A stretch of 64,000 bases of DNA, taken from NCBI GenBank assembly GCA_963664295.1, contig OY760935.1, positions 480,001 to 544,000 of the forward strand. Direction: 5' to 3'. The position numbers and the translations under genes were made by a program. Below the pieces are notes generated by a model. That model searched no databases. It saw nothing but the letters and a program-made list of their open reading frames with translations, and was not told the origin of the DNA. This document shows, piece after piece, positions 1 through 64,000 of this stretch. The number at the start of each line of letters is the position of its first letter. Positions within the stretch are counted from its first letter, which is position 1. The DNA comes from Candidatus Altimarinota bacterium (GTDB lineage Bacteria > Patescibacteriota > Gracilibacteria > CAIRYL01 > GCA-016699755).

Positions 1-397
1 TGCCGATATTATGAGCATCAAGATGTTTTGAGTAAATCGCATCAAAAGCCGGTGAATATATTGCCTCCCCTAAGCCAATAACAACTTGTATCAAAAAAAC
101 CGCCACAATTGAATTTGCCCAAACATATAAAGCAAAACCCAACCCCATAATCGCATAACCAAAAGCCATTATCAGCTCTTTATTTTTTATCTGATCACTG
201 AAACGACCAGAAACCAAACTCACTGTCCCAGCTATAAAAGCAAAAATCGCACCTGCAAAACTAGCATCAAGAAGATCGCCACCAATTTCTTTCACAAAAA
301 GTGCGTAAATTGGACCAAGCATAGCAGCAGCAAGCAAAATTAAGGCATTTGTTACCAATAAAATCCTTAACGCCTTATTAAATAAAAATCTTTTCAT
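1..397 (-). CDS. MFS transporter (runs off the window edge; absent from the ORF track)
   Basis: Manual translation from ATG at 397: MKRFLFNKALRILLVTNALILLAAAMLGPIYALFVKKIGG...SGRFSDQIKNK (MFS motif A-like) ...IGLGEAIYSPAFDAI; hydrophobic helices. Confidence 0.8.
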   Translation of the reverse strand, partial: MKRFLFNKALRILLVTNALILLAAAMLGPIYALFVKEIGGDLLDASFAGAIFAFIAGTVSLVSGRFSDQIKNKELIMAFGYAIMGLGFALYVWANSIVAVFLIQVVIGLGEAIYSPAFDAIYSKHLDAHNIG

Positions 398-411
398 TTA
401 AATTAATAAAA

Positions 412-1461
412 TTAAGGACAAACATTAGGACACTCTTCATGAATTTGCTCAATCCCCTGCTTAATTTCTTCAGAAAGTTTAATGTCCAAAGCAGAAATAC
501 AGTCTTCTAATTGCTCTACATTTGAAGGGCCAATAATTGTGCTGATCACAAAAAATTGTTCATAAACAAAGGCAAGTGCCATTTGTGGTAAAGTTAAGCC
601 ATGTTTTTCTGCTAAGGCTTTATATTTTTTAATTAAATTTTCCACTCTTTCTGTGCGATAGCGAGGCACAAAATCAGGATAATTGGTGAAACGACCACCC
701 GCTGGCTTAGCATTATCTAAATAACGCCCACCCAAAACTCCATAAGCCAAAGGAGAATAAGCCAAAAGACCTATGCCTTCCCTGTGTGTAATTTCTGCCA
801 AACTATTTTCATAAGTTCGTGTTAGCAAACTATAATTATTTTGAATACTTGCAATACGCGGTAAATCAAACTCTTTTGCCAATCGTAAATACTCCATCAC
901 ACCCCAAGGGGTTTCATTACTAACTCCAATATGTTTAATTTTTCCTTCTTTTTGCAATTCTTGAGCCACTTTCAAAGTCTCTACAATCGGCACAGCTTTC
1001 TCATCGTCCATAGGCACATAAGCTCGTTGTCCAAATTTGTTCACATTTCTATCTGGCCAATGAAATTGATACAAATCTATATAATCAGTTTTTAGTCTTT
1101 TTAAGCTACCTTCCACAGCCAAACGAATATTTTTACGATCAAAATGAGTATTACCATCGCGTATGTAATTTTCCTCTGCACTACGAGAAGGACCAAAAAC
1201 TTTAGTTGCCAAAACAACTTGATCGCGTTTTTTTCGTGATTCAAACCAACGACCAATTATTTCTTCTGTTAATCCATATGTTTCCTTGGACGGAGGTATT
1301 GAATACATCTCTGCTGTATCCCAAAAATTAATCCCCAATTCCAAGGCTCTATCCATAACTTCAAAAGCGGTTTCTTCTGAGACATGAGCGCCAAAACTCA
1401 TTGTGCCCAAACAAATTTTACTTATTTTAGTATCTGTGCCCGAAAGCTTTGTATATTGCAT
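412..1461 (-). CDS. Aldo/keto reductase, Tas-like
   Basis: ICLGTMSFG, DTAEMY, LATKV, DYIDLYQFHWP, IGVSNET, IQNNYSLL, AYSPLA motifs. Confidence 0.93.
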   Translation of the reverse strand: MQYTKLSGTDTKISKICLGTMSFGAHVSEETAFEVMDRALELGINFWDTAEMYSIPPSKETYGLTEEIIGRWFESRKKRDQVVLATKVFGPSRSAEENYIRDGNTHFDRKNIRLAVEGSLKRLKTDYIDLYQFHWPDRNVNKFGQRAYVPMDDEKAVPIVETLKVAQELQKEGKIKHIGVSNETPWGVMEYLRLAKEFDLPRIASIQNNYSLLTRTYENSLAEITHREGIGLLAYSPLAYGVLGGRYLDNAKPAGGRFTNYPDFVPRYRTERVENLIKKYKALAEKHGLTLPQMALAFVYEQFFVISTIIGPSNVEQLEDCISALDIKLSEEIKQGIEQIHEECPNVCP

Positions 1462-1576
1462 AGTGATTTATAAATACAAAATTATCGTAATGTTTAATTT
1501 ATTTTTGAGCAAACCTAAAAATATACAGTAATCAAGAGAGTTTATTACTATATACACATTTTTAATCTTTAATCAA

Positions 1577-2158
1577 TTATGACTGTGGCTCGTCCAACTC
1601 CTCAGCAACTTCAGCTGTTCTTTGATTATGACCCTGCAAGCCCCTAAAAGAAGCTAATGCATAGTTATTAGCACCTGCTTTTTCAAATTTTTCAACCAAA
1701 GCCTCAATTTTCTTTTCTGAAGACCAGTTCTGAAAATATTTCTGTGCTGTATCAAAAGCTTCTGTGTATTCTTGATTTATAATAACAAATTCAGGCTCTT
1801 TTTTAATTGCACTTTTAAGCGCTTCGTTCAAATTGGCAATAGCATCTTCCCCTCCTTGTTCTATTGCATCTAAGGTTCTTTTTTCTGCCCCTGTTGTGCG
1901 AAAAATTCCAAAAGCTGAATCAATACTATCACTAGTGGCTTCTATATCTCTTTTTAGTCTATCTGCATTAGATTTCATAACACTAACACTGCTTTCTATT
2001 GATTTTAATTTCTCGGCTTTTTTGCCTCCTTCTTCAGTTTCATCATATTTTAAAGCTGATTTTAGCGCATTTGTTTTGTCAAAGGTGCTGTCAAAACCTT
2101 TAGTAGTTCTTAGCTCTTGATCAGAATAATCCGGTTCTAAAAAGTCAGGTGTAGCCAT
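1577..2158 (-). CDS. Hypothetical helical protein (start likely MATPDF at 2158)
   Basis: Long ORF; ATG at 2158 lies just downstream of the preceding gene; no recognisable motif. Confidence 0.6.
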   Translation of the reverse strand: MATPDFLEPDYSDQELRTTKGFDSTFDKTNALKSALKYDETEEGGKKAEKLKSIESSVSVMKSNADRLKRDIEATSDSIDSAFGIFRTTGAEKRTLDAIEQGGEDAIANLNEALKSAIKKEPEFVIINQEYTEAFDTAQKYFQNWSSEKKIEALVEKFEKAGANNYALASFRGLQGHNQRTAEVAEELDEPQS

Positions 2159-2174
2159 TTTGTTTTTGCTTAAA

Positions 2175-2480
2175 TTAGTTAATAGAATCCAAAAGTTCAT
2201 CAGCCTTTGCACTATCTTCAAGCGCCTGCTGATTATCAAGTTCTTTTAGTTTTTTGCTTCTTATTTTCTTTAAATCATCTAAAAAGCCTTTTTTTACTTT
2301 AAATAGCTCTTGCATATTTTGCACAATCAGAGCCAAAGCTCCTTTTTGCGCCTTTTCGTCCATCTTGGAAATATTTTTAACTATGATTTTTTTAAGGCCT
2401 TCGTCTAAGTCAAAAACTCCCAAATATTCATAAATCAATTCAGTTATTTCAATATCTACATTTTTGTTTTTTATTTGCAT
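2175..2480 (-). CDS. Hypothetical protein
   Basis: 101-aa ORF, same strand as and adjacent to 1577-2158. Confidence 0.6.
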   Translation of the reverse strand: MQIKNKNVDIEITELIYEYLGVFDLDEGLKKIIVKNISKMDEKAQKGALALIVQNMQELFKVKKGFLDDLKKIRSKKLKELDNQQALEDSAKADELLDSIN

Positions 2481-2594
2481 ATTTTTTATTTATTTTTCTA
2501 TTTATTTTAGCATTTTTATAAATTTTTTGCAAGGGGGTGAGGCGACCGCTTTATTAGGCGTGAGGTCGCAGAGCCGAGTCAAGTGCGCAAATCA

Positions 2595-2635
2595 ATTTAA
2601 AAAATATTCATGCTTTGCATGAATCTTTTTTAAAT
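2595..2635 (-). terminator. Hairpin directly 3' of the tRNA-Pro CCA
   Basis: atttaaaaaatattcatgc-ttt-gcatgaatcttttttaaat, 19-bp arms with 1 mismatch. Confidence 0.6.
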
Positions 2636-2711
2636 GGTCGGGGCAGCAGGACTCGAACCTGCGACCTCACGGTCCCAAACCGCGCACTCTAGCCAACTGA
2701 GCTATGCCCCG
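2635..2711 (-). tRNA. tRNA-Pro(TGG)
   Basis: CGGGGCATAGCTCAGTTGGCTAGAGTGCGCGGTTTGGGACCGTGAGGTCGCAGGTTCGAGTCCTGCTGCCCCGACCA; full cloverleaf, loop TT-TGG-GA, encoded CCA. Confidence 0.97.
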
Positions 2712-2717
2712 ATGATG

Positions 2718-2966
2718 TTAAAAATCTTTACTGTCCTCCAAAATCTTTTTTAAAAACTCTCTGCCTTTACCTGATTTTAAAAACTTTTCTCTTTTCATTG
2801 CCTCTCCTCTGCTACTTACCTCCTCACAATATACCAATTTCCAAGGGCCTTTCCCAGTTGTCCAACGATTACTACCATTATTGTGAATATCAATGCGTCG
2901 ATCAATATCTTTTGTAATACCTTTATAAAGAATTCCTGCCTGATTTTTAATAACGTAAACGAACAT
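2718..2966 (-). CDS. Small GIY-YIG nuclease (SLX1-like/UPF0213 type), copy 1
   Basis: FVYVI...LYKGIT.D..RR...HN.G....T..KGPWKLVY.E......A..REKFLKSGKGR pattern. Confidence 0.9.
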   Translation of the reverse strand: MFVYVIKNQAGILYKGITKDIDRRIDIHNNGSNRWTTGKGPWKLVYCEEVSSRGEAMKREKFLKSGKGREFLKKILEDSKDF

Positions 2967-2974
2967 AAAAAGTA

Positions 2975-3032
2975 AACCTGCGACCTCATCCGCCTAAGGC
3001 GGACGCACTCTAGCCAACTGAGCTATGCCCCG
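2975..3032 (-). pseudogene. 5' tRNA-Pro fragment with palindrome-substituted anticodon arm
   Basis: Identical to the tRNA from its 5' end to GCAGGTT, except 13 nt of the anticodon arm are replaced by TCCGCCTTAGGCGGA (2989-3003); lacks the 3' T-stem and acceptor strand. Confidence 0.9.
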
Positions 3033-3038
3033 ATGATG

Positions 3039-3287
3039 TTAAAAATCTTTACTGTCCTCCAAAATCTTTTTTAAAAACTCTCTGCCTTTACCTGATTTTA
3101 AAAACTTTTCTCTTTTCATTGCCTCTCCTCTGCTACTTACCTCCTCACAATATACCAATTTCCAAGGGCCTTTCCCAGTTGTCCAACGATTACTACCATT
3201 ATTGTGAATATCAATGCGTCGATCAATATCTTTTGTAATACCTTTATAAAGAATTCCTGCCTGATTTTTAATAACGTAAACGAACAT
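3039..3287 (-). CDS. Small GIY-YIG nuclease, copy 2 (identical to copy 1)
   Basis: Same 82-aa translation as 2718-2966. Confidence 0.9.
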   Translation of the reverse strand: MFVYVIKNQAGILYKGITKDIDRRIDIHNNGSNRWTTGKGPWKLVYCEEVSSRGEAMKREKFLKSGKGREFLKKILEDSKDF

Positions 3288-3295
3288 AAAAAGTA

Positions 3296-3353
3296 AACCT
3301 GCGACCTCATCCGCCTAAGGCGGACGCACTCTAGCCAACTGAGCTATGCCCCG
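3296..3353 (-). pseudogene. 5' tRNA-Pro fragment with palindrome, copy 2
   Basis: Identical to 2975-3032; palindrome at 3310-3324. Confidence 0.9.
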
Positions 3354-3376
3354 ATGATGTTAAAAATCTTTACAAG

Positions 3377-3426
3377 CTCATCCACCACCTAAGGCGGACG
3401 CATTTTACCCAACCAAGCTATGCCCG
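3377..3426 (-). pseudogene. Degenerate third tRNA-Pro fragment
   Basis: ctcatccaccacctaaggcggacgcattttacccaaccaagctatgcccg aligns to the other fragments with several substitutions and indels. Confidence 0.75.
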
Positions 3427-3446
3427 AATTTTAAACGAGCTTTCCT

Positions 3447-3474
3447 ATTCTAATTAAAAATTAAAATAAATCAA
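3447..3474 (-). promoter_or_regulatory. Putative sigma70 promoter for the tRNA-Pro/GIY-YIG array
   Basis: TTGATT-16 nt-TAGAAT followed by AGGAAAGCT; similar AGAATAGG precedes tRNA-Arg (about 8921-8928) and rpsP (about 22061-22068). Confidence 0.5.
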
Positions 3475-3698
3475 TATTTTTATTGCAAAATCATCATTGT
3501 TCAAAAAATGTATTCAATAAATTCAATCATAATAACATTAAAAATAAACATTTTTTACTTACAGAATAAAATTTTTATACATATTATTCATTTCTATTAA
3601 AAGCTATTTATGAATTATGAAATCTATTTAATTTTCAGGTTTGACAGTAATATTTATTTGATTTAAAAAGTAAGTATATGTATAAAAAAATTTAATCA

Positions 3699-4844
3699 AT
3701 GCCTGTTTTAACAAAAAAGACCCTTGGTCTTTTCGAGAGGTGGCTGGATTTTTTACTAACTGCGAATAATAATTCTGCGAATAAAGTGGTTTTAATAGAC
3801 TTTTTCTTAAAAGAATTTACCAAAAACACTAAAGAGTTTTATCGTTTTTTGTTTTATCTGGAAAATATTTTAACAAGCAAAAAACAGAGTCACATTGCGA
3901 CTAGAGATAATCTGGCAACAAAGCATATTAATATTATTTCTCCGCTTAGTGATCGTTTTAATTTTTATGAAGAAAAATGTAAGTTGGACGATATCTGTTT
4001 TAAAATTTTAGAACCTAAAAAATACAAAAAACTTTCCAGAGAGGTTTTGAGGTATAAAAAAAACTCAAAAAAAATAATTAAACAAGGTTCAAATATTTTA
4101 AACAATCTTTTGTTGAATAAAAATTATGAATTTATTCTTAGAGGTCGTTATAAAAACATTTATAGCATCTATCAAAAACTACAAAAAAAGCAAAAAAAGA
4201 AAATAAATAGTCTTAGTGATGTTTTTGCTTTTAGGATTATTCTTAAAAACAATAATCCTCAGGCTTGTTATCAAATACTCAGCCTTCTGCATGATAATTT
4301 TAATGTTTTGTCTAAAAAATTTAAGGACTACATCAATATTCCTAAAATTAATGGCTATCAAAGTATTCACACTAGCTTAAAAGACCTAATACCTAACCTT
4401 GATTTACTTATTGAAGTTCAAATCAGAAGTCAAAAAATGCATGATTTTGCTGAAAAAGGTTTGGCTGCACATTGGCTTTATAAACACCAAATAAGCCACT
4501 TTGAATTTCAAAATAAATTTTTTCCTGCCCATAGAGCTGAGGACATGGTTTACTTTTTTTCTTTTGAGGGTGATCTTTTTAAAATGGAAAAAGGTGTTAA
4601 AATTATAGACTTTGCTTATAATATACATACAAGCATAGGCAACAAGGCAAAATCTGCAATTGTAAATGGTAATATTAAAAATATTGATTATGAAATTAAA
4701 GAGGGAGATAAGGTAAAAATTCTTAAATCTAGTTTTGATAGGGTAAAAATTAAGTGGCTGGAATACACAAGTAATAAAAACACTCGCAAAAAAATAATTT
4801 ATGCTACAAAAAAATATGGAAACAACCTACAAGCAACTAATTAA
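3699..4844 (+). CDS. RelA/SpoT-family (p)ppGpp synthetase + TGS, lacking an intact HD hydrolase and C-terminal ZFD/ACT
   Basis: GRYKNIYSIYQK, DVFAFRII, KDYINIPKINGYQSIHT, EVQIRSQKMHDFAEKGLAAHWLYK; TGS IDFAYNIHTSIGNKAKSAIVNG. Confidence 0.88.
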   Translation: MPVLTKKTLGLFERWLDFLLTANNNSANKVVLIDFFLKEFTKNTKEFYRFLFYLENILTSKKQSHIATRDNLATKHINIISPLSDRFNFYEEKCKLDDICFKILEPKKYKKLSREVLRYKKNSKKIIKQGSNILNNLLLNKNYEFILRGRYKNIYSIYQKLQKKQKKKINSLSDVFAFRIILKNNNPQACYQILSLLHDNFNVLSKKFKDYINIPKINGYQSIHTSLKDLIPNLDLLIEVQIRSQKMHDFAEKGLAAHWLYKHQISHFEFQNKFFPAHRAEDMVYFFSFEGDLFKMEKGVKIIDFAYNIHTSIGNKAKSAIVNGNIKNIDYEIKEGDKVKILKSSFDRVKIKWLEYTSNKNTRKKIIYATKKYGNNLQATN

Positions 4845-6375
4845 AAATATGGGTGAAGCTGCCTGGCTTGGTAATATAAATGGAAAAACTACCTTTGCCA
4901 ATACTGCATTTTATAAATTGCTTGATATCAAAAAAGAGACTTTAAATAAAAAAAATATTTTTGATTTCTTAGAATTAAAAAATAAAGGGGTAAAATCTTG
5001 TCATGAGGCTGTTTTATTAAGAAAAAACAAACAAAAAATTCCTATTTATTTACACAATATTAAATTAGATGATGATTGGTGTATAAAAATAGCTACTGAT
5101 TTACGAAAAATAAAAAAACAAGAGTCTGTTTACAAAAAATTGATTGAAAATATGCATGAGGGCGTGTGGATGGGTGATGAAAAAAACAGAACTATTTACG
5201 CCAATCCCCGCTTCTGCTCTATGCTTGATTATTCTTTTGAAGAAATGGCTGGTAAAGACTTTTTTTCTTTTTGGGACAAAAAAAGCATTGAAAAAATTAA
5301 AAAATTAAATAAAACCAAACACAAAAAAGGCTTAAGCACTGCATGCGAAGGAATTTTGCTTTCCAAAAAAAGAGAAATGCCAGTATTTTTAAGCGCCACT
5401 CCTCTGTGTAGCGGTGGTTTTATTGGTATTATTACTGATTTAAGTGAGCTAAAAAAGAAAGAAAAAAGCGAAAAAATGCTCTCAAAAGCAATTAAATATT
5501 CAACTGATGCAATTATTGTCTTCAATGACAAAAGAAAAGTTCTTATTTGGAATAAGGGTGCAAAAACAATGCTTGGTTATAAAGAATCAGAAATAATCAA
5601 CAAAGATATAAAAACAATAATCCCCTTACAAAAGCTAAGATTAATGTTGAAAAATTGCGAAGGTCTACAGAATCTGGAAATCGAAGTAAAGCATAAAAAT
5701 GGAAACAAAATTAAAATTGCTACTACTTTTACTCCTATTTTTAACAAAAAAAACGAAAATCATGACAATGAAGATAATTATTTAATTATTGCCAGAGATA
5801 TTACTACTCAAAGAAGCCTTGAAGAAGAACTCGATATTAAACATCAAAAAATAAAAGAGGTCTATGGCGATCTTGGCAATATTAAGCGCCAAACTGACTA
5901 TATGTTTGAGCTTATTGATCTTTGTAATGAAAATCATGACAAAAAAACAATAGCTGATTTCATTGTGAGTTCTATTGCCATGTTAACCAAAATTGATGCT
6001 TGCGTTTTTAGAATTCATGAGCCTGGAAAAGGTACTCTTGAATTACTTTCTTCTTTTGGAGTTGGTGCTGATTGGGCTGGTAAATCTACCATTAAACTAA
6101 AAAACAGCCTTTTAGAAAGAGCTTACAAAAAAAACTTTCCTTTAAAAATTATTGATATTGGCAAAGAACTTCAGTATCAATCAAAACATTTGGCAAAAAA
6201 AAATAATTTATATTCTTTACTTTTAGTTCCTATTCAGTTTCAGGGTCAATTAATTGGCAGTTTGTCGCTTTATGCAAGTCCGGAGAAAAAAATTAGTATC
6301 TTTGAAAATGATTTTATTGAAAAATACAGCAAGCTCATCAATATGATTGTCTATCACATGGTTTATTTGAGCTAA
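4816..6375 (+). CDS. PAS-PAS-PAS + coiled coil + GAF sensor with no recognisable output domain (start 4801 or 4816)
   Basis: Three PAS S-boxes (LIKNMGEA..FANTAF; LIENMHEG..YANPRFCSMLDY; STDAII..WNKGAKTMLGY..ARDIT); GAF end SLLLVPIQFQGQLIGSLSLY; no H-box, GGDEF or HATPase. Confidence 0.85.
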   Translation: METTYKQLIKNMGEAAWLGNINGKTTFANTAFYKLLDIKKETLNKKNIFDFLELKNKGVKSCHEAVLLRKNKQKIPIYLHNIKLDDDWCIKIATDLRKIKKQESVYKKLIENMHEGVWMGDEKNRTIYANPRFCSMLDYSFEEMAGKDFFSFWDKKSIEKIKKLNKTKHKKGLSTACEGILLSKKREMPVFLSATPLCSGGFIGIITDLSELKKKEKSEKMLSKAIKYSTDAIIVFNDKRKVLIWNKGAKTMLGYKESEIINKDIKTIIPLQKLRLMLKNCEGLQNLEIEVKHKNGNKIKIATTFTPIFNKKNENHDNEDNYLIIARDITTQRSLEEELDIKHQKIKEVYGDLGNIKRQTDYMFELIDLCNENHDKKTIADFIVSSIAMLTKIDACVFRIHEPGKGTLELLSSFGVGADWAGKSTIKLKNSLLERAYKKNFPLKIIDIGKELQYQSKHLAKKNNLYSLLLVPIQFQGQLIGSLSLYASPEKKISIFENDFIEKYSKLINMIVYHMVYLS

Positions 6376-6376
6376 T

Positions 6377-7201
6377 TTAATGCACTGTTTGCTTTTGGGT
6401 GGCAAAAATCTCCTCAGCTATTTTAATGTGTTCCTCAAAAAGACCTGCTTCATCTGGAGTAATAACTTCTGGTTTTCCATATTGCAAATGCTTAACCGGA
6501 ACTATAAAGGCTGGATTATCACCTTGAAATAATACTTTATGATGCAAAAGAGGATGATCAAAATTAGTTATATTACCTAAAGCATTGCGCACTCCACTAA
6601 CCTGCCACCTAAATAAATCTAATATATCAGATGGTAAACGACTGTCTGCAAAATAAATAACTTGATCTAACTGATCAGGTGAAAGCAATTTAATTACCGG
6701 TAAATCTGGGTCATTTTTATCTATCTCAAGTGGTAATTCTTGCAAATTATCACGACATTCATTTGCATTTACAGCTATTGGATCTAATGCCTTTTTTTTA
6801 ATAAAACCTCTATAATAAGGGGCGTCTTCTGGTTGCTCAAAAAAATATTGCATTTTTCCGCCTGTGCCAGATTTTTCCCCTTCAAATATTTTTTTCCAAC
6901 CATGCTGAGGATGATACATTTGTCTTCCTGCTTGATATTGAGCAATGGCCATTAAAAGCCTTTTGAAATAATGAATTAACAATTGTTGATATTCTGCGTT
7001 AAATATTTCAGAAGGCACTAATTCTTCAGCTTTTTCAACTCTTTCTTTTTCTTGATAAAGTGCTTTTTTTAAACCATTTTCATTTAAAGCAGTTCTTAAC
7101 ATTGCTTCTCTTTCTTTGTCTGCCTCCTGACCTGATAAAAAACTACTTCTATGATCTTTAATGATCATTCCTGACTTTTCGCTTTTATATTCTGCGGACA
7201 T
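6377..7201 (-). CDS. Hypothetical protein
   Basis: 274-aa ORF with an upstream promoter-like element. Confidence 0.7.
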   Translation of the reverse strand: MSAEYKSEKSGMIIKDHRSSFLSGQEADKEREAMLRTALNENGLKKALYQEKERVEKAEELVPSEIFNAEYQQLLIHYFKRLLMAIAQYQAGRQMYHPQHGWKKIFEGEKSGTGGKMQYFFEQPEDAPYYRGFIKKKALDPIAVNANECRDNLQELPLEIDKNDPDLPVIKLLSPDQLDQVIYFADSRLPSDILDLFRWQVSGVRNALGNITNFDHPLLHHKVLFQGDNPAFIVPVKHLQYGKPEVITPDEAGLFEEHIKIAEEIFATQKQTVH

Positions 7202-7222
7202 TTTAAAAAATAAAAGGTTGGC

Positions 7223-7251
7223 ATACTAAAATTGTTTAAGCTATTTGTCAA
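7223..7251 (-). promoter_or_regulatory. sigma70 promoter for 6377-7201
   Basis: TTGACA (7246-7251)-17 nt-TAGTAT (7223-7228) on the minus strand. Confidence 0.6.
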
Positions 7252-7344
7252 GCTTAATTATCTCTTCAAGTTATCTTGAACTATTTTAAAATACTTGACA
7301 AAATAAATTTTTAATGTATTATATTGACCTTTTTAAATTAAACT

Positions 7345-8547
7345 ATGAAAAACAACCAATCTGACACCAAGATTATTGCAACAGAAACTGATGCGGAATC
7401 TGTAGCACGACAGCTTGATCAATTATCAGAAACTGACCAATCCCAAGCTTTAAAATTAATTATTACAAGTCATAAAGATCAAGTATGTTCCTTATTAGAC
7501 TCTGTACCGCAAGAAAGTCCAAAAAAAGAGCTTCCTTCTCTGCATATAAAGGACGACATTATGAATGATGAAGTTGCGAGCATGATAGAAGAATGTTTTA
7601 AAAAAGTAGGGGGCGAAGTAACAAACTTAGGGCTTGACCAATATAACAATCCATTCATAGAAGGTGAAAACCTATGGGTGCCTCAGATAACACAAGGAAG
7701 CATATCGAAAATTACTTTTGTAGAGGGATTGTTAAGAATAGAAGGAGAAGGTCTTCAGCTTGCAAGTCATTATAAAGATCTAGTTGCAGGAGGCGATATT
7801 AAAAGTGTTATGTTTGCATATAATAGAGATACATTATTTGAAGTAAGCGGGACAGAACTTGTTCTTGGTAGCAAATTTGATAAAGCAGTGAAAAATGGAA
7901 AAGTGACTAGACTAGAAAATAGTTCAAAAGAGTATGAGATAACAGGAGATAATATCGAGTTAGATGAAAGATATAAAACCTTTGTTAGAAAAGGAAATCT
8001 TAAAAGTGTTAGATTTAACAAGAGCGACGGCTTGGATTTATCAAGCATTGAAAGCATGGAAGACGATCACATCCAACTTGGAGATATGTACAAAGAACAA
8101 GTAAAAGGCGATATTCATTATGTCGGCTTTCATGAAAAGAAACATGTAATATCAATGTCTATTAATGACGAAAGTCCAACTAGACACAGTTCATATCAAG
8201 CCTTGCATCATGTAAGCGGAAGCCATCTTCTCTTAGGAAACGCTTATCAAAATTGCACAGCCAATATTCCTACTAGAGGAAATATAACCACTTTGTTCTT
8301 TGACGATGATTTGAGTCAAAATCTTACCACGGTATTCATGAAAAATTGGCAAAAGGAAGACTTTTCTGATTATGTTGTTCCCGAAGATGTTGATTCAAAT
8401 AATAGCGTTCTTATTAGGTTTGATGATGATGGAGAAGTTAACACAGTTGAAGCCCATATGCTTTCTGATAATCTAAACCCAAAAAAATTAGAACCAAAAA
8501 AACCTTCAAAAATCTCAAGGCTTTTATCTGCATTCTCCAGGTCCTAA
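7345..8547 (+). CDS. Hypothetical protein with degenerate internal repeats
   Basis: 400-aa ORF; TTGACA at 7295 upstream; recurring IxGxxLxLxxxYKxxVxxGxIxxVxF pattern. Confidence 0.7.
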   Translation: MKNNQSDTKIIATETDAESVARQLDQLSETDQSQALKLIITSHKDQVCSLLDSVPQESPKKELPSLHIKDDIMNDEVASMIEECFKKVGGEVTNLGLDQYNNPFIEGENLWVPQITQGSISKITFVEGLLRIEGEGLQLASHYKDLVAGGDIKSVMFAYNRDTLFEVSGTELVLGSKFDKAVKNGKVTRLENSSKEYEITGDNIELDERYKTFVRKGNLKSVRFNKSDGLDLSSIESMEDDHIQLGDMYKEQVKGDIHYVGFHEKKHVISMSINDESPTRHSSYQALHHVSGSHLLLGNAYQNCTANIPTRGNITTLFFDDDLSQNLTTVFMKNWQKEDFSDYVVPEDVDSNNSVLIRFDDDGEVNTVEAHMLSDNLNPKKLEPKKPSKISRLLSAFSRS

Positions 8548-8609
8548 AAACATCTTAGAAATTCACAAATTTGCAGTAGAAGCGATTATTTCGCCTTTAT
8601 GTACAAATT

Positions 8610-8654
8610 CATTTGAAAAACAATACTGACTTTCATGGTATTGTTTTTTAAATG
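8610..8654 (-). terminator. Hairpin 3' of the duplicated tRNA-Arg 3' end
   Basis: catttgaaaaacaatac...gtattgttttttaaatg, 17-bp arms with 1 mismatch. Confidence 0.55.
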
Positions 8655-8761
8655 GCGTCCCCGACAGGATGCTCATCCGCCTAATCGGCGGATAAGGCCT
8701 TCTGCGCTCGCTCGGAATTTTGCGCAAGCACAAATTCACTCGCTCGCTTGAGTGTCGAACC
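8653..8761 (-). repeat. Duplicated tRNA-Arg 3' end interrupted in the T-loop by an 84-nt palindromic insert
   Basis: tggcgtccccgacaggat (8653-8670) = 8826-8843; tcgaacc resumes at 8755; insert 8671-8754 contains atccgcc-taatc-ggcggat. Confidence 0.8.
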
Positions 8762-8825
8762 AGGTTCTCGGTCCTGTGGAAACATAAAAAACAACCTGAT
8801 GACTGCGTCATCAGAACATTTTTTA

Positions 8826-8902
8826 TGGCGTCCCCGACAGGATTCGAACCTGTGACCTCTGGCTCCGCAAGCCAACGCTCTATCCAGCTAAGCTACGGGG
8901 AC
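8826..8902 (-). tRNA. tRNA-Arg(GCG)
   Basis: GTCCCCGTAGCTTAGCTGGATAGAGCGTTGGCTTGCGGAGCCAGAGGTCACAGGTTCGAATCCTGTCGGGGACGCCA; loop TT-GCG-GA. Confidence 0.95.
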
Positions 8903-8970
8903 ACAACAAAAATAAGCTTGCCTATTCTTACACACTATCAAGGCAATTTCAAGATTAAATAGAAAACAAA

Positions 8971-9582
8971 TTAACTAATCGCATTTTTACAAATTGTTTT
9001 CCAATCATAAGGAAAACGATAATTCTCATTTGCTCTAACAAGTGCTTCATAAGCACTCCAAATGCTCCCTTCTTTAAAAATAAACGCATTACCACTTTCC
9101 TGATTAGGATTGTAGTCATCAAGCACACCTTTTAATGCTGGCGCAATTGGCACTACTCCATATGAAAGTGCATTAGCAATCTCCTGCTCTGTCTCTTTGT
9201 TCAATGTAAAAAATACTACTGCATCAGCAGCAGCATATAGCTTTCTAAGGTTATCTTCATTGTCCTCTAAAACTGTCACTTTTCCCTGGTGTTTATCTGC
9301 AAAATCTACTATTAATTGCTGAAATTTTGCTGTACCTACTCCTTTGATTGCCAATTGAATATCTAAATTTTCTATGCCAGCCAAAAGATCTTCTAATAAT
9401 TCAAAACCATTGTTGTCTGTTAACTCTGTTGTTATTCCAAGAAGTAATGTTTTCTTTTCTGGTATTAGTGAAAATTCTTTCTGAAACTCTTCCTTGTTAA
9501 GACTTTTTTTCTCAATAGTCTTCTTTGAAAACTTACTATAAATCTTGTTATCGTAAGCCGCTGTAGGGAGATTTGGTGTCAT
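8971..9582 (-). CDS. Stand-alone C-terminal half of a glycogen synthase (GlgA-like), degenerate
   Basis: K..LQKEFSL, LYAAADAVVF, ALSYGVVPI, DYNP...GNAFIF, W..I..NA; EPCGL motif absent. Confidence 0.7.
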   Translation of the reverse strand: MTPNLPTAAYDNKIYSKFSKKTIEKKSLNKEEFQKEFSLIPEKKTLLLGITTELTDNNGFELLEDLLAGIENLDIQLAIKGVGTAKFQQLIVDFADKHQGKVTVLEDNEDNLRKLYAAADAVVFFTLNKETEQEIANALSYGVVPIAPALKGVLDDYNPNQESGNAFIFKEGSIWSAYEALVRANENYRFPYDWKTICKNAIS

Positions 9583-9689
9583 TTTTTTGTTTTTAATTTT
9601 AATTTTCCTTATATAATAACATCTTTTATCTCTTTTTTCAATGTAAACCCCTTGCCTAAAATCAATTCTGGTTATTAAATAAATCTTGT

Positions 9690-10610
9690 ATGAATAATAA
9701 AATTTTACTAATTGACGTTTCTAATTTGTTTTATAGGGCTTTTCACGCTATTCCTAAGACTTTGACTTCACCTGAAGGTGAACCTGTTAATGCAGTTTAT
9801 GGAATTTGTTCTGCCTTGCTTACTTTGATAGAAAATAAAAAACCTAATTATATTTTTGCTTTTCGTGATAAAAAAGAAAAAACTTTTCGCCATGAAAAAG
9901 ATGAAAATTATAAATCTCAGCGTCCACCAATGCCTGATGAGCTTGTTTCTCAGCTTAAAAAAATAGCGGAAACTTTGGATGCTTTTGGCTTTCCCGTTCT
10001 TGCTGAGGCTGGCTTTGAAGCTGATGATTGCATTGCTACTGTTGTACACAAATTTTGTTCAGATAAAAATAATGAAATTAATATTCTTTCGTCTGATCAA
10101 GATTTAATGGGTCTCGTCCATGATAATGTTTATATCCTTAAGCCTATTCAAGGTGGCAAGACTGAAAAAATGGATCGCAACAAAATAAAAGAAGCTATTG
10201 GAGTTTATCCAGAACAAATTGCTGATTTTAAGGCTATTGCTGGTGATAATTCTGATAATCTTGCTGGTGTGCCTGGCATTGGCAAAAAGGGAGCAAGTGA
10301 TTTGCTTGCTGAGTTTGGCGATCTGGAAACTATTTTAAATAATATTAATAAAATCACTGGCAGAAAAGGTGAGCTATTAACACAAGAAAAAGACCAAGCA
10401 ATTCACACAAAAAAAATGGTTGAACTTTATACAGAAGTTCCTGGTTGCGATGTTCCTCTTTCAGAAGGTAATATTAACAAAGTTGATTGGGAAAAAGTTC
10501 GTGATCTATTTGAAAAATATGGTTTTAATAGTCTAATTAAGCGACTTAAAAAAATGAACTTAATCTCAGACAAGCCTGTTAATACCGAGGATCAATTAAG
10601 TTTTTTCTAA
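9690..10610 (+). CDS. 5'-3' exonuclease/flap endonuclease (PolA N-terminal-like, stand-alone)
   Basis: LIDVSNLFYRAFHA, FRH...YK.QR, GFEADD.IAT, SSDQDL, GDNSDNLAGVPGIGKK. Confidence 0.9.
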   Translation: MNNKILLIDVSNLFYRAFHAIPKTLTSPEGEPVNAVYGICSALLTLIENKKPNYIFAFRDKKEKTFRHEKDENYKSQRPPMPDELVSQLKKIAETLDAFGFPVLAEAGFEADDCIATVVHKFCSDKNNEINILSSDQDLMGLVHDNVYILKPIQGGKTEKMDRNKIKEAIGVYPEQIADFKAIAGDNSDNLAGVPGIGKKGASDLLAEFGDLETILNNINKITGRKGELLTQEKDQAIHTKKMVELYTEVPGCDVPLSEGNINKVDWEKVRDLFEKYGFNSLIKRLKKMNLISDKPVNTEDQLSFF

Positions 10611-10614
10611 ATTA

Positions 10615-11049
10615 ATGAAACTAGAAATTACTTTTCAAAATCCTAAAGAAAAAGACATTAATACTCAATCTCTTGAGGAATTATTAAATAAAGCTAATAA
10701 ACTACTTGATATACCTGAGGGTATGATCTCTCTTGTATTTACTAATAATCAAGATATTCAAGAACTTAATAAGCAATGGCGAAATAAAAACATGCCTACT
10801 GATGTGCTTTCTTTTTGTGCTCTTGAAGGAGAACAATTTCCTAAAACTGACGAAGGGCAAATTCTAGGTGAAATTTTTATCTCTACAGAAAAAGCTAAGG
10901 AACAAGCAAGAGAAAAAAATCATTCTTTACAAAAAGAAGTGGAAATATTGTTTGTACATGGTATTTTACACATCATTGGATTTACTCATAATACAGATAG
11001 TAATTATAAAAAAATGCACAAATGGGAAAAGAAAATTCTTGAAAATTAA
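10615..11049 (+). CDS. ybeY: rRNA maturation RNase YbeY
   Basis: LNKQWRNKNMPTDVLSF, GEIFIS, HGILHIIGFTH. Confidence 0.95.
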   Translation: MKLEITFQNPKEKDINTQSLEELLNKANKLLDIPEGMISLVFTNNQDIQELNKQWRNKNMPTDVLSFCALEGEQFPKTDEGQILGEIFISTEKAKEQAREKNHSLQKEVEILFVHGILHIIGFTHNTDSNYKKMHKWEKKILEN

Positions 11050-11150
11050 AAACGAAAAACAAAAAATTTGTTCAAAAAAATATTGTATAATTTTAACAAT
11101 TATTTTTTAAAAAAAATAATTGTTTTTTTGGCTTCTAGTAAGCATAAACC

Positions 11151-11159
11151 TGTGGATAA
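11151..11159 (-). promoter_or_regulatory. Consensus DnaA box upstream of ftsA
   Basis: tgtggataa = TTATCCACA on the minus strand, intergenic. Confidence 0.45.
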
Positions 11160-11319
11160 AAAAAGTGAACAAGTGGCTTAAATAAGCCAAAAAAACAATA
11201 AAAAACTTGCATGTGTGTTTTTTTTATGTAAAAATCAGTTAGAAATTTTTTTTAAAAATTCTTAAAAACAAATAATAAAGCAAAAAAACAAAGAATAAAC
11301 TTTTTGTACAACTAAAAAA

Positions 11320-12546
11320 ATGGCTAAAGAAAAAATTATTACCGGTATTGATATTGGCGCTTCAAAAATTAGAACTGTGATTGGCGTCGTTGAACCAGAA
11401 AAAAAAGAACCTCATATTATTGGAGTGGGCATCTCCCCTTCTCTTGGCTTAAGAAAAGGTGCTGTTGTTGATGTTGATGAGGTTATTGCAAATATTTCTG
11501 CCTCTCTTGAGGACGCAGAAAGAATTAGTGGCATTCCTGTTCATCATGTTTTTGTTGGTGTTGGTGGTGCTCACATAGAATCTATAGACTCTCGTGGCGT
11601 TATTGCTATTGGAGGCAAAGAAATCACTGAAGATGATGTAGAAAGAGTTTTAGAAGCAGCCGAGGCTGTTTCTCTTCCTCAAAACAGAAGAATATTAAGA
11701 ATTATTCCAAAAAGCTTTGCTGTTGATGAACAAAAAGGCATTCGCTCACCTATTGGCATGAGCGGTATTCGCCTTGAAGTTGAAGCTCACATTATTACAG
11801 GACAATTACAGTCTGTTGATAATCTTGAAAAATGTATCCATCAAGCTGGTGTGGATATTGATGATTTTGTTCCTTCTTTTTTAGCAGCTGGTGAGGCAGT
11901 GCTTTCTAGGAGACAAAAAGAACTTGGTGTTGTTTCAATAAATATTGGCTCTGATTCTACTTCTCTTGTTGTTTATGAAGATGGCGCAGTTCTTCATTCT
12001 TCTATTATCCCCGTTGGTGGTGCTAGCGTCACCAATGACATTGCTATTGGGCTTAGAAGTTCTGTTGATACTGCTGAAAAAATTAAAATAGAACACGGAA
12101 CTTGTCTTCCTGATGAAGTATCTGAAAGAGAAACTATCGACTTATCACTTGTATCAAAAATAGATAAACAAAAAGTATCAAAAAAACATTTAGCTGAAAT
12201 TATTCAGGCTCGTTATCATGAAATTTTTGTTTTAATTAAAGATGCTTTAAGAGAAATTGGTAGAGATGGTATGTTGCCTGCTGGCGCTATTTTATCTGGT
12301 GCGGCTGTTAAAATGCCTGGAACTACTGAGCTTTCTCGTGAAGTACTTGGTTTGCCTGTACAAATTGGCTTTCCACATGAAGTATCTGGAGTTGTTGATA
12401 AGATAGATGATCCTGCTTTTGCTTCTGCAACAGGGCTTGTGCTCTGGGGATCTCGTTTTGAAGGCAAGAGTTATTCGCTTTCTTTTGCTAATTTTGGAAA
12501 AGCTTTTTCCGCAGTTGGCAATTTTTTCAAAAAATTATTACCCTAA
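11320..12546 (+). CDS. ftsA: Cell division protein FtsA
   Basis: GIDIGASKI, GLRKGAVVD, PIGMSGIRLEVEAHII, VTNDIAIGLR; adjacent to ftsZ. Confidence 0.97.
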   Translation: MAKEKIITGIDIGASKIRTVIGVVEPEKKEPHIIGVGISPSLGLRKGAVVDVDEVIANISASLEDAERISGIPVHHVFVGVGGAHIESIDSRGVIAIGGKEITEDDVERVLEAAEAVSLPQNRRILRIIPKSFAVDEQKGIRSPIGMSGIRLEVEAHIITGQLQSVDNLEKCIHQAGVDIDDFVPSFLAAGEAVLSRRQKELGVVSINIGSDSTSLVVYEDGAVLHSSIIPVGGASVTNDIAIGLRSSVDTAEKIKIEHGTCLPDEVSERETIDLSLVSKIDKQKVSKKHLAEIIQARYHEIFVLIKDALREIGRDGMLPAGAILSGAAVKMPGTTELSREVLGLPVQIGFPHEVSGVVDKIDDPAFASATGLVLWGSRFEGKSYSLSFANFGKAFSAVGNFFKKLLP

Positions 12547-12576
12547 AAAAAGGGATTTACACTTTTTTAAAGAACA

Positions 12577-13746
12577 ATGGCTGATGCAAGCTTAAAATCA
12601 TTTTTTTCCGGCAAAAGACCAGAAAATTCAGGCGCTTCTATGTCTCAAGAAGTTAATCCTGAAATTTCACCTGCTGCTGTTATTCGCGTTTTGGGCGTTG
12701 GTGGCTCAGGAGGCAATGCGGTTAATCGCATGATCGAAGCTGGAATAGAAGGAGTTGAATTTATTGCTATCAATACTGATGCTCAGGCTTTATGGCATTC
12801 TAATGCTGGCAAAAAGATTAATATTGGCAAAGGCACTACAAGAGGTCTTGGCGCTGGTTCTAATCCTGAAACTGGTAAAAAATCAGCTGAAGAATCATCT
12901 GAGGAAATCAGATCTATCCTAGAAGGATCTGATATGGTATTTATTACATGTGGACTTGGAGGTGGCACTGGCACAGGCGGTGCTCCTGTTATTGCTGAAG
13001 TTGCTAGAGAACTAGGCATACTTACTATTGGTGTTGTGACTAGACCTTTCTCATTTGAGGGTGCCCGCAGAAGACAACAATCTTTAGATGGTTTTAATGC
13101 ACTTAAAGACAAAGTTGATACTTTGATTACTATTCCTAATGATAAAATTCTTTCTATTATTGATAAAAAAACACCTTTAACAGAAGCTTTTACTGTTGTT
13201 GATGATGTGCTTAGGCAAGGTGTTCAAGGTATTTCTGAGCTTATAACTACTCATGGTCTTATTAACGTGGACTTTGCTGATGTAAAATCTATTATGCAAA
13301 ATGCTGGCTCTGCTTTAATGGGAATTGGTTTTGGTAGCGGTGAAAACAGAGCGGTTGAGGCTGCTCGTGCTGCTATTGACTCCCCTCTTTTGGAAATGTC
13401 TATCGAAGGAGCCAAAGGAATTCTCTTTAATATAACTGGTGGTAATGATATGTCTATGTTTGAAGTTGATGAAGCTGCAAGAATTATTACAGAAAGTTCC
13501 GACCCTGATGCTAATATCATTTTTGGTGCTGTTGTTAATAACAATTTCACAGGAGAAATTAAAGTCACTGTAATTGCTACTGGCTTTGAAACTGAACTAC
13601 CTGAAAAAACAGAAAGTTCTGGCAATACTGCTGTTAATAGGCTTGGTGGAGCACGCGCTTTTAGTGGTAATCCTCAGCGTAACCAACCTCAATCTGAAGA
13701 AGATCTTGAGGTTCCTGCTTTCATGAGAAAAACACTTAATAAATAA
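12577..13746 (+). CDS. ftsZ: Cell division protein FtsZ
   Basis: [12 protein letters not shown] tubulin signature, INVDFADV, C-terminal LEVPAFMRK. Confidence 0.99.
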
Positions 13747-13784
13747 TTAAAACACAAAGTGATTTTTTAAAAAGGACTTAATTA

Positions 13785-14858
13785 TTAGTCCTTTTTATTT
13801 TTCCCAAAAAATAAACTGGCCAAAAAAGTACTAATTGGCACAGCAAAAAGCAAAGAGGTACTACCAACAAGAGTTCTTATTACTTCTTCTGAGATTGCTT
13901 CTGAATTTAAAACAAGCCACCAAGGCAACTGGTCAGCAGAAAAAAGAAGCAAAAGAGGTAAAGAAGCTCCTGCATAAGCCAAGGCTAATGTGTTTATTAA
14001 AGAAAATATATGCTCATTACCAATTTTAAAACCACTCTTGATAAGTTCTTTGGTTCCCAAATTATTGTTGGCTTTTTTGAGTTCATAAATAGCTGTTGTT
14101 TGCGTAGTAGTCACATCATCTAAAACCCCCAAAGCACCAATTAAAATTCCTAAAAACAAAATACCCTGAAAATTAAGCTCTGAAAAAACACCCATCTGTG
14201 CATAAAAAGCACTTTCTGAGCCCATGCCAAACAAAAAGCAAATTTCCACAGCAAAAAAAGCAAAAGCAACAGATAAAATCAAAGTAATTAAAGTACTTAA
14301 AAGCGCAATAAGGGTAGTTTTTTTAAAACCATGAGAAATTAAAATTGAGCTTATTGCCATCAAAGGCAAAGACAAAGCACCTACAAAGAAAGTACTTTTG
14401 CCGTTTGCCACCAAAGGCACAATTAAAAAAACAATAAAAGCAATGGTCACCAAAAGACCAATTAAAGCTTTTAAACCTTTACCTCTAGTTAAAATCAGGG
14501 CAAAAATAACAAAAACTAAAAACACAAAAACAATTCTCGAAAAACGATATCTTTCAGCATAAAAATATTGATAAGTATTATCTTCATTTTTTATTATTTC
14601 AATCACTATCGCGTCTCCTTTTTTTAATATTTTTTCTGATTCTGATTCATAAAAATTACTACCAAGTTCAATAGTGATAATTTTACCTTCGGAACTATTA
14701 GGAGGATAAAGAGCTTTAATTATTTTTCCTTCTTGTGTATCAGCAAGCTCTGTCACTACTGCTTTTTCATAAATACTTGTGTTTTCTGCAAAAACACTAG
14801 GGAAAAAAGCTATTATAAACAATAAGCCCAAAAGAATATTTTTTATATATTTCATCAA
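13785..14858 (-). CDS. YibE/F family membrane protein
   Basis: GALGVLDDVTTTQ, NTLALAYAGASLPLLL, EEVIRTLVGS, VPIST. Confidence 0.9.
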   Translation of the reverse strand: MMKYIKNILLGLLFIIAFFPSVFAENTSIYEKAVVTELADTQEGKIIKALYPPNSSEGKIITIELGSNFYESESEKILKKGDAIVIEIIKNEDNTYQYFYAERYRFSRIVFVFLVFVIFALILTRGKGLKALIGLLVTIAFIVFLIVPLVANGKSTFFVGALSLPLMAISSILISHGFKKTTLIALLSTLITLILSVAFAFFAVEICFLFGMGSESAFYAQMGVFSELNFQGILFLGILIGALGVLDDVTTTQTTAIYELKKANNNLGTKELIKSGFKIGNEHIFSLINTLALAYAGASLPLLLLFSADQLPWWLVLNSEAISEEVIRTLVGSTSLLFAVPISTFLASLFFGKNKKD

Positions 14859-14955
14859 GAACTAACTTTAAGAAAATAAAATAAATTTCACAATAAGCTT
14901 TTTATTGATTTTATTTTAATTTTATTGTATAATATAAAAGAAATAAAAATAAAAT

Positions 14956-15387
14956 ATGAACTTAAATCAATTACCTGCCGGCAAAGAACCGCTTGAGCTA
15001 CCTGCTAGCGAAGAGCATCTAATGCTTCCAGAAGGTCATCTTGAAAACAACTCTGAAATATTCAAGAGTTTTTATCATTTGCTTGTTGCTAATCAATTTT
15101 TACCTATGGCAGACACAAAAGTATCATTAGATCCCAAAAGTAAAATGGTTATAGCGGAACAAGGTGATAAAACTATGCAAATCAACTTAGAGGCTTTACA
15201 AAAAATCGCACCACATATAGCCCAAGTCTGCACAGAAAGAGGATATGTAAAAATAACATATCGAAAAAAAGGCGAAGAAGTACCAAAACACAAAAACATA
15301 ATAAATAAAATAGCAGGACTATTAAATAAAATGGGTATAGCACCACAAGGTCACAAATTAAACCTTACTATTCCTGAAGAAGCTTAA
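14956..15387 (+). CDS. Hypothetical protein
   Basis: 143-aa ORF with an upstream TATAAT. Confidence 0.6.
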   Translation: MNLNQLPAGKEPLELPASEEHLMLPEGHLENNSEIFKSFYHLLVANQFLPMADTKVSLDPKSKMVIAEQGDKTMQINLEALQKIAPHIAQVCTERGYVKITYRKKGEEVPKHKNIINKIAGLLNKMGIAPQGHKLNLTIPEEA

Positions 15388-16739
15388 TTAGAAAACTTTT
15401 CAACAATTTGCGGAGCAAGCCCAAAAAACTGTTCTGGATTGAGTTCAAGTAATCTTTTTTTGTCGTCTTTGTTTATATCAAGACTTTTTATAAACTCTCT
15501 TAGATTTTCAAGAGTAATTTCTTTTCCTCTGGTAAAATCTTTCAATTTTCCATAAGCATCTTCAACTCCATTTTTACGCATAACAGTTTGAATTGCCTCT
15601 CCTAATATTGCTGGACTGTTTTTTAAGTCTTCTAATAATTTTTCTTCATTAACTTCTATTTTGCTTAATCCTTTTGAAAGTTTCCTAAGAGCAATTAATG
15701 TATGTCCAAAAGCAGTGCCAATACTGCGCAAAACAGTAGAATCTGATAAATCTCGCTGAAAACGAGAAATTGGCAACTTAGTTGAAAAATGAATAAAAAG
15801 TGAATTCGCTACACCAAAATTTCCCTCTGCATTTTCAAAATCAATTGGATTTACCTTATGTGGCATAGTGGAGCTACCTGTTTCTGTTGCTACTGCTTTT
15901 TGTTTACAATAATCAAGAGAAATTAGTCCCCATATATCACGAGCAAGATCAGTTAAAATTGTATTCAAACGATAAATAGTGTGAGAAAATTCAGCAATAA
16001 AATCATGCGGTTCAATCTGTGTCACAACGGGGTTCCAAGTTAAGCCAAAACTTTCTACAAACTCTTTAGAAAGCTCAATCCAGTCCACATCAGGAAAAGC
16101 AATAGAATGAGCAGCGAAATTACCAGTTGCACCAGCGAATTTACCTAAATAATCTTGTTTTTTTAGCTGATCTATCTGTCTTTCAAGGCGCAAAACAAAA
16201 ACCAAAAATTCTTTTCCTATTGTAGTTGGAGTGGCTGGTTGACCATGAGTACGAGAAAGCATAGGTATACTTTTCCAATCTTTTGCCATTTTTTTTACTG
16301 TTTCTTTAATTTTTTCAAAATTTGGCACTACCACCTCTTCTATTGATTCTTTAAAAATCAATGACCAGGAAATATTATTAATATCTTCTGAAGTGCATGA
16401 AAAATGTATCCATTCAACAATATCTTTTAATGAAGTTTGTTCTAATTTTTCTTTCAAAAAAAGTTCAACTGCTTTTACATCGTGATTTGTCACTCCTTCT
16501 ATTTCTTTTATTCTTTCTGTATCTTGATCAGAAAAATCTTTAATTATGTTATTTAGTAATTTTTCCTCTTTATCTGTAAATTTTCTTAAAGGAATATCCT
16601 TGCGACCAGAAAGCAAAAAAAGCCACCTAATCTCAACGCCAAGGCGAAAAAAATTAAGAGCTTCTTCAGAGTAATAATCTTTTAATTCTTTTGTATCTGC
16701 TTCATTACGACCATCAACAAGAGATATTGCGTTTTTCAT
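15384..16739 (-). CDS. purB: Adenylosuccinate lyase
   Basis: TNHDVKAVE, TSEDINN, RTHGQPATPTT, GSSTMPHKVNPIDFENAEGN, QRDLSDSTVLR. Confidence 0.97.
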   Translation of the reverse strand: MKNAISLVDGRNEADTKELKDYYSEEALNFFRLGVEIRWLFLLSGRKDIPLRKFTDKEEKLLNNIIKDFSDQDTERIKEIEGVTNHDVKAVELFLKEKLEQTSLKDIVEWIHFSCTSEDINNISWSLIFKESIEEVVVPNFEKIKETVKKMAKDWKSIPMLSRTHGQPATPTTIGKEFLVFVLRLERQIDQLKKQDYLGKFAGATGNFAAHSIAFPDVDWIELSKEFVESFGLTWNPVVTQIEPHDFIAEFSHTIYRLNTILTDLARDIWGLISLDYCKQKAVATETGSSTMPHKVNPIDFENAEGNFGVANSLFIHFSTKLPISRFQRDLSDSTVLRSIGTAFGHTLIALRKLSKGLSKIEVNEEKLLEDLKNSPAILGEAIQTVMRKNGVEDAYGKLKDFTRGKEITLENLREFIKSLDINKDDKKRLLELNPEQFFGLAPQIVEKFSN

Positions 16740-16805
16740 AAAAAAATTATTTAAAAATTAGTTTTTATTATAAATAATTATCCATAAAAAACAACAAAAA
16801 TTGCT

Positions 16806-18365
16806 TTATTGATTAGTAGCAAAGCCATTTAGTTTTTTCTTTTCCATTTTTGGGGTGACATTAAATTCTAATTTCTTCCCAGATGCTAAAATAGTTTGAG
16901 CTGTTAAAGAAGGCAAAGAGCCAAAAAACAAAGTCACCACCGGCAAAAGAAGCCATTGAAACAAAAGAGTAAACTTCTGAATTTTTCTTGGCGGAGGTGG
17001 CAAAGTTAAAAAACAAACCAACATAGCCACGAATAAGCCAAGTAAGGCAAAAGTGAAAAAATGTCCTATTAAATAAGCTGAATTTTCTGCAAAAACAGTT
17101 TCTCGAAAATTGGCATTAATAAGTCTTGGCACAGGGGTAGTTAAAGTAATAAGAATTGGTGCTGTTGCCCACATAAAATGAGACTCACACAAAATCCAAG
17201 CACGCCAAAGAGTATACCAAAAAGGTAGTTTTTTCTTATCTTTCCACCAATTTAAAAAAACAAAAGGAATATCGCTCGACCCCCACGCCCAACGCCTAAG
17301 CTGTAAAAACTGACCTTTTAAGCTTTTCCAAAGAGTCTCCTGTTGCATTGCATCTTGATAAACCGGAATAAAAACCGGAACTACCTTGTAATCACCTTGA
17401 AAATGAAAATAAGAACGCCAGTATTGGTGTCCATCTTCTACTATTGTTTTTGTTGACCAAAAATCCATTTCCGCCAAAGCATCAAGAGGTTGAGAATGAG
17501 TAGCAAAATTGCGCACAATATCAGGTCGAACATTAACGATCATGTGCCAAAATCCACTTGCAATAGAAACAAGCCTGTTCATCATTGGCACTTCCCAGAT
17601 ATTGTTAAAGAAAAAAGAAATTGGCTGAAATGATTTATGTTTACGCTTTTTTGCAAGACAATAATTATAAGTCATTGCATTAAAATAATTTTGATGCACG
17701 CAATTATCTGCATCAAGAGTAGTGACTAGCACTTTTTCAAACTTAAGCCCTTCTGCTTGCAAAATTTTTGAAACCTCTCTGCCTGCATGGGTTATATTTC
17801 CACCTTTTCCACGAACCTCACCTGCTATGCCATCTGGGTGTTCTGTATGAAAAATACGCCCAAAAACATCACCATATTGTTCTTTTATTATTTTAGCATG
17901 CTCTAAGCCCCTATCATGATCTCGTTCTTCGGTAGCTAAACATAAATAAATATTTTTTTTATTATAATTAGCATTAGCAACTGAGTTAATAGATTGCTTT
18001 AAAACCTCTAATGGCTCTTTGTAAGTTGCCACCACAACAAGATGGATTAATTCCGAAGGATAAATAAAATCATTGTTATTAACTAATTTTTCTCTTTTTA
18101 ATTGATCTTTTCTTGGTAAATTTACACCTTGCTCCAAGTTATCTATTTTTTTAAACCAATTAATATTCTGACTTCTTTTGTATTTCAAAAAAGAATAAAG
18201 CAAAAACCCCATAAACTCCATTGCTCTCACAAACCACATAGCAGAAAAAGCAACTATAAAAATCGCCACCACCATAGGATATTTAAAAGAAAGCACAACC
18301 GGTAAGATGATTGCTCCCCATGAAAAAAAAGCCGGCATTATTTCCAAAATTCTTCTTACTAACAT
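16806..18365 (-). CDS. Membrane GT2 glycosyltransferase (processive type)
   Basis: ATYKE, GKGGN, TLDAD, IVEDGHQY, QLRRWAWG; flanking TM helices. Confidence 0.9.
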   Translation of the reverse strand: MLVRRILEIMPAFFSWGAIILPVVLSFKYPMVVAIFIVAFSAMWFVRAMEFMGFLLYSFLKYKRSQNINWFKKIDNLEQGVNLPRKDQLKREKLVNNNDFIYPSELIHLVVVATYKEPLEVLKQSINSVANANYNKKNIYLCLATEERDHDRGLEHAKIIKEQYGDVFGRIFHTEHPDGIAGEVRGKGGNITHAGREVSKILQAEGLKFEKVLVTTLDADNCVHQNYFNAMTYNYCLAKKRKHKSFQPISFFFNNIWEVPMMNRLVSIASGFWHMIVNVRPDIVRNFATHSQPLDALAEMDFWSTKTIVEDGHQYWRSYFHFQGDYKVVPVFIPVYQDAMQQETLWKSLKGQFLQLRRWAWGSSDIPFVFLNWWKDKKKLPFWYTLWRAWILCESHFMWATAPILITLTTPVPRLINANFRETVFAENSAYLIGHFFTFALLGLFVAMLVCFLTLPPPPRKIQKFTLLFQWLLLPVVTLFFGSLPSLTAQTILASGKKLEFNVTPKMEKKKLNGFATNQ

Positions 18366-18367
18366 TC

Positions 18368-18589
18368 TTATAAAGCTTTAATTAAAAAATAAAAAGAAAA
18401 AACAATTAAAAAAGTGGAAACAGAAACAACAGAGGCAGTAGTATAAAAAACTCGAGGACTTAAGCTACGCACTTCAAAACTACGTTTTACGCACAAAATG
18501 GCAATAACAATATAAGCAACTAAGGCAATGCCAAATAAAATAATCAATAATATATTCATAGCTAATTTTCTTGGCTTAGATTTTGACAT
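18368..18589 (-). CDS. Small membrane protein (start uncertain)
   Basis: Two hydrophobic segments; ends 2 nt before the GT2 start. Confidence 0.6.
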   Translation of the reverse strand: MSKSKPRKLAMNILLIILFGIALVAYIVIAILCVKRSFEVRSLSPRVFYTTASVVSVSTFLIVFSFYFLIKAL

Positions 18590-18611
18590 ATTTTTTATCA
18601 AAAAGCAAAAC

Positions 18612-18640
18612 TTGACTTTTTTTCTGCAAAGGTCCATAAT
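18612..18640 (+). promoter_or_regulatory. sigma70 promoter of the thrS leader
   Basis: TTGACT-17 nt-CATAAT immediately before the T-box. Confidence 0.7.
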
Positions 18641-18647
18641 TTTTACG

Positions 18648-18835
18648 AAAGGACATGATTTTTAAGAAAGCGTTTAAGAGAGAATTGAGGTCGTGGCTGA
18701 AAACCTCAAAAATAGCGCTTAAAAATTACCACCTTTGACAAAAATTCGACTAAATCAACCTAAAACGAGTGTTTGGCACTAGCCAAGAAGTTGGGTGGAA
18801 CCGCCCCTAAAGGGTCCCAACAAAAAAACCTCGTT
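18648..18835 (+). ncRNA. T-box riboswitch (Thr)
   Basis: Stem I with AGAGA bulge and GCTGAAA distal loop; specifier ACC at 18728-18730; T-box AAGTTGGGTGGAACCGC; antiterminator GTTGGG/CCCAAC plus GCCC/GGGT. Confidence 0.88.
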
Positions 18836-18861
18836 ATTTTTATAAATTTTATAATAAAACC

Positions 18862-20595
18862 ATGAAAAAAGATGAAAGACTGGAAAAAATCCGGCACTCC
18901 GCCTCCCATGTATTAGCAATGGCGGTTTTAGAAATGTTTCCAGAAGCAAAGTTAGGCACGGGCCCTGCTATAGATAATGGTTTTTATTATGATTTTGAGC
19001 TTCCTCGTCCGCTTATCCCTGATGATCTTCCTATTCTTCAGAAAAAAATGACAACAATCAAACAAGCCAAAATCCCATTTGAGCACTACACAGAAAAAAT
19101 TGACGATGCAATTAAGTTTTATGAAAAAATTGACCAAGCTTATAAATTGGAACTAATTAAAGACCTTAAGGAAAAAGGTGAAAAAGAAGTTTCTTTTTAC
19201 AAAAATGGTGATGCTTTTGTTGATGTTTGTGCTGGCCCTCACGTTGAACACACTGGCGAAATTGGCGCTTTTAAACTCACTAAAATTGCTGGTTCTTATT
19301 GGCGTGGTGACGCAGAAAACACAATGCTAACTCGTATTTATGGTCTTGGTTTTGAAAATGACAAAGACCTTAGAAAATATGAAAAATTTCTTGAAGAAGC
19401 CAAAAAGAGAGATCATCGAGAAATTGGTAAAAAAATGGATCTATTTTCATTCCATGAAGAAGGAGCTGGTTTTCCATTTTGGCACAAAAATGGCATGATT
19501 GTGCGCAATGAATTGATTGATTACTGGCGCGAAATTCATAAAAGAGAAAACTATGAAGAAATTTCCACTCCAATAATTCTTAATGAGCAACTTTGGCATC
19601 AATCTGGTCATTGGGATAATTACAAAGAAAATATGTACTTCACTCAGATTGATGAACAAAACTTTGCAGTAAAACCAATGAACTGCCCTGGAGGTATGCT
19701 TGTTTACAAGGAAAAATCTCACTCATATCGAGAATTACCTTTAAGAGCTGGCGAGCTTGGATTAGTACACAGACACGAACTTTCCGGTGTTTTGCATGGA
19801 CTATTCCGTGTTCGTGCTTTCACTCAAGACGATGCACATATTTTCTGTACTGAAGAGCAAATGGAAGACGAAATTCTTGGTGTAGTTAATTTAATTGATG
19901 AAGTTTATTCAAAATTTGGATTTCCTTATCATATTGAGCTTTCAACTAGACCTGCAAAATCCATTGGCTCTGAAGAAATGTGGGAATTAGCAGAAAAAAC
20001 TTTACTCAATGTTCTCAAAAAATCAGGTAGAGATTATCAAATAAACGAAGGTGATGGTGCTTTTTATGGACCAAAACTAGATTTTCATATCAAAGATTGC
20101 CTTAATAGAACATGGCAATGTGCAACTGTGCAACTTGATTTTTCTATGCCTATGCGTTTTGAGCTTGAATACACTGGTGCAGATGGTGAAAAACACCGCC
20201 CAGTTATGCTCCATAGAGTAATTTTTGGTAGTATTGAGCGCTTTATTGGCATTCTCATTGAGCACACTGAAGGACTTTTACCGTTTTGGTTAGCCCCTGT
20301 ACAAGCTGTTTTAGTTCCTGTGAACGACGCTCAAATGAAATACGCAGAAGAAATAATGGAAAAAATGAAAAAAGAAAATATGCGTGTTGAGATCTGGACT
20401 CCAGAAAACTCTCTTGGCAAAAGAATTAGACAAGCGGAAATAAACCGCATTCCACAAATTTTAATTATTGGCGACAAGGAAGTGGAAAACAATTCTCTTA
20501 CAATCCGCAAGCCAAAAGAAAAACAACAAGAAAACATGGGAGCCAATGATTATATCAAAAAAATAACTGAAAAAATCAACAAAAGAGAAAGTTAA
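18862..20595 (+). CDS. thrS: Threonine--tRNA ligase
   Basis: RHSASHVLA, RDHREIGK, KPMNCPG, HRHELSGVLHGLFRVRAFTQDDAH, GSIERF. Confidence 0.99.
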   Translation: MKKDERLEKIRHSASHVLAMAVLEMFPEAKLGTGPAIDNGFYYDFELPRPLIPDDLPILQKKMTTIKQAKIPFEHYTEKIDDAIKFYEKIDQAYKLELIKDLKEKGEKEVSFYKNGDAFVDVCAGPHVEHTGEIGAFKLTKIAGSYWRGDAENTMLTRIYGLGFENDKDLRKYEKFLEEAKKRDHREIGKKMDLFSFHEEGAGFPFWHKNGMIVRNELIDYWREIHKRENYEEISTPIILNEQLWHQSGHWDNYKENMYFTQIDEQNFAVKPMNCPGGMLVYKEKSHSYRELPLRAGELGLVHRHELSGVLHGLFRVRAFTQDDAHIFCTEEQMEDEILGVVNLIDEVYSKFGFPYHIELSTRPAKSIGSEEMWELAEKTLLNVLKKSGRDYQINEGDGAFYGPKLDFHIKDCLNRTWQCATVQLDFSMPMRFELEYTGADGEKHRPVMLHRVIFGSIERFIGILIEHTEGLLPFWLAPVQAVLVPVNDAQMKYAEEIMEKMKKENMRVEIWTPENSLGKRIRQAEINRIPQILIIGDKEVENNSLTIRKPKEKQQENMGANDYIKKITEKINKRES

Positions 20596-20614
20596 TATTA
20601 TACTTTGTAAACAA

Positions 20615-20647
20615 AAAAAGACCTGATACTCAATATCAGGTCTTTTT
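20615..20647. terminator. Bidirectional intrinsic terminator
   Basis: aaaaagacctgata-ctcaa-tatcaggtcttttt between convergent genes. Confidence 0.8.
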
Positions 20648-20670
20648 AATTACTTAATTTAAACTGAACC

Positions 20671-21144
20671 TTAACCCAAACTTCCTCCACTAGGACTGCT
20701 TGAATCAGTTAATCTATCAACAATTGCTCCCATCATTTGAGTAATTTTACTCCAGCTAATATAAGAAACTAAGTCAAAATTAAATATACTTCCTAAAATT
20801 GCAATAATAGTCACAGCAAAAATGGTTACGATAAGACCAATAATAGCATAACGAATAGTATGAACAGCTTGTTTTACTTTATCTTCCTGTCCACCAGAAA
20901 GAATAAAAGAAATACCTCCAACAAAAATATAAAAAACAGAAAGACCAGCCGCTATAATAATAGCTAAAGCAACAAAAAGATTAGCAACATCAACAAAAGT
21001 AAAACCTTGCTCACTTGCAGTAAGAACAGCATTTGTGCCACTACCAGGAGCTACTGTTGTAGTTGTTTCACCGCTAATGTCTGTTGCACTTGTGCCTTGC
21101 AAACCAAAGCTAGTGCTATTGGAAGTATTTGTGTTTTCATCCAT
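20671..21144 (-). CDS. CPR-type pilin-like protein (TrbC/VirB2-like)
   Basis: IFVGGISFILSGGQEDKVKQAVHTIRYAIIGLIV pattern. Confidence 0.8.
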   Translation of the reverse strand: MDENTNTSNSTSFGLQGTSATDISGETTTTVAPGSGTNAVLTASEQGFTFVDVANLFVALAIIIAAGLSVFYIFVGGISFILSGGQEDKVKQAVHTIRYAIIGLIVTIFAVTIIAILGSIFNFDLVSYISWSKITQMMGAIVDRLTDSSSPSGGSLG

Positions 21145-21403
21145 CTTGTGAGGGTTCTAAAATTTTTAAATTAACTTGTTGATCTGTTTTAGCTCCCATT
21201 GCTCGCAAAAGGACGCGAACAGATTTTACAGTTTTTCCTCCTTTGCCAATAAATCTACCCATTTCTTCTTCTGGCAATAAAAGCTCAAAAAAGACTCCCC
21301 TATCATCAATTTTGCCTTTTAAATCAGCTTCGTCAGGATTATTTAAAATCCCACTTAAAATGAACTTTAAAAATTCTTCAAATTTTTTAATATCCTCACT
21401 CAT
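21137..21403 (-). CDS. khpA: KH-domain RNA-binding protein KhpA/YlqC
   Basis: MGRFIGKGGKTVKSVR; directly downstream of rpsP. Confidence 0.9.
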   Translation of the reverse strand: MSEDIKKFEEFLKFILSGILNNPDEADLKGKIDDRGVFFELLLPEEEMGRFIGKGGKTVKSVRVLLRAMGAKTDQQVNLKILEPSQDG

Positions 21404-21419
21404 ATTTTATTAAAAATTA

Positions 21420-22034
21420 TTATTTTTCCTCTGTTTTTTCTTCCTCTTTTGCTTCTTCTGCTGGAGCCTCTGCTTTTTCTTCAGCAGGTTTATCCTCTAC
21501 TTTTTCTTCTTCTGCTGGGGCTTCTGTTGCTTCCTCAGCCGAAACTTCTTCAGCTGGCTCTTCTTTCTTTTCTTCTTCAGCAGGTTTTTCTTCTGCTTTT
21601 TCTTCTTTTACTTCCTCAGTAGGAGCTTCTTCGGCTTTTACTTCTTCTGTTGCGCCTTCTGGCTCAGCTGGAGCTTCTGTTGTAGCAACTTCTTCGGCTG
21701 GAGCCTCTGCTTTTTCTTCTTCTGCTTTTTTAGCAGCTTCTTCAGCTTCTCTTTCAGCTTTTGTAGGTTTCATTTGTCTTTCTTCAATGTATTTTTCACA
21801 TTCAGAAATGCCATTTTTTGCGCATAATCTTGCCACTCTATCAGTTGGCAAAGCGCCTTTTGAAATCCAATATGAAATTCTTTCATTTTTTAATGAAATC
21901 TCTTTTGTATTAGGATTAAAATAGCCTAAAATTTCAACAAATCTTCCTTGTACAGGTTTTGAATGTTCGGCAACAACAAGTCTAAAAAATGGTGCTTTTC
22001 GTCTGCCTTGTCTTTGAAATCTGATTCTTAACAT
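21420..22034 (-). CDS. rpsP: 30S ribosomal protein S16 with long Glu/Ala/Lys/Pro tail
   Basis: MLRIRFQRQGRRKAPFFRLVV...GRFVEILGYFNP...YWISKGALPT. Confidence 0.96.
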   Translation of the reverse strand: MLRIRFQRQGRRKAPFFRLVVAEHSKPVQGRFVEILGYFNPNTKEISLKNERISYWISKGALPTDRVARLCAKNGISECEKYIEERQMKPTKAEREAEEAAKKAEEEKAEAPAEEVATTEAPAEPEGATEEVKAEEAPTEEVKEEKAEEKPAEEEKKEEPAEEVSAEEATEAPAEEEKVEDKPAEEKAEAPAEEAKEEEKTEEK

Positions 22035-22100
22035 ATTTGCTTTAAAAACTAAAATCAAAGCCTATTCTGCTCAAAAAGTCTTGAAAAGTCAATAAAAAAC

Positions 22101-22394
22101 TTAACCTGCCTTAACCACAATGTCATTTATTTTTATGTCCTGCAGGTTTTCATGTAAAAAACCTAATATATCTTGTTTTTTCATATGTATTTGATGAGCC
22201 CAAACAGGAGAAACAACTCTGATATATAAAGTTGCTTTCTTGAAAACAATACCTAAAACAACTTGATTATAGTTATCTTGCCAATTTGCTTGAAAAAATC
22301 TGCGAAAATGCTCAATAACCAAAGAAGACTTGGCAGAATCACCAAGTCCATACTTGTTTAATACTTTTGGCAAAATGTCGCTTAATCGCTTCAT
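22101..22394 (-). CDS. DUF721/DciA family protein
   Basis: L.DIL..L, TLYIRVVSPVWAHQI......IL..L pattern. Confidence 0.75.
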   Translation of the reverse strand: MKRLSDILPKVLNKYGLGDSAKSSLVIEHFRRFFQANWQDNYNQVVLGIVFKKATLYIRVVSPVWAHQIHMKKQDILGFLHENLQDIKINDIVVKAG

Positions 22395-22954
22395 TCTTGA
22401 ATTCTTTGAAGAAATTTCTTTTCTCTTGTGTCTACTTTTATTTTATCGCCTTCTGATACAAACAATGGCACTTGCACAATTATACCGTTATCGAGAGTGG
22501 CTGGTTTTGTGCCACCTTGTGCTGTGTCACCTTTGACCCCTGGAGGAGTTTCTATAACAGCAAAAACCATAGACACAGGCAATTGAACAGAAATAGGATT
22601 GTTTTCAAAATGCTGAATATCATAAGTTTCCCCTTCTACTAAAAATGGCACTTCTTCTTCTAAATTTTCTGTTGGAATTGCAAATTGCTCATAATCATCT
22701 TCACGCATAAAATTTTGAGATTCATTGTCGCCAAAAAGAAATTGTGCCTTAAAATAACCCACATCCGCAGGTTCTAGCTTTTCATTTCCTTGAAAAGTTT
22801 TTGGCAAACTTGCTCCTGTTTTAAGGTTTTTTACAGTTGTTTTTAAGACTCCACCTCCTCTTGCTTGCTTTGAGTGAATTGCCTTAATTACTAAATATGG
22901 CTCACCATCTAAAACAACTGTGTGTCCTGGTCGAACTTCTCCTATAGATAACAT
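22391..22954 (-). CDS. efp: Elongation factor P
   Basis: KQARGG loop (Arg at the modified position), PPGVKGDTAQGGTKPATL, VPLFV. Confidence 0.97.
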   Translation of the reverse strand: MLSIGEVRPGHTVVLDGEPYLVIKAIHSKQARGGGVLKTTVKNLKTGASLPKTFQGNEKLEPADVGYFKAQFLFGDNESQNFMREDDYEQFAIPTENLEEEVPFLVEGETYDIQHFENNPISVQLPVSMVFAVIETPPGVKGDTAQGGTKPATLDNGIIVQVPLFVSEGDKIKVDTREKKFLQRIQE

Positions 22955-23304
22955 AAGTAAATATTTAAAACTTCAAAAAAAATCTTGCCACAAGAAAAAA
23001 GAAAATTCAACCAGAGATTGCCACTTGATTTTTATAATGATGATTAAATTAAAATCTTTTTCTTTCGCCATTTATAATTTTATTTCCTTTTTGGCTGCAA
23101 AAAGGAAAAATAAAAAAATCAAACCCAACTCATTCAGGAGTCTTTTTTGGGCACAAAAAAAGAAATGGAAACAGTTAATAATATTTCATTCCTATAAAAC
23201 TACTATTCAAAAAATATAAAAATTGAATTTATTAAGCAGATCAAACTTTGCATTTTTGCCACTTGATTTTTATAAAAATCTTGTGCAAAATATAAACACA
23301 TAAA

Positions 23305-23482
23305 TCCAAGGAAAATAATTTGTGAAGTTGGAATAATAATAATTTTACTGAAAAACTTAAAATAATGACTTTTTTACATAGCAAACAAAGTAAAAATTTA
23401 GATCAAATTAAAAAAATATAGATCAAAGACAGTTTTTTCTGTGTAAAAATTAAACTTCAAAAAACAAATTTTTATCCTTGGA
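23305..23482 (+). ncRNA. Candidate structured RNA (6S-like rod or rny leader)
   Basis: Nested inverted repeats over 178 nt: tccaagga/tccttgga, aatttgt/acaaatt, tgaagtt/aacttca, tttttacatag/ctgtgtaaaaa; TTGATT-17-CAAAAT just upstream. Confidence 0.45.
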
Positions 23483-23513
23483 AAATATAATTTTCCAAAT
23501 TTTTTAACGCACT

Positions 23514-25064
23514 ATGGAACCTATGCAACTTATCATTGGGATCGCAATTGGTTTAATGGTAGGAATTGGTGCAGGCTACTTTTTTAAACGAGAGGACATT
23601 AGAAAGAAAAGCCTAGAACTTGAAGCTGAAAACGAAAGAAAAATTCGCCGTGCAGAGCAAAAAATTCATGAAAACGAAAAAAAAGCTCAAGACATCATCA
23701 ATTCTGCCAAGGATAAATCCCATGACATTGTTTCAAAAGCAAAAGACGAAGCACATCAATTTAGAAAAGATATCGAAAAAGATGCTGTTCGCATTGAACA
23801 AGAACAAAAAAACCTCAAAGAAAAAACCAAAGAAATCGAAAAACAAGCCCAAACAATTGACAAAGAAAAAGCAGAAATCACAGAAATGAAAGAAGAACTT
23901 ACCCTCACAATTGAAGAAGAAAAATCAAAGCTAGAAAAAATAGCTAAATTAAAACAATCCGAGGCAAAAGACCTTCTTTTAAAATTAGTTGAAAAAACTC
24001 ACGAACAAGACATTCTCGAAAAAATGCGCAGAGCAGAAGAAAATTTAAAAGAAACTCTTGATGACAAAGCAAAAAACACAATTGTCCAAGCTATTCAAAA
24101 AATCGCCTCTGATGTGACAGCAGAGTCTACTGTCACTGCTGTTTCAATTCCAAATGATGAAATGAAAGGACGCATTATTGGTCGTGAAGGTCGTAATATC
24201 AACACATTTGAAAGAGTGACTGGTACTGATGTGATTGTTGATGACACTCCTGGTGTTATTACTATTTCCGGCTATGATCTTCTTCGCAGATTTATTGCAA
24301 AAAGGTCTCTTGAAAAACTAATTGAAGACGGAAGAATTCACCCTGCTCGCATAGAAGAAGTTGTCAAAAAAACAACCGATGAAATTGATAAAATGGTCAA
24401 AGAATTTGGTGAACAAGCTGTATTTGAGACTGGGGTCACTGGCCTTCCTTCTGAGATTGTTAAAATCCTTGGTCGTCTTCGCTTCCGCACTTCATATGGT
24501 CAAAATGTACTTAAGCATGCTATCGAAGTATCTTTCTTGTCCGAAGCTATTGCTAACGAAGTTGGTGCTGATCCTGAATTAGCAAAAAAAGCCGGCTTGC
24601 TTCACGACATTGGTAAAGCAGTAAGCCAAGAAGTTGGCGGAAAACATGCTCTTCTTTCTGGCGAAATCTGCAGAAAATTCAAATTAAATGAAAAAATAAT
24701 CAATGCAGTTGAAGCCCACCATGAAGACAAAGATATGGAAAGCCCAGAAGCATTTATTATTGCTGCTGCTGATGCGATTTCCGCTTCTCGCCCAGGTGCT
24801 AGAAAAGAAACTCTCAACGCCTTTATTAAACGCATGAAAGACCTTGAAGAAATAGGTTGTTCATTTGAAGGAGTTGAAAAATGTTTTGCTATTCAAGCTG
24901 GTCGCGAAATCCGCATTATTGTTGACCCTGAAAAAATATCTGATCTTGATGCCAAAAAACTTTCCTGGGATATTGCTCGCAAAATCGAAAGTGATATGAC
25001 TTATCCAGGCGAAATTAAAGTCTTGGTTATGAGAGAATTAAGAAACGAAGAAATAGCCAGATAA
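23514..25064 (+). CDS. rny: Ribonuclease Y
   Basis: N-terminal TM, coiled coil, KH (MKGRIIGREGRNI), HD (LLHDIGKA). Confidence 0.98.
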   Translation: MEPMQLIIGIAIGLMVGIGAGYFFKREDIRKKSLELEAENERKIRRAEQKIHENEKKAQDIINSAKDKSHDIVSKAKDEAHQFRKDIEKDAVRIEQEQKNLKEKTKEIEKQAQTIDKEKAEITEMKEELTLTIEEEKSKLEKIAKLKQSEAKDLLLKLVEKTHEQDILEKMRRAEENLKETLDDKAKNTIVQAIQKIASDVTAESTVTAVSIPNDEMKGRIIGREGRNINTFERVTGTDVIVDDTPGVITISGYDLLRRFIAKRSLEKLIEDGRIHPARIEEVVKKTTDEIDKMVKEFGEQAVFETGVTGLPSEIVKILGRLRFRTSYGQNVLKHAIEVSFLSEAIANEVGADPELAKKAGLLHDIGKAVSQEVGGKHALLSGEICRKFKLNEKIINAVEAHHEDKDMESPEAFIIAAADAISASRPGARKETLNAFIKRMKDLEEIGCSFEGVEKCFAIQAGREIRIIVDPEKISDLDAKKLSWDIARKIESDMTYPGEIKVLVMRELRNEEIAR

Positions 25065-25141
25065 TAAAATTGCTCATAAGCAAATGGTCTTGTAAAATAG
25101 TGGTAAATTTTTGCCACTATTTTTAATTTAAAAAAATAAAT

Positions 25142-27736
25142 ATGAAAAAAATAATAACAGGATTAATGATTTTAGCTTTGCTCATCTCGCTTTCTTATCA
25201 AGGTAAAGCAATAAGCGAAGATAATATTAACAAAGGAGAATTCATAAAAACAATGATTGATCTCAAAGGAGGACCTCTTGCAGACGATTCTCTACCAGAA
25301 ACTCCCACTTTTTCTGATGTTTTAACTGGTAGTCAATATTTTTCTTATGTTGAAACAGCTTATATACTTAAGTTAATTGAAAAAAACAGTAGTTTTTTTG
25401 AGCCTTTGGGGAATATAAAAAAAGACGAAGCTGTCAAAATATTTGTAAAAACTTTAGGCATACCAACAAACACTAGTAATGGACCTCATTTTAAAGATGT
25501 ACCAGAAAACTGGTGGACATATGAACAAATAGAAAGCCTATATCACAGAGGAGTTATTACCCTTGGTAATGGTTATTTTTATCCAAAAAATGATTTAACA
25601 AATAGTGAGCTCACAGAATGGATAGAAAGAGAAGAAGGCACTTATCATGGCGAAGATAAACCAGATATTACAGTAGACAGTATAGAAATTGAAAAAAGAA
25701 CTAGTAATGGTAAACAATATTATTATTATGAAATATATATAACTAATGTTGGCAATGCGAGTGCTAAAAAATCCAATACAAATGTTGAATTTTTTCCATA
25801 CCAACCAGTAAGCATAGACGGAAAAAACAGCTATGAATGCTTAAGTGAACTAAATAAAACAATTCCAGGTAATTATTTGATCACAGAAGATTCTCTTGAG
25901 CCAGGAGAGCGAGAATTAATTACCGGCTATTTCAACCCTGTTGTTTCCGGTGATTTAAGCATTTCTGTCACAGTGGACACAGAAAACGAACTAGAAGAAG
26001 AAAATGAAAGTAATAACAAATTTACAAAAACATTTTTAGTAACCAAAATAATTGAAAAAATGTATTGTCCTGAGCTGTGTACGAATAAATATTGCAGTAA
26101 TCAAGAAAAAAGACCTGATTTAACCATCGATAGAATTGAATTCAAAAAAAATAGCGTAAATAGCGGACAACTTGCTTATAATTTTTCTGTTTATGTAAAA
26201 AATATAGGCAATAGTGAGGCAGAAAAAGCTAATTTAAAAGTGGAACTATTACCTTCTCAGCCTAAAAAAATAATTCTTGATAATAATGATTTTGAATATC
26301 AGTGTTATAACGAAGCAGAAAGCACTGTTCCAAATGGTTATTTAGTAAAGGAAGATGTTTTACCAGTTGGCGAAGAAGAAGTTTATACCAATTATTTCAA
26401 TCCTATTCAGCCAGGCGAAATAACAATAAAAGCCACAATTGATGAAGAAGAAAACATTGACGAAAGCAATGAGTTTAATAATACATTATCAGCAACATTT
26501 ACTGTTAAAGATCTTGTTGATTCTTCTTTTTGTCCAAACCTTTGTCACGACAATCAATGTGGATCAGTCAATAAAACAGCAACTGACCTAGTATTAGACT
26601 CAATAAACAGCACTAAAACCGGAGAAAATGAATATAAAATTGATTTAACAAGCTGTATGGAGGGAGCAGAAAGCATAGATGATCTTTATGAAAACGGTCA
26701 ATCAAGCAGAGAGCTTGAATATCAATACACAACTTATGACCAAAACAATCTTGAATATACTGTTTCTGCTAGCTCAGGCAAAAGTGGATTTAAAGATGGT
26801 GAATGTGAAAACATTTCTTTTTATGTAAAAGATAACGCAGGCGAAAGAATAAGCCAAAACGCAAAAATAAAAATAAATCTTGACCCAAATAATAAAATCA
26901 CTGAAAAAGACGAAACAAACAATAGCGAGCTTCATTTAGTAAGCATTGGCTGTACTCCAGAAGGACAAATTATGGATATAGGCGGAAATTGTTGTACTGG
27001 CTTAATTATGAGCTCTACTGAATGGAGCGAACGAAGCCAAACTTGCTCAGAAAATAAATTTAAGCGCTGTATCAAATGTGGTGATGGTATTTGTAATACT
27101 GGTGAAGATATTTGCAATTGTCCTGACGACTGCGAAGAAGTGGAAATAGTAAGAAATGAAGACAATGAAGATAGCAATGAAAACAATGCAGAAGAAAATA
27201 ATAAAATTTTTGCAGACATAGACGAAACCACCATAGAAGGAAAAGCATCATTAAATCTTTATGAAAAAGGAATTATTGGTGGCTATCCTGATGGCGAATT
27301 CAAAGGAGAAAATGCAGTAAACAGAGCAGAAGCTGCTAAATTTATTCTTCTTGCGCGTGATGGCGAGATTTCAGAAGAAAGTGATAATCCAGACAGATTT
27401 CCTGATGTCAGCAGTGGTCAATGGTTTCATAAATATGTTATGACTTGTGAGCTTGAGGGAATTATTGAGGGCTATCCTGATGGATTTTTTCGACCACAAG
27501 ACACTGTGAATACTGTTGAGTTTCTAAAAATGCTAGCCATTGCTTTTGATCTTGAACTTGGTCTTGATTATTCCTATGAAGATGTGCAAAAAATAGACTG
27601 GTTTAGTGATTACGCAGGTATTGCAGAAAAATACACTCTTTTTCCAGATCGCATTACTTTATTAGAACCAGATAAAGAGCTAACTCGCAATGAAGTTGCT
27701 GTGGCAATTTATCAACTTTTAAAAGCTGTGGATTAA
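25142..27736 (+). CDS. Secreted surface protein with SLH domains, CARDB repeats and a Cys-rich segment
   Basis: Signal peptide; SLH (GYPDGEFKGENAVNRAE); CARDB (PDITV...NVG...VDTENELEEENESNN); CGDGIC...CPDDC. Confidence 0.85.
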   Translation: MKKIITGLMILALLISLSYQGKAISEDNINKGEFIKTMIDLKGGPLADDSLPETPTFSDVLTGSQYFSYVETAYILKLIEKNSSFFEPLGNIKKDEAVKIFVKTLGIPTNTSNGPHFKDVPENWWTYEQIESLYHRGVITLGNGYFYPKNDLTNSELTEWIEREEGTYHGEDKPDITVDSIEIEKRTSNGKQYYYYEIYITNVGNASAKKSNTNVEFFPYQPVSIDGKNSYECLSELNKTIPGNYLITEDSLEPGERELITGYFNPVVSGDLSISVTVDTENELEEENESNNKFTKTFLVTKIIEKMYCPELCTNKYCSNQEKRPDLTIDRIEFKKNSVNSGQLAYNFSVYVKNIGNSEAEKANLKVELLPSQPKKIILDNNDFEYQCYNEAESTVPNGYLVKEDVLPVGEEEVYTNYFNPIQPGEITIKATIDEEENIDESNEFNNTLSATFTVKDLVDSSFCPNLCHDNQCGSVNKTATDLVLDSINSTKTGENEYKIDLTSCMEGAESIDDLYENGQSSRELEYQYTTYDQNNLEYTVSASSGKSGFKDGECENISFYVKDNAGERISQNAKIKINLDPNNKITEKDETNNSELHLVSIGCTPEGQIMDIGGNCCTGLIMSSTEWSERSQTCSENKFKRCIKCGDGICNTGEDICNCPDDCEEVEIVRNEDNEDSNENNAEENNKIFADIDETTIEGKASLNLYEKGIIGGYPDGEFKGENAVNRAEAAKFILLARDGEISEESDNPDRFPDVSSGQWFHKYVMTCELEGIIEGYPDGFFRPQDTVNTVEFLKMLAIAFDLELGLDYSYEDVQKIDWFSDYAGIAEKYTLFPDRITLLEPDKELTRNEVAVAIYQLLKAVD

Positions 27737-28275
27737 AACTTCAACCACTCTCGCACTTTAAACTCTGCCATTGGAAAAATTTCAGTCTCCAAGTCTCTTA
27801 ATTCAAGGTCTGTAAAACGAGATAAAACAAAGTCAGAAGTGTCTATTGGCGAACCTTTTTCTCTTCTCTCTACGCCAATCTTTAAACGAGCAAAATTTTC
27901 TGTCTTCAAAATATTCATAATACTCAAAATCCCCTTATGACCACCTGACCCGCCACCATCACGAAAACGCAAAGAAGAAAAAGCGAGATCCTTGTCATCA
28001 TGCACAATTAAAAGATTATTATCAGTAATTTTATAAAAACTCTTCACAGCACGCACGCTCTCTCCGGACAAATTCATATAAGTTTGTGGCTTGAGAAAAA
28101 TAATTTTTTGACCTTCTTTTATTCCCTTAGATATTTTTCCTTTAAATTTCACTTCTTTTTTAAAAGCAGTGAAGTCCCATTTTGCCTGAAGATGGTCAGC
28201 CAATAAAAAACCGGCGTTATGACGCGTCTTTTTATATTTTTCGCCGGGATTTCCTAAAAAAACTATTAATTTCAT
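27733..28275 (-). CDS. pth: Peptidyl-tRNA hydrolase
   Basis: LGNPGEKYKKTRHNAGF, KPQTYMNLSG, VHDD, GGSGGHKG, RLKIGV. Confidence 0.97.
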   Translation of the reverse strand: MKLIVFLGNPGEKYKKTRHNAGFLLADHLQAKWDFTAFKKEVKFKGKISKGIKEGQKIIFLKPQTYMNLSGESVRAVKSFYKITDNNLLIVHDDKDLAFSSLRFRDGGGSGGHKGILSIMNILKTENFARLKIGVERREKGSPIDTSDFVLSRFTDLELRDLETEIFPMAEFKVREWLKF

Positions 28276-28520
28276 TTCTTTTTAAATCGCTTTATTTTTA
28301 AATTAGGACTTTTAACGAGCCAGCAAAAACCCAATATTATAAAGAGTCTTTTTATATTTTTCGCCGGGATTTCCTAAAAAAACTATTAATTTCATTTCTT
28401 TTTTAAATCGCTTTATTTTTAAATTAGGACTTTTAACAAGCCAGCAAAAACCCAATATTATAAAGAGTCTTTTTATATTTTTCGCCGGGATTTCCTAAAA
28501 AAACTATTAATTTCATTTCT

Positions 28521-28522
<2 letters not shown>
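28226..28522. repeat. 120/121-bp tandem repeat duplicating the pth 5' end
   Basis: gtctttttatatttttcgccgggatttcctaaaaaaactattaatttcatttctt at 28226, 28346 and 28467. Confidence 0.93.
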
Positions 28523-29897
<1,375 letters not shown>

Positions 29898-29973
29898 TTA
29901 ATTTAAATTTTTTCTGGATTTATAAAAAAAACTCTGGCACAATCAAAAGGTCTTTTTAGCTCCTCTTTAAGTT

Positions 29974-31479
29974 ATGTGCGGAATTTTAGGAATTTCGGCA
30001 AATTCTCCAGTTAATCAAGATTTATTTGATGGACTAACCTCGCTTCAACACAGAGGACAAGATGCTGCGGGTATTGCCACTTATGATGGCAAATTTCATA
30101 TGCGCAAAGGCAATGGTCTTGTGAGAGATGTGTTCTTTTCTCAACACATGGAAAGACTGATTGGTAATATAGGCATTGGTCATGTAAGATATCCCACTGC
30201 TGGTTGCAACTCTTCCTGGGAAGCCCAACCTTTTTTCGTTAATTCCCCTTTTGGTATTGTACTTGCTCATAATGGAAATTTAACCAATGCAGACGAACTT
30301 GCTCCTCATTTATTTAAAGAAAATTTACGCCACTTAAATACAAGTTCAGACTCTGAAGCTCTTTTGAATGTATTTGCTAATAAAATATTAAAACTTGGCA
30401 AAACTCACCTAGAACCAAAAGATGTATTTCAAGGAGTTAGAGACACAATGAGAAGATTAAAAGGTTCTTATGCAATAGTAAGTATTATTGCTGGTCAAGG
30501 ACTAGTTGGTTTTCGTGATCCTCTTGGTATTCGCCCTTTGGCTATTGGTGTACGTGAAAGCTCATTGGGCAAAGAATATTGCCTTGCTTCCGAAGGTCTT
30601 GTTTTTGCTCCACTTGGCTTCAAACTTTTGCGTGATGTTGAGCCTGGTGAAGCTGTTTTAATTAGAGATGGTGAAATATACACAGAAGCCTGCGCAAAAG
30701 ATACATCATTAAATCCCTGCATATTTGAATATATTTACTTGGCAAGACCTGATTCTATGATGGACAATATTTCTGTTCACAAAGCCAGATTGCGTATGGG
30801 AGAAGTTTTGGCAAAAAAAATTAAAGAAAAAATAGATCCAAAAAATATTGATGTAGTTATACCAATTCCTGAAAGTTCTCGTGTTGCGGCTGTACAAGTT
30901 GCCGAAGAGTTGAAACTACCATACAGAGAAGGCTTTATTAAAAATCGTTATATTGGAAGAACTTTTATTATGCCAGGACAAAAAGTTCGCAAAAAATCAG
31001 TAAAATACAAACTTTCTGCCATTGATTTAGAGTTTAAAAATAAAAATGTTCTTTTGATTGATGACTCTATTGTAAGAGGCAATACGTCTAAACAAATTGT
31101 GCAAATGGCTCGTGAGGCTGGTGCAAAAAAAGTATTTTTTGCTAGTGCAGCTCCACCACTGCTTCATCCTTGTGTTTATGGTGTTGATATGCCATCTAAA
31201 CAAGAATTTGTAGCACATAATCTTTCTATTGAAGAAATTCGTCAAGTTATTGGCGCAGATGAACTTGTTTATCAAGATTTAAAAGAGCTTGTAAAAGCTG
31301 TTCTTAGAAAAGGTAAACACAAAATTAATAAATTCTGCACTGCTTGTTTTAATGGAGAATATCCATCGCCAGACATAACTGAAGAAAAACTTGAAGAATG
31401 GGAACTATGCCGAGCTCAAAAACTAGCTGCTGGCGATCAAGAAAGCAGTCAAAACGACAATCCTGTCACCTTATTATAA
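29974..31479 (+). CDS. purF: Amidophosphoribosyltransferase
   Basis: MCGILG, LQHRGQDAAG, GHVRYPTAG, HNGNL, LIDDSIVRGNT. Confidence 0.98.
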   Translation: MCGILGISANSPVNQDLFDGLTSLQHRGQDAAGIATYDGKFHMRKGNGLVRDVFFSQHMERLIGNIGIGHVRYPTAGCNSSWEAQPFFVNSPFGIVLAHNGNLTNADELAPHLFKENLRHLNTSSDSEALLNVFANKILKLGKTHLEPKDVFQGVRDTMRRLKGSYAIVSIIAGQGLVGFRDPLGIRPLAIGVRESSLGKEYCLASEGLVFAPLGFKLLRDVEPGEAVLIRDGEIYTEACAKDTSLNPCIFEYIYLARPDSMMDNISVHKARLRMGEVLAKKIKEKIDPKNIDVVIPIPESSRVAAVQVAEELKLPYREGFIKNRYIGRTFIMPGQKVRKKSVKYKLSAIDLEFKNKNVLLIDDSIVRGNTSKQIVQMAREAGAKKVFFASAAPPLLHPCVYGVDMPSKQEFVAHNLSIEEIRQVIGADELVYQDLKELVKAVLRKGKHKINKFCTACFNGEYPSPDITEEKLEEWELCRAQKLAAGDQESSQNDNPVTLL

Positions 31480-31884
31480 ATAGTCCACAACCCTACTGTT
31501 TCTTGGTAAATAAATTTCAAGCTTAAATTGCTCACAAAAATCAAGAGTATTTTTGTTGTATGTGCCTTCTTCTAGCCAAACTCGAAAAATCCCCTTATCT
31601 CTCATTTGGCGTAAAAACTCTATTGTTTGCCAAGGCTCAATATCTGTAATCAAAACTGCATCAGGAAAAGGCCGAACAGAAGAGATATCAGGAAAACAAG
31701 GCTCTCCTTGAACTTCTTTAACAAGACTTTCTTCTGTTTTTACAGGCACAACCTTGTAGCCATTTTCTAAAAAATTTTCAAAAACATAAAAACCAGGCTT
31801 GTGCTTATCGTTAGAAGCACCAACTATTGCAAAAAGAAAATTTTTATTAAGAAATTTCTGAGGATCAAAAACAGTATTAAGCAT
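31474..31884 (-). CDS. CoA-binding domain protein (YccU-like)
   Basis: AIVGASNDKHKPG, GYKVVPV, VWLEEG. Confidence 0.8.
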   Translation of the reverse strand: MLNTVFDPQKFLNKNFLFAIVGASNDKHKPGFYVFENFLENGYKVVPVKTEESLVKEVQGEPCFPDISSVRPFPDAVLITDIEPWQTIEFLRQMRDKGIFRVWLEEGTYNKNTLDFCEQFKLEIYLPRNSRVVDYL

Positions 31885-33490
31885 GTTTTATGCAAGCAGA
31901 AATAAAAGAGAAAAAAAGCGGATGAGGTCTGTTTGGACGAGATAAAAACTCAGGATGAAACTGAACACCTAGCATCCAAGGATGATTTTTTGTTTCAACA
32001 ATTTCCACTAATTCACCATCTGGAGATGTGCCAGAAATAATAAATCCATTTTTTTCCAAACAATCACGATATTTATTATTAAATTCATATCTATGACGAT
32101 GGCGTTCGTCAATTTTTTTCTTTTTATATGCTTTATAAGCAAGAGTACCTGGCTTTAATACACAAGGCCAAGAGCCAAGTCGCAAAGTACCACCTTTTGC
32201 TCGTTTTTCACTTTGCCCAGGTAAAAAATGAACAATTTTATCTTTTGCTCGCTTCTTAAACTCCTCTGAATCTGCGTCTTTTAGTCCGCAAACATTGCGA
32301 GCAAATTCAATAGCCATAATTTGCGAACCCAAACAAAGACCAAAAAATGGTTTTTTGTTTATTCTGCAATATTCTGCGACTTTTATCTTACCTAATGTTC
32401 CCCTCTTTCCAAAACCTCCAGGAACTATTACTCCTGCACAATTTTTAATCTTTTCTACTACTTTTTTCTCTGTAGATTTTTTTTCTAATTTTTCTGTATC
32501 AATCCATTCAATTTCTGCCTTATGTCCATTTGCAAAAGAAGCGCTTTTTATCGCCTCTATTACGGAAATATAGGCATCATCTAAGTCAGTATATTTTCCA
32601 GCAAGGGCTATCTTAATTGGTTTTTTTGCAGAATGAATATTTTTAACCATTTTTTGCCAATCGCCAAGATCAATTTTTGGCTTTTTAATATTCATTTTTT
32701 CTGAAATTACCTCTGTTATTTTTGATTTGTGAAATCTAAGAGGAATTTCATAAATAGAAGGCAAAGTTGGCGCAGGAATAACTGCTTTTTTCTCAACCCC
32801 GCAAAATTTAGCTACTTTTTCTAAAATATCTTTTGGAATTTCAGCATCAGCACGAGCCACAATAAGATCAGGACTAATACCAGCACGACGAAGTTCGCGA
32901 ACAGAAAGCTGAGTTGGCTTAGTTTTTAACTCTTTTGATGCTGCCAAATAAGGCAAAAGAGTAAGATGAATAAAAATTACATTTTCACTTCCTTTTTCCA
33001 TTCTTAATTGACGAATGGCCTCTAAAAAAGGCTCTCCTTCAATATCCCCTACTGTTCCACCAATCTCACCAATTAAAATTTCTGCTTTGGCTGTTTTTAC
33101 TGCTTCTTCAACACGATTTTTAATAGCATTGGTAATATGGGGCACAACCTGAATAGTGCCACCCAAAAAATCGCCTCTGCGTTCTTTTTGTAAAACTTCA
33201 GTATAGATCTTACCAGTAGTAATATTGGAATACTGATTTAAATTTTCATCAATAAAACGCTCATAATGACCAAGGTCAAGGTCTGTTTCAGCGCCATCGT
33301 TAGTCACAAAAACTTCTCCATGCTGAAAAGGACTCATTGTCCCCGGATCTACATTTAAATAAGGGTCAAGTTTTTGGATAGTGACCTTAAAACCGGCATT
33401 TTTAAGCAACATGCCGACGGAGGCGGCAACAATTCCCTTTCCAAGGGAGCTACATACACCACCAGTTATAAATACATACTTCTTAGGCAT
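31877..33490 (-). CDS. pyrG: CTP synthase
   Basis: TGGVCSSLGKG, DPYLNVDPGTMSP, GLCLG, ERHRHRYE, QFHPE. Confidence 0.99.
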   Translation of the reverse strand: MPKKYVFITGGVCSSLGKGIVAASVGMLLKNAGFKVTIQKLDPYLNVDPGTMSPFQHGEVFVTNDGAETDLDLGHYERFIDENLNQYSNITTGKIYTEVLQKERRGDFLGGTIQVVPHITNAIKNRVEEAVKTAKAEILIGEIGGTVGDIEGEPFLEAIRQLRMEKGSENVIFIHLTLLPYLAASKELKTKPTQLSVRELRRAGISPDLIVARADAEIPKDILEKVAKFCGVEKKAVIPAPTLPSIYEIPLRFHKSKITEVISEKMNIKKPKIDLGDWQKMVKNIHSAKKPIKIALAGKYTDLDDAYISVIEAIKSASFANGHKAEIEWIDTEKLEKKSTEKKVVEKIKNCAGVIVPGGFGKRGTLGKIKVAEYCRINKKPFFGLCLGSQIMAIEFARNVCGLKDADSEEFKKRAKDKIVHFLPGQSEKRAKGGTLRLGSWPCVLKPGTLAYKAYKKKKIDERHRHRYEFNNKYRDCLEKNGFIISGTSPDGELVEIVETKNHPWMLGVQFHPEFLSRPNRPHPLFFSFISACIKHA

Positions 33491-33534
33491 ATATAAATTT
33501 TACACAAATATTTTTTAAAAACAATAAAATCTTA

Positions 33535-33945
33535 TTAACGAATTAAAAACGGATAATAAAGAGCTTTTAGTGGTTTTTTTACTGATCTAAAAATATTGTT
33601 AATGAAATAATTTTGCTTATTTTTATTAATTTTATAATTACAAACTTGGTACAAGGTTGCATTATCATAATCAGTAAAAGCAAAAAAATACAAACTTGTA
33701 CTTTCTTCTATGGTAATAGAATTTTCATACATAAAGCCTTCTGCAGGTGAGCCATCAGAATAAATAGTCCAAAAAATTTTTGCTTGTGGATTATTTGAAT
33801 GCAGTTTAATTTCAACTTTTTCATCAAAATTACCACCACAAATATCTGCCCAAACATCTAGATCAAGGCTTTTTACTTGAACCACATTACATCCTAAAAT
33901 AAAAATCGCAATCAGAGGAAATAAAATTATTTGCTTTAAAGTCAT
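33535..33945 (-). CDS. Putative lipoprotein with an Fn3-associated/chitobiase C-terminal-like domain
   Basis: Lipobox ILGC after MTLKQII; AKIFWT..DGSP...Y...ITI.EST.L..FA. Confidence 0.55.
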   Translation of the reverse strand: MTLKQIILFPLIAIFILGCNVVQVKSLDLDVWADICGGNFDEKVEIKLHSNNPQAKIFWTIYSDGSPAEGFMYENSITIEESTSLYFFAFTDYDNATLYQVCNYKINKNKQNYFINNIFRSVKKPLKALYYPFLIR

Positions 33946-34123
33946 TAAAATTATGAAATTTTGTGTTAAGAACATTTTTTCAAAAAACACAAAAAAATGA
34001 AAGATTTTTTATTAAATTTTTATGGTAATTTTTAAAAAAATTTGATTTAATACTCAAGCATCATATTTATCTTGAATTTATCAAGTATTTATGAGATAAT
34101 ATTAAGATAATTATCAAACAAAA

Positions 34124-34960
34124 ATGACAAATGACAATCAACAAAATCCTACACAAGGAGATCAAAATGTAAATCCTCAGGCTGGTAGTGGAACACCTGC
34201 TTCTGCAAACACAGGTGGAACACAGGCTAGTGATCCACAAGCAAGTGCTCAACAACAAATGCCACCTCAAGGACAAGATAATCAACAATTTCCACAAGGT
34301 CAACAAATGCCTCCGCAGGGTATGCCACAACAAGGAGGTCAAATGCCTCCGCAGGGTCAATGGGGCTATCCTCCTCAAGGTCAAATGCCTCCGCAGGGTA
34401 TGCCACAGCAAGGACAATGGGGTCAAATGCCTCCGCAGGGTCAATGGGGCTATCCTCCTCAAGGTCAAATGCCTCCGCAGGGTATGCCACAGCAAGGACA
34501 ATGGGGCCAAATGCCTCCGCAGGGTATGCCACAGCAACCGCAAACTCCTGTTGAAAGAATAGGATCTTTTGGTCGAGATAATGCTTTTCAAACAAGTATT
34601 AAACTTCCTAAACACAACCTAAGTTTCGATGAAAATAATTTTCTCAGATTGCTTGCAGGTTCAATCTCTCTTACAAAAGATGAAAAAAGAAGAGTTATTG
34701 AGGCTGTTCCTCGTTTAACACAAGCCCAAGTTGATGAACTAATTAAAATTCTTGACGAAGAAAAGAAAAAATTCTCTGAACTTGATGTAAAACATAAAGA
34801 TCAATTAAGAATGCTTGAAAATCAGCATAAAGTTGAATGGGAAGCACTAGAAGCAGAGCTAATGAGCGAAGAAACTGCTGTAGAAGAAAAAAGTCAAGCA
34901 GAAGAAATTCGCAAAAGCCTTGGCGTAAAAGATGAAGGTGAAAAAAAAGAAGAAAAATAG
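34124..34960 (+). CDS. Protein with Gln/Pro/Gly-rich repeat N-terminus and helical C-terminal domain
   Basis: 28-aa (84-bp) repeat at 34337 and 34421, partial at 34505; C-terminus FLRLLAGSISLTKDEKRRVIEAVPRL. Confidence 0.85.
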   Translation: MTNDNQQNPTQGDQNVNPQAGSGTPASANTGGTQASDPQASAQQQMPPQGQDNQQFPQGQQMPPQGMPQQGGQMPPQGQWGYPPQGQMPPQGMPQQGQWGQMPPQGQWGYPPQGQMPPQGMPQQGQWGQMPPQGMPQQPQTPVERIGSFGRDNAFQTSIKLPKHNLSFDENNFLRLLAGSISLTKDEKRRVIEAVPRLTQAQVDELIKILDEEKKKFSELDVKHKDQLRMLENQHKVEWEALEAELMSEETAVEEKSQAEEIRKSLGVKDEGEKKEEK

Positions 34961-34984
34961 ATAAATATTAACTAAATTGACATT

Positions 34985-35013
34985 AAGCCACTTTTAAAAA
35001 AGTGGCTTTTTTT
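34985..35013 (+). terminator. Intrinsic terminator
   Basis: aagccacttt-taa-aaagtggctt followed by a T run. Confidence 0.75.
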
Positions 35014-35109
35014 TAATTAATTTTTATTTTTTTTAAAAATTGAACAAAAAATTTATACACAAACATAAAAAATCCTTTATTTAATAAGGTAAAATAAATA
35101 TTAAAAAAG

Positions 35110-35137
35110 TGTATTACTGTACCGGTACAGTAATACA
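35110..35137 (-). terminator. Perfect 28-bp palindrome, probable terminator of the lemA operon
   Basis: tgtattactgtacc|ggtacagtaataca; followed by CTTTTTT on the minus strand. Confidence 0.6.
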
Positions 35138-35155
35138 AAAATAAATTAATTCTTC

Positions 35156-36034
35156 TTACCAACCACCAGAAAAACCACCGCCGCCAGAAAAACCACCGCC
35201 AAATCCACCAAAACTACTACTACCCAAAGAAGAACTACTGCTCCATGAAGAACCGCTACTAGAGCTCCAACCACTACCACTACTTCCTCCACTTCCTCCA
35301 GATAACCCACCAGAAATAATTGCTTTTATAAAAAGCAAAACCATCCACATAACCACATAAACTATCGCAACATCAAGACCACCAAGAAATAAAGACAACA
35401 TGCCACCAAAACCTTGTCCATAATAATTCCAAGGTTTATCAATAATAAAAACAAAAATAATAAGCCAAAAAGCAAGTGCTACCAAAAATCCAGCTGCAAG
35501 CTCACTTGTTGCATAAGAAGGTTCATATTGTGCAACTATACTTTCATCACCACGCAAAATAGCACCAAACTCTTCACAAACCTTAATTACACCTGTGTCA
35601 TAATCGTTATTACGAAAATTAGGCGGAAAATATTCTTCAGCAATTCTTGCAACCAAAGCATCTGGCAAAGTTCCTTCTGCTCCCAATCCTGTTTCTATTC
35701 TATACTTACGATCATTAACTGAAATTAAAATCAATAATCCATTATTGTTTTCTTTTTTGCCAATCCCCCATTCTTTAAAAATATCTACCGCAAAAGTTTC
35801 AATTGTGTGAGTTTCTGGCAATTGATCTATTGTAATTACAGCTATTTCTGCTGTGGTATCTTTTTCTATTTGATCTATTATTTGTTCAATTTGCTCATCT
35901 TTACTTAAAACATTTGCAAAATCACTCACATATCCTGTTGGTGTGTGATTTGCAATCTCTGCATATTCTATTGCAAAAACAGGAGCAATAAACAAGAAAA
36001 AAGCCGTAAATAAAGCAAAAAACTTTTTAATCAC
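35156..36034 (-). CDS. TPM domain protein (YgcG-like)
   Basis: YVSDFANVL, AEIAVITI, WGIGKKENNNGLLIL, IETGLGAEG.LPD, Gly/Ser tail GGGFSGGGG..GGW. Confidence 0.92.
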   Translation of the reverse strand: MIKKFFALFTAFFLFIAPVFAIEYAEIANHTPTGYVSDFANVLSKDEQIEQIIDQIEKDTTAEIAVITIDQLPETHTIETFAVDIFKEWGIGKKENNNGLLILISVNDRKYRIETGLGAEGTLPDALVARIAEEYFPPNFRNNDYDTGVIKVCEEFGAILRGDESIVAQYEPSYATSELAAGFLVALAFWLIIFVFIIDKPWNYYGQGFGGMLSLFLGGLDVAIVYVVMWMVLLFIKAIISGGLSGGSGGSSGSGWSSSSGSSWSSSSSLGSSSFGGFGGGFSGGGGFSGGW

Positions 36035-36540
36035 TATTTTTTATCAACAATTTTTTCAATTTTTTCTAAAATTTCCAAAAGAACTTCTATTTTCTTCTCA
36101 TCAAGAAAATTGTCAAAAACACTGCTCACACTCTGCTGGTCTATTTCTTTAATATTAAGATATTCAAGACCATAAACAAGACCCGTTAAGGTCACTACAA
36201 TATCTTCTGTGTCTAAGGAGATTTTTTTAAAATAAGCCTGTCTAGCAGAAGCCAATAAACGACGAACTTCTGTTTCTAATGCTCGTCTTAAATCCTCCTT
36301 GTTTATTTCTATATTTAAAACAGTGTCCTCCCCTTCTAAAAGTTTGTACTCATTACGCATAACGAGGAAATCTAAAGCAAAAACATCAGCGCCTTTCTTG
36401 AAATCATCTTCTTCAAGAAAAATTGGAAAAGCATTTTCTGTTTTAATTTTTACCTCTTTTAATTTTGAGGAAGTCCAATTTTTTGCGACCAAAACCTCAA
36501 AGACTCTTGGTCCTTTTTTAAAAGTAAATCTAGAAATCAT
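36034..36540 (-). CDS. Degenerate nucleotidyltransferase-like protein of lemA-TPM operons
   Basis: PIFLEEDDF...ADVFALDFL.M...Y.LL.GED.....I...DLR..LE.EVR pattern and position; recognised from memory. Confidence 0.55.
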   Translation of the reverse strand: MISRFTFKKGPRVFEVLVAKNWTSSKLKEVKIKTENAFPIFLEEDDFKKGADVFALDFLVMRNEYKLLEGEDTVLNIEINKEDLRRALETEVRRLLASARQAYFKKISLDTEDIVVTLTGLVYGLEYLNIKEIDQQSVSSVFDNFLDEKKIEVLLEILEKIEKIVDKK

Positions 36541-36546
36541 AATTTA

Positions 36547-37104
36547 TTAAGAAAAATCTACTTCCGGAGCAGTTTCTGCACCTTCTGATGCTTCAAAAAG
36601 CTCATGGCGTTCAAAACCAAAAATCATAGCTAAGAAATTTTTTGGAAAACTACGAAAAGCTTTATTTGCAGTTGTTGCAACAGCATTATAATTTTTCCTT
36701 GCCACAGCTATACGATTTTCTGTGCCTTCTAATTGCACTTGTAAATCCTTGAAATTTTGAGTTGCTTTTAAATCAGGATAATTCTCCACAGTCACTAACA
36801 ATCTTGATAAAGCTGAGTCCATTTGATTTGAAGCTTCAAATTTTTCACCAGGAGTTTGAGCCTTTGCCCAAGCACTTCTCGCTTCAGTCACTTCTGTAAA
36901 AGTGCCTTTTTCAAAGTCTGCTGCACCTTTTACAGTAGCCACAAGATTATCAATTAAATCAAAACGGCGCTGAAGAGTTGTTTCAACATCTGAATAAGCT
37001 TGATTAGCTTGTTCATCTACATCAACTAATTGATTGTAACTTGAGCTAATCCAAGCGACTAAAAGAAGTGCTACAGCACCAATTATTAATAAAGTTTTTT
37101 TCAT
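36547..37104 (-). CDS. lemA: LemA family protein
   Basis: QRRFDLIDNLV, ENYPDLKA, LEGTENRIAVARKNYN, FP. Confidence 0.95.
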   Translation of the reverse strand: MKKTLLIIGAVALLLVAWISSSYNQLVDVDEQANQAYSDVETTLQRRFDLIDNLVATVKGAADFEKGTFTEVTEARSAWAKAQTPGEKFEASNQMDSALSRLLVTVENYPDLKATQNFKDLQVQLEGTENRIAVARKNYNAVATTANKAFRSFPKNFLAMIFGFERHELFEASEGAETAPEVDFS

Positions 37105-37289
37105 TTAATTTTTTAAAAAAATTTAAAACAATAAAAAATTACCTGAAATCATTCTTTTTGTAAAATTTTGACTTAATTTTTTGAACAAAAAATTTATACA
37201 AAAATACTATATTTACCTTATTTATGAAGTCTTCATGAAACTATTGACTTTATATTGTTTTAGTGTTAAATTACTAATCCTTCAAATCA

Positions 37290-38045
37290 ATGAAAAAACT
37301 AATTATAATTCTCATTGGCCTAATTACAATCTCCCTTACAACAGAAGCAAAAGCTCCCTGTGAATATGTTTTATATCCTTCTGCTAAAGAAGAGCTTGCT
37401 ATTAAAGACAAAGAAGAAATTGAAGAAAAAACTTGTAAAATTGAAGCAGATTTGTCAATTCTACCAACTAAGCAAGAAATTGTTTTTAAAGAAGTTATAG
37501 AAATTTATGGTTGTGAAAAAATTCAATCTTTAAAAACTTTAGAAATTTATGACAATGAAGACTTGCCACGAGCTTTAGCAGGCGCTAGCATTGTTAAGCT
37601 CAGAGAGGATATTTTCAAAAAAGATGAATTTAAAAATATTCTTATTCACGAACTAGCTCATGTTGTTGATTTAGGTTATTTTCGAGGATCACCTGCAAAA
37701 GGTGAAAGTGATTTCGTAGATGGCTCTTTGCCTATTTTTAAAGGTGATTTAAGTTTAGATTTTTATAAAATCTCTTGGGTAAATAGCGAAGAACTAAGAG
37801 AAGATGCTAATGAACTGGATTTTGTCACAGGTTATGCAATGACTGACCCTTTTGAGGACTTCGCAGAAAGCACTCTTTATTACATAAGTCATAATCGAGA
37901 ATTTAGAATCCTGACTAACAACAATAAAGCACTTGAAAAAAAGTATAACTTTATTCGTTTGTATGTTTTTGAAGGAAAAATTTTTAACACTGGCAATAAC
38001 TTTGTTGATATCAACAATCGAGAGTGGGATGCCACTAAGATTTAA
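37290..38045 (+). CDS. Secreted zinc metallopeptidase (HExxH)
   Basis: Signal peptide; IHELAHVVD; FVTGYAMTDPFEDFAES. Confidence 0.8.
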   Translation: MKKLIIILIGLITISLTTEAKAPCEYVLYPSAKEELAIKDKEEIEEKTCKIEADLSILPTKQEIVFKEVIEIYGCEKIQSLKTLEIYDNEDLPRALAGASIVKLREDIFKKDEFKNILIHELAHVVDLGYFRGSPAKGESDFVDGSLPIFKGDLSLDFYKISWVNSEELREDANELDFVTGYAMTDPFEDFAESTLYYISHNREFRILTNNNKALEKKYNFIRLYVFEGKIFNTGNNFVDINNREWDATKI

Positions 38046-38067
38046 ATAAGATTTATTTTACTATATG

Positions 38068-38508
38068 TGTCATTGCGGACTACGACCCATTTTTCGCCCT
38101 TACCGGGCTTCAAGGGGCAAGTCCGCAATCTCCGCTCAAGACCTGTCTTAAGTGTTCCCCTGCTGTCATTCTGAGCGGAGCGAAGAATCTCCTTGTCCAT
38201 TGGCTCAAGTCCTGTCTTGGGCAATTCAACAGTAATGACAACGGGAGATCCTGAATCGAGTTCAGGATGACAGAAAAAAGAGACAGGAGGTGGTCATTGC
38301 GGACTTGATCCGCAATCTCCTTATCCATGTGCTCAAGTCCTGTCTTAGGTGGTTCAACAGTAAAGATCCTTCGCTTCGCTATGCTCACTCAGGATGAAAA
38401 ATAAAGGAGCTCACTCAAGATGACAAAAAAAGAGGGTGATAAAAAAAGGGCAGAACGACAAAATACAAATTACTTCGTCGTCCGCCTTTGGCGAACTTCT
38501 AATGATAA
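38068..38508. repeat. Cluster of REP-like palindromic repeats (GTCAT...ATCTC type)
   Basis: gtcattgcggact..agtccgcaatctc; gtcattctgagcggagcgaagaatctc; gagatcctgaatcgagttcaggatgac; gtcattgcggacttgatccgcaatctc; three gctcaagWcctgtctt units. Confidence 0.85.
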
Positions 38509-38526
38509 TAAAATCAAAAACATAAC

Positions 38527-38555
38527 AAAAAGACAGGCTCGAAAACCTGTCTTTT
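38527..38555. terminator. Intrinsic terminator downstream of hppA
   Basis: aaaagacagg-ctcgaaaa-cctgtctttt. Confidence 0.75.
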
Positions 38556-38580
38556 ATTTTTACTAAATTTAAACAATCTC

Positions 38581-40572
38581 TTAACTAATAACTAAAGATC
38601 CAGCAATAATCACTGCAATAGTATTTATAACTTTAATCAAAGCATTGATAGCAGGACCTGCAGTGTCTTTAAATGGATCACCAACAGTATCACCAACTAC
38701 AGCGGCCTTGTGAGCATCTGAACCTTTTCCGCCGTGATTACCATCTTCAATATATTTCTTAGCATTATCCCAAGTAGCACCACCATTTGCCATTTGAATA
38801 GCAACAAGTAAACCAGAAACAATAACACCAACTAATAATCCACCAAGAGCGTAAGGCCCAATAAGGAAACCAACTAAAAGCGGAGCAACAACTGCTAAAA
38901 GACCAGGCATAATCATTTCTTTTAATGCAGCGCCAGTGACTATAGAAACAGCATTACCATATTCAGGCTTGCCTTTTCCTTCCATAATTCCTGGAATTTC
39001 TTTGAACTGTCTGCGAACCTCTTGTACAACTTTGTGAGCAGCGCGACCAACAGCTTTCATACACATAGCAGAAAACAAGAAAGGAAGCAAAGCTCCAATC
39101 AATAATCCAACTAATACTTTTGGATCAGAAAGTTCAAATGTTAACTCAGCACCTAAAGCATAAGTATAGTCTTGGAATAATACCAAAGCAGCCAAAACAG
39201 CAGAACCAATAGCATAACCTTTTGTCACTGCTTTTGTTGTATTACCAACTGCATCAAGTGCATCTGTGTTTTTGCGAACATTTTCAGGCAATCCGCTCAT
39301 TTCTGCAATACCACCAGCATTGTCTGTAATAGGACCATAAGAATCCATGGCAATAATAATACCAGTAGTAGAAAGCAAAGAAACCGCAGAAATAGCAATT
39401 CCATATAAACCACCAAGAGCATGGGCTCCTAAAATAGCACCAACTAAAACCAAAACAATTGGGAAAGTGCTTTCCAAACCAACAGCAAGACCAATAATAA
39501 CATTAGTTCCTGCACCGGTTTCAGATGCCTTAGCTGTATCGCGAACAGGTTTATACTCTGTTGAAGTATAATATTCAGTAATCATAATAATAAGAGCAGT
39601 AGCACCAATACCAACAAGAGATGCATAAAACAAATTCATGTCAACTTCCATATAACGAGTGACAGCATAAAAACCACCAATTGCAAGAACAGCAGTGGCG
39701 ATCAAGCCTTTATACAAAGCAGCCATAATATTGCCACTTTTACCAAGGCGAACAAAATAAACACCAATAATAGAAGCAATAATAGCAACTGAACCAAGAA
39801 CAAGCGGATACATAATCAAGCATTCAGATAATCCAGTCACTGAGGCTAGCATCATTGATGCAATCAAAGTGACAGCATAAGTCTCGAAAAGATCAGCACC
39901 CATACCAGCACAATCTCCAACATTATCACCAACATTGTCAGCAATAACAGCAGGGTTGCGTGGGTCATCTTCTGGAATACCGGCTTCTACTTTACCAACA
40001 AGGTCAGCACCCACATCAGCAGCTTTTGTAAAAATACCACCACCAACACGAGCAAAAAGAGAAACCAAGCTAGCACCAAAGCCAAATCCAACCAATTCAT
40101 GAGGAATATCAACAAGCTCAAGCCCCATTTTGTTGAAAATTAAAAAAGTACCAGCAATACCAAGAACAGAAAGACCAACAACAGCCAATCCTGTCACACT
40201 TCCTCCACGAAAAGCAATATTTAATGCTTTTGAAAGAGAGTCCTTGGCAGCCTCTGCAGTACGCACATTAGCACGAACAGAAACTTTCATGCCGATAATA
40301 CCCGCAAGAGCGGAAAGTATAGCGCCTGCCAAAAACCCTGAAGCCATGTAGAAATTAATACCAAATCCAATGGCAAAAAAGAGTAATACAGCAAAAACGC
40401 CGATCACAGAAAATTGACGGAGCATGTAAGCATCCGCACCCTCAGAAATAGCACCGGCAATTTCTTTCATCTTGTCATCACCTGCACTTTTTTTGAGTAT
40501 ACTTACGGTGAAAAAGATCGCAAAAAGCAATGCGAGAGCTCCAACACCGATTGCAACAACTACGTTTTCCAT
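38581..40572 (-). CDS. hppA: Membrane-bound ion-pumping pyrophosphatase, K+-independent signature
   Basis: [46 protein letters not shown]. Confidence 0.97.
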
Positions 40573-40689
40573 AGAAAAACAAAAAAATCAGCAGTAAGTT
40601 TGCCATAATTTTGCATATCTGCAAAGGCTTTAATATTGAGAAGAGCTAAAAATGTGCTAAAATATGCGCACTCTAACCTTTGAACATAA

Positions 40690-41229
40690 ATGAAAGAATG
40701 TAAGAACCTTTTTCACCTTGTCTCTCCTGGAGATAATGCACCAAAAGAAATTAATGTTTTAATTGAAATTTCCCGTGGTAGCAGGACGAAATATGAATAC
40801 AATAAAGATTTTGGAATAATTGAAGTTGATCGCATTTTGCACACACCAATTCCCTACCCTTTTTCTTATGGACTTATTCCGCAAACCTGGAATGATTACG
40901 ACCATGATCCTCTTGATGTTATTGTGGTTTGTAGTGAGCCTTTAATGCCTGAGGCTATGGTCAAGTGTCGTGTTATTGGTATGATTTCTGTTGATGATAA
41001 CGGCGAGCGTGATGACAAAATACTTACTGTTGTTTCCAGCGATCCTTACCATGAACATGTTGAGTGTTTTAATGACTTAACTATTAAAGAACGCGAAGAT
41101 ATGGTTTATTTTATGGAGCATTATAAAGATCTTGAAGAAAAAGAAGTAAAAATTCTTGGCTGGGAAAACAGCAAAAAAGCTCAAGAGTTTATTAACGAAT
41201 GTCTTGAAGTTTATAAGAAAAAATTTTAA
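40690..41229 (+). CDS. ppa: Soluble inorganic pyrophosphatase (family I)
   Basis: IEI.RGSRTKYE, DRIL, YG.IPQT, DHDPLDV, DDKI, YKDLE. Confidence 0.95.
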   Translation: MKECKNLFHLVSPGDNAPKEINVLIEISRGSRTKYEYNKDFGIIEVDRILHTPIPYPFSYGLIPQTWNDYDHDPLDVIVVCSEPLMPEAMVKCRVIGMISVDDNGERDDKILTVVSSDPYHEHVECFNDLTIKEREDMVYFMEHYKDLEEKEVKILGWENSKKAQEFINECLEVYKKKF

Positions 41230-41241
41230 AAAAAATTGTTT

Positions 41242-41841
41242 CTATTCCCAAGGATCCCAATCTTGATTAATAATTCTCTCGTCCTCAACAATAGGATGAT
41301 CTCCTTTTTTAACCATTTCCAAAAGTCGTTCAACCAATTTTTCTGGATTATCGTCAAAAATAATCCTATTTCCAAGTTCACGATGACAAAGTTCAACAAT
41401 ATGTGGGATATTATCAGAAATACCATCAGTTCCAGTTAAAACCCCAATATATTTTCCTTCATCAAAAGCTACAGTAAACTCATTAAGTGTGCCAATTCCG
41501 CCACCAACTGTAATAATCGCATCAGATGAGCGAATATTAACAATATCACGCTCCATCAAGCCCATACCAGTATATAAAATAATGTCATAATTTTTAACTG
41601 GAGAAAGAAATTTCTCTACATGCTCACGAACAGAAAAAGCAGGAGAAATACCCAAAACAAAACCACCTGATTGCCTTGCTCCCCTAGCCGCATCATCTGG
41701 CAAACCAGGACAAGCACCATTAACAAGAATGCAATTATTTTTTGCAATTGCAATACCAAGTTTTTCTGCTTTTTTAATGTTTTCCTGTGCCATAATCGCC
41801 GGCCCTTGAGCAGAGCCCATAACCCCAATTTTTATTTTCAT
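41242..41841 (-). CDS. LOG/TIGR00725-like Rossmann-fold protein
   Basis: IGVMGS, GACPGLP, ERD..NIRSSDA, GGGIGTLNEF. Confidence 0.85.
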   Translation of the reverse strand: MKIKIGVMGSAQGPAIMAQENIKKAEKLGIAIAKNNCILVNGACPGLPDDAARGARQSGGFVLGISPAFSVREHVEKFLSPVKNYDIILYTGMGLMERDIVNIRSSDAIITVGGGIGTLNEFTVAFDEGKYIGVLTGTDGISDNIPHIVELCHRELGNRIIFDDNPEKLVERLLEMVKKGDHPIVEDERIINQDWDPWE

Positions 41842-41895
41842 TATTTATTTTATAACTCTATATATTTTGACATAAAATAAGCTAAATCTCAAGTC

Positions 41896-42453
41896 TTATT
41901 CTTCTTCAAAATTCTCAGCTGTAAATTTTTTCACATCTAATTCGCCAAAACGCCAAAAATTACCCTCAAAACCTGCTTTTAAACATAATTCTGTTAAAAA
42001 ATTTTCTTTTTTAGGAATTTTTTCCCAAACTTGTGGCAAAAAAACTGCTCTATAAGGACCACTTTCAATAATAATTCCCATTGTAGAGTTAATTTTTTTC
42101 AAAAGATCTTCTGCGTCCTCATAAGGTAATCTTTCCGGCTTAGATAACAAAGAAATTTCTATTTTTATTTCTGATAATTCTTTTTTTTCAAGTGGTTTAA
42201 AGCGAGGATCTTTAAAGCCAGCAGAAACAGCGTTTTCAACTACATCAAAATACATTTCTTGCACTGGTAATATATGTCCTATGCAACCTCTAAGTCGCCC
42301 ATTTTTTGTCAAAGTCACAAAAACAGCCCTATGTTCCTTAAAAATTGGATCTTCAACTTTTATATCAGTAATATTTTCTGTTTTATAAAGAACAGTTTTA
42401 ATTGATTCTCTGGCGAGATTTAAAAGAAATTTTTGCTGTTTTTTATTAAGCAT
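41896..42453 (-). CDS. amrA: AmmeMemoRadiSam protein A (AMMECR1 family; start MLNKK at 42453)
   Basis: AVFVTL...LRGCIG, DPRF.PL...EL, FLPQVWE, LCLKAG. Confidence 0.93.
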   Translation of the reverse strand: MLNKKQQKFLLNLARESIKTVLYKTENITDIKVEDPIFKEHRAVFVTLTKNGRLRGCIGHILPVQEMYFDVVENAVSAGFKDPRFKPLEKKELSEIKIEISLLSKPERLPYEDAEDLLKKINSTMGIIIESGPYRAVFLPQVWEKIPKKENFLTELCLKAGFEGNFWRFGELDVKKFTAENFEEE

Positions 42454-42463
42454 ATATAGTGAA

Positions 42464-43219
42464 TTAAAATACTGCAAAACTAGCATAACCAACAACTGAG
42501 CTCATGTCTCCTCCTGTTTGTCCTGAATGCTTATAATCAAGTAATTTTATTGATTTTGCAAGTCGCATTGCTGTTTTTATTGGCACATGCCCACAAGCAT
42601 CAATAATATTTTCATTTTGTAAATCACGACCTAATATTACCTCTATTGTGTCTCTGTCTACTATTTCTGCTTCTTCTGCTGGCAAAAAATGAGACAAATC
42701 AGTAGAAAAAACAAATAAACATTCCTCATTCTCAAAATAGGGCTTGAGTATTTCTTTTAAATAATCAGGGCTTATGCTTCCGCACAAAATTGGAACTATC
42801 TTAAAACTTTTTAAAACTTGTTGCAAAAATGGAAGTTGCACCTCAATAGAATGCTCTTTTTCATGTGCTTCTAATACAAATTCAAAAGGTAATTTTTTGA
42901 TAACTTCTAAATCCACTGGCACATCGCCTAAAGGACTTTCATAAAAATCATAAGCACCAACAGAAACAGATATTGGATATCTATGGGCTGGAGCAAGCAA
43001 GAAAACTGTTTTTTTTTGACCTGCAAATTGCTCAAATTGCTTAAATCCCTTCATTGCAACTTTTCCAGAATATCTATAACCTGCATGAGGCACTATAATT
43101 CCTCTAATTTTCTTAAATTGACAATCTTTTGCTGTTGCGAGTAAACCTTGAGTATAATCATCAAGATCTTCGTATTCTGCTGGATAAAATGCGCCTTTTA
43201 CAGCTGATTTTCTTTTCAT
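42464..43219 (-). CDS. amrB: AmmeMemoRadiSam protein B (MEMO1 family)
   Basis: G.FYP, VPHAGYRYSG, EHSIEVQLPFLQ, STDLSHF, ACG, VVGYAS. Confidence 0.93.
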   Translation of the reverse strand: MKRKSAVKGAFYPAEYEDLDDYTQGLLATAKDCQFKKIRGIIVPHAGYRYSGKVAMKGFKQFEQFAGQKKTVFLLAPAHRYPISVSVGAYDFYESPLGDVPVDLEVIKKLPFEFVLEAHEKEHSIEVQLPFLQQVLKSFKIVPILCGSISPDYLKEILKPYFENEECLFVFSTDLSHFLPAEEAEIVDRDTIEVILGRDLQNENIIDACGHVPIKTAMRLAKSIKLLDYKHSGQTGGDMSSVVGYASFAVF

Positions 43220-43224
43220 AAAAA

Positions 43225-44250
43225 TTAAAAAACACCTGTTAAAATTTGTTCACAATAAGGGCATTTGTTTTTATCTTTTAGTTTATTTTTAATAATATAA
43301 CGCTCTCTTTCGATTATAATTTTCCCACAATTTGTACAATAAGTGCTTTCTTTGTGATAATTATCAACATTTCCTAAATAAACATAGTTTAATCCTGCTT
43401 TTTTTCCTATTTGATAAGCTTTTTCAAGAGTTTTAAGTGGAGTTGGAGGTGCATTATAAAAATAATTTGGAAAATAACGAGAAATATGCCAAGGAATATT
43501 TTTATCAATTGAGGCAATAAACTCTGCTATATTTTTTATTTCTTTTTCAGAATCATTTGTTTCTGTAATTAGCAATGTTGTTATTTCTAACCAAACTTTG
43601 CTTTTCGCTAATAATTTTATATTTTTTTTAACTGGCTCCAAACTTCCTCCGCAAAATTCTTGATAAAATTCTTCTGTAAAACCTTTAAGATCAATATTAG
43701 CTCCGTCAAGATATGGTTCCCATTTTTCCAAAACCTCTTCGCTCATATAACCATTTGAAACAATTACATTTTTTATGCCTGCTTTATGAGCCAATTTGCA
43801 GGTATCATAAGCATATTCAAAAAAAATACTTGGTTCATTGTAAGTATAAGCAATTATCTGAATATTATTTTCTTTGCAAAATTTTATAATTTTCTCTGGA
43901 GACCAATCTTGACCAATAGGATTACTGTTTCTCATTTTATACTGAGAAATATCCCAATTTTGACAAAATTTACACCTAAAATTACAAGCAATAGTGCCAA
44001 AAGAAAAAACTCTTTCCTGAGGATAAAAATGAAAAAATGGCTTTTTTTCTATTGGGTCTATATGAACAGCAATTGCTTTGCCATAAATTGCTAATTTTAA
44101 ATCCCCTTTTTTGTTTCTGCGCACACTACAAAAACCCACTCCGCCTTCTGGTATCTTGCAAAAATGATTACAAACTCGGCACTCAACTACATTATCATTG
44201 AGTTTTTTTGACATCCAAGCCTTATTAGTTGGCTCTTTTTGTAAGGTCAA
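43225..44250 (-). CDS. amrS: AmmeMemoRadiSam radical SAM enzyme
   Basis: DPIEKKP, CNFRCKFCQNW, YTYNEP, YVYLGN; adjacent to amrB/amrA. Confidence 0.95.
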   Translation of the reverse strand: MTLQKEPTNKAWMSKKLNDNVVECRVCNHFCKIPEGGVGFCSVRRNKKGDLKLAIYGKAIAVHIDPIEKKPFFHFYPQERVFSFGTIACNFRCKFCQNWDISQYKMRNSNPIGQDWSPEKIIKFCKENNIQIIAYTYNEPSIFFEYAYDTCKLAHKAGIKNVIVSNGYMSEEVLEKWEPYLDGANIDLKGFTEEFYQEFCGGSLEPVKKNIKLLAKSKVWLEITTLLITETNDSEKEIKNIAEFIASIDKNIPWHISRYFPNYFYNAPPTPLKTLEKAYQIGKKAGLNYVYLGNVDNYHKESTYCTNCGKIIIERERYIIKNKLKDKNKCPYCEQILTGVF

Positions 44251-45055
44251 TTTCTCCAGAAAAGACTATTTTAGCTTCACCTAGCATTTTAAAGGAATTT
44301 TTATTTTTATCCCAATAAATTTTTAAATCACCACCTTTTAGGTGAACAATAATCCATTCATTTGATAAAACATGATTATTTTTTATAGCTCCAGCAACAG
44401 AAGCAGTAGCACCAGTACCACAGGCTAAGGTCTCCCCTGCTCCCCTTTCCCAAACACGCATTTTAATTTCTTTATTAGAAACAATTTCAACAAACTCAGT
44501 ATTTATACGATTAGGAAAAATAGATAAATTTTCAATCATAGAGCCATATTTTTTAATAGGAAATTCATCAAGATTATCAACAAAAATAACTGCATGAGGA
44601 TTTCCCACGCTCACACAAGTTATTTTTAATTTTTTATCAATAATTTCTATTTCACGATCTATAAAATCATCAGGAAAGTCAGCAATGTCTCTAAAATAAG
44701 CGCCTCCCATGTCAATTTGTACAAAGTTTTCTTTTACAATTTCTGCTTTTTTAATGCTAGCAAGAGTTTCTATTGAATGAATATTTTCTTTTTTTACACC
44801 TTGATCTTGAGCAAAAACAGCAATAGCACGAGCACCATTGCCACACATCTCAACCTCACTACCATCAGAATTTAAAATACGCATAAAATAATCTGCTTTT
44901 TCACTTGGTTCTAATATAAGAATTTGATCAGCACCAATTCCAAAATTCCTATCACAAAGAAAAATTGCTTGCTCCTTGGTAATTTTAATTTTTTTATCTA
45001 AATTATTAATAACAACAAAATCATTACCAAGTCCCTGCATTTTCCAGAACTTCAT
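44225..45055 (-). CDS. dapF: Diaminopimelate epimerase
   Basis: KMQGLGNDF, EMCGNGAR, GNPHAV, RVWERGAGETLACGTG. Confidence 0.97.
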   Translation of the reverse strand: MKFWKMQGLGNDFVVINNLDKKIKITKEQAIFLCDRNFGIGADQILILEPSEKADYFMRILNSDGSEVEMCGNGARAIAVFAQDQGVKKENIHSIETLASIKKAEIVKENFVQIDMGGAYFRDIADFPDDFIDREIEIIDKKLKITCVSVGNPHAVIFVDNLDEFPIKKYGSMIENLSIFPNRINTEFVEIVSNKEIKMRVWERGAGETLACGTGATASVAGAIKNNHVLSNEWIIVHLKGGDLKIYWDKNKNSFKMLGEAKIVFSGEIDLTKRAN

Positions 45056-45073
45056 ATTAAAAAAAATAAATTT

Positions 45074-46105
45074 TTATTTAACTTTTCCTTTTGCAGAAAG
45101 AATTATCGCAATTGGACGAGTGGAATTAAACTTTGCCAAAATAATATTGATAATCACCATAATAGGCACACACAAAAACATGCCCAAGATACCCCAAATC
45201 TTTCCCCAAAGAGCAAGTGAAAGAATAATTACCAATGGGCTCAAATTAAGCGATTTACCCATCAAGCGCGGATCAAGAATACTGCCAACTCCAATTTGAA
45301 TTGCTGTTAAAAAAACCAACAAAATTATAAATGGATAAATAGTGTCAAATTGCACCAATGAAAGGGTGACTGGAAAAAGCACAGCAACAATCGAGCCAAT
45401 AGTTGGGATATAATTAAGAAAAAATATTAACAAACCCCAAAAAGGCGCAAAATCAACACCCACAATAAGTAAAACAATATAACTAAGCATTGCTGTTAAA
45501 AAACTAACAAATGTTTTTATTTTTACATAAGTTTTAATGTCTTGATTAACATTTTCAATTGTTTTTTGCACACGATTATAACTTGTTTTGTTTGGCAACA
45601 ATGCTCTTAATTTATTTTCAAAAGTATGAGATTCGAGCAAAATTAAAATCAAATACACTGTAATCATTGCTGTTAAGCCAGCAATAGAGGAAATAGTTGA
45701 TGCTAAAGATGACAAAGTAGAAGTAAAATCAATTGAAGATAAAACCTCTCTTAATTGAGGAACTTCGGGAATATTAAACTTTTCACAAAATCCAAGAATA
45801 ATATTTTGTAATTTAACCTGATAAAAAGGAGCTTCTTGAATCAATTTATTAATATTGCTATCAATAATCATTATTAAAAACCAAATCACAAGTCCCATTG
45901 TGATAAACGAAAAAAACATTGCCACCGCCCAAGGTGTATTTTTTCCAAATATTTTCAAGCGAGCATATTCTGTGGCAATTGTTTTAACCAAGTACCAAAT
46001 TACAATACTAATAATAATTGGCACAAAAAAAGCTTTGCCAATTGCTAAGACATAAAAAGATATGACCAGCAAAGCAGATACTAGCGTTATATTTAATAAT
46101 TTCAT
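45074..46105 (-). CDS. AI-2E family transporter
   Basis: LNYIPTIGS, PRLMGKSLNLSP, WG.IWGILGMFLCVP. Confidence 0.9.
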   Translation of the reverse strand: MKLLNITLVSALLVISFYVLAIGKAFFVPIIISIVIWYLVKTIATEYARLKIFGKNTPWAVAMFFSFITMGLVIWFLIMIIDSNINKLIQEAPFYQVKLQNIILGFCEKFNIPEVPQLREVLSSIDFTSTLSSLASTISSIAGLTAMITVYLILILLESHTFENKLRALLPNKTSYNRVQKTIENVNQDIKTYVKIKTFVSFLTAMLSYIVLLIVGVDFAPFWGLLIFFLNYIPTIGSIVAVLFPVTLSLVQFDTIYPFIILLVFLTAIQIGVGSILDPRLMGKSLNLSPLVIILSLALWGKIWGILGMFLCVPIMVIINIILAKFNSTRPIAIILSAKGKVK

Positions 46106-46172
46106 ATAAATAATAATAAGCGTAGTATTAATTTAACTTTTTATTATTATAGGGTCAATAAATTGACAACTA

Positions 46173-48104
46173 TTATTTTTTTACTCGTTTTTTTACAGAT
46201 AGCTGATGGGCAACAAGCGAGGTAATTACTGCAACTTTATTTTTCATTTGTTGATCAATTAAGCTGTTGGGATGAGTAAAAATTTCACTATCTAATTCTC
46301 CTGAGGCTGGCAGTGGTGCCATAACATGAATATTGTTTTTTTCTACTGTTGGTGCAGATAAATGATAATCAACTACTTTTTTGCCTGCTCCTTTACCGCC
46401 ATCACCTGATGTTCCTTCTGGATTTGAAATATAGATAAAATCAGCATCAGAGCTTATGTTTTGCACATGCTCCTGGTCTAGTAATTGATCATCTTCAATT
46501 ACTGTCAGGCCTTCGATTTGAGGATTATACGACTCACCTTCACTAGCATTAGGATGAAGTGGGACATAATTAACAACTTCAAATCCTGGCAAATGCTTAA
46601 GTATAAATTTAATCAAAGCTTTGTCAGCTCTTTTGTTTTTTGTGTGTCCCATGAAAATAATTTTTGGCTTTAATTCTGCTGTTTTTTCACGCAATTCTGC
46701 CACGGTTTTGCAGCCATAAATATCCATAAAAGCTAATATTTCACCTAATGTTTGAGTGGGATGATGAATATCGCCACCTAGTGATATCCTTGATGGTTTT
46801 GAGCTTAAATCATTGGCTTTTTTTAATTCCTCTGCGTCAGTTTCAAATGATTTTGACCTTGCCAAAACAACATCAAAATCATGAGCAGAAAAAGCTGCAT
46901 CTTCACTAACAAGAGATTCTCCTTTTGCCTGAGAACTTGCGCCAGAAAGAGCAGTTTGCACGTTCATACCCAATGCTTCGAGAGCTTGTTTTGATGCAGT
47001 TATGGTTCTAGTAGAAGGTTGTGCCATATTAACTAAACCATTTTTACCTTTAAATTCAGAATAAACAACACCAAATTGACCAGCACTGGTTTTGTTGTCA
47101 TCAGTAATTTGTAAGGATTTACCCCAGGCTTGTTTAGCAAAATTTGCTACACTTAAAACACTATCTATTTGTTCCTCAGTCATATCATCAAGCCCTGAAA
47201 GAATATCTGGAAAATTATTTATTTTTTCATTTTCACAAAAATCAACTAACTTTCTTTTTATTGCAATATGTAGTCCCAATCTACGAATAGCCTCTCTGTC
47301 AGCCTCATTTGCTTGTGTTTTTGCTACTTTTTGTAAGGCACGAACAACATCTTTGATATTTTCAGGGTCAATAAATTTTTGAGCAAAAACAGGCATACCA
47401 ACAACATTTTCAATCCCCTCTCCTGTTGGATTGCTATCGTATTTTTTCAGGTTTTCACCTTGCCCATAATCACAATAGTCAACTTCTCCTGTTTCTTGAT
47501 TTTCAATAGCAACCATGAACTTAAGATAGGTTTTTTTATCTGTACCTTCCGGCAAGGTAGGCATTTCGCCTTTTGAGACAATGCCTCTAAGCCCTTCCCA
47601 TGTGTATTGAGCTAGGGCAATTTTTGCTTTATTTGCTGTGTTTTTTAAAACCGTTTCATTTAATATTGTTGCTATAATTAAATTTTTTAGAGTACTATTT
47701 AAGCCTTCCAATCCTCTTTCAGGGTGCATTAGTAAATCACAATAAAGCTCTGATGCTTCCGAAAAATCCTCTCCACTTTCAGCTTGTTTTTTAAATCTAT
47801 CAATAATATCTTCTATAAAAACTGGTTTATATGGAGTGTTTAATAATTCTAATACTTTTGTATGAGTCAATGCTTGGATTGCCTGAGCTTCAGCCGTAAA
47901 ATCAAGCGTATCAAGTTGATGCAAGACAGCAGAAAACAACAAGGGGCGAAGCTCAGGGTCTGGCATTATACTACTTAATGTTTCTGGGTTTATAATTTTC
48001 GCTAATTGATCAAATTTTTCTTGATAGCCCTCTTTTTCTGGGTGATCACTTAAAACACCATGATCTTCAGCTATTTGAGCATAGGATAATAATTTTTTGT
48101 CCAT
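46173..48104 (-). CDS. Unknown N-terminal region fused to a divergent aspartate/ornithine carbamoyltransferase-like domain (start 48104 or 48134)
   Basis: QPSTRT, KGESL, HPTQTL, MAPLP, QQMKN motifs in the C-terminal ~330 aa. Confidence 0.7.
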   Translation of the reverse strand: MDKKLLSYAQIAEDHGVLSDHPEKEGYQEKFDQLAKIINPETLSSIMPDPELRPLLFSAVLHQLDTLDFTAEAQAIQALTHTKVLELLNTPYKPVFIEDIIDRFKKQAESGEDFSEASELYCDLLMHPERGLEGLNSTLKNLIIATILNETVLKNTANKAKIALAQYTWEGLRGIVSKGEMPTLPEGTDKKTYLKFMVAIENQETGEVDYCDYGQGENLKKYDSNPTGEGIENVVGMPVFAQKFIDPENIKDVVRALQKVAKTQANEADREAIRRLGLHIAIKRKLVDFCENEKINNFPDILSGLDDMTEEQIDSVLSVANFAKQAWGKSLQITDDNKTSAGQFGVVYSEFKGKNGLVNMAQPSTRTITASKQALEALGMNVQTALSGASSQAKGESLVSEDAAFSAHDFDVVLARSKSFETDAEELKKANDLSSKPSRISLGGDIHHPTQTLGEILAFMDIYGCKTVAELREKTAELKPKIIFMGHTKNKRADKALIKFILKHLPGFEVVNYVPLHPNASEGESYNPQIEGLTVIEDDQLLDQEHVQNISSDADFIYISNPEGTSGDGGKGAGKKVVDYHLSAPTVEKNNIHVMAPLPASGELDSEIFTHPNSLIDQQMKNKVAVITSLVAHQLSVKKRVKK

Positions 48105-48173
48105 ATTTAAAAAATAATGTGTTTCAACATACAATATAATATAATTCTTGTCAAGAAAAACTAAATCAAATTT

Positions 48174-49259
48174 TTATTGATGCACAAAAACTCTCGACCC
48201 ATCAGAGTTAAACAAATATTTAAATCTTAGAAAACGATCGTCACCTTCATTGTAGGCACTAAGAACTTCAAACAAAGCATAATTTTCATCAGAAGTTTTT
48301 AGACAATAAACTTGCCCTGAACTAGCATTGATCGGATCACCAAAGCCTTCTTCATTAACATTTGTAACACTAGCATAGCCATCTTCTGGGCATTCTGTAA
48401 TGTCTTCAAAATCACCTTCCATTGGTACAACCATCCAATCCATGCCACGCGTCCAAGTGCCACTGAAAAATATTCCACTAAACATAATATCCACATTAAC
48501 ATCTTTGTTTGTTCTTAGTCCTGTTTCAAAATCAAACATACCAGAGCCATTATCTGGATCTGAGTCATCCAATGTCACTTCCCTAACCTCATTTTCTGCT
48601 ACATTATCATCAGAAATTGTTGTTTGTGGGTTGTCTATAGAACGATAAATCTCTCCATCATAAATTGAATAAAATTGAGTATATGGCTTGTCTTTTATTT
48701 TTTCTTTATAGCGATAAATAATTTCTGCCATTTCACCACGAGTAATATCTTTATCAATTGCATCTAAGCTTTGTGGAGTAGTTCGCAAATCTTCTAGGAT
48801 AGCAATGTATGGCTCATACCAATACTGAGCATTTTCTGCGCCAACTATCTCAATATCAAAAGTTTTGACAATAATCTTGGCTGCTTCTGCAAAAATAATG
48901 TTTTTCTTTGGCTGAAATGTGCCATCAGCATAACCATTTATAATATTATTATTACTAGCAATACAAACATAAGGCGCAAACCATTCACTTGCAGGTACAT
49001 CAGAAAAAGTTTTTTCAGATTCGCAACTATTAATTTCCTCTTCACTAAACTGCGCTCCTATTACTATTTTTGTAAACTCTGCTCGATTTATTTTTTGATC
49101 AGGTTTAAATGTGCCATCTTTGTATCCATTTACAATTCCTTCAGATTGCACATAATTAATAGCATCAAAATTGTCATGGTCCTCGCTGACATCATTAAAA
49201 TCAGCTTGAACAACTGCAATGACTAAAGCTAGACTTAAAATAGTAATAAATTTTTTCAT
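48174..49259 (-). CDS. SLH domain surface protein
   Basis: Signal peptide; GIVNGYKDGTFKPDQKINRAE; FSDVPASEWF; ITRGEMAEIIYR. Confidence 0.88.
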   Translation of the reverse strand: MKKFITILSLALVIAVVQADFNDVSEDHDNFDAINYVQSEGIVNGYKDGTFKPDQKINRAEFTKIVIGAQFSEEEINSCESEKTFSDVPASEWFAPYVCIASNNNIINGYADGTFQPKKNIIFAEAAKIIVKTFDIEIVGAENAQYWYEPYIAILEDLRTTPQSLDAIDKDITRGEMAEIIYRYKEKIKDKPYTQFYSIYDGEIYRSIDNPQTTISDDNVAENEVREVTLDDSDPDNGSGMFDFETGLRTNKDVNVDIMFSGIFFSGTWTRGMDWMVVPMEGDFEDITECPEDGYASVTNVNEEGFGDPINASSGQVYCLKTSDENYALFEVLSAYNEGDDRFLRFKYLFNSDGSRVFVHQ

Positions 49260-49361
49260 TTAAACAAAATAAAATACAAAAATACAATAACATTATTATT
49301 ACTAAACAATAAATTATCCACTTTACAAAAAATTATCTTAAAAACTATTTTATTATTAATT

Positions 49362-52300
49362 TTACAGCTTCCCTCTAAGTTTTTTCATCAAATCTTCACA
49401 TGCAAGGTGTTGAGATATTGTGTCGTTATCTTTTCCTTTTTGTTTAAGTTCCTCATATTTTGCAAAATGAGGGTCATCTTTCATTTGTTCTGGATTTTTA
49501 ATTTTTTGTGAATATTCTGTGTATTTATCATACAAAGGTCTTAAGTAAGTATCATCTCTCCAATAGTCTTTATTTCCTGCGTATGCTTTTGACCATACAA
49601 ATTGATAGGCTGTGATGAAATCTATTTCTGAAGATATTTCATATTTCTGCCTAAATGATTCATATAAATCACGATAGATTTCAAAGTTGTCTCTATTTTG
49701 TGGCATTTGGAATGCACGCATTAAATCTACGATACTGGCGTATAAAGTTGCTTCTTTTCCTTTTGTTTTATCTGGTTCTTCTTTGTTTAATTCATATTCA
49801 TCATGATCTCTTATGTTTCCTTCTTTAAAGTCCCTTTTCCATTGATCAACATCATAGTTTGCATATAAATAATCTCCTACTTCTTTCATTGCCATTAAGA
49901 CCAAAGCTCTATCAGAAGCACGCATAAATCTAGCATTAAAACTTAAATCTAAATTTAACACTGGCATCATTTGACCATTAATTTCCATGAAATCATTTTG
50001 ATTACCATAAAAATCTGTTCTTATTCTAAGTAAATCTTGATTTCTATCATCATTTTCGTGATGCCAACCTTGAACATTATATCTATTCGCACTCTCATCA
50101 ACACCCAGATTTACAAATGGAAAAAATACTTCTCTTGTTCTATCAACCACATTCAAAATATCTAAAGGTCTGTGCCCCGGTTGCTCATTAGAATTGGGCA
50201 AAGTAGGGTCACATGTTTCCTCTGATCTAAAACGAGAAATAATCAAGTTATGTGCATTATCTCGACTATCTGGTATGCCATCGCCATCGCTATCAATAAC
50301 ATCTAATATTTTTGGATCATTAGGAAGCACATAGTTACTTGAAGTTATGCCTCTGGTTTTTTTAGGCAATGTCCATCTGCCATTTTTCTTGATAAAAGGA
50401 CTTGGTCTTTTTCTCATTTCTTCAGCAATTTGATCCCAGTTTTGATCTCGCAAAACACCATCAAGAATAACTTCAAAAACATTCTGACCTTCAACAATAT
50501 TGCTTATATCTTTTGTTCCTATGTATTGAGCATAAGGAAACACTCTTTTAATATGTGGCGCATAACTCTTAAAGCTCCAACAAGCTTGACCAACAAATAT
50601 TTTTGATTGATCTGATTCTTTAATAGCATATTTTTTATAAGCACTTTGAATCGCACTAGAAAGTTGATTTCTACCTCCTGCGTGTCCAACATATTGAACA
50701 TAATCCACATTTGGGTCATTCATTTTTTCAAAAACCTTTTCATTGTTACTACCAAATGTTTTAGGAATGTGTACTTCTATGGGTATATTCTTGCCATCTT
50801 TATCTGTTTTTGCTCCATGCATGATGTACACCATTTCTTCTTTTCTGTCTTCTCTTTTCCAGCCATATTCAGGACGCTCAAATAAATCTGCCTCCCAAGA
50901 CCTAAAAAACTCTTCCTGTCCAAAATAAATATAAGAAACAAATTTTCCATCAGCCAAAATCTCTTTTCGTGGTGGAGCATCAGGTAATAAGTTCTGAGAT
51001 TGTTTTAATTTTTCTATTCTTTCTGCATATTTCCGATATTTAAAACTCCCTCGTCTTAAGCCAATGCTTAAATTTGTTGTCAAAAATCTAGCAATTTTAT
51101 TTTTATCAGACTCTGCATAGGTTAAAATCTTATCAAATTGCTCAGGTGTGCCTTTTTTAAGAAAAAGGAAGCCAATTGCAGAATAAATTTTATTCAAAGC
51201 TTCTATGTCTGTAATTGGAAGCTCTTTTCCTTCAAACAAAATATCTTCAAAAAGCTTGCTGATATCAGCAATGCTAGAGCTATTCGGAAAGTTATCAACA
51301 AAGCGCATTAAAAGCCTAAAAGACATCATTGTTTTTTTTGTTTTATCTATATTTACATCTTTTTCAACATTAAGATTATTAATGTTCCAAAAAATAAATT
51401 CTGCGCTAAAATTTTCTACAAGAGGAATAAAATCAATTTTTTCCACTTTAAGCAAACCTAAAAACAAATGTTGTTTTTCAGCCTGAGTGAACTGATTTGT
51501 TTTTTCTAAAAAACTTACACAAGATTTTTTAGAAAAGTTTTTAACAACATTTAATCCATCACAAAAAGCTTCTATTATCAAAAGATTATTGTTTTCATTG
51601 TTTTTAATTAAAAACTCTGACACATCTTCGCCGTTTATAAATGCAACTAATGCATTAAAATAATTTTCATTATTTATTTTTTCTGGCTTAAAAAACTGAT
51701 AAAATCCTTCAGTCCTAAGCTTAAGGTTAATTTTATTTAATTGAACAATTTTTTTAGCATACTCACCATTCACGCCCTCCTCAAGTGGTAATTCATCAAT
51801 AAATGATGCACGTTCAAAACTGCAAATATTTAAATTAGTAAAAAAGATTATTAAGGCATCAACATAATCTTTGTTAACACCTTTTTCTAAAACAAAATTA
51901 CTAATAAATCCGTCATCAAGTTTTATGCCTGCCAAACCCAACCTAATTAAAGATTTAACATAATCTTCATTAACTGCTTTTTCAATACTAAACACTCTCA
52001 CAAAAGAACCATCAACGTCAAAACCTGCTTGGGCAAGCTTTATTAATATTTTTACATAATCCTTGTTTTCTGCCTTTTCTATACTAAGGCTGTCAACAAA
52101 AAATCCATCAACATCAAAACCTGCTTGGGCAAGCTTTATTAATTTATCGATATAATTTTTGTTTTCTGCTTTTTCAAAACTAAAGCTGTAAACAAAAGAA
52201 CCATCAACATCAAAACCTGCTTGGGCAAGCTTTATTAATATTTTTACATAATCCTTGTTTTCTGCCTTTTCTATTGAAAAATATTTCAATAAATACTCTC

Positions 52301-54791
52301 TAATTCTAGAACCTGTTTTATAAAGACTGATTAATGCATCAATATATTCTACGGTAGTGGCTTTTTTAATTGTAAGATTTAGCACTAATTCATGTTTAAT
52401 TTCTATATCTCCCTGATGAAGCTTAATTAATGCATTAACATAATCTGTGTTCGTAAATTTTTCTCTCGGAAAATCTTTCAAGCAGTAATAAAGCTCTATT
52501 CCCGCTTGATCAAGTTTAATAAAATTATTAACACAAACCGAATCAAGAGTGTTTTCCGGACAATATTCAAGAACACCGTAAAAATTTATACCAACACTAC
52601 TTAAGACGATTAAAGCATTAACATAATTCTCATCACTTGCCTTCTCTAGGGTTAAACATTCAATTAAAGAATCTGTTATTTTAATGCCAAATTTTTGAAG
52701 CTTAATTAAAACATCAACATAATATTTATTTTTTAGTTTTTCTGGAGTCAAAACTTTTATTAAATCACTTTCTTCGCGCAAAGAACAAAACTTCACAATA
52801 TTATCCATATAAACTTTATCTCCTACTTCTGCAGATTCCAGCAATTTAACTAAATTTACATCAAAACTTGCTCCTAGTTTTTGTAAAATAAATAATCGCT
52901 CAACACAAGCCTTGTCTTTTATTCTTGCAAAAGTCAAATAGGAAAGTAGGCTAGAAGTTATTGTTAAACCTAATTTGCATAAAGCAAATAATTCTTGAAC
53001 ATAAATTTTGTCTTTAGCTTTTTCCAAAGTAAAATTTTCTATAAATTTACCATCAATTTCTATGCCTGCTTGATGAAGCTTAACTAAGGTGTCAATATAA
53101 TTTTTATCTTTGGATTTTTGAACAGAAAGACTAAAGCTAATTATTCCTATTTTATTATATAATTCAACTACTACATCAACATAAGCCTGATTCATTTTTT
53201 CAGACCCAAGACTTTGTATCAAATATTCATCATAACATCTTACGCCTATTTTCCGCAAATCATCAAAAATTTCAATATTATCTTTAACAAGGCTAGCACT
53301 ATTTTTACACCAAAAATAATCATTAAACAAATTATTATCAACCTTAAATCCTGCCTGATGAAGCTCTATAAAAAAATCCAACTTGTTAATGGTAAATTCA
53401 TTAAAATTACGACACAAAGGTTCAACTTCTATGCCTGCTTGATGCATTTTAAGTATAGCGTTTATATATTGTTCTTGTTTAAATTCTTCAACCGAAAAAC
53501 CATCAATCAACCTACTATCAACTTTTATGCCTGCTTGATGAAGCATGATTAAGGTTTTAATATAATTTTCATCTTTGCCTTTATCTGTATATAACTCTTT
53601 AACTAATTCGCCATTAATTTCTATGCCTGCTTTATGCAGAGCTATTAAATTTTTGAGATAAATTTCATCCTTTACCCTTCTTGAGTCCAATGCTTTTATT
53701 AAGCTTCTATTAATTTTTATGCCTTCTTTTTGTAAGCTCATCAAAACATCAACATAACCTTCCTCTTTAAATTTCCTAGGATAAAAATATGCAATTAGCT
53801 CACTATCAATCTCTTCTGACTGCCTCATTTTAATCATTGCATTGACATATCCTGCTTTTGTAGCTTGTTGTATAAAAAAATTTTTAACTAATTTGCCATC
53901 AACTTTTATACCTGCTTGATGAAACTTGATTAAAGCATCAATATAATCTTGATTTTGAGATCTTGCCAAATCAAAATGCCACAAAAAACTTCCATCAATA
54001 TCTATCTCTGCTTTGTGCAATTTTATTAAAGCATCAATATATTCTTTGTCCCAACTCTTTAAACTGTCTAAGGAAAAATTATCTATGTCTACAGCCTGTT
54101 TGAAGGTGATTAAAGTGTTAACATTGTCTTCATTTTTCAACATTCTTACAACATTGTTTCGAAAAAAATTGGAATCAATAACTATACCTAATTTCTGAAG
54201 TTTTACTAATGTGTCTATAAAGTGTTCATTATTTAGTTCAACACCGCTCAGTGCTCCAATAAAAAAGAAATCTATCTTTGCTCCCAATTCATGAAACATT
54301 ATCAAAGTATCAACATATTTTTCATGGTTTACTTTAATACAAGACAAAAATCTAATTGTTTCACTATCAATCCTTATACCTGCTTCACTTAATTTTATTA
54401 AAGCTTCAGAATATTTTTTATTATATACTTTTTCTAAGGTAAATCTTTTAACAAATTCACTGTCAACTATCACGCCTGCCTGATGAAAACTTAATAATAA
54501 ATCTGCATCCAAGTGTCCCTTGATTTGATTTAAGTAAGCATTTAATAAATCAGGATTACTATCTAATATAACAAATAATGCATCTTCAAGATTATACACT
54601 GGAGCAATATTTTCAATTCTTGTGTACTGCTTAAAATCATTAATATCCTTTTTAATGTCAATTATTTTTTGAACAAGCTCTTTTTGTAGTTTTTCAATAT
54701 CAATATCTGACTTTTCTAAATCTTCTCTAAGTCCTTGAATATCAATTTTAACTGCCTCAAATTTCTGAGAAAAAGACTCATTATTGCTCAT
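49362..54791 (-). CDS. 1809-aa protein: ~32-aa helical repeats plus C-terminal putative clan CD (caspase/gingipain-like) peptidase region
   Basis: Repeat YxxxLIKLHQAGIxIDxxF; YVGHAG...GQACWS; DSDGDGIPDSRD Ca-binding-like motif. Confidence 0.75.
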   Translation of the reverse strand: MSNNESFSQKFEAVKIDIQGLREDLEKSDIDIEKLQKELVQKIIDIKKDINDFKQYTRIENIAPVYNLEDALFVILDSNPDLLNAYLNQIKGHLDADLLLSFHQAGVIVDSEFVKRFTLEKVYNKKYSEALIKLSEAGIRIDSETIRFLSCIKVNHEKYVDTLIMFHELGAKIDFFFIGALSGVELNNEHFIDTLVKLQKLGIVIDSNFFRNNVVRMLKNEDNVNTLITFKQAVDIDNFSLDSLKSWDKEYIDALIKLHKAEIDIDGSFLWHFDLARSQNQDYIDALIKFHQAGIKVDGKLVKNFFIQQATKAGYVNAMIKMRQSEEIDSELIAYFYPRKFKEEGYVDVLMSLQKEGIKINRSLIKALDSRRVKDEIYLKNLIALHKAGIEINGELVKELYTDKGKDENYIKTLIMLHQAGIKVDSRLIDGFSVEEFKQEQYINAILKMHQAGIEVEPLCRNFNEFTINKLDFFIELHQAGFKVDNNLFNDYFWCKNSASLVKDNIEIFDDLRKIGVRCYDEYLIQSLGSEKMNQAYVDVVVELYNKIGIISFSLSVQKSKDKNYIDTLVKLHQAGIEIDGKFIENFTLEKAKDKIYVQELFALCKLGLTITSSLLSYLTFARIKDKACVERLFILQKLGASFDVNLVKLLESAEVGDKVYMDNIVKFCSLREESDLIKVLTPEKLKNKYYVDVLIKLQKFGIKITDSLIECLTLEKASDENYVNALIVLSSVGINFYGVLEYCPENTLDSVCVNNFIKLDQAGIELYYCLKDFPREKFTNTDYVNALIKLHQGDIEIKHELVLNLTIKKATTVEYIDALISLYKTGSRIREYLLKYFSIEKAENKDYVKILIKLAQAGFDVDGSFVYSFSFEKAENKNYIDKLIKLAQAGFDVDGFFVDSLSIEKAENKDYVKILIKLAQAGFDVDGSFVRVFSIEKAVNEDYVKSLIRLGLAGIKLDDGFISNFVLEKGVNKDYVDALIIFFTNLNICSFERASFIDELPLEEGVNGEYAKKIVQLNKINLKLRTEGFYQFFKPEKINNENYFNALVAFINGEDVSEFLIKNNENNNLLIIEAFCDGLNVVKNFSKKSCVSFLEKTNQFTQAEKQHLFLGLLKVEKIDFIPLVENFSAEFIFWNINNLNVEKDVNIDKTKKTMMSFRLLMRFVDNFPNSSSIADISKLFEDILFEGKELPITDIEALNKIYSAIGFLFLKKGTPEQFDKILTYAESDKNKIARFLTTNLSIGLRRGSFKYRKYAERIEKLKQSQNLLPDAPPRKEILADGKFVSYIYFGQEEFFRSWEADLFERPEYGWKREDRKEEMVYIMHGAKTDKDGKNIPIEVHIPKTFGSNNEKVFEKMNDPNVDYVQYVGHAGGRNQLSSAIQSAYKKYAIKESDQSKIFVGQACWSFKSYAPHIKRVFPYAQYIGTKDISNIVEGQNVFEVILDGVLRDQNWDQIAEEMRKRPSPFIKKNGRWTLPKKTRGITSSNYVLPNDPKILDVIDSDGDGIPDSRDNAHNLIISRFRSEETCDPTLPNSNEQPGHRPLDILNVVDRTREVFFPFVNLGVDESANRYNVQGWHHENDDRNQDLLRIRTDFYGNQNDFMEINGQMMPVLNLDLSFNARFMRASDRALVLMAMKEVGDYLYANYDVDQWKRDFKEGNIRDHDEYELNKEEPDKTKGKEATLYASIVDLMRAFQMPQNRDNFEIYRDLYESFRQKYEISSEIDFITAYQFVWSKAYAGNKDYWRDDTYLRPLYDKYTEYSQKIKNPEQMKDDPHFAKYEELKQKGKDNDTISQHLACEDLMKKLRGKL

Positions 54792-54948
54792 TTTTTTTAG
54801 ATAAATTTATTGATCTTAGCTCTTGCTCTATTAATTCTAAGTCTTTCAAAGCTTTATTTAACCTTACTTTCTTAATTTTATTTCTTTTTAACTTACCTTC
54901 TATTAAACAAGCTTCTTTTTCTGCCTGCTTATTGCTTTCATCTGACAT
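54781..54948 (-). CDS. 55-aa ORF overlapping the start of the 1809-aa gene (absent from the ORF track)
   Basis: MSDESNKQAEKEACLIEGKLKRNKIKKVRLNKALKDLELIEQELRSINLSKKNEQ*. Confidence 0.45.
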   Translation of the reverse strand: MSDESNKQAEKEACLIEGKLKRNKIKKVRLNKALKDLELIEQELRSINLSKKNEQ

Positions 54949-55105
54949 AGATTAATTTTAATAATTCTTATTATTATATAATATTTTGCTTAAAAAAGCA
55001 AATTATATACTAATTATTGCAAATAATACACACTGAAATATTAGAGCTCTAAATTGGTCAATGTTCAAAAAATTTTTATTTTAAGTCAATAAAGTCACAA
55101 CTACA

Positions 55106-56815
55106 TTAAAATTTTCTTTTTCTGTTTCTTTTTTTAGAAAATGACTTTTTAAAGCTAGTTTTTTTTCTTTTTGGTGAACCTAATTTTCTTTTTACAGGTA
55201 AATTTTTTGATTCAAATCCACTTATTTTTTTAATTTCAATTACTGTTCCTTTAAATTTTGCTTTTTGAAAAACTTTTAATAAAGTTTCTGTAAATTCAGC
55301 ATCAATCTCAAAAAAGGATTCGCTTTGTCTAATGTCAATTTGCCCTATTTCAACATACTTTAAAGCTGATTTTTTGATCAAAGTTTCTATTAAACGCTTT
55401 GGTCCAAAGTTGTTATTTTTACCTAAATTAATCTTAAACTTAGCAAATTGAATATTTTTCTTCCTTGTAATTTTATCACCTCCTTTTGTAGCAACATTTA
55501 AATCCGGCGCGTTCTTGTAAAAAGATAAAAAACGATTAAATTCCATAGAAATAATTTGCGCAATTAAGTCTTTTTTGCTTAATGTTTCAAATTTTTTACA
55601 CAAAGGATCAAGATAGGGTTCAATCTCTTTTTTGTCAATTTCTACATCAGCAATCTTGTTCATTAACTGAAAAAGTTGAGCTTCACAAATTTCTTTACCA
55701 AGAGGAATTTGTTTTTGCTGAAAATCTTTACCTATTTTTTTCTCTAAAAAGCGTATTTTTTGTATTTCTTTCATATGAACAATAACTATCGAAATACCGC
55801 TTTTTTTAGCTCTTCCAGTGCGCCCACTACGATGAATATAAGTTTCCAAGCTATCTGGTAAATTATAGCTAATTATATGTGTCAAATCATTCACATCTAA
55901 TCCACGCGCTGCGATATCTGTTGCTACCAAAAGCTGAACTTGCTTATTTCGAAAGCGATTCATAGTTGCACTACGCTGTTCCTGTGACATATCTCCATGT
56001 AAAGCTTCAGCAGAATAATGATCACGAATTAATTTATCAGCAACCTCTTGAGTCTCTCTCCTTGTTCGACAAAAAATAATACCATAAATATCAGGATTTA
56101 CATCGGCAATACGCCTTAAAACTTTATAGCGATCTTTTGCATGAGCCACATAATAAAAATGTTCAATTTTAGTGAGACTGGCGTTTTTTTTATGTATTTC
56201 TATTTCTTCTGCCTCACGCATGTATTTTTGTGCAATTTTTTTCACATTACTTGGCATAGTTGCTGAAAAAAGCAAAGTTTGCTTTTTCTGAGGAGTTTCT
56301 GCCAAAATAGCATCTAAATCTTCCTTGAAGCCCATATTTAAAATCTCATCAGCTTCATCAATAACTAACCATTGAATATTATTAATTTTTAACTTTTTCT
56401 TACGAATTAAATCCAAAACTCGCCCTGGAGTTCCAACTACAATACTCTTTTCTTTTTTAAGTTCTCTTATTTGAACATCAATACGCGCCCCTCCATAAAT
56501 AGGAACAACCGAGATATTTGGTAGATATTTAATAAAATTATTTATATCTTTAGTAATTTGTACACAAAGCTCACGCGTTGGGCAAATAATAATTGCCTGA
56601 ACATGCTTGGATTTTGGATCTATTTGTTCAATAATCGGCAAACCAAAAGCAGCTGTTTTGCCAGTTCCAGTCTGAGCAAGAGCTATAAGATCTTTTTTTG
56701 AACTCAAGATATAAGGAATACTTTTTTCTTGAATTTCTGTAGGCTTATCAAAACCAAGATCCTGAATAGCATCAAGAATTTCTTTTTTTAAGCCAAGATT
56801 TTTAAAATTCATCAA
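55106..56815 (-). CDS. DEAD-box RNA helicase (DeaD/CsdA-like, with DbpA-type RNA-binding domain)
   Basis: AQTGTGKT, PTREL, DEAD, SAT, ARGLD, HRSGRTGR. Confidence 0.95.
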   Translation of the reverse strand: MMNFKNLGLKKEILDAIQDLGFDKPTEIQEKSIPYILSSKKDLIALAQTGTGKTAAFGLPIIEQIDPKSKHVQAIIICPTRELCVQITKDINNFIKYLPNISVVPIYGGARIDVQIRELKKEKSIVVGTPGRVLDLIRKKKLKINNIQWLVIDEADEILNMGFKEDLDAILAETPQKKQTLLFSATMPSNVKKIAQKYMREAEEIEIHKKNASLTKIEHFYYVAHAKDRYKVLRRIADVNPDIYGIIFCRTRRETQEVADKLIRDHYSAEALHGDMSQEQRSATMNRFRNKQVQLLVATDIAARGLDVNDLTHIISYNLPDSLETYIHRSGRTGRAKKSGISIVIVHMKEIQKIRFLEKKIGKDFQQKQIPLGKEICEAQLFQLMNKIADVEIDKKEIEPYLDPLCKKFETLSKKDLIAQIISMEFNRFLSFYKNAPDLNVATKGGDKITRKKNIQFAKFKINLGKNNNFGPKRLIETLIKKSALKYVEIGQIDIRQSESFFEIDAEFTETLLKVFQKAKFKGTVIEIKKISGFESKNLPVKRKLGSPKRKKTSFKKSFSKKRNRKRKF

Positions 56816-56855
56816 TATAATTTAAAGAGCTGTAAAAATATACTCAATTTATTTT

Positions 56856-58652
56856 TTATTTTGAGCGCTTTCTGTCAATTTCTTTTAGGTATTTTTTTCG
56901 TAAACGAATTCGAGTAGGAGTAATTTCTGCGTATTCGTCGTCTTTAATATACTCTATTGCTTTCTCTAATGTAATAGGAATTATAGGAGTCAGAGTAAGA
57001 GCATCATCAGAACCAGAAGCTCGCACATTAGTTAACTTCTTGTTTTTAGTTGGATTAACATTAATATCAGTTCCTTGATTGTGTTCACCAATAATCATTC
57101 CTTCATAAATTTCTGTAGCTGGTTTTATAAACATTGGTCCACGCTCTTGAAGTTTCCATAGTGAATAAGCCATGGCAACACCTGTTTCTGCGGAAATCAT
57201 AGACCCAACACTACGCTTTTCAATATGTCCAAGGTGAGGAGCAAAATGGTCAAATGAATGATAAAAAGTACCTTCCCCGCGAGTAAGAAGCAAAAATAAA
57301 GACTGAAAACCAAGTAGTCCTCTAGTTGGAACAGTAAATTCCAAAAGAGTATTTCCATTATCTGATTGCATATTGGTCATAACTCCCTTTCTTTTTCCTA
57401 AAGCTTCAATAACTGAGCCACTCATAGCATCAGGAACATTAATAACTACATTTTCAATGGGCTCATGTTTTTTGCCATCAATATTTTTCATAATAACTTC
57501 TGGCTGAGAAATCTGTAGCTCAAATCCTTCGCGTCGCATAGTTTCAATTAAAACTGCTATATGCATTTCTCCACGACCATAAACCTTAATTGCATCACTA
57601 TTATCTTGAGGCTCAATTCTTAATCCAACATTAGTTTCTAGCTCTTTTTCTAAGCGATCTTTAATATGCCTACTAGTGACAAACTTCCCTTCACGACCTG
57701 CAAAAGGAGAATCATTCACCATAAATTCAATAGCTAATGAAGGAGGATCTACTTTAATGCTTGGCAAAGCTTCTGCGCTTGCATCAGTACTAATTGTTTC
57801 ACCCACATAAATATCTGGCAAACCAGCAATAGCGACTATGTCACCTGCTTCAACTTTAGAAACCTCTTTTCTCTCCATACCTTGAAAAGTAAAAAGTTTT
57901 GCTACTCTTCCGTTACGTTTTTTATTATTACTTCCGGTTATTATTACGCTTTGATTATTTTCTAAAACACCTTCATAAACACGCCCAATAGCAATTCGTC
58001 CTAAAAAATTATCATAACTCAAAGTTGCTGGTTGCATTCGAAAAGGCACATCCATATTGCCTGGTGCGGGCTCTACATGTTCCAAAATAAAGCTTATCAA
58101 TGGCTGAATATTTTCTCCTTTATCTTCTAGTTTAGCAATGGCAATACCCTCCTTGGCATTAGCATAAATATATGGAAAATCTAATTGTTCTTCAGTTGCT
58201 CCCAATGTAGCAAAAAGATCAAAAGTTAAATCCAAAACCTTATCTGGACGAGCCATAGGTTTGTCAATTTTATTAATCACTACTAATATTTTATGACCTA
58301 ATTCAAGGGATTTTTTTAATACAAATTTAGTCTGTGGCATAGGTCCTTCATAAGCATCCACTACCAATAAAACAGCATCAACTGTTTTAAGAACACGCTC
58401 TACTTCTGACCCAAAATCAGCATGCCCAGGAGTATCTACGATGTTAATCTTTTTCCCTTGATAATTAATAGATGCATTTTTCGCATAAATAGTAATACCA
58501 CGTTCTTTCTCTTGATCATTGCTATCCATAGCTCTTTCCTCAAGCCCTTTATGAGTGTCAAAATTCTCACTAGATTTTAAAAGTGAATCAATAAGAGTAG
58601 TTTTTCCATGATCAACATGGGCCACAACAGCAATATTATAAATTTCCATCAA
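56856..58652 (-). CDS. typA: Translational GTPase TypA/BipA
   Basis: [39 protein letters not shown]. Confidence 0.98.
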
Positions 58653-58875
58653 TTTTTACTAAGAATAATCAAAATGTCCGATAGAATTTACACTAAAATT
58701 TATAGCTCGTCAAGTGTCATATTTTTGAATTAAAAAAAATCAATAGAAATAAAAGCTCAAAAAGTAAACATGGCTATACTTAAAACTTTATGATATTGTT
58801 AGCTTTGAATAGAAAAATTTTAAAAAAATATATTTGCAAGTGCAATATTGTTTTTTGTTACTTTAAAACAAACTT

Positions 58876-60243
58876 ATGAACAGCAAAATTCCAATTAGAT
58901 CTAAAGACGATATTCTAAAATTCTTTTATAGTGCCTCTGTCCCGAAAAAAGAATTACTAATTGGACTAGAAGTAGAAAGAAGTGGTGTTTTAGATATAGA
59001 CTTAAGTCCTGTTTCCTATTCAGGGAAGTCTGGTTATTTAGCAATATTAAAAAAACTTGTAAAAGAGGTTGGCTGGAAAATATCGAACCAAGATGATAAC
59101 GGCAATATTACCTCACTAAAAAGAGGTGGAAGCGAAATACACATAGAAGATGATGGTCGACTAGAATTAGTCAGCAAACCCAGAAAAGGACTTATTAATC
59201 TCTGCCGAGAATATGAAATGCATGCTCACGAAATTGATGAAATTTCTAAAGAGTTTGGCATACGTTGGACATCTATGGGTTGGCAACCTTTTGCAAAAAA
59301 AAGTGAAATAAGATATGCCTTTCCAGAACAAAATGCTATATCAAGCAAACATTACAAAAATCACTATCCCGATTGGCAAGAAAAATTATTTGCAGGATGG
59401 GAAAAGAAAAATAACGGAGTTCATGTAAACTTTGGCTACACATCTGAAGAAGACGCAATTAATAAATTTCAAACTGTATTAAAAATATCACCAATTTTAA
59501 TGGCAATGTTTGCCAATTCTCCACTTACAACTAGTAAATATTCAGGTTTTTTAGCAAAACGTAATCAAACAACATTTATGTGTTGCCCACATCGCACCCA
59601 AATACAAAAAGCTTTCTTTGAAAAAAATTTCAATTTTGATAAATGGGTTGAATACCTTTTAGACTTGCCTATGCGTCGAATTAGTCGTAAAAATAAACAA
59701 ATATTTGTTCCATTATCTTTTAGAAATTACCTAAAAAATGGCTACAAAAATTATCGTCCCCGAATTCAAGATTTATATTTGCATATAAAATCAGTTTGGA
59801 ATGAAGCAAGAATTAAACACTACCTTGAATACAGAGCATTTGATACAGTACCTCCTCACCTTATTCCATCAATTCCAGCAATCATCTGTGGTCTAACTTT
59901 AAATTTAGAAACCATGAAAGAATGCCAAAAATTAGTTAAAAATTGGACATTTAGTGATTATTTAGAAATGCGAAAAAAAGCATTTAAGTATGGATTGCAG
60001 GCAAAAACGCCTAATGGAGAAAAACTACTTCACCTTGCAAAAAAACTTATTAATATTTCCTCCAATTCTTTAAAAATAATGCATAAAAACAAAGTCGAAA
60101 GAATCGATGTGTCTCGCTTCTTGTGGCCAATTAAAGAATATATTTTTGTTCGCGAACAATCTCCAGCTGAATATGTTATGGAAATGTGGCGAGGAGATTG
60201 GCATAAAAATCCACGAAAATTACTTGAATGGTCAGAAAAATAA
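58876..60243 (+). CDS. Glutamate--cysteine ligase, GCS2 (plant/alphaproteobacterial/EgtA-like) family
   Basis: IGLEVE, IEDDGRLELVS, VHVNFGY, AMFANSP, EARIKHYLEYRAFD. Confidence 0.8.
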   Translation: MNSKIPIRSKDDILKFFYSASVPKKELLIGLEVERSGVLDIDLSPVSYSGKSGYLAILKKLVKEVGWKISNQDDNGNITSLKRGGSEIHIEDDGRLELVSKPRKGLINLCREYEMHAHEIDEISKEFGIRWTSMGWQPFAKKSEIRYAFPEQNAISSKHYKNHYPDWQEKLFAGWEKKNNGVHVNFGYTSEEDAINKFQTVLKISPILMAMFANSPLTTSKYSGFLAKRNQTTFMCCPHRTQIQKAFFEKNFNFDKWVEYLLDLPMRRISRKNKQIFVPLSFRNYLKNGYKNYRPRIQDLYLHIKSVWNEARIKHYLEYRAFDTVPPHLIPSIPAIICGLTLNLETMKECQKLVKNWTFSDYLEMRKKAFKYGLQAKTPNGEKLLHLAKKLINISSNSLKIMHKNKVERIDVSRFLWPIKEYIFVREQSPAEYVMEMWRGDWHKNPRKLLEWSEK

Positions 60244-60374
60244 TTCAAACTCTTTTTTGTCAAATTTACTAATTTATTTTCTTTAATAGCATCAACTTCC
60301 ACGTTAACACCGAAAAAAATCAATTTCCATTTATAGAAAATTACTAAATTATTTTAAAAAATCAATTTTTACCC

Positions 60375-60434
60375 AGACTGCGTCGTCAACGAACCCGAGG
60401 CTTCGAGGTAGCCATTTCCTGCTTCACAATGAAA
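60375..60434. repeat. Degenerate REP-like element
   Basis: agactgcgtcgtc...cttcacaatgaaa resembles the AGATTGC...GCAATGAC ends of the 38-kb repeats; GC-rich island in an AT-rich spacer. Confidence 0.4.
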
Positions 60435-60507
60435 TAACCTTTGGCTTCGCCACAAAAACATTGCATTGAAGTTCCATATTGAATGATGTACGAAAAATTT
60501 TAACTAC

Positions 60508-60537
60508 AAAAAAAGCCAGTTTGAACTGGCTTTTTTT
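60508..60537. terminator. Bidirectional intrinsic terminator
   Basis: aaaaaaagccagtt-tg-aactggcttttttt between convergent genes. Confidence 0.8.
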
Positions 60538-60557
60538 AAGTCATTAAGTTCTATTTT

Positions 60558-62390
60558 TTATTTTATTAGCTGATAAATAGCTACTGCTGTTTCCCATCTT
60601 GTCAAAACTTTATTTGGTTCAAGATAATTTCCTTTTTCTGGAAATAAATCATATTTTTGCGCTACACCAGCGTACTGATAATACCAATCAGCTAAACTAA
60701 CGTCATAATATGAAACTGATAAATTTTGCTGAAGATTGTGCGCTTCTGTAAGCATTTTAAGAAACTCAGCAGTGGTCACCGTTTGTGCTGGACGAAATTT
60801 GCCATCAGCATATCCGTGAACTAAGCCTTTTTCTTTTGCCTTTTGAACATATTTTGCATACCAAGCATCAGCAGAAACATCTGGAAAAGGAGAAGTATTA
60901 ATATCTTCAACAGAGCCATAAGCAGACAAAACAATAAACTTACATACTTCAGCACGATTTAAGGTTCGATAGCCTTTAAATTTAACCTCTAAAGTTTCTC
61001 TGTTTAGATAACCCTTAATAATATTTTTATGAGAAAGATAAATAGCAGCACGACCTCTAAGTGTTTCTGCAACACTACTATTTATATCTGCATATGGATT
61101 AGATAACTCTTCTTCCTCTTGCACCTCTTGCTCATAGTCATCTTCATCGACAATAGAGATATTTGTGTTTTCATCTACACAAAGACCATTTTCACAATAA
61201 CCTGAACAAGTAACAAGCTTGTAAGTATATTCACTACCATCAAAATAATATTCTTTTAAGATTTTGTCTGACAAACAAACATCTTCATCAACAAAATTAC
61301 TTTTATCAATAAATAATGTGTAAATCCTACTTTCTAAAGGAAAATTGGCATCAATTTCCACTGCATCACCTGTATCTAAAGACTCTGCATCTATATAGCT
61401 ACTATTTGGAATTGATAAATATATATTTGAGTCAACTTCTCCATCAAAATCTACTTTTATATCAAAAATTTCTTTTTTTCCTGCCTCTATTTCAAAATTT
61501 AAATTATCAAAATAAGCATAGCCATTGTTCAAAAATCCTGTCTCTAATAAAACAGATCCATGATAAAGATTAATTTCATCTACTTCTTCTTCATAATCTA
61601 TAGATCCATTAATTCTAAGCTTAATTTCCTCTATTGCAATATCGCTATTTTGACTTTCATTCGTGAAATAAATATCTAAAGCATTAAATTTTTCAAAATT
61701 ATAATCAACATTTTGATTAAAAGGAGAGCTTACTTCTATTTTTAAAACTTCATCATCTAATAAATTATCATCATTTTGGCTATTATTAGTGTCATCGCCA
61801 TAAACTTCATCATAACTAACATCATAACTAACAGAAGAAATTACGTATATATTACCCCTTATAGGAAAATCACCATGAATATCTCCTGTAGTAAGATCAT
61901 CTCCTGATGATAAATCTTCTATTTCTATGTTATTTGCACTATTAAGTTCAATAGAAAAATAATCACCTGCAATAGCATCATCATCAATATCAAATTTGAG
62001 AGTTAATTCCAACTCTTGATCCTCCTGCAACATAAGATTTAGATTGTAAAATCTTAGCTCCCCATCATTGTTTAAGTCTGCAAAATCTAAAACAGTATTA
62101 CCTTGTAATAATTTTATGTCATCAAATGACTCTTGATGATATAAACCATACATTTTAAAAACAAGGTCTTTCAGTACAAGATCACAATTATCTGCACGAA
62201 CATTAAAAACAAGGACTTCAAAATCTTCAATATCCTTAGGGACAACCTGAGCAGGTTGATTTGATGAAGATAAGGATACATATAATTGCGGTGAACCAAC
62301 AGCCTGAGCAGTGTTAACACCTTGAGAGCTTAAAAAAAATAAACTCATTACAGTAAATAAAATACTGATTTTTCTTATTAAAATTTTCAT
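60558..62390 (-). CDS. Secreted protein with acidic beta-rich domains and C-terminal SLH domains
   Basis: Signal peptide; LNRAEVCK, FPDVSADAWY, GYADGKFRP, LTRWETAVAIYQL. Confidence 0.85.
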   Translation of the reverse strand: MKILIRKISILFTVMSLFFLSSQGVNTAQAVGSPQLYVSLSSSNQPAQVVPKDIEDFEVLVFNVRADNCDLVLKDLVFKMYGLYHQESFDDIKLLQGNTVLDFADLNNDGELRFYNLNLMLQEDQELELTLKFDIDDDAIAGDYFSIELNSANNIEIEDLSSGDDLTTGDIHGDFPIRGNIYVISSVSYDVSYDEVYGDDTNNSQNDDNLLDDEVLKIEVSSPFNQNVDYNFEKFNALDIYFTNESQNSDIAIEEIKLRINGSIDYEEEVDEINLYHGSVLLETGFLNNGYAYFDNLNFEIEAGKKEIFDIKVDFDGEVDSNIYLSIPNSSYIDAESLDTGDAVEIDANFPLESRIYTLFIDKSNFVDEDVCLSDKILKEYYFDGSEYTYKLVTCSGYCENGLCVDENTNISIVDEDDYEQEVQEEEELSNPYADINSSVAETLRGRAAIYLSHKNIIKGYLNRETLEVKFKGYRTLNRAEVCKFIVLSAYGSVEDINTSPFPDVSADAWYAKYVQKAKEKGLVHGYADGKFRPAQTVTTAEFLKMLTEAHNLQQNLSVSYYDVSLADWYYQYAGVAQKYDLFPEKGNYLEPNKVLTRWETAVAIYQLIK

Positions 62391-62468
62391 GATTAAAAAT
62401 AAAAAGTTAAATGTTTAATTATTAAAACGAAAGTGAAGATAAAAATCTTACACTTTTTTTGTAATTTT

Positions 62469-64000
62469 TTATAATTCCTGCTCAAAATCATCTAAATTAA
62501 CATCAGAAGGTAAAGGCAAAAGGCATTTTCCATTCTCGCAAGTCCTATCTGAACCACATTGCAGAGCAACATTCCAACTTAAATATGGCTCTGCATTCCA
62601 ATAGTCACACTCATACACAGCATTATCTACACATTTTTTTTGACCTTGATAAAAACATTCATCAGCATGACTCACTATGCACTGTCCTTGCTGACAAGTG
62701 GTTCCACTAGCACAATTTTCATATTTCCATTCAGTATAACCATCATTATTTAAGTCAGTGCAAACTCGCACTTTACCATCAATACATTCTCTTGCGCCTC
62801 TTGTGCACTGATTTGTTATTTTTTTTTCACAAATTCCTAGACTACATTGTTCACTGGAGTCACATGTGTTTATTGTTTGCCAAATTAAACAGCCACTATT
62901 ATTGACCCTGCAAACTTGCACTTTATTGCCTGAACAAATTTGTCTACCAATAGTTGAACACTGATTTTCGCAAGACTGAATACACTCTCCGTCATCACAA
63001 AAATAACCATCACCACAACTTGTTGTATTTTCAAAGCTTAAATAACCTTGGTTATGCCAATTGTTACATTCTAAAATATAATCACCATTACACTTTCTTA
63101 GTCCTTGATACTCACACTCATCTGGCCTTTCTGCCTCTTTAACACTAATAATAAAACTATTTTTATTATTATTTTCATTAATTTCATCAATTAATTTTGT
63201 TGAATCTAATACAACTTTGACATCATATTGATCAATTCTTTCGTAATAATGAAAAAAATTAATTTCCAATGCCTCTTGAGGCAATAAAGAATTAACTAAG
63301 CTTCTGTTTACAATTCCATCTCCCCAATCTATTTCCACAAAAAATTCATTTGCATCAATTTCGCCTAAGTTATTTATTTTAATATACACATTGCTTATTT
63401 TGCCAAGCTTAAAATCATCTAAATCAACTCCAGTTATTACTAAATCGCTAAGTTGAACTTTTTTGTCAGAATTTTGAGTTGTTGTTTGTTCAATTTCTTT
63501 AATTGTTTCTGTAAATAATTCTGTTTCACTAATAATTTCTTCTGACCTGCTAATTTCACCAGAAACAGAAACTAATTCCTTGCTATCTAATCTAACAACT
63601 TCACTCGACAACGATACTGGCTCGATAATCTTTATTTCTTGTTTTTTCTCTATTGTTTCAACAACCTTTAATAATGTTTCTTTTTGGTTTTTTGCAGAAT
63701 CAGTGATTAGATTTTCCATTTCCTTTTCTAGTACAGGATCTTCGATTTGATCAACAATCTCAATCGCCTCATTAATATTAGCGCTAATTTCATTCAAAGA
63801 AGCTTTATCAACAACACCGCCGTCTGCAAGAACTACAACCTCTTCTAATCTTCTTTCAGCAAATTTTATATTTTTTTTAACTTTTCCTTCATCAGAAAAA
63901 GTAAGATCGTATTCAATTTCTTCAACAAATCTTTTTAAAAAATACAAATTACTCTCTCTGTTAACATTAGGTGATATATAAGCATAACCTGTTGTTATGC
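62469..64000 (-). CDS. DUF5667-like + CARDB + Cys-rich repeat protein (5' end beyond the window)
   Basis: Frame open to the edge; LYFLKRFVE...FAERRLEEV; DLVI...IDEINENNN; four C..G...C.....C...C.....C..G.C repeats. Confidence 0.8.
   Translation of the reverse strand, partial: ITTGYAYISPNVNRESNLYFLKRFVEEIEYDLTFSDEGKVKKNIKFAERRLEEVVVLADGGVVDKASLNEISANINEAIEIVDQIEDPVLEKEMENLITDSAKNQKETLLKVVETIEKKQEIKIIEPVSLSSEVVRLDSKELVSVSGEISRSEEIISETELFTETIKEIEQTTTQNSDKKVQLSDLVITGVDLDDFKLGKISNVYIKINNLGEIDANEFFVEIDWGDGIVNRSLVNSLLPQEALEINFFHYYERIDQYDVKVVLDSTKLIDEINENNNKNSFIISVKEAERPDECEYQGLRKCNGDYILECNNWHNQGYLSFENTTSCGDGYFCDDGECIQSCENQCSTIGRQICSGNKVQVCRVNNSGCLIWQTINTCDSSEQCSLGICEKKITNQCTRGARECIDGKVRVCTDLNNDGYTEWKYENCASGTTCQQGQCIVSHADECFYQGQKKCVDNAVYECDYWNAEPYLSWNVALQCGSDRTCENGKCLLPLPSDVNLDDFEQEL

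Follow-up and report, generated by a model that had tools for sequence, protein, structure and literature searches.

A tRNA-Pro locus carrying tandem copies of a small GIY-YIG nuclease gene and hairpin-marked tRNA fragments: a likely minimal selfish DNA element

The tRNA-Pro(TGG) locus of this Candidatus Altimarinota genome carries two identical tandem units of 321 bp, each pairing a gene for an 82-amino acid GIY-YIG nuclease with a broken copy of the tRNA gene whose anticodon stem-loop has given way to a 15-bp hairpin (Table 1; the window is the whole 64,000-nucleotide stretch of DNA that was analyzed). The layout is found again at homologous loci, where hairpins have been exchanged for stem-loops in a consistent pattern; occupancy is patchy among relatives and tandem copies recur. 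The 321-bp cassette is likely a minimal selfish DNA element. With moderate confidence, we read it as a cassette without a recombinase of its own that reaches its cognate tRNA gene through host recombination, with a nuclease that acts on single-stranded stem-loops and is Ssn-like while forming a separate clade. The design of the array is real and widespread, and it is a member of none of the families tested, though its protein has the signature of the GIY-YIG superfamily. A literature search, with subscription journals mostly outside its scope, found this layout nowhere described.

Table 1. Features of the tRNA-Pro array, listed in minus-strand order (positions in the window)
Feature	Position	Strand	Remarks
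Sigma-70-like promoter candidate TTGATT-16-TAGAAT	3447..3474	-	9/12 match; ~20 nt ahead of first tRNA relic
Decayed tRNA-Pro 5' relic	3377..3426	-	Repeat family D2, 85% to other fragments; decayed hairpin 3398-3381
14-nt copy of nuclease gene 3' end	3360..3373	-	Repeat family D3; stub of third unit
Broken tRNA-Pro copy 1	3296..3353	-	tRNA nt 1-29 + hairpin + nt 43-56
15-bp hairpin, copy 1	3310..3324	.	TCCGCC-TTA-GGCGGA in place of 13-nt anticodon stem-loop
82-aa single-domain GIY-YIG nuclease gene, copy 1	3039..3287	-	ORF, PF01541
Broken tRNA-Pro copy 2	2975..3032	-	Identical to copy 1
15-bp hairpin, copy 2	2989..3003	.	In place of anticodon stem-loop
82-aa GIY-YIG nuclease gene, copy 2	2718..2966	-	Identical to copy 1
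49-nt direct repeat (gene end + leader + tRNA nt 1-29)	2683..2731, 3004-3052, 3325-3373	-	Family D3; bounds each unit
Intact tRNA-Pro(TGG)	2635..2711	-	Sole ARAGORN call with that anticodon in genome
Terminator-like hairpin closing unit, 3' of tRNA	2606..2624	.	Sequence

Read along the minus strand from 3474 to 2635, the locus presents a promoter-like site, a tRNA relic, a gene stub, a fragment, an ORF, a second fragment, an identical ORF, a 6-nt leader and tRNA-Pro(TGG), and between 2683 and 3373 the sequence repeats with an exact period of 321 nt. Every part listed in the initial annotation of this DNA was found at its minus-strand position, and the broken copies do end in the T-loop, 8 nt ahead of the ATG, as described there. 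That annotation took the fragments for intact 5' pieces; instead, tRNA nt 30-42 (CGGTTTGGGACCG, the inner anticodon stem-loop) are swapped in both fragments for the palindrome TCCGCCTTAGGCGGA, and the broken copies therefore have no anticodon. The stem-loop-replacing hairpin, overlooked at the time, is the most conserved non-coding feature. A promoter-like site is indeed present at 3474-3447, but its match is no better than chance (5 such sites found against 4.2 expected), so that only the position of the site speaks for it. The decayed relic is read as the oldest unit, whose own gene would have been deleted. A Shine-Dalgarno role for the tRNA T-arm ahead of the ATG was considered and rejected, as the 16S 3' end of this genome is without CCTCC.

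Contig depths agree with the tandem structure. In run X1 depth was 10 and 10.3 on the unique flanks, 19.8 on the repeat unit and 29 on the three-copy 49-mer, all from contigs of which none spans the whole array; the unit is thus at about twice the depth of its flanks, and the ratio of approximately 1:2:3 supports two real copies. Run X3, from the same sample, was noisier (flanks 11.6 and 20.5; unit 37.2; 49-mer 51.8). In run X4, from a second study, there is a 322-nt contig of the unit that differs at two bases and runs through gene, fragment and hairpin. No RNA run is listed among those that contain the locus. The tandem copy might still be an artefact of assembly, as the two units are 100% identical and no contig spans the array, but the depth ratios in X1, the recovery of the unit in a second study and the tandem gene copies at 15 of 153 other loci, one of them the tRNA-Arg locus of a cultured strain, Sediminibacterium goheungense DSM 28323, with two tandem units, make this so improbable as to be almost negligible; the last of these also bears out the tandem amplification that had been proposed at the outset.

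The 82-aa ORF matches the GIY-YIG family PF01541 with an E value of 2.6e-16 (60.1 bits, cut-off 22.6), the Pfam domain occupying residues 2-68. Among 44 homologs Y14, G16, R24, H28 and E60 are invariant and Y4 nearly so, and the protein therefore possesses the Tyr, Tyr-x-Gly, Arg, His and metal-binding Glu of the GIY-YIG superfamily, conserved residues to which catalytic or metal-binding roles are assigned. GIY-YIG enzymes are hydrolases, and SLX1 cuts branched DNA; to our knowledge no joining step is established for these enzymes, and the pasting of a hairpin would therefore need host help. By sequence, the nearest solved structures are PDB 1ZG2, 1YWL and 7WME (UPF0213 proteins and SLX1; E 2e-14, 1.5e-12 and 3.7e-5), which makes YhbQ/UPF0213 and SLX1 the nearest solved relatives of the window's protein. 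Its nearest named homologs are Patescibacteria records, and a search of NCBIfam with the 82-aa protein returned no family at E 0.1.

Homologous loci were fetched with a C-terminal peptide pattern, which gave 161 (80 from genomes, 80 from metagenomes and 1 viral), 153 of them unique and 125 with 200-nt flanks; the proportions given here hold for the subfamily so defined, because the loci were picked by that pattern. With 397 displaced windows of the same loci as a control, an adjacent same-strand tRNA was present at 109 of the 125 loci (11/397 in the control) and one in antisense only at none, a direct repeat of at least 12 nt across the gene at 100 (9/397), the strict hairpin at 83 (5/397) and a hairpin of the wider set at 110 (13/397). 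The repeat derives from the tRNA of the locus itself, with a median exact match of 17 nt, compared to 8 when tRNAs with the same anticodon were taken from other loci and 7 for other tRNAs; at least 10 nt of the adjacent tRNA recur across the gene at 100 of the 122 loci with an adjacent tRNA.

Two layouts are found. In layout A, which is that of the window, the broken copy lies upstream and the intact tRNA downstream of the gene (63 loci), and in layout B the intact tRNA precedes the gene and the broken copy follows it (37 loci). Layout A copies begin within -5 to +2 of tRNA nt 1 in 38 of 63 cases, layout B copies end within -3 to +4 of the tRNA end in 23 of 37, and in 22 of the 63 layout A loci the end of the gene lies within the intact tRNA (at position 10 in 12 of them); at several loci the broken copy is still nearly full-length. 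The loci span 16 tRNA amino-acid types and 28 anticodons, plus one probable miscall. Their 80 genome records are spread over 21 phylum names, about half being Patescibacteria groups; 21 records have no phylum name, and some labels may be wrong. The homologs have an intact tRNA on one side and a partial copy of that tRNA on the other, which agrees with the selfish, tRNA-tied nuclease element that leaves an intact tRNA, as put forward in the initial annotation. Its other points fail as a general rule, namely a break in the T-loop, a role as 5' UTR and tRNA-Pro as the target, given that the broken copy may be upstream or downstream, may come from the 5' or the 3' part, varies widely in length, and involves tRNAs of so many types.

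Swap events were taken as hairpin-bearing copies anchored to their source by 8 exact bases on each side, with a replaced segment of 5-17 nt; 5 of 36 rows were dropped (duplicate locus or hairpin-versus-hairpin), leaving 31 events, of which those from related lineages are not fully independent. The ends of the replaced segment are complementary in 31 of 31, with at least 2 pairs in 28 and at least 3 pairs in 19, compared to means of 18.0, 4.8 and 2.3 and maxima of 25, 14 and 9 when left and right halves were re-paired between events (10,000 shuffles). For the 18 shorter segments (up to 12 nt, none of them a whole tRNA arm) the counts were 18, 15 and 6 against shuffle maxima of 16, 9 and 5. The swapped segment starts with C in 23 of the 31 and is preceded by a purine in 28, and in all 31 resolvable events the hairpin took the place of the target stem-loop end to end, with no target duplication. 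The target of the swap is thus a paired structure, which points to folded single-stranded DNA. An element at tRNA-Arg(GCG) in the window obeys the same rule, with a longer-looped hairpin in place of a 27-nt stem-loop that is found in three sister elements.

The hairpin is placed in the D, anticodon or T arm depending on the locus, and its loop occurs in both orientations (TGA 22, TCA 10; TTA 7, TAA 5). The same junction is shared by layouts A and B at Arg-ACG (26-37; L048 in A and five loci in B), Asn (33; L005 in A, L013 in B) and Pro (30; the window and L001 in A, L004 in B). Junctions common to A and B might instead reflect a favored site that was hit repeatedly. The genome, a single contig of 1,215,430 bases with 33.5% G+C, holds 10 hairpins, of which 2 are in the array and some are in other repeats far from tRNAs. 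Across genomes, the strict hairpin was present in 13 of 31 with a GIY-YIG profile match and in 0 of 10 without one, the latter including six of one genus and several that are incomplete.

No other mobilizer is apparent in this genome. As had been noted early on, the unit carries no integrase or transposase and encodes the nuclease only; the single tyrosine recombinase (PF00589) lies ~675 kb away, and neither RAYT/Y1 (PF01797) nor reverse transcriptase (RVT_1) was found in the complete genome. SINE-like retro-copying of mature tRNA was rejected as well, as RVT_1 is missing and 0 of 11 informative 3' copies gained a CCA. RecA and ComEC are both present. A phage or plasmid vehicle was also rejected: the homologs include 1 viral locus, 15 phage records with 34-47% identity, and 3 'plasmid' records, each longer than 4 Mb, with 36-37% identity, and in the one phage record examined no annotated tRNA lies within 1 kb of the GIY-YIG gene. 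Close relatives of the nuclease are nearly absent from the phage and plasmid collections.

Comparison of empty and filled loci, which had been suggested from the start, shows patchy occupancy: among 19 tRNA-Pro(TGG) loci of relatives, 3 are filled (2 with a whole gene, 1 with a remnant) and 16 are empty. When the small GIY-YIG genes of relatives were classed by protein motifs, tRNA duplications lay beside 0 of 13 YhbQ-like, 0 of 10 REP-flanked and 18 of 29 other genes, one YhbQ-like protein having fallen among these others. The tRNA-linked, YhbQ-like and REP-flanked proteins each occupy one side of a branch (SH-aLRT 93, 88 and 98), and several tRNA-linked subclades bear other hairpins. In quick trees of this short protein, which are weakly supported (13 of 97 branches starred), the nuclease tracks tRNA type (37 amino-acid changes versus 72.2 when shuffled), hairpin variant (17 versus 27.7), layout (21 versus 30.0) and host phylum (24 versus 28.7; 38 rows), with 0 of 300 shuffles as low in each case. 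Because host phylum also tracks the tree, inheritance with loss accounts for part of the pattern. Layouts A and B are intermixed inside nuclease clades. Within one class, related nucleases of different genomes stay at the same tRNA. A single genome, on the other hand, has different nuclease lineages at its different tRNAs, and there is therefore no sign of ongoing spread to new tRNAs within a genome.

Among known systems, Ssn comes closest. SsnA of Neisseria meningitidis (cd10448) binds its own hairpin and cuts only single-stranded DNA (PMC11893778), and the authors of that paper remark on an IS/REP-like architecture. The two share a small single-domain GIY-YIG protein, a gene flanked by its cognate palindrome and palindrome variants that follow the enzyme; at 82 aa with one domain, the window's protein is also close to the ~100-aa, single-domain Ssn size. 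It differs in that it falls outside the clade of 10 SRM-like-flanked proteins (SH-aLRT 98), the Ssn side being recognized by flanking repeats in a tree without a named SsnA; in that there is no SRM-like or GTCATT-type motif in window positions 2301-3800, where another palindrome is found; and in that its gene sits in duplicated tRNA genes, 'tRNA' occurring 0 times in the main text of PMC11893778. The window-type hairpin moreover replaces target stem-loops, which the text available does not report of the NTS (PMC11893778). Because SsnA cuts single-stranded DNA at its hairpin, the same activity is ascribed to the 82-aa nuclease, which is accordingly predicted to cut single-stranded DNA at stem-loops, and the array most likely works as an Ssn-type nuclease-hairpin pair turned tRNA-integrating cassette.

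Other systems share single features. SegB of phages T4/T6, a free-standing GIY-YIG homing endonuclease, cleaves a conserved motif of the tRNA T-arm, is capable of homing and causes tRNA loci to amplify in tandem (PMC2330249, PMC13096335), and its gene is associated with tRNA genes of many types, as is the window family. SegB is a double-strand cutter with a 27-bp site in phage tRNA clusters, whereas the window's protein is a bare 82-aa domain found on bacterial chromosomes and flanked by a hairpin-marked copy of one tRNA; homing enzymes are described as modular (PMC11893778), and no separate DNA-binding region for a long double-stranded site is left beyond the Pfam domain. REP/REPIN sequences with RAYT (TnpA-REP) are likewise scattered short G/C palindromes that gather at the gene for a candidate enzyme of single-strand processing (PMC3733652, PMC6006769), and the window's palindrome is dispersed over the genome and present at most homologous loci. 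Here, however, the enzyme is GIY-YIG and not HUH/Y1, the complete genome has no Y1 gene, and the few copies are tied to tRNA duplicates. Prophages, ICEs and islands that integrate at tRNA genes leave att duplications in which the insert has a complete tRNA at one end and a partial copy at the other (10.1101/2022.07.05.498093), but the window's unit is of ~320 bp without an integrase, the duplicated portion may come from the 5' or the 3' side of the tRNA gene and can extend to all of it, and the partial copy bears a hairpin. The YhbQ-like genes of the same genomes differ in forming their own clade and in having no tRNA duplications. A GIY-YIG gene is listed among those passed from Patescibacteria to other bacteria (PMC12455944).

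We suggest the following route. The mobile unit would be a small circle or fragment comprising a hairpin-marked tRNA copy and the nuclease gene, freed by recombination between flanking tRNA repeats, and integration would be one crossover in the matching tRNA gene, RecA and ComEC being available in the genome. A crossover 5' of the hairpin would leave the broken copy upstream (layout A) and one 3' of it would leave it downstream (layout B), and therefore one good tRNA would always survive. The broken copy may later erode, fixing the layout; at the window it is eroded to nt 1-56, and for this reason only layout A would be viable there. Unequal exchange between the 49-nt repeats could then have produced the tandem copies, with a deletion taking the gene of the oldest unit. 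The hairpin is the putative cognate single-strand site of the nuclease, as the NTS is to SsnA; helped by host ligation, this nuclease may also paste it over other stem-loops by cutting at the stem base, mostly at purine^C; the gene itself is presumably expressed from the tRNA promoter. Possibly, and this we put forward only tentatively, the element represents a new class of mobile DNA, in which one predicted 82-aa GIY-YIG hydrolase acting on single-stranded DNA, with no integrase, HUH enzyme or reverse transcriptase, would both drive a ~320-bp tRNA-plus-gene circle into the matching tRNA gene and perform the stem-loop exchange, cutting the target stem-loop at its base and inserting its own 15-nt hairpin without target duplication; it may also drive the partial duplications seen at other tRNA genes.

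If the proposed cassette is correct, it would be among the smallest self-encoded mobile cassettes in bacteria, with 21 phylum names among the genome records, and it would give a function to a large uncharacterized clade of single-domain GIY-YIG proteins. The exact exchange of stem-loop for hairpin predicts where cuts should fall and would be a DNA rearrangement reaction of a new type, and, as with Ssn, each enzyme-hairpin pair could become a tool for single-stranded DNA. It would also explain one frequent cause of spurious or broken tRNA calls in Patescibacteria and Bacteroidota, and would bear on the spread of orphan REP-like palindromes; CGTC REPs are described as having no dedicated transposase (PMC3733652).

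Three other readings were weighed against the cassette. The alternative offered in the initial annotation, that the tRNA-like piece is an RNA guide, antitoxin or decoy for the nuclease, is helped by the fact that gene and tRNA lie on the same strand at all 109 loci with an adjacent tRNA, inside one likely transcript, and by a hairpin that would fold in RNA. We nevertheless disfavor it as very unlikely: there is no conserved RNA, as the piece lies upstream or downstream and ranges from ~12 nt to full length, the hairpin sits in any of three arms and in either orientation, the fragment folds no more strongly than shuffles (z -1.2), an Rfam search of the array returned no RNA family except tRNA, and the related SsnA shows no interaction with RNA (PMC11893778). 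The nuclease might instead be a domesticated host enzyme that, like SsnA in Neisseria, limits or steers the recombination of incoming single-stranded DNA at hairpins, residing at tRNA genes for expression, the duplications being old, vertically inherited scars. The SsnA precedent (PMC11893778), the presence of ComEC, the invariant catalytic residues, the constancy of tRNA among related nucleases of one class and the host phylum signal would all suit such an enzyme; patchy occupancy, with 16 of 19 tRNA-Pro loci empty, the spread over at least 28 anticodon types, the identical tandem copies and decayed units, and a genomic complement of 10 hairpins, few for a restriction-type role, argue against it, and we judge it unlikely.

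It is decidedly unlikely, finally, that the gene is a passenger at tRNA ends duplicated by some general process, with a different enzyme, or template switching during replication, dispersing the hairpin. A symmetric replacement could likewise come from template switching at a stalled stem-loop, hairpins also occur in repeats far from tRNAs, and partial copies lie within 800 nt of 20 of the 37 tRNA genes in this genome, 19 of them without a nuclease gene and most without a hairpin. Hairpin variants, however, follow nuclease clades, and RAYT and RT were not found in the genome. When the best 30 of 36-41 tRNAs per genome were compared in five genomes in all, partial copies were seen at 0 of 30 tRNAs in each of three single-contig relatives without an intact tRNA-linked nuclease and at 3 of 30 in one single-contig relative with such nucleases, a distribution that fits action of the nuclease in trans. 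The second small GIY-YIG gene of the present genome falls in the SRM-flanked clade, and the array nuclease is the only gene of its own clade there.

Partial copies, either 5' or 3', occur at 20 of the 37 tRNA genes on the single contig of this genome (G000:C1, 1,215,430 bases; examples in the table), frequently as perfect tandem arrays (80-160 bp), and within some of the 5' partial-copy units the anticodon stem recurs in fold-back form. Among the best 30 of the 36-41 tRNAs in each of three single-contig relatives, partial copies were detected at none (0/30 each).

The element downstream of tRNA-Arg(GCG) ends in a second copy of the 3'-terminal 18 nt of that tRNA, which follows a non-coding module common to tRNA-Ser(GGA), tRNA-Gln(CTG), and tRNA-Ser(GCT) at other genome sites; here the hairpin TCCGCC-GATTA-GGCGGA takes the place of a 27-nt stem-loop present in the sister copies. 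Two further TCCGCC hairpins on the contig each stand in place of a short segment within a repeated element. In sister subclades of the tRNA-linked nucleases (loci L167, L168, L195, L197, L199, L200, L204, and L209), the broken tRNA copy carries different hairpins, namely TCCCG..CGGGA, GCCGA..TCGGC, and composite types.

The genome has a second small GIY-YIG gene, flanked by GTCATT-type palindromes, which places in the clade resembling the Ssn site-specific ssDNA nucleases. The genes of a further GIY-YIG subgroup (L203, L205, L206, and L207) are preceded by long folded leaders, and three of the four sit 110-140 nt beyond a tRNA 3' end.

Features of the window and of the contig (G000:C1)
Feature	Position	Strand	Remark
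tRNA-Arg(GCG)	8826-8902		
Downstream element	8653-8825	-	
18-nt copy	8670-8653		
Element hairpin	8692-8676		
RelA/SpoT-TGS protein	3699-4844	+	divergent neighbour of array
PAS-GAF sensor protein	4801-6375	+	divergent neighbour of array; without output domain
tRNA loci with partial copies	G000:C1 419414-419488, 559162-559236, 1034804-1034880, 97466-97554		examples
TCCGCC hairpins	G000:C1 435315, 759350		
Second small GIY-YIG gene	G000:C1 622635-622829	-	

The anti-Shine-Dalgarno motif CCTCC was not present at the 3' end of the 16S rRNA (G000:C1 near 568,650-568,700). Directly past the terminator of the array, the variable loop and T-arm of tRNA-Pro are copied antisense (2559-2580, plus strand), and similar antisense relics lie in the trailers of tRNA Val-TAC and Met in the same genome. 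Among the database records, NZ_AP026896.1, NZ_OL790811.1, and NZ_OL790812.1 are labelled as plasmids at a length of 4-5 Mb and are probably chromosomes.

Follow-up and report, generated by a model that had tools for sequence, protein, structure and literature searches.

Short DNA hairpins replace native DNA hairpins in duplicated pieces of tRNA genes, and at the locus described here the altered pieces lie beside a very small nuclease gene of the GIY-YIG type. The replacement follows a rule: the piece that is removed has, with few exceptions, complementary ends, and nothing of the target is duplicated. The locus belongs to a stretch of 64,000 nucleotides, here called the window (G000:C1:480001-544000), from a complete genome of 1.215 Mb with 33.5% GC. 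The reading we favour, at a probability of roughly one half, is that a family of Ssn-like nucleases acting on single-stranded DNA (ssDNA) swaps its cognate hairpin into DNA hairpins that were already present. Judged from sequence comparison, the hairpin is likely the recognition signal and, at the same time, the mobile cargo of tRNA-lodged GIY-YIG nucleases of about 80 amino acids. Support for a link to the nuclease is partial. The analysis newly contributes numbers for the target rule, counts that refute an anticodon specificity and a measure of the strength and the limits of the nuclease link.

The intact tRNA-Pro(TGG) gene occupies positions 2635..2711 of the minus strand and is, according to ARAGORN, the sole Pro(TGG) gene of the genome. 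The program called 37 tRNAs there; isoacceptors such as Pro(GGG) were uncalled, and with a single Pro gene called the intact tRNA-Pro is likely essential. Upstream of it and co-oriented with it are two identical units of 321 bp (2712..3032 and 3033..3353, both minus strand), each composed of a 5' tRNA-Pro fragment, a GIY-YIG gene and a spacer; the first is seen at about twofold read depth. The gene copies, at 2718..2966 and 3039..3287 of the minus strand, are identical and encode a single-domain protein of 82 amino acids (PF01541, E 2.6e-16). The fragments span 2975..3032 and 3296..3353 (minus strand), end in the T-arm 8 nt 5' of the nuclease ATG and carry the signature hairpin TCCGCC-TAA-GGCGGA at 2989..3003 and 3310-3324, respectively. 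Past the nuclease stop codon, the intact, unswapped tRNA-Pro begins after 6 nt. An older unit has decayed (3354..3426, minus strand): its nuclease gene is absent, and a mutated 5' tRNA fragment (3374-3426) with a mutated hairpin (3381-3398) is fused directly to the final 20 nt of the 321-bp unit. Read along the minus strand, the order is decayed fragment, fragment, GIY-YIG gene, fragment, GIY-YIG gene, intact tRNA-Pro(TGG) and, downstream of the latter, a terminator-like hairpin (2606..2624) recognized by consensus match only. An Rfam scan found two tRNAs and no other family, and a promoter scan stayed at chance level (7 versus 5.6 expected).

The surroundings have peculiarities of their own. 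The trailer of tRNA-Pro includes an inverted, that is antisense, copy of the gene's own variable/T-arm region (2536-2583), and in this genome tRNA-Met(CAT) and tRNA-Val(TAC) have antisense tRNA pieces in their trailers as well. A fold-back of the pre-tRNA on such a copy could take place. A short RelA/SpoT plus TGS gene followed by a PAS-PAS-GAF protein, in which no output domain was detected, fills 3699-6375. Other repeats of the window are three non-coding-looking units of about 121 bp (28198-28522), a coding repeat rich in Gln, Pro and Gly (34304-34540) and a long array of coding repeats of about 96 bp (51900-54420).

What was exchanged can be read off directly. In each fresh fragment a native 13-nt hairpin, which persists in the intact gene at 2670..2682 (minus strand) as a perfect 4-bp Watson-Crick DNA hairpin with C...G ends, has given way to TCCGCCTTAGGCGGA. 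The preliminary description had reported that 13 nt turn into a 15-nt palindrome while the flanks stay unchanged, and this is borne out: nt 1-29 of tRNA-Pro are followed by the palindrome and by 14 nt that are again identical to the tRNA. It was also right to doubt point decay: the swap is not of that kind. Its statement that the anticodon arm is replaced applies to the inner part of the arm, whereas the two outer pairs are retained. The palindrome at 2989-3003 has 7-bp arms and a 1-nt centre; folded as DNA it forms 6 bp with a 3-nt loop, at -5.9 kcal/mol. The pattern CCGCC-N3-6-GGCGG has 3 matches in the window, compared with 0.00 in 100 shuffles. A hairpin of the same family, with a 5-nt loop (8676..8692), sits in the 3' repeat of tRNA-Arg(GCG), where no GIY-YIG gene is nearby.

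The swapped fragment is real. Logan contigs of one sample (runs X1 and X3) contain a unitig over 2702-3033 with 0 differences; the depth of the unit is 19.8 versus 10 and 10.3 in the flanks in the one run, and 37.2 versus 11.6 and 20.5 in the other. Run X4, from another study, has a unitig over 2702-3023 with 2 SNPs and a depth of 4.8 versus 3 and 2.9. With hairpin-spanning contigs from two studies and the unit at about twice the depth of its surroundings, an assembly artefact was rejected.

Homologous loci from 41 related genomes plus GTDB (74 loci) allowed the exchange to be described in general terms; matches were obtained in 100 of 103 loci. A sense tRNA lies within 300 nt in 71 of the 100 homologous loci and in 32 of the 49 loci of a later set. 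We counted as clean events those with a perfect insert stem of at least 5 bp, an insert no longer than 30 nt and flanks that match the tRNA exactly, a filter that left out imperfect inserts, double-hairpin inserts and the Pro loci of genomes G010 and G032. The first set yielded 41 clean events at 37 loci, the window locus included, and 38 of them remove at least 4 native bases. For both sets together the figure is 49 of 52, and target-site duplication is absent.

The ends of the removed piece are complementary in 47 of these 49 replacements, while controls give about 36%. Among the 38 of the first set 37 comply (31 C..G, 5 A..T, 1 G..C); random segments of the same length from the same tRNAs, drawn 10,000 times, reached a mean of 13.7 and a maximum of 24. 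The 49 later loci contributed 10 out of 11 replacements, against a control mean of 4.1 and a maximum of 10. Both exceptions (L013 and L130) look like mis-parses via flank mutation and were nevertheless counted as failures. Collapsing the first set to 29 distinct classes of tRNA and position leaves complementary ends in 28. A stem of at least 2 bp is found in 29 of the first-set removed pieces, versus 4.0 in the control.

The context is equally regular. Targets mostly read R^C...G^H: the base on the 5' side is a purine in 41 of 43 cases, the background being 0.54, and the base on the 3' side is other than G in all 43 (background for non-G, 0.70). The insert has T...A ends in 46 of the 52 events. 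Sites found in relatives by the motif itself have the same context (5' purine 32/38, 3' pyrimidine 34/38); it is weaker at metagenome sites, with a 5' purine in 51 of 80 among the matches listed. As to which strand forms the hairpin, the mismatches show no uniform lean: the first inner mismatch is C-A in 12 cases, G-T in 5 and another in 10, and for the outer pair G-T (16) is set against A-C (7). Flanks lengthen the stem by at least 3 bp in 11 of the 80 metagenome matches listed, where 1.8 are expected, an excess that is not seen in relatives (1 of 38 sites).

Where the tRNA is hit varies. Of the 41 first-set events 30 lie in the anticodon region, 6 in the variable or T region and 5 in the D-arm, and many of the removed pieces pair up in a register foreign to the tRNA fold. 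Several swaps may be found within one fragment (L036, L039, L044), and at many loci the swapped copy is downstream of the nuclease gene. A second mode, the pure insertion of longer or double hairpins, is seen among the homologous loci and stands outside the event counts. The idea of an anticodon-specific knock-out was rejected: the anticodon is lost in just 15 of 52 events, and D- and T-arms are struck as well. Nor can we uphold the view that the hairpin preserves a tRNA-like fold while it abolishes decoding, since the fragment lacks the 3' strand of the acceptor stem, ends in the T-arm and has no cloverleaf fold. The few anticodon losses, the odd registers and the missing cloverleaf together argue that the target is a DNA mini-hairpin and not the decoding function.

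The swap at tRNA-Pro(TGG) appears to have recurred. Among relatives, the three closest proteins (in G000, G010 and G032; 57-63% identity to the query) all reside at tRNA-Pro(TGG) with the same swap, and there the flanks agree with the tRNA allele of the respective genome up to the very edge of the hairpin. In G179 the hairpin is the same, the piece removed is longer and the boundaries are others. Flanks from the own allele and the boundaries in G179 point to separate swap events at this tRNA, as far as alignments can tell; fresh flanks could also be attained by gene conversion from the tRNA. A tally of local alleles gives 3241 versus 26 and is partly circular, because events are detected by their match to the local tRNA.

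The protein itself is a regular member of the GIY-YIG superfamily. Its PF01541 match scores 60.1 bits, with a cut-off of 22.6, and the family-invariant residues Y4, Y14, G16, H28, E48 and E60 as well as the near-invariant R24 are all present; Y4, Y14, G16, R24, H28 and E60 presumably have the catalytic role of the conserved GIY-YIG residues. By sequence, the nearest solved structures are those of UPF0213 proteins (PDB 1zg2, E 2e-8; 1ywl, E 2e-4). No NCBIfam family was matched by the 82-aa protein, and the ESM Atlas returned generic GIY-YIG clusters only. Viral contigs contained no family member by one 8-residue pattern, a search of such low sensitivity that absence is not implied.

The genome has another short GIY-YIG gene (L003, G000:C1:622611-622832), which is placed between inverted SRM-like repeats and is probably a member of the Ssn group; a repeat near it bears a one-mismatch copy of the signature hairpin. 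The 82-aa protein is 35% identical to it and separates from the REP/SRM-flanked group in a FastTree protein tree, from which 8 of 100 proteins were dropped for being short, gapped or stop-containing. SRM flanks, i.e., hairpins tagged HGTCWY..., are absent at the window nuclease and present at L003; this result comes from sequence inspection, as the SRM regular expression matched no locus, not even those visibly flanked by SRM. Another family member (L131, G005:C8) lies beside a gene with a partial duplication that looks like one for RNase P RNA. Judging from this case, structured RNA genes other than those of tRNAs may also serve the cassette.

The preliminary description had further proposed that the hairpin is the cis signal of the GIY-YIG element. 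A tie to the GIY-YIG family does exist, and both the protein tree and the comparison of genomes attest to it; the hairpin is not, however, a local companion of the gene. On a tree of 42 proteins the hairpin type changes 7 times, versus 15.7 in 1000 shuffles (minimum 11); on the same tree tRNA identity changes 22 times. This tree contains clean-event loci only, and 20 of its 39 inner branches are without resolution. Where one genome has several GIY-YIG loci, their hairpin families can differ, for example among the loci at Asn and Phe tRNAs in G005, Asn and Met in G006, Met, Phe and Lys in G007, Pro and Gly in G010 and G032, Met and Pro in G034 and Phe and Ser in G035. Conversely, sister nucleases of different phyla have one hairpin family (L089 with L090; L092 with L095). 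Counted by genome, 59 of the 67 that have a strong family member contain TCCGCC-N2-4-GGCGGA (median 4), as do 27 of the 44 that have a weak match (median 1) and 12 of the 39 that have none (median 0). Hairpin count and nuclease presence correlate with a rho of 0.55 over 150 genomes of the phylum, and a control with the reversed pattern is near zero. Kin share labels, so that the statistics of tree and genomes overstate independence. Single genomes deviate: G049 and G051 have 5 and 4 hairpins and no family member was found in them, and G132 has 25 hairpins with a single weaker member, at tRNA-Lys.

Most hairpins are found far from any such gene. The metagenome contains at least 122 sites of the 15-mer; among the 80 matches listed, a tRNA is within 500 nt in 6 and a GIY-YIG gene in 2. 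In the relatives 7 of 75 sites among the matches listed are within 600 nt of a GIY-YIG match, according to a comparison of tables by hand. About 90% or more of the hairpins, among the matches listed, are thus away from GIY-YIG genes. Inspection of 38 sites in relatives revealed 14 within 500 nt of a tRNA and 0 near GIY-YIG, the latter figure being biased low by the choice of sites, since the set consisted of 18 loci plus 20 hand-picked ones and omitted two known nuclease-adjacent sites. In the genome of the window 3 of 8 exact hairpin sites lie within 700 nt of a tRNA, versus 4.25% of the genome. The motif is common: 735 copies of one version occur in 99 of 151 genomes of the phylum. Loop sequences are biased by genome (0.226 versus 0.044 after shuffling), which fits copying from a donor within the genome by any enzyme.

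The hairpin also resides in other repeats. Two copies of an abundant REP-like repeat of the genome hold it where sister copies hold a 5-nt piece, and the hairpin in the 3' repeat of tRNA-Arg (8676-8692) fills a slot that has other hairpins in paralogous repeats. The body of this tRNA-Arg(GCG) 3' repeat (8653-8830) is common to repeats of Ser, Gln and Gly tRNAs, and one slot of such repeats contains, across copies, three different hairpins with T...A ends. Partial tRNA repeats are widespread: about 20 of the 37 tRNA genes of the genome have them, either 5' upstream or 3' downstream, mostly nuclease-free; the units measure about 80-275 bp, occur in up to at least 4 copies, and several share an internal module across tRNAs. 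There are also about 70 matches to TGTC-tagged REP/SRM-like repeats, often paired, one of them at 38164 of the window, and a one-mismatch signature hairpin is seen at 38481-38495.

How might the exchange work? Like its relative SsnA, the nuclease would bind hairpins in ssDNA, be it at transcribed tRNA genes, at replication forks or in incoming DNA. It would nick at the base of the hairpin stem, and the resulting gap would be filled, by host repair or ligation, with a copy of the cognate hairpin. In essential tRNA genes such swaps would be lethal, so they would survive in spare copies. Through recombination via the 29-nt segment that equals the tRNA, a nick beside the hairpin might further cause tandem units of 321 bp to be gained and lost; the decayed unit, which has no nuclease gene, fits such a process. 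The weak point of this hairpin-swap reading is the pasting step. To our knowledge, GIY-YIG enzymes are hydrolases and not strand-transfer enzymes, which counts against this step. A bolder version, which we offer tentatively and hold to be somewhat doubtful, has the protein of about 80 amino acids serve a minimal mobile system as its only dedicated enzyme: a native ssDNA hairpin would go out, a clade-specific hairpin of 14-17 nt would come in by the R^C...G^H rule, and neither target duplication nor a transposase nor a reverse transcriptase would be involved. Such a system might have seeded thousands of palindromes across phyla, and a sister reaction might be the missing source of CGTC-type REPs.

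Other explanations have to be weighed. The hairpin might be a non-autonomous mini-element that host repair, or an enzyme other than the nuclease, carries into tolerant hairpins; it would meet the GIY-YIG cassette only in spare DNA linked to tRNAs and be co-inherited from then on. We consider this possible, yet rather unlikely. It would account for the many copies remote from GIY-YIG genes, for the hairpins in REP-like repeats and in the nuclease-free tRNA-Arg repeat, for the partial repeats without nuclease at about half of the tRNAs of the genome, for loops biased by genome as expected of copying within it, and for the few genomes that have hairpins and no family member. It does not sit well with a hairpin type that varies from one GIY-YIG locus to the next inside a genome and agrees with the nuclease clade in different phyla, nor with the medians of 4 hairpins with and 0 without a strong member. 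The obvious candidates for a local mobiliser were sought as well: neither an HUH Y1 transposase (PF01797, 0 matches) nor a reverse transcriptase (PF00078) was found in this genome, which speaks against a mini-element moved by either. Less probable still is a homing-type immunity mark. The nuclease would then cut native hairpins of tRNA genes, much as SegB attacks T-arm sequences of tRNAs, and would thereby further its insertion and amplification; the cassette would carry the swapped hairpin as the resistant allele. SegB is indeed a tRNA-linked GIY-YIG homing enzyme and drives tandem amplification (PMC2330249, PMC13096335), and the swap common to the three closest proteins among relatives, all at tRNA-Pro(TGG), would suit such a mark. 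The intact, unswapped tRNA only 6 nt from the stop codon, however, stays a target; swaps affect different arms and may be several per fragment; and the copies in REP-like repeats, like the one sequence that is found across phyla, are left unexplained.

That the fragment acts as an RNA, either mimicking a tRNA or serving as a leader for control of nuclease expression, and was selected to lose decoding, strikes us as quite improbable. Flanks that are 100% identical to the tRNA, their end 8 nt before the ATG and the common orientation with the tRNA would agree with such a role, but acceptor stem, CCA and cloverleaf are all absent, the anticodon is spared in most events, the swapped copy is downstream of the gene at many loci, and the older copy has decayed. 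A local accident, finally, is hardly credible. Perfect tandem repeats are prone to misassembly and inverted repeats are perfected by template switching, so that an assembly error or a quasi-palindrome made perfect had to be envisaged; yet contigs of two studies contain the hairpin at about twofold depth, and template switching copies local sequence, whereas the same stem is found at unrelated tRNAs in several phyla.

The short GC-rich palindromes that abound in the phylum receive a testable origin here, and pairs of enzyme and hairpin, with a precise target rule, are now at hand for a very small nuclease. If the preferred hairpin-swap reading is correct and the protein drives the exchange, a new DNA editing reaction would emerge, a structure-guided replacement of hairpins. 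This would bear on the origin of REP-like repeats that lack a transposase and would extend the Ssn toolkit of ssDNA-specific enzymes. A practical aspect concerns annotation: programs may mistake swapped fragments for odd tRNA genes, as ARAGORN does with some of them (L085, L129).

Several known systems resemble parts of this picture. The GIY-YIG gene adjoins tRNA genes, has no isotype preference and is amplified in tandem, as is SegB, a phage-borne, free-standing homing endonuclease of T-even tRNA clusters that makes double-strand cuts at a 27-bp site; hairpin replacement, in contrast, is not reported for SegB in the available text of the two papers (PMC2330249, PMC13096335). Mitochondrial GC clusters and double-hairpin elements are likewise tiny GC-rich mobile palindromes without coding capacity. 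One of them, GC42, inserts with a putative target-site duplication, and mobility by intron endonucleases has been proposed (PMC4478555); here, unlike there, the native hairpin is removed and nothing is duplicated. A classical MITE or insertion element differs for the same reason. An integrase att-site scar does not fit either, as the unit holds the 82-aa GIY-YIG ORF only and its tRNA duplicate is swapped internally. With UPF0213 proteins the nuclease has the single GIY-YIG domain in common. A description of mini GIY-YIG cassettes lodged in tRNAs, or of hairpin replacement, was not found in the literature searched, which was largely that outside subscription journals, without supplements.

The closest parallels are those in which an enzyme is paired with a palindrome. 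CGTC REPs are reportedly without a dedicated transposase, and REP families with alternative self-complementary inner loops have been described (Di Nocera et al. 2013, PMC3733652). Like REP/RAYT pairs and TnpA(REP) REPtrons, the present system ties short palindromes dispersed over the genome to a small enzyme gene. It differs in the lack of a GTAG/CGTC tag, in the unit of 14-17 nt and in the absence of a Y1 transposase from the genome, and also in what its hairpin replaces, namely an inner hairpin within tRNA copies or within REPs. SsnA of Neisseria meningitidis, a single-domain GIY-YIG protein of 94 amino acids, binds the ssDNA hairpin that is cognate to it and cleaves next to that hairpin (Chenal et al. 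2025, PMC11893778). Its homologs (CDD cd10448) pair with NTS/SRM repeats of their own, for which an IS-like or REPtron-like origin was proposed; in the main text of that article "tRNA" has 0 occurrences. The window gene is flanked by tRNA duplicates with a replacing hairpin, unlike the TGTC/CGTC-tagged repeats of Ssn as described there. Otherwise it shares with Ssn the small single-domain GIY-YIG protein, the hairpin-forming flanks and a hairpin type paired with the homolog. Hairpin and nuclease appear to work most like the Ssn/SRM and REP/RAYT pairs.

Follow-up and report, generated by a model that had tools for sequence, protein, structure and literature searches.

A truncated RelA/SpoT-type synthetase and an output-less PAS-GAF sensor form a conserved two-gene unit in Gracilibacteria

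The window analysed here, a stretch of 64,000 nucleotides from the genome of a Candidatus Altimarinota bacterium (contig OY760935.1, positions 480,001 to 544,000), contains two overlapping genes on the forward strand. The first encodes a truncated RelA/SpoT homologue (RSH), here called type 1, and the second encodes an output-less sensor with PAS and GAF domains. The two genes and their parts are:

3699..4844, + strand: truncated RelA/SpoT homologue 'type 1' of 381 aa, with an HD remnant, a SYNTH domain, a TGS domain and one post-TGS helix pair.
3699..4010, + strand: family-specific N-terminal helical region (residues 1-104), what is left of the HD helical bundle and core helices, with no H-D metal motif.
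4143..4490, + strand: SYNTH domain (PF04607, E 1e-35), with R150, K152, D174, R179, D210, E239 and Q241.
4545..4727, + strand: TGS domain (PF02824), with H310 corresponding to the tRNA-CCA histidine H420 of Bacillus subtilis.
4816..6375, + strand: output-less sensor of the order PAS-PAS-PAS-coiled coil-GAF, 519 aa from the ATG at 4816, overlapping the RSH stop.
4816..5799, + strand: three PAS domains (Pfam and AlphaFold), of which PAS1 is degenerate in this copy.
5803..6372, + strand: conserved terminal module, a 42-residue helix plus GAF, with the motif Y..(L/F)G..(R/N)R; a candidate output surface.

The sensor ORF occupies 4801-6375 (+) and comprises 524 aa when counted from its first ATG (4801). 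The ATG at 4816 agrees with the starts of the homologues and is the likeliest start, giving an overlap of 29 nt with the RSH gene. The stretch is spanned with 0 differences by contigs of two runs from a single sample that may be the source; thus, the layout of the two genes is not an assembly slip. In a related seawater strain, parts of the pair are covered at low depth and show neither a stop nor an indel; within these parts, 4 synonymous and 4 changed codons were counted for the RSH, and 15 synonymous and 6 changed codons for the sensor. A promoter and terminator scan remained at chance level (18 against 19.7). Upstream of the RSH gene, at 2635-3425, a tRNA-Pro gene precedes a 321-nt tandem unit with two identical GIY-YIG ORFs (2718-2966 and 3039-3287). 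This unit is flanked by copies of the tRNA-Pro 5' half with a palindromic hairpin, and a degenerate fourth copy ends 270 nt before the RSH gene. Downstream of the sensor, the ORFs 6377-7201 (-), 274 aa, and 7345-8547 (+), 400 aa, have no Pfam or NCBIfam match.

As originally predicted, the synthetase motifs and the TGS domain of the RSH are intact. Pfam places RelA_SpoT at residues 149-264 (E 1e-35; 122 bits at a cut-off of 27) and TGS at 290-343 (E 2e-14), and gives no match for HD (PF13328), AH/RIS or ACT, while the NCBIfam long-RSH models score half their cut-off or less. Among the 119 other proteins listed of 238 matches, at least 110 relatives of 286-431 aa are devoid of HD, 108 of these with TGS, so that the matches listed contain a family of about 110 proteins with the same shape and the same boundaries. 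Their source names are Peregrinibacteria and Peribacteria, which we take to belong to the Patescibacteria class Gracilibacteria. Analysis of 115 aligned family sequences showed eleven invariant residues in the catalytic region (R150, K152, D174, R179, D210, P215, N218, Y220, H224, E239 and Q241), which argues against a decayed pseudogene. The HD motif is found in 0/115, while H310 and C190 are each kept in 114/115 and F/Y191 in 113/115; W15, N28, F50 and A73 are conserved in the N-terminal helical region. At several conserved sites the copy in the window deviates from the family, and it is devoid of a 13-residue piece of the SYNTH-TGS linker that is present in most relatives. No more than 46 residues follow the TGS domain in the 115 sequences. 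The earlier claim that the protein ends just after the post-TGS helix is correct in that ZFD and RRM are absent, but the ORF extends 15 residues beyond KWLEYTSNKNTRKKI.

The AlphaFold model of the RSH is well folded (pLDDT 91.7), and its residues 1-257 superpose on residues 71-342 of B. subtilis Rel (Z 18.3, rmsd 3.4, 243 aligned residues). Because the superposition starts at Rel residue 71, the enzyme has lost approximately 70 residues from the N-terminal end of HD and retains a helical remnant that carries no H-D, in agreement with the predicted truncation of the HD region. By alignment with 6yxa, D174 is equivalent to D264, H310 to H420, and C190-Y191 to C278-Y279 in the DarB-binding helix of Rel. 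Long RSHs rank highest in the fold comparison (Z 17-19), above small alarmone synthetases (SAS) and the toxic ones (toxSAS) among them; CapRel and FaRel2 reach Z 9-11.5. The type-1 family forms one clade with SH-aLRT values of 97-100 in quick trees that contained no toxSAS sequence; six long-branch or extra short sequences were dropped from one of these and seven from the tree used for AU tests. The SYNTH domain with its intact catalytic motifs assigns the protein to the RSH superfamily. It is not a SYNTH-only SAS, since core helices and TGS are retained, and it shares the TGS domain with the tRNA-CCA histidine with long RSHs, but has neither a full HD or pseudo-HD domain nor a full helical domain, ZFD or RRM/ACT. 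The protein is predicted from its sequence to be a (p)ppGpp-type synthetase without hydrolase or ribosome-docking parts, although its product could differ.

For the sensor, the prediction of three PAS domains and a GAF domain without kinase or cyclase was borne out. Pfam recognises three PAS stretches and, just under the cut-off, a GAF domain at 383-504 (E 3e-4), and no kinase, cyclase, EAL or HTH domain. The AlphaFold model (pLDDT 87.8) shows three PAS domains, a long helix of 42 residues and the GAF domain. PAS1 of this copy is missing a 13-residue helix, and the number of PAS repeats among the relatives varies from 2 to 5. The most conserved part is the terminal helix-GAF module, with a mean identity of 59% compared to 44% for the RSH in 27 paired sequences. 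An output Pfam family is listed for 0/36 sensor homologues. Fold and Atlas searches matched nothing beyond generic PAS and GAF domains and assigned no ligand. A search of representative sequences with the module gave 53,128 matches and was swamped by multi-GAF proteins, which shows that the GAF part by itself is generic.

A profile of the family-specific RSH N-terminus detected 16 strong type-1 matches (E below 1e-18) in 401 genomes of the class. In 15 of these 16 loci, which cover 9 families, the sensor gene lies directly downstream on the same strand, and 10/11 loci are paired once the five seed genomes are set aside. These counts include kin that are not independent and therefore overstate the statistics. 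The exception is the type-1 RSH of genome G095, where the sensor profile found no match. In contrast, only 1/160 control loci with canonical long RSHs, the sole yield of collection scans for related loci, has any match to the terminal module. For 14 of the 36 database homologues of the sensor, the length of the longest contig is identical to that given for an RSH homologue, as matched by eye. The gap between the two genes ranges from -119 to +29 nt, and the genes upstream vary, being housekeeping or unknown genes (ftsW twice, leuS, nth, pilT-like). The junction frame is offset by +1 in 11 of 17 other pairs, as in the window, by +2 in 4 and by 0 in 2, and several of the pairs with another offset are separated by a gap. 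This variation indicates two genes rather than sensor and output in one chain, and it also excludes a programmed frameshift that would join them. The neighbourhood search called for by the original prediction thus yielded the pairs, but no fusions: a weak search among 248 candidates found no longer fused form. Over 27 pairs, the distances among the RSHs are correlated with those among the sensors (rho 0.62; 0/2000 shuffles), a result that kinship alone can produce, and the nearest neighbours of both proteins agree in only 4/27 pairs. Taken together, the RSH and the PAS-GAF sensor are confirmed as a real, conserved two-gene unit. Two findings named in the original prediction as speaking against it, a lack of conservation of the pair elsewhere and decay of the RSH to a pseudogene, are contradicted by these data, and the prediction is partly supported.

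The sensor also occurs on its own. For 21 of 36 strong matches to the type-1 module, the 6-10 kb that were fetched contain no RSH, and in several of the genomes concerned the RSH genes are all of the long type or there is just one of them; this is also true for 5/5 genomes from one family outside the class. This finding indicates that the sensor has a role without the type-1 RSH. Lone output-less PAS-GAF genes are found at loci L243-L254 and L273-L281. As named by eye, those of family f27 lie between pheT-like and PBP-like genes and those of family f89, outside the class, adjoin an RNase HII-like gene, while those of family f10 are membrane-anchored.

A third gene, encoding 850-1440 aa with weak matches to SAM-methyltransferases and class-I glutamine amidotransferases, flanks 11/15 pairs in convergent orientation and is also found beside 5/21 lone sensors. 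It could be the real partner of the sensor. It occurs in 24/276 class genomes, many of them without a sensor, and was not found in the complete genome studied here, nor in G015 and G111. In the window, its usual position is occupied by the unrelated ORF 6377-7201 (-). Third-gene loci are:

L033, 9020-13333
L035, 9136-12990
L257, 186-3098
L258, 6130-9147
L261, 5773-8508
L264, 29-3037
L266, 5671-8685
L237 and L238

The host genome, a single contig of 1.2 Mb with 33.5% GC, encodes three RSH proteins: the 381-aa type-1 protein, a canonical Rel of 714 aa with HD, TGS, AH/RIS and ACT, and a TGS-less synthetase of 309 aa. It also encodes a stand-alone HD_4 protein, and a match to the HD_4 domain, irrespective of its catalytic residues, is present in 18/18 pair-bearing genomes tested. 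The 309-aa enzyme is part of a second pair:

C1:902353-905641 (L001 6354-9642; genome G000): 309-aa TGS-less synthetase overlapping an 803-aa multi-PAS-GAF gene.

The enzyme of this pair matches PF04607 only, and no output domain was found in its 803-aa partner. It represents a second RSH clade (285-315 aa, type 2, without TGS) that adjoins long PAS/GAF genes in G000, G004, G036 and G071; the same design is seen at L038, L039 and L271. In G032, a 459-aa HD-degenerate RSH is divergent to a HAMP-PAS-GAF gene. The terminal modules of the sensors of these other clades are homologous to the type-1 module and share the Y..LG..(N/R)R helix (HHalign 98.6%, 20% identity), and a second module profile gave 11 strong matches, 9 of them its own seeds, with 5 located beside a short RSH. 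A single origin of the type-1 and type-2 RSHs was not rejected by the AU test (p 0.44), and separate origins of the three short clades were unsupported (p 0.44 and 0.41). Repeated recruitment is thus not supported by these tests. Members of the third short clade are found at L043 4301-7090, L044 1175-2260 and L269 577-1278, and in G038 a third-clade RSH lies on another contig than a sensor whose helix is of the same variant. Further synthetase-only RSHs of 254-329 aa (L040 6323-7300, L282 3602-4591 and L283 4426-5190) each lie directly beside a TrmB-type-like regulator gene, as judged by eye, possibly constituting a second kind of regulator-synthetase pair.

How could the two proteins work together? 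In long Rel, activation by A-site tRNA is abolished when ZFD and RRM are removed (PMC7797070, in excerpt), which implies that the truncated enzyme needs another switch. A precedent is provided by DarB, which activates Rel off the ribosome by binding to SYNTH helix 13 around Y279 (PMC9848473, in excerpt), the surface that is also used by the RRM of long Rel (PMC9848473 and PMC13376610, both in excerpt). By analogy, we favour a model, with chances that we regard as about even, in which the PAS-GAF sensor binds and gates the truncated synthetase in response to a small-molecule or redox signal. The PAS domains would read this signal, and within a sensor dimer it would travel along the long helix to the coiled coil-GAF module. 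The module would then dock on the synthetase, most plausibly on the C190-Y191 helix of SYNTH, which would be free here, although long RSHs also conserve this C-Y/F helix, which is thus not specific to the paired enzyme. Docking would replace ribosome control of the predicted (p)ppGpp synthesis, and sensor binding would either activate or inhibit the enzyme. A TGS-helical fragment still binds uncharged (deacylated) tRNA via H420 (PMC7797070, in excerpt). Through its retained TGS histidine, the truncated enzyme may also respond to uncharged tRNA as a further input. Clearance of the alarmone would fall to the canonical Rel or to a stand-alone hydrolase encoded elsewhere in the genome, and lone sensors may act on long Rel or on another partner.

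The signal could also flow in the opposite direction, the synthetase making the alarmone, perhaps on TGS-bound uncharged tRNA, and the PAS-GAF protein acting as its receptor that relays to a third protein, such as the methyltransferase/amidotransferase-like neighbour. GAF domains bind nucleotides in other systems. The third gene beside pairs and lone sensors, the near-universal TGS histidine, the tRNA binding of the isolated TGS-helical fragment (PMC7797070, in excerpt) and the lone sensors in genomes with only a long Rel are all consistent with such a receptor. However, the third gene was found neither in this genome nor in G015 and G111, and it is present in genomes that have no sensor. In addition, with Rel in the cell a receptor would not require a synthetase of its own in the adjoining gene, and the type-2 synthetases have no TGS domain; we therefore consider this direction of flow unlikely. 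The same low probability is given to mere co-transcription of RSH and sensor in one stress or dormancy programme without any contact. Such a loose association would agree with the excess of lone over paired sensors (21/36) and with the failure of the weak search to find a fusion. It would not account for the constant order and near-overlap of the two genes in 9 families amid otherwise changing neighbours, for the recurrence of the design with a different RSH clade, or for a sensor without output of its own.

A toxin-antitoxin function was the alternative offered by the original prediction. In this reading, extended here to defence, the PAS-GAF protein would keep a constitutive toxic synthetase silent until a trigger such as phage infection lifts the block. 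For SAS operons, a conserved arrangement of two often overlapping genes points to toxicity (PMC7229694, in excerpt), the distribution is patchy (15/401 genomes), the RSH has no hydrolase domain, and loss of the C-terminal part can increase (p)ppGpp synthesis (PMC13376610, in excerpt). However, the alternative is weaker than was suggested: fold and sequence are those of long RSHs and not of CapRel or FaRel2, TGS is retained, the upstream neighbours are housekeeping or unknown genes, and the supposed antitoxin would be a protein of 420-770 aa that is mostly found without the toxin. The sole PADLOC match, PDC-S33, was discarded as evidence for defence, because it is generic and is equally given by 3/3 canonical Rel controls. 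We rate this function as less probable than either of the two preceding explanations. Finally, it is highly improbable that the locus is a decayed Rel duplicate or a fused RSH-PAS-GAF protein split by a frameshift. The deviations of this copy at conserved sites, its missing linker piece and the +1 offset common to 11/17 other junctions would fit such an origin, but the same boundaries recur in about 110 relatives among the matches listed, the catalytic residues are invariant, 6/17 junctions are offset differently and several of these leave a gap between the genes, and the covered parts of the related strain contain no stop or indel and 19 synonymous versus 10 changed codons.

If the favoured model of a sensor-gated synthetase is correct, the pair provides a direct environmental input into alarmone signalling, the output-less sensor family gains a likely target, and the wiring would show how ultra-small bacteria that depend on a host may take the decision to become dormant. 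The truncated RSH, without HD, ZFD and RRM, is in addition a natural minimal Rel for probing what those domains do. A more speculative extension, which we regard as possible but doubtful, is that Gracilibacteria-class Patescibacteria use (p)ppGpp in the way in which c-di-GMP is used by other bacteria. They would have several ribosome-free synthetases, each specific for one input and gated by its own PAS-array sensor, and the conserved coiled coil-GAF module would serve as a new kind of output domain that docks on RSHs and, where it stands alone, also tunes the canonical Rel. The host genome would then hold two cognate circuits beside its normal Rel.

Among known systems, long RSHs (B. subtilis Rel, 6yxa; E. 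coli RelA, 5iqr; the 714-aa Rel of the host) are the best sequence and fold match, sharing SYNTH, TGS and the equivalents of the catalytic D264 and the tRNA-sensing H420. In contrast to them, the truncated RSH is devoid of the HD catalytic core, most of the helical domain, ZFD and RRM, forms its own clade and has a dedicated adjoining sensor gene. RshC ends in the helical domain after TGS, like the truncated RSH, and plant Rsh4 has gained a sensory EF-hand, but both are listed as HD-positive (PMC3153485, Atkinson 2011, in excerpt), and no PAS/GAF partner is given for either of them in the accessible text of that study. The toxSAS group (FaRel, FaRel2, PhRel, PhRel2 and CapRel) likewise comprises hydrolase-less synthetases in conserved, often overlapping two-gene operons (PMC7229694, in excerpt), an arrangement that is found here in 15/16 loci. 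These enzymes are SYNTH-only, however, while the truncated RSH keeps the long-RSH core helices and TGS and fits toxSAS folds less well, and its partner is a large multi-PAS sensor that is often found alone. Gracilibacteria and Peregrinibacteria are not named in five text supplement files of PMC7229694, and literature searches, mostly of openly accessible papers, found no published description of such RSH/PAS-GAF wiring.

Known non-ribosomal control of RSHs by DarB, EIIA-Ntr, NirD and YtfK acts on the full-length protein (PMC13376610, in excerpt). For Caulobacter Rel/SpoT, a GAF domain of the PTS-Ntr system senses glutamine and sets (p)ppGpp levels (PMC6606846, in excerpt), but this control is an indirect phosphorelay ending on the RRM, which is absent from the truncated RSH, and no phosphotransfer domain is present here. 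The closest putative functional parallel is DarB, a stand-alone non-enzymatic sensor controlling B. subtilis Rel off the ribosome (8acu; PMC9848473, in excerpt), whose contact site, SYNTH helix 13, is conserved in the truncated RSH. DarB is a CBS protein that acts on the full bifunctional Rel, whereas the sensor described here contains PAS and GAF domains only and is encoded beside a dedicated truncated enzyme, to which it would bind. The pairing of a TGS-keeping, HD-less synthetase with an output-less sensor would constitute a variant form of RSH control.

Follow-up and report, generated by a model that had tools for sequence, protein, structure and literature searches.

A divergent repeat, apparently of the TLR/RtT type, downstream of tRNA-Arg(GCG) in a Candidatus Altimarinota genome

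The tRNA-Arg(GCG) locus

The window, which is the whole stretch of 64,000 nucleotides that was analysed, belongs to a closed genome of 1,215,430 bp with 33.5% GC. On its minus strand an intact tRNA-Arg(GCG) gene with an encoded CCA end was called by ARAGORN (8826..8902; 67.6 bits with the Rfam tRNA model), and in an Rfam scan of the locus this tRNA alone passed. The gene is followed by a unit of 173 bp, measured from CCA to CCA, that opens with a terminator-like hairpin with a C[GCA]G triloop and a single T-T mismatch (8785..8825, minus strand). It continues with a decayed inverted copy of the 3' end of tRNA-Arg(GCG) itself (8763..8784, minus strand). This left arm is complementary to that 3' end as far as nt 59, terminates with the junction motif GAGAACC and is predicted to pair with positions 8670-8657 of the duplicate described below and with GGTTC. 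A pattern match located GGTTCGA, a direct copy of the 5' side of the T-loop, at 8755..8761 (minus strand). After an insert of exactly 84 nt (8754-8671, minus strand) the tRNA sequence resumes with an exact 18-nt duplicate (18/18) of tRNA nt 59-76 (8653..8670, minus strand), the hallmark of the tRNA-linked repeats (TLRs) of Escherichia coli. Positions 8692..8761 (minus strand) form a core that agrees in 70/70 nt with the unit at tRNA-Ser(GGA) and in which purine-rich GAGCGAGC arms flank an AT-rich hairpin. The tip of the last hairpin is a TCCGCC-N5-GGCGGA palindrome (8676..8692, strandless); sister units have other tips there. TTTAAAAAA and a second terminator-like hairpin lie 3' of the duplicated CCA (8610..8652, minus strand). 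The unit is adjoined by a 400-aa ORF (7345-8547, plus strand) and a 274-aa ORF (6377-7201, minus strand), both without a Pfam match.

A preliminary description had read the locus as a tRNA 3' part split in the T-loop, with 84 nt between GGTTCGA and the duplicate, the palindrome in the insert (8692-8676) and, as behind tRNA-Pro, TTTAAAAAA plus a hairpin after the duplicated CCA (8652-8610); this was confirmed on the minus strand. The second hairpin and the ctcgctcg repeats that it listed are likewise present, but had been quoted from the plus strand, and the first hairpin (8825-8785) and the decayed inverted copy (8784-8763) had been overlooked. When 8610-8830 was folded as RNA, a z-score of -7.4 was obtained and 0/200 shuffles folded equally well, whereas the inner 136 nt folded as DNA were not significant (z = -1.25, 20/200 shuffles). 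In the predicted fold a 12-bp helix is followed by an unpaired GCCA.

Related units in the genome

A survey of the tRNA loci, proposed with the preliminary description, recovered T-loop-split 3' duplicates at 13/37 tRNA genes, with 12-22 matching nt situated 133-172 nt downstream, and at least 13 gene-less, hairpin-rich units are found behind tRNAs in this genome. Simpler arrays of 80-85 bp are present at tRNA-His, Glu and Phe and truncated units at tRNA-Ser(TGA), tRNA-Pro and the tmRNA, and other tRNAs carry tandem unit copies. The core of the Arg unit occurs in seven copies behind six tRNAs (Arg, three Ser, Gln and Gly) with 94-100% identity over 67 nt, all of them within tRNA trailers. The left parts of these core-sharing units, consisting of the hairpin and the inverted arm, are only 49-78% identical. 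The Arg unit itself is a mosaic, being identical to the Gln(TTG) unit over its 23-nt junction and to the Ser(GGA) unit over the 70 nt mentioned above.

The match between arms and tRNAs was assessed with 32 motif-selected units, reduced to 20 non-redundant ones in which eight near-identical prophage loci were collapsed to one. The left arm was complementary to its own tRNA at 86/140 variable positions, compared with 54 ± 5 when the tRNAs were swapped (0/5000 shuffles); the inner hairpin had served as the selection motif and therefore gives no independent evidence. Covariation is seen at nt 59, where G59 is found with C in L354 and L358 and C59 with G in L365 and, by eye, in L133. Non-Watson-Crick positions make up 62/200 of the inverted arm, divided into nine sense-strand wobbles, 16 antisense wobbles and 37 others. 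C[G/A-N-A]G triloops, which favour DNA hairpins, were present in the first hairpin of 17/34 unit trailers as opposed to 5/49 other trailers; this may instead be a property of the local terminators. In other genomes, 109/124 listed matches to the core motif had no called tRNA within 500 bp and 15/124 had one, each figure being at least the number among the matches listed and 40/120 loci having short flanks.

Further repeats were noticed around tRNA genes. A second unit family (Met, Ala, Lys, Val, iMet and tmRNA) has an AT-rich loop motif, approximately YTAATWA, between the inverted and direct copies; in this genome (G000:C1) it lies at 13710-13887, 119123-119285, 557444-557601, 1131756-1132078 and 419239-419413 and in the tmRNA trailer, and it is present in genome G004, too. 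Behind tRNA-Pro (window 2530-2634, minus strand) a triloop hairpin, a 13-nt inverted copy of variable loop and T-stem, an AT-rich loop and a short direct copy follow each other, and this trailer is a truncated second-family unit. Tandem repeats of 81-135 bp, made of tRNA 5' ends, lie upstream of Leu(GAG), Ser(TGA), iMet, Tyr, Ser(GGA), Ser(GCT) and Gly(GCC), and several of them have an inverted copy as a cap; they mirror the 3' units. More palindromic modules are located exactly 3' of the CCA of various tRNAs or duplicates (G000:C1 97564, 97717, 97870, 135598, 606352 and 748040), in G004 as well (L049, L062, L065, L222, L234). At L091 and L098 the GA-rich core motif is found inside duplicated tRNA 5' parts, on the opposite strand.

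Comparison with the E. coli repeats

The four units at tyrT/tyrV of E. coli K-12 consist of a trailer, an inverted T-arm, GAGAA(G/C)C, a hairpin, GGTTCG, an insert and a 19-nt duplicate. Earlier papers on these repeats are reportedly those of Egan and Landy in 1978, Bosl and Kersten in 1991 and 1994 and Rudd in 1999, as cited in PMC8144298, PMC3318445, PMC7542023 and bioRxiv 2024.07.17.603846. According to PMC8144298, knowledge of TLRs in E. coli goes back to 1978; they are defined by 18-19 bp of identity and number 22 at ten loci. The 18-nt duplicate of the Arg unit falls within this definition. The unit also has the RtT layout, with an inverted T-arm copy, a GAGAA(C/G)C...GGTTCG hairpin, an insert and a duplicate beginning at nt 58-59, and the order GGAT-GAGAA(C/G)C...GGTTCG...ATCC is common to it and the tyrT/tyrV repeats. 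Both lie directly 3' of the gene, end in a copy of 18-19 nt, show tandem expansion and are of similar length (173 bp versus 178 bp for the RtT repeat). They differ in that the Arg core is shared by six tRNA species and in that the Arg unit has an A/T-flanked triloop hairpin in front, a type that the E. coli units lack, as well as the palindrome tip. In sequence, too, the Arg core is too far off for a match to the Rfam model RF00391 (RtT, cut-off 45 bits), which did not detect the Arg unit and exceeded the cut-off in 0/151 genomes of the class. Its only two weak matches in the class are units of this layout (21.5-27.9 bits), compared with 133-138 bits for the E. coli units.

Judged by its layout, the feature at tRNA-Arg(GCG) is a divergent tRNA-linked repeat of the TLR/RtT type. 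In a literature search, with subscription papers mostly outside its scope, no description was found of such repeats outside enterobacteria or of the inverted arm with its junction. The kind of repeat is thus known from E. coli, and its occurrence outside enterobacteria, the inverted arm and the junction are apparently undescribed. C4 antisense RNA was considered as a relative and dismissed, as there was no Rfam match and rtT is absent from the text and eight supplements of PMC2864571. A likeness of the GA junction to hammerhead or kink-turn motifs, noticed by eye, was dropped because the bases that would have to form the core are paired with nt 59-60, and because the insert lies on the wrong strand.

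The predicted fold raises the possibility that the unit is a functional tRNA-like RNA, which would be read through from the tRNA gene, cut at both CCA ends and, with a 12-bp acceptor/T-like helix and an NCCA tail, serve as a decoy or as an aid in tRNA 3' processing. The freed GCCA would suit such a product, as would the purine-rich internal loops, which are found on the sense strand only. The E. coli annotation gives rttR as an RNA of 171 nt whose end coincides with that of the first repeat. According to PMC8144298, rRNA-linked TLRs are transcribed, processed and bound by Hfq and CsrA. The same paper reports that no function of TLRs is known and that the phenotype ascribed to rtT has been withdrawn. 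In addition, the mismatches in the outer helix are not skewed towards sense-strand G-U pairs (9 versus 16 of the antisense type), a strong hairpin precedes the unit, and units are distributed patchily among tRNAs and genomes. A functional RNA is therefore regarded as unlikely.

Relatives and island ends

A BLAST search with the Arg unit against 40 relatives gave 0/40 matches, and relatives were therefore compared by layout. Since tRNA-Arg(GCG) lacks a unit in 8/8 matched relatives, the Arg unit was gained in this lineage. In a metagenome scan with the upstream gene five loci were obtained (30-56% identity), in none of which a tRNA-Arg(GCG) was called. A relative in sequencing run X4 has kept the right half and the palindrome and diverges at 8652, just past the duplicated CCA. 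In the draft genome G004 (99% complete) 31 tRNAs were inspected; four of the units there are complete and five are partial or cut by a contig end. In the closed genome G086, clear units were seen at Ala(GGC), at Trp and at two Ser genes, and four further genes carry degenerate units. Several units of our genome sit at the same tRNAs in G004, which argues that most are old and inherited. Among database records of phages the E. coli unit matched one, a contig from Salmonella with an RtT annotation; among plasmid records it matched 28, none predicted to be mobile, and the one inspected was the chromosomal purU/tyrT locus. At tRNA-Ala(GGC) of G004 (L228), the inverted arm equals the present tRNA over 16 nt and the direct copy corresponds to another Ala allele.

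Units with the same junction were found in many genomes of the class, at GTDB loci and on viral contigs. This recurrence bears on the idea that the units are neutral by-products, in which fold-back or template-switch repair at the tRNA cloverleaf would generate a direct-inverted-direct triplication and REP-like palindromes would drop in later, with no dedicated element involved. Such an origin would fit other partial tRNA duplicates in this genome that are also capped by inverted D-arm, anticodon-arm or 5' pieces, and the core, a REP-like motif that elsewhere lies mostly away from tRNAs. However, the TC-to-GA change opposite nt 57-58 together with an 18-20-nt duplicate recurs in E. coli, at prophage-flanking loci and in this class, and random repair should not repeat one junction, with the caveat that the units were picked by motif. 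We consider a neutral by-product rather unlikely.

A tRNA 3'-end duplicate downstream of an intact gene is also what integrase islands and prophages leave, and 18 nt is within the size range of island att cores. The Arg unit could accordingly be a plain attR scar, an option that had been raised in the preliminary description. The two copies are, however, separated by 155 bp that contain no gene, neither integrase nor cargo, the crossover region is interrupted by the split T-loop, and one core is shared by six tRNAs. True att fragments, seen where prophages end (L287, L289 and kin) and in G086 at an island of 5.5 kb (L349), retain the entire T-loop, and a separate RtT-type unit lies downstream of them. 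An att scar is thus highly improbable. The trailer after tRNA-Ser is near-identical in two families of the class (L339, Ser(GCT) of G086; L239, Ser(TGA) of G004; L349), which suggests, from sequence, a shared island end.

The GIY-YIG nuclease and its palindrome

The comparison system in the window, at 2635..3324, starts with a tRNA-Pro gene (2635-2711, minus strand). Ahead of it (window 2635-3400) lie GIY-YIG cassettes of 321 bp in tandem, with a third, decayed copy further upstream. They encode two identical 82-aa GIY-YIG ORFs (PF01541; 2718-2966 and 3039-3287, minus strand), each with a 5' tRNA copy in front that carries the palindrome (2989-3003 and 3310-3324, minus strand). Matches to this nuclease were obtained in 124/151 genomes of the class. 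The best 30 loci all have a same-strand tRNA, mostly within approximately 500 bp, and many have partial tRNA copies broken by the palindrome, so that the GIY-YIG/palindrome tRNA cassette system is real. A second, YhbQ-like GIY-YIG ORF is flanked by REP-like GTCATT repeats. The preliminary description held that both tRNAs of the window have copies broken in the T-loop and carry the palindrome. This is correct for the palindrome, but the lesion at tRNA-Pro is a different one: the 5' copies merely stop at the T-loop, and the palindrome replaces the anticodon arm.

The palindrome pattern has three matches in the window versus 0 in 100 shuffles. Its eight copies in this genome comprise two at the nuclease, one in the Arg unit and at least three at the tips of REP-like repeats. 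REP-like GTCATT repeats with this tip were seen at G000:C1 3493, 435315, 759350 and about 622400-623000. Only one of the seven core copies, that of the Arg unit, carries the palindrome; one more is degenerate, and the slot holds other tips in sister units. Across the 151 genomes, where kin are not independent and a 23S rRNA match was removed by eye, at least four palindromes were found in 20/32 genomes with a GIY-YIG hit of E <= 1e-12, in 24/92 with weaker hits and in 1/27 with none. At least two junction-motif matches were found in 3/32, 9/92 and 3/27, respectively, counts that include false matches (several of 20 inspected regions were coding) and miss variant units.

Hence, of the co-occurrence expected in the preliminary description, the part concerning the palindrome stood, and the junction motif showed no enrichment in genomes with the nuclease. 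That description had proposed a non-autonomous element that is either a partner mobilised by the GIY-YIG nuclease or a scar left by it. Its support lies in the palindrome being present at both places, in its abundance tracking the nuclease, and in the same-strand tRNAs at the best 30 loci. On the other side, the palindrome is also found in REP-like repeats and is confined to one core copy, and units exist without this cassette in G004, G086 and E. coli K-12. In G004 the sole PF01541 hit lies in a 694-aa frame and there are 0 palindromes; in G086 the nuclease search gave no match, and PF01541 hit a frame of 762 aa and, within a REP-like pair, a relic of 74 aa that looks broken, with one more hit below the cut-off. 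A tRNA-adjacent small GIY-YIG gene thus does not accompany the units in these two genomes (G004 being a draft, and kin not independent) or in E. coli; the nuclease could have been lost after the units formed. The link had been staked on genomes that lack the nuclease, and the units of G004 and G086 largely undo it. For the unit as a whole, a specific partner or scar of the nuclease is very unlikely, and the notion of a non-autonomous element holds up. Because palindrome counts track the nuclease and the junction motif does not, and because sister tips differ, the palindrome is an exchangeable tip that goes along with the nuclease family, and the unit does not. The 17-nt tip of the Arg unit may come from the GIY-YIG system and was probably picked up secondarily, as a likely later replacement of one hairpin tip.

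Discussion

Our preferred, tentative reading, to which we assign a probability of about 0.45 from the sequence comparisons, takes the Arg unit, with its RtT/TLR layout, for a selfish DNA element that has no gene and is moved by an enzyme in trans. In a single strand, the inverted arm would pair with the duplicate and rebuild the T-arm/acceptor duplex, from which the insert would loop out at the T-loop, with tandem G-A pairs at the junction. This rebuilt fold would be the substrate by which the unit, inserted by an enzyme acting in trans, enters at the tRNA 3' end and leaves the gene intact. Cores may then be exchanged between units through recombination, and the duplicate could seed tandem expansion. 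We lean towards a DNA element because of the DNA-type triloops and because the REP-like core lies elsewhere mostly away from tRNAs. Against it stand the inverted arm, which is often decayed, and the Logan contigs of sequencing runs, in which no joints, empty sites or excised or circular forms were found (contigs only, from which absence cannot be shown). In this genome, Y1 transposase (PF01797) gave 0 matches and no reverse transcriptase was found, and the one tyrosine recombinase, a 306-aa frame of XerC/D size, is far from the Arg locus.

Such an element would resemble REP/REPIN sequences, which are gene-less, hairpin-rich and multi-copy and presumably moved in trans; the core motif is likewise widespread between genes. 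It differs in that the arms of the units are matched to each target tRNA, and the Y1 transposase that would be cognate to REPs with a RAYT is missing, as stated above. Integron attC sites and the attP of CTX-phi are folded single-strand recombination sites. By analogy, a duplex site might be rebuilt by the inverted arm, from which the insert would loop out and which would have 2-3 nt of identity beside one stem, with the difference that no recombinase is linked to the Arg unit. A wider generalisation, which we consider doubtful, is that TLR/RtT repeats are retargetable mini-elements found across phyla, whose inverted arm guides them to the T-arm and whose arms are rewritten for each target, so that a single core could spread to many tRNA genes, with a nuclease or recombinase of the host or of a visitor in trans, possibly small GIY-YIGs. 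If true, this would explain repeats that have been unexplained since 1978.

Two easily confused tRNA parasites are told apart here, RtT-type units and GIY-YIG/palindrome cassettes. For annotation this means that such tRNA 3' duplicates should not be labelled as att sites of islands. With units at 13/37 tRNAs in a 1.2-Mb genome, one core at six targets and covarying arms, the origin of TLRs becomes testable, including those of E. coli.
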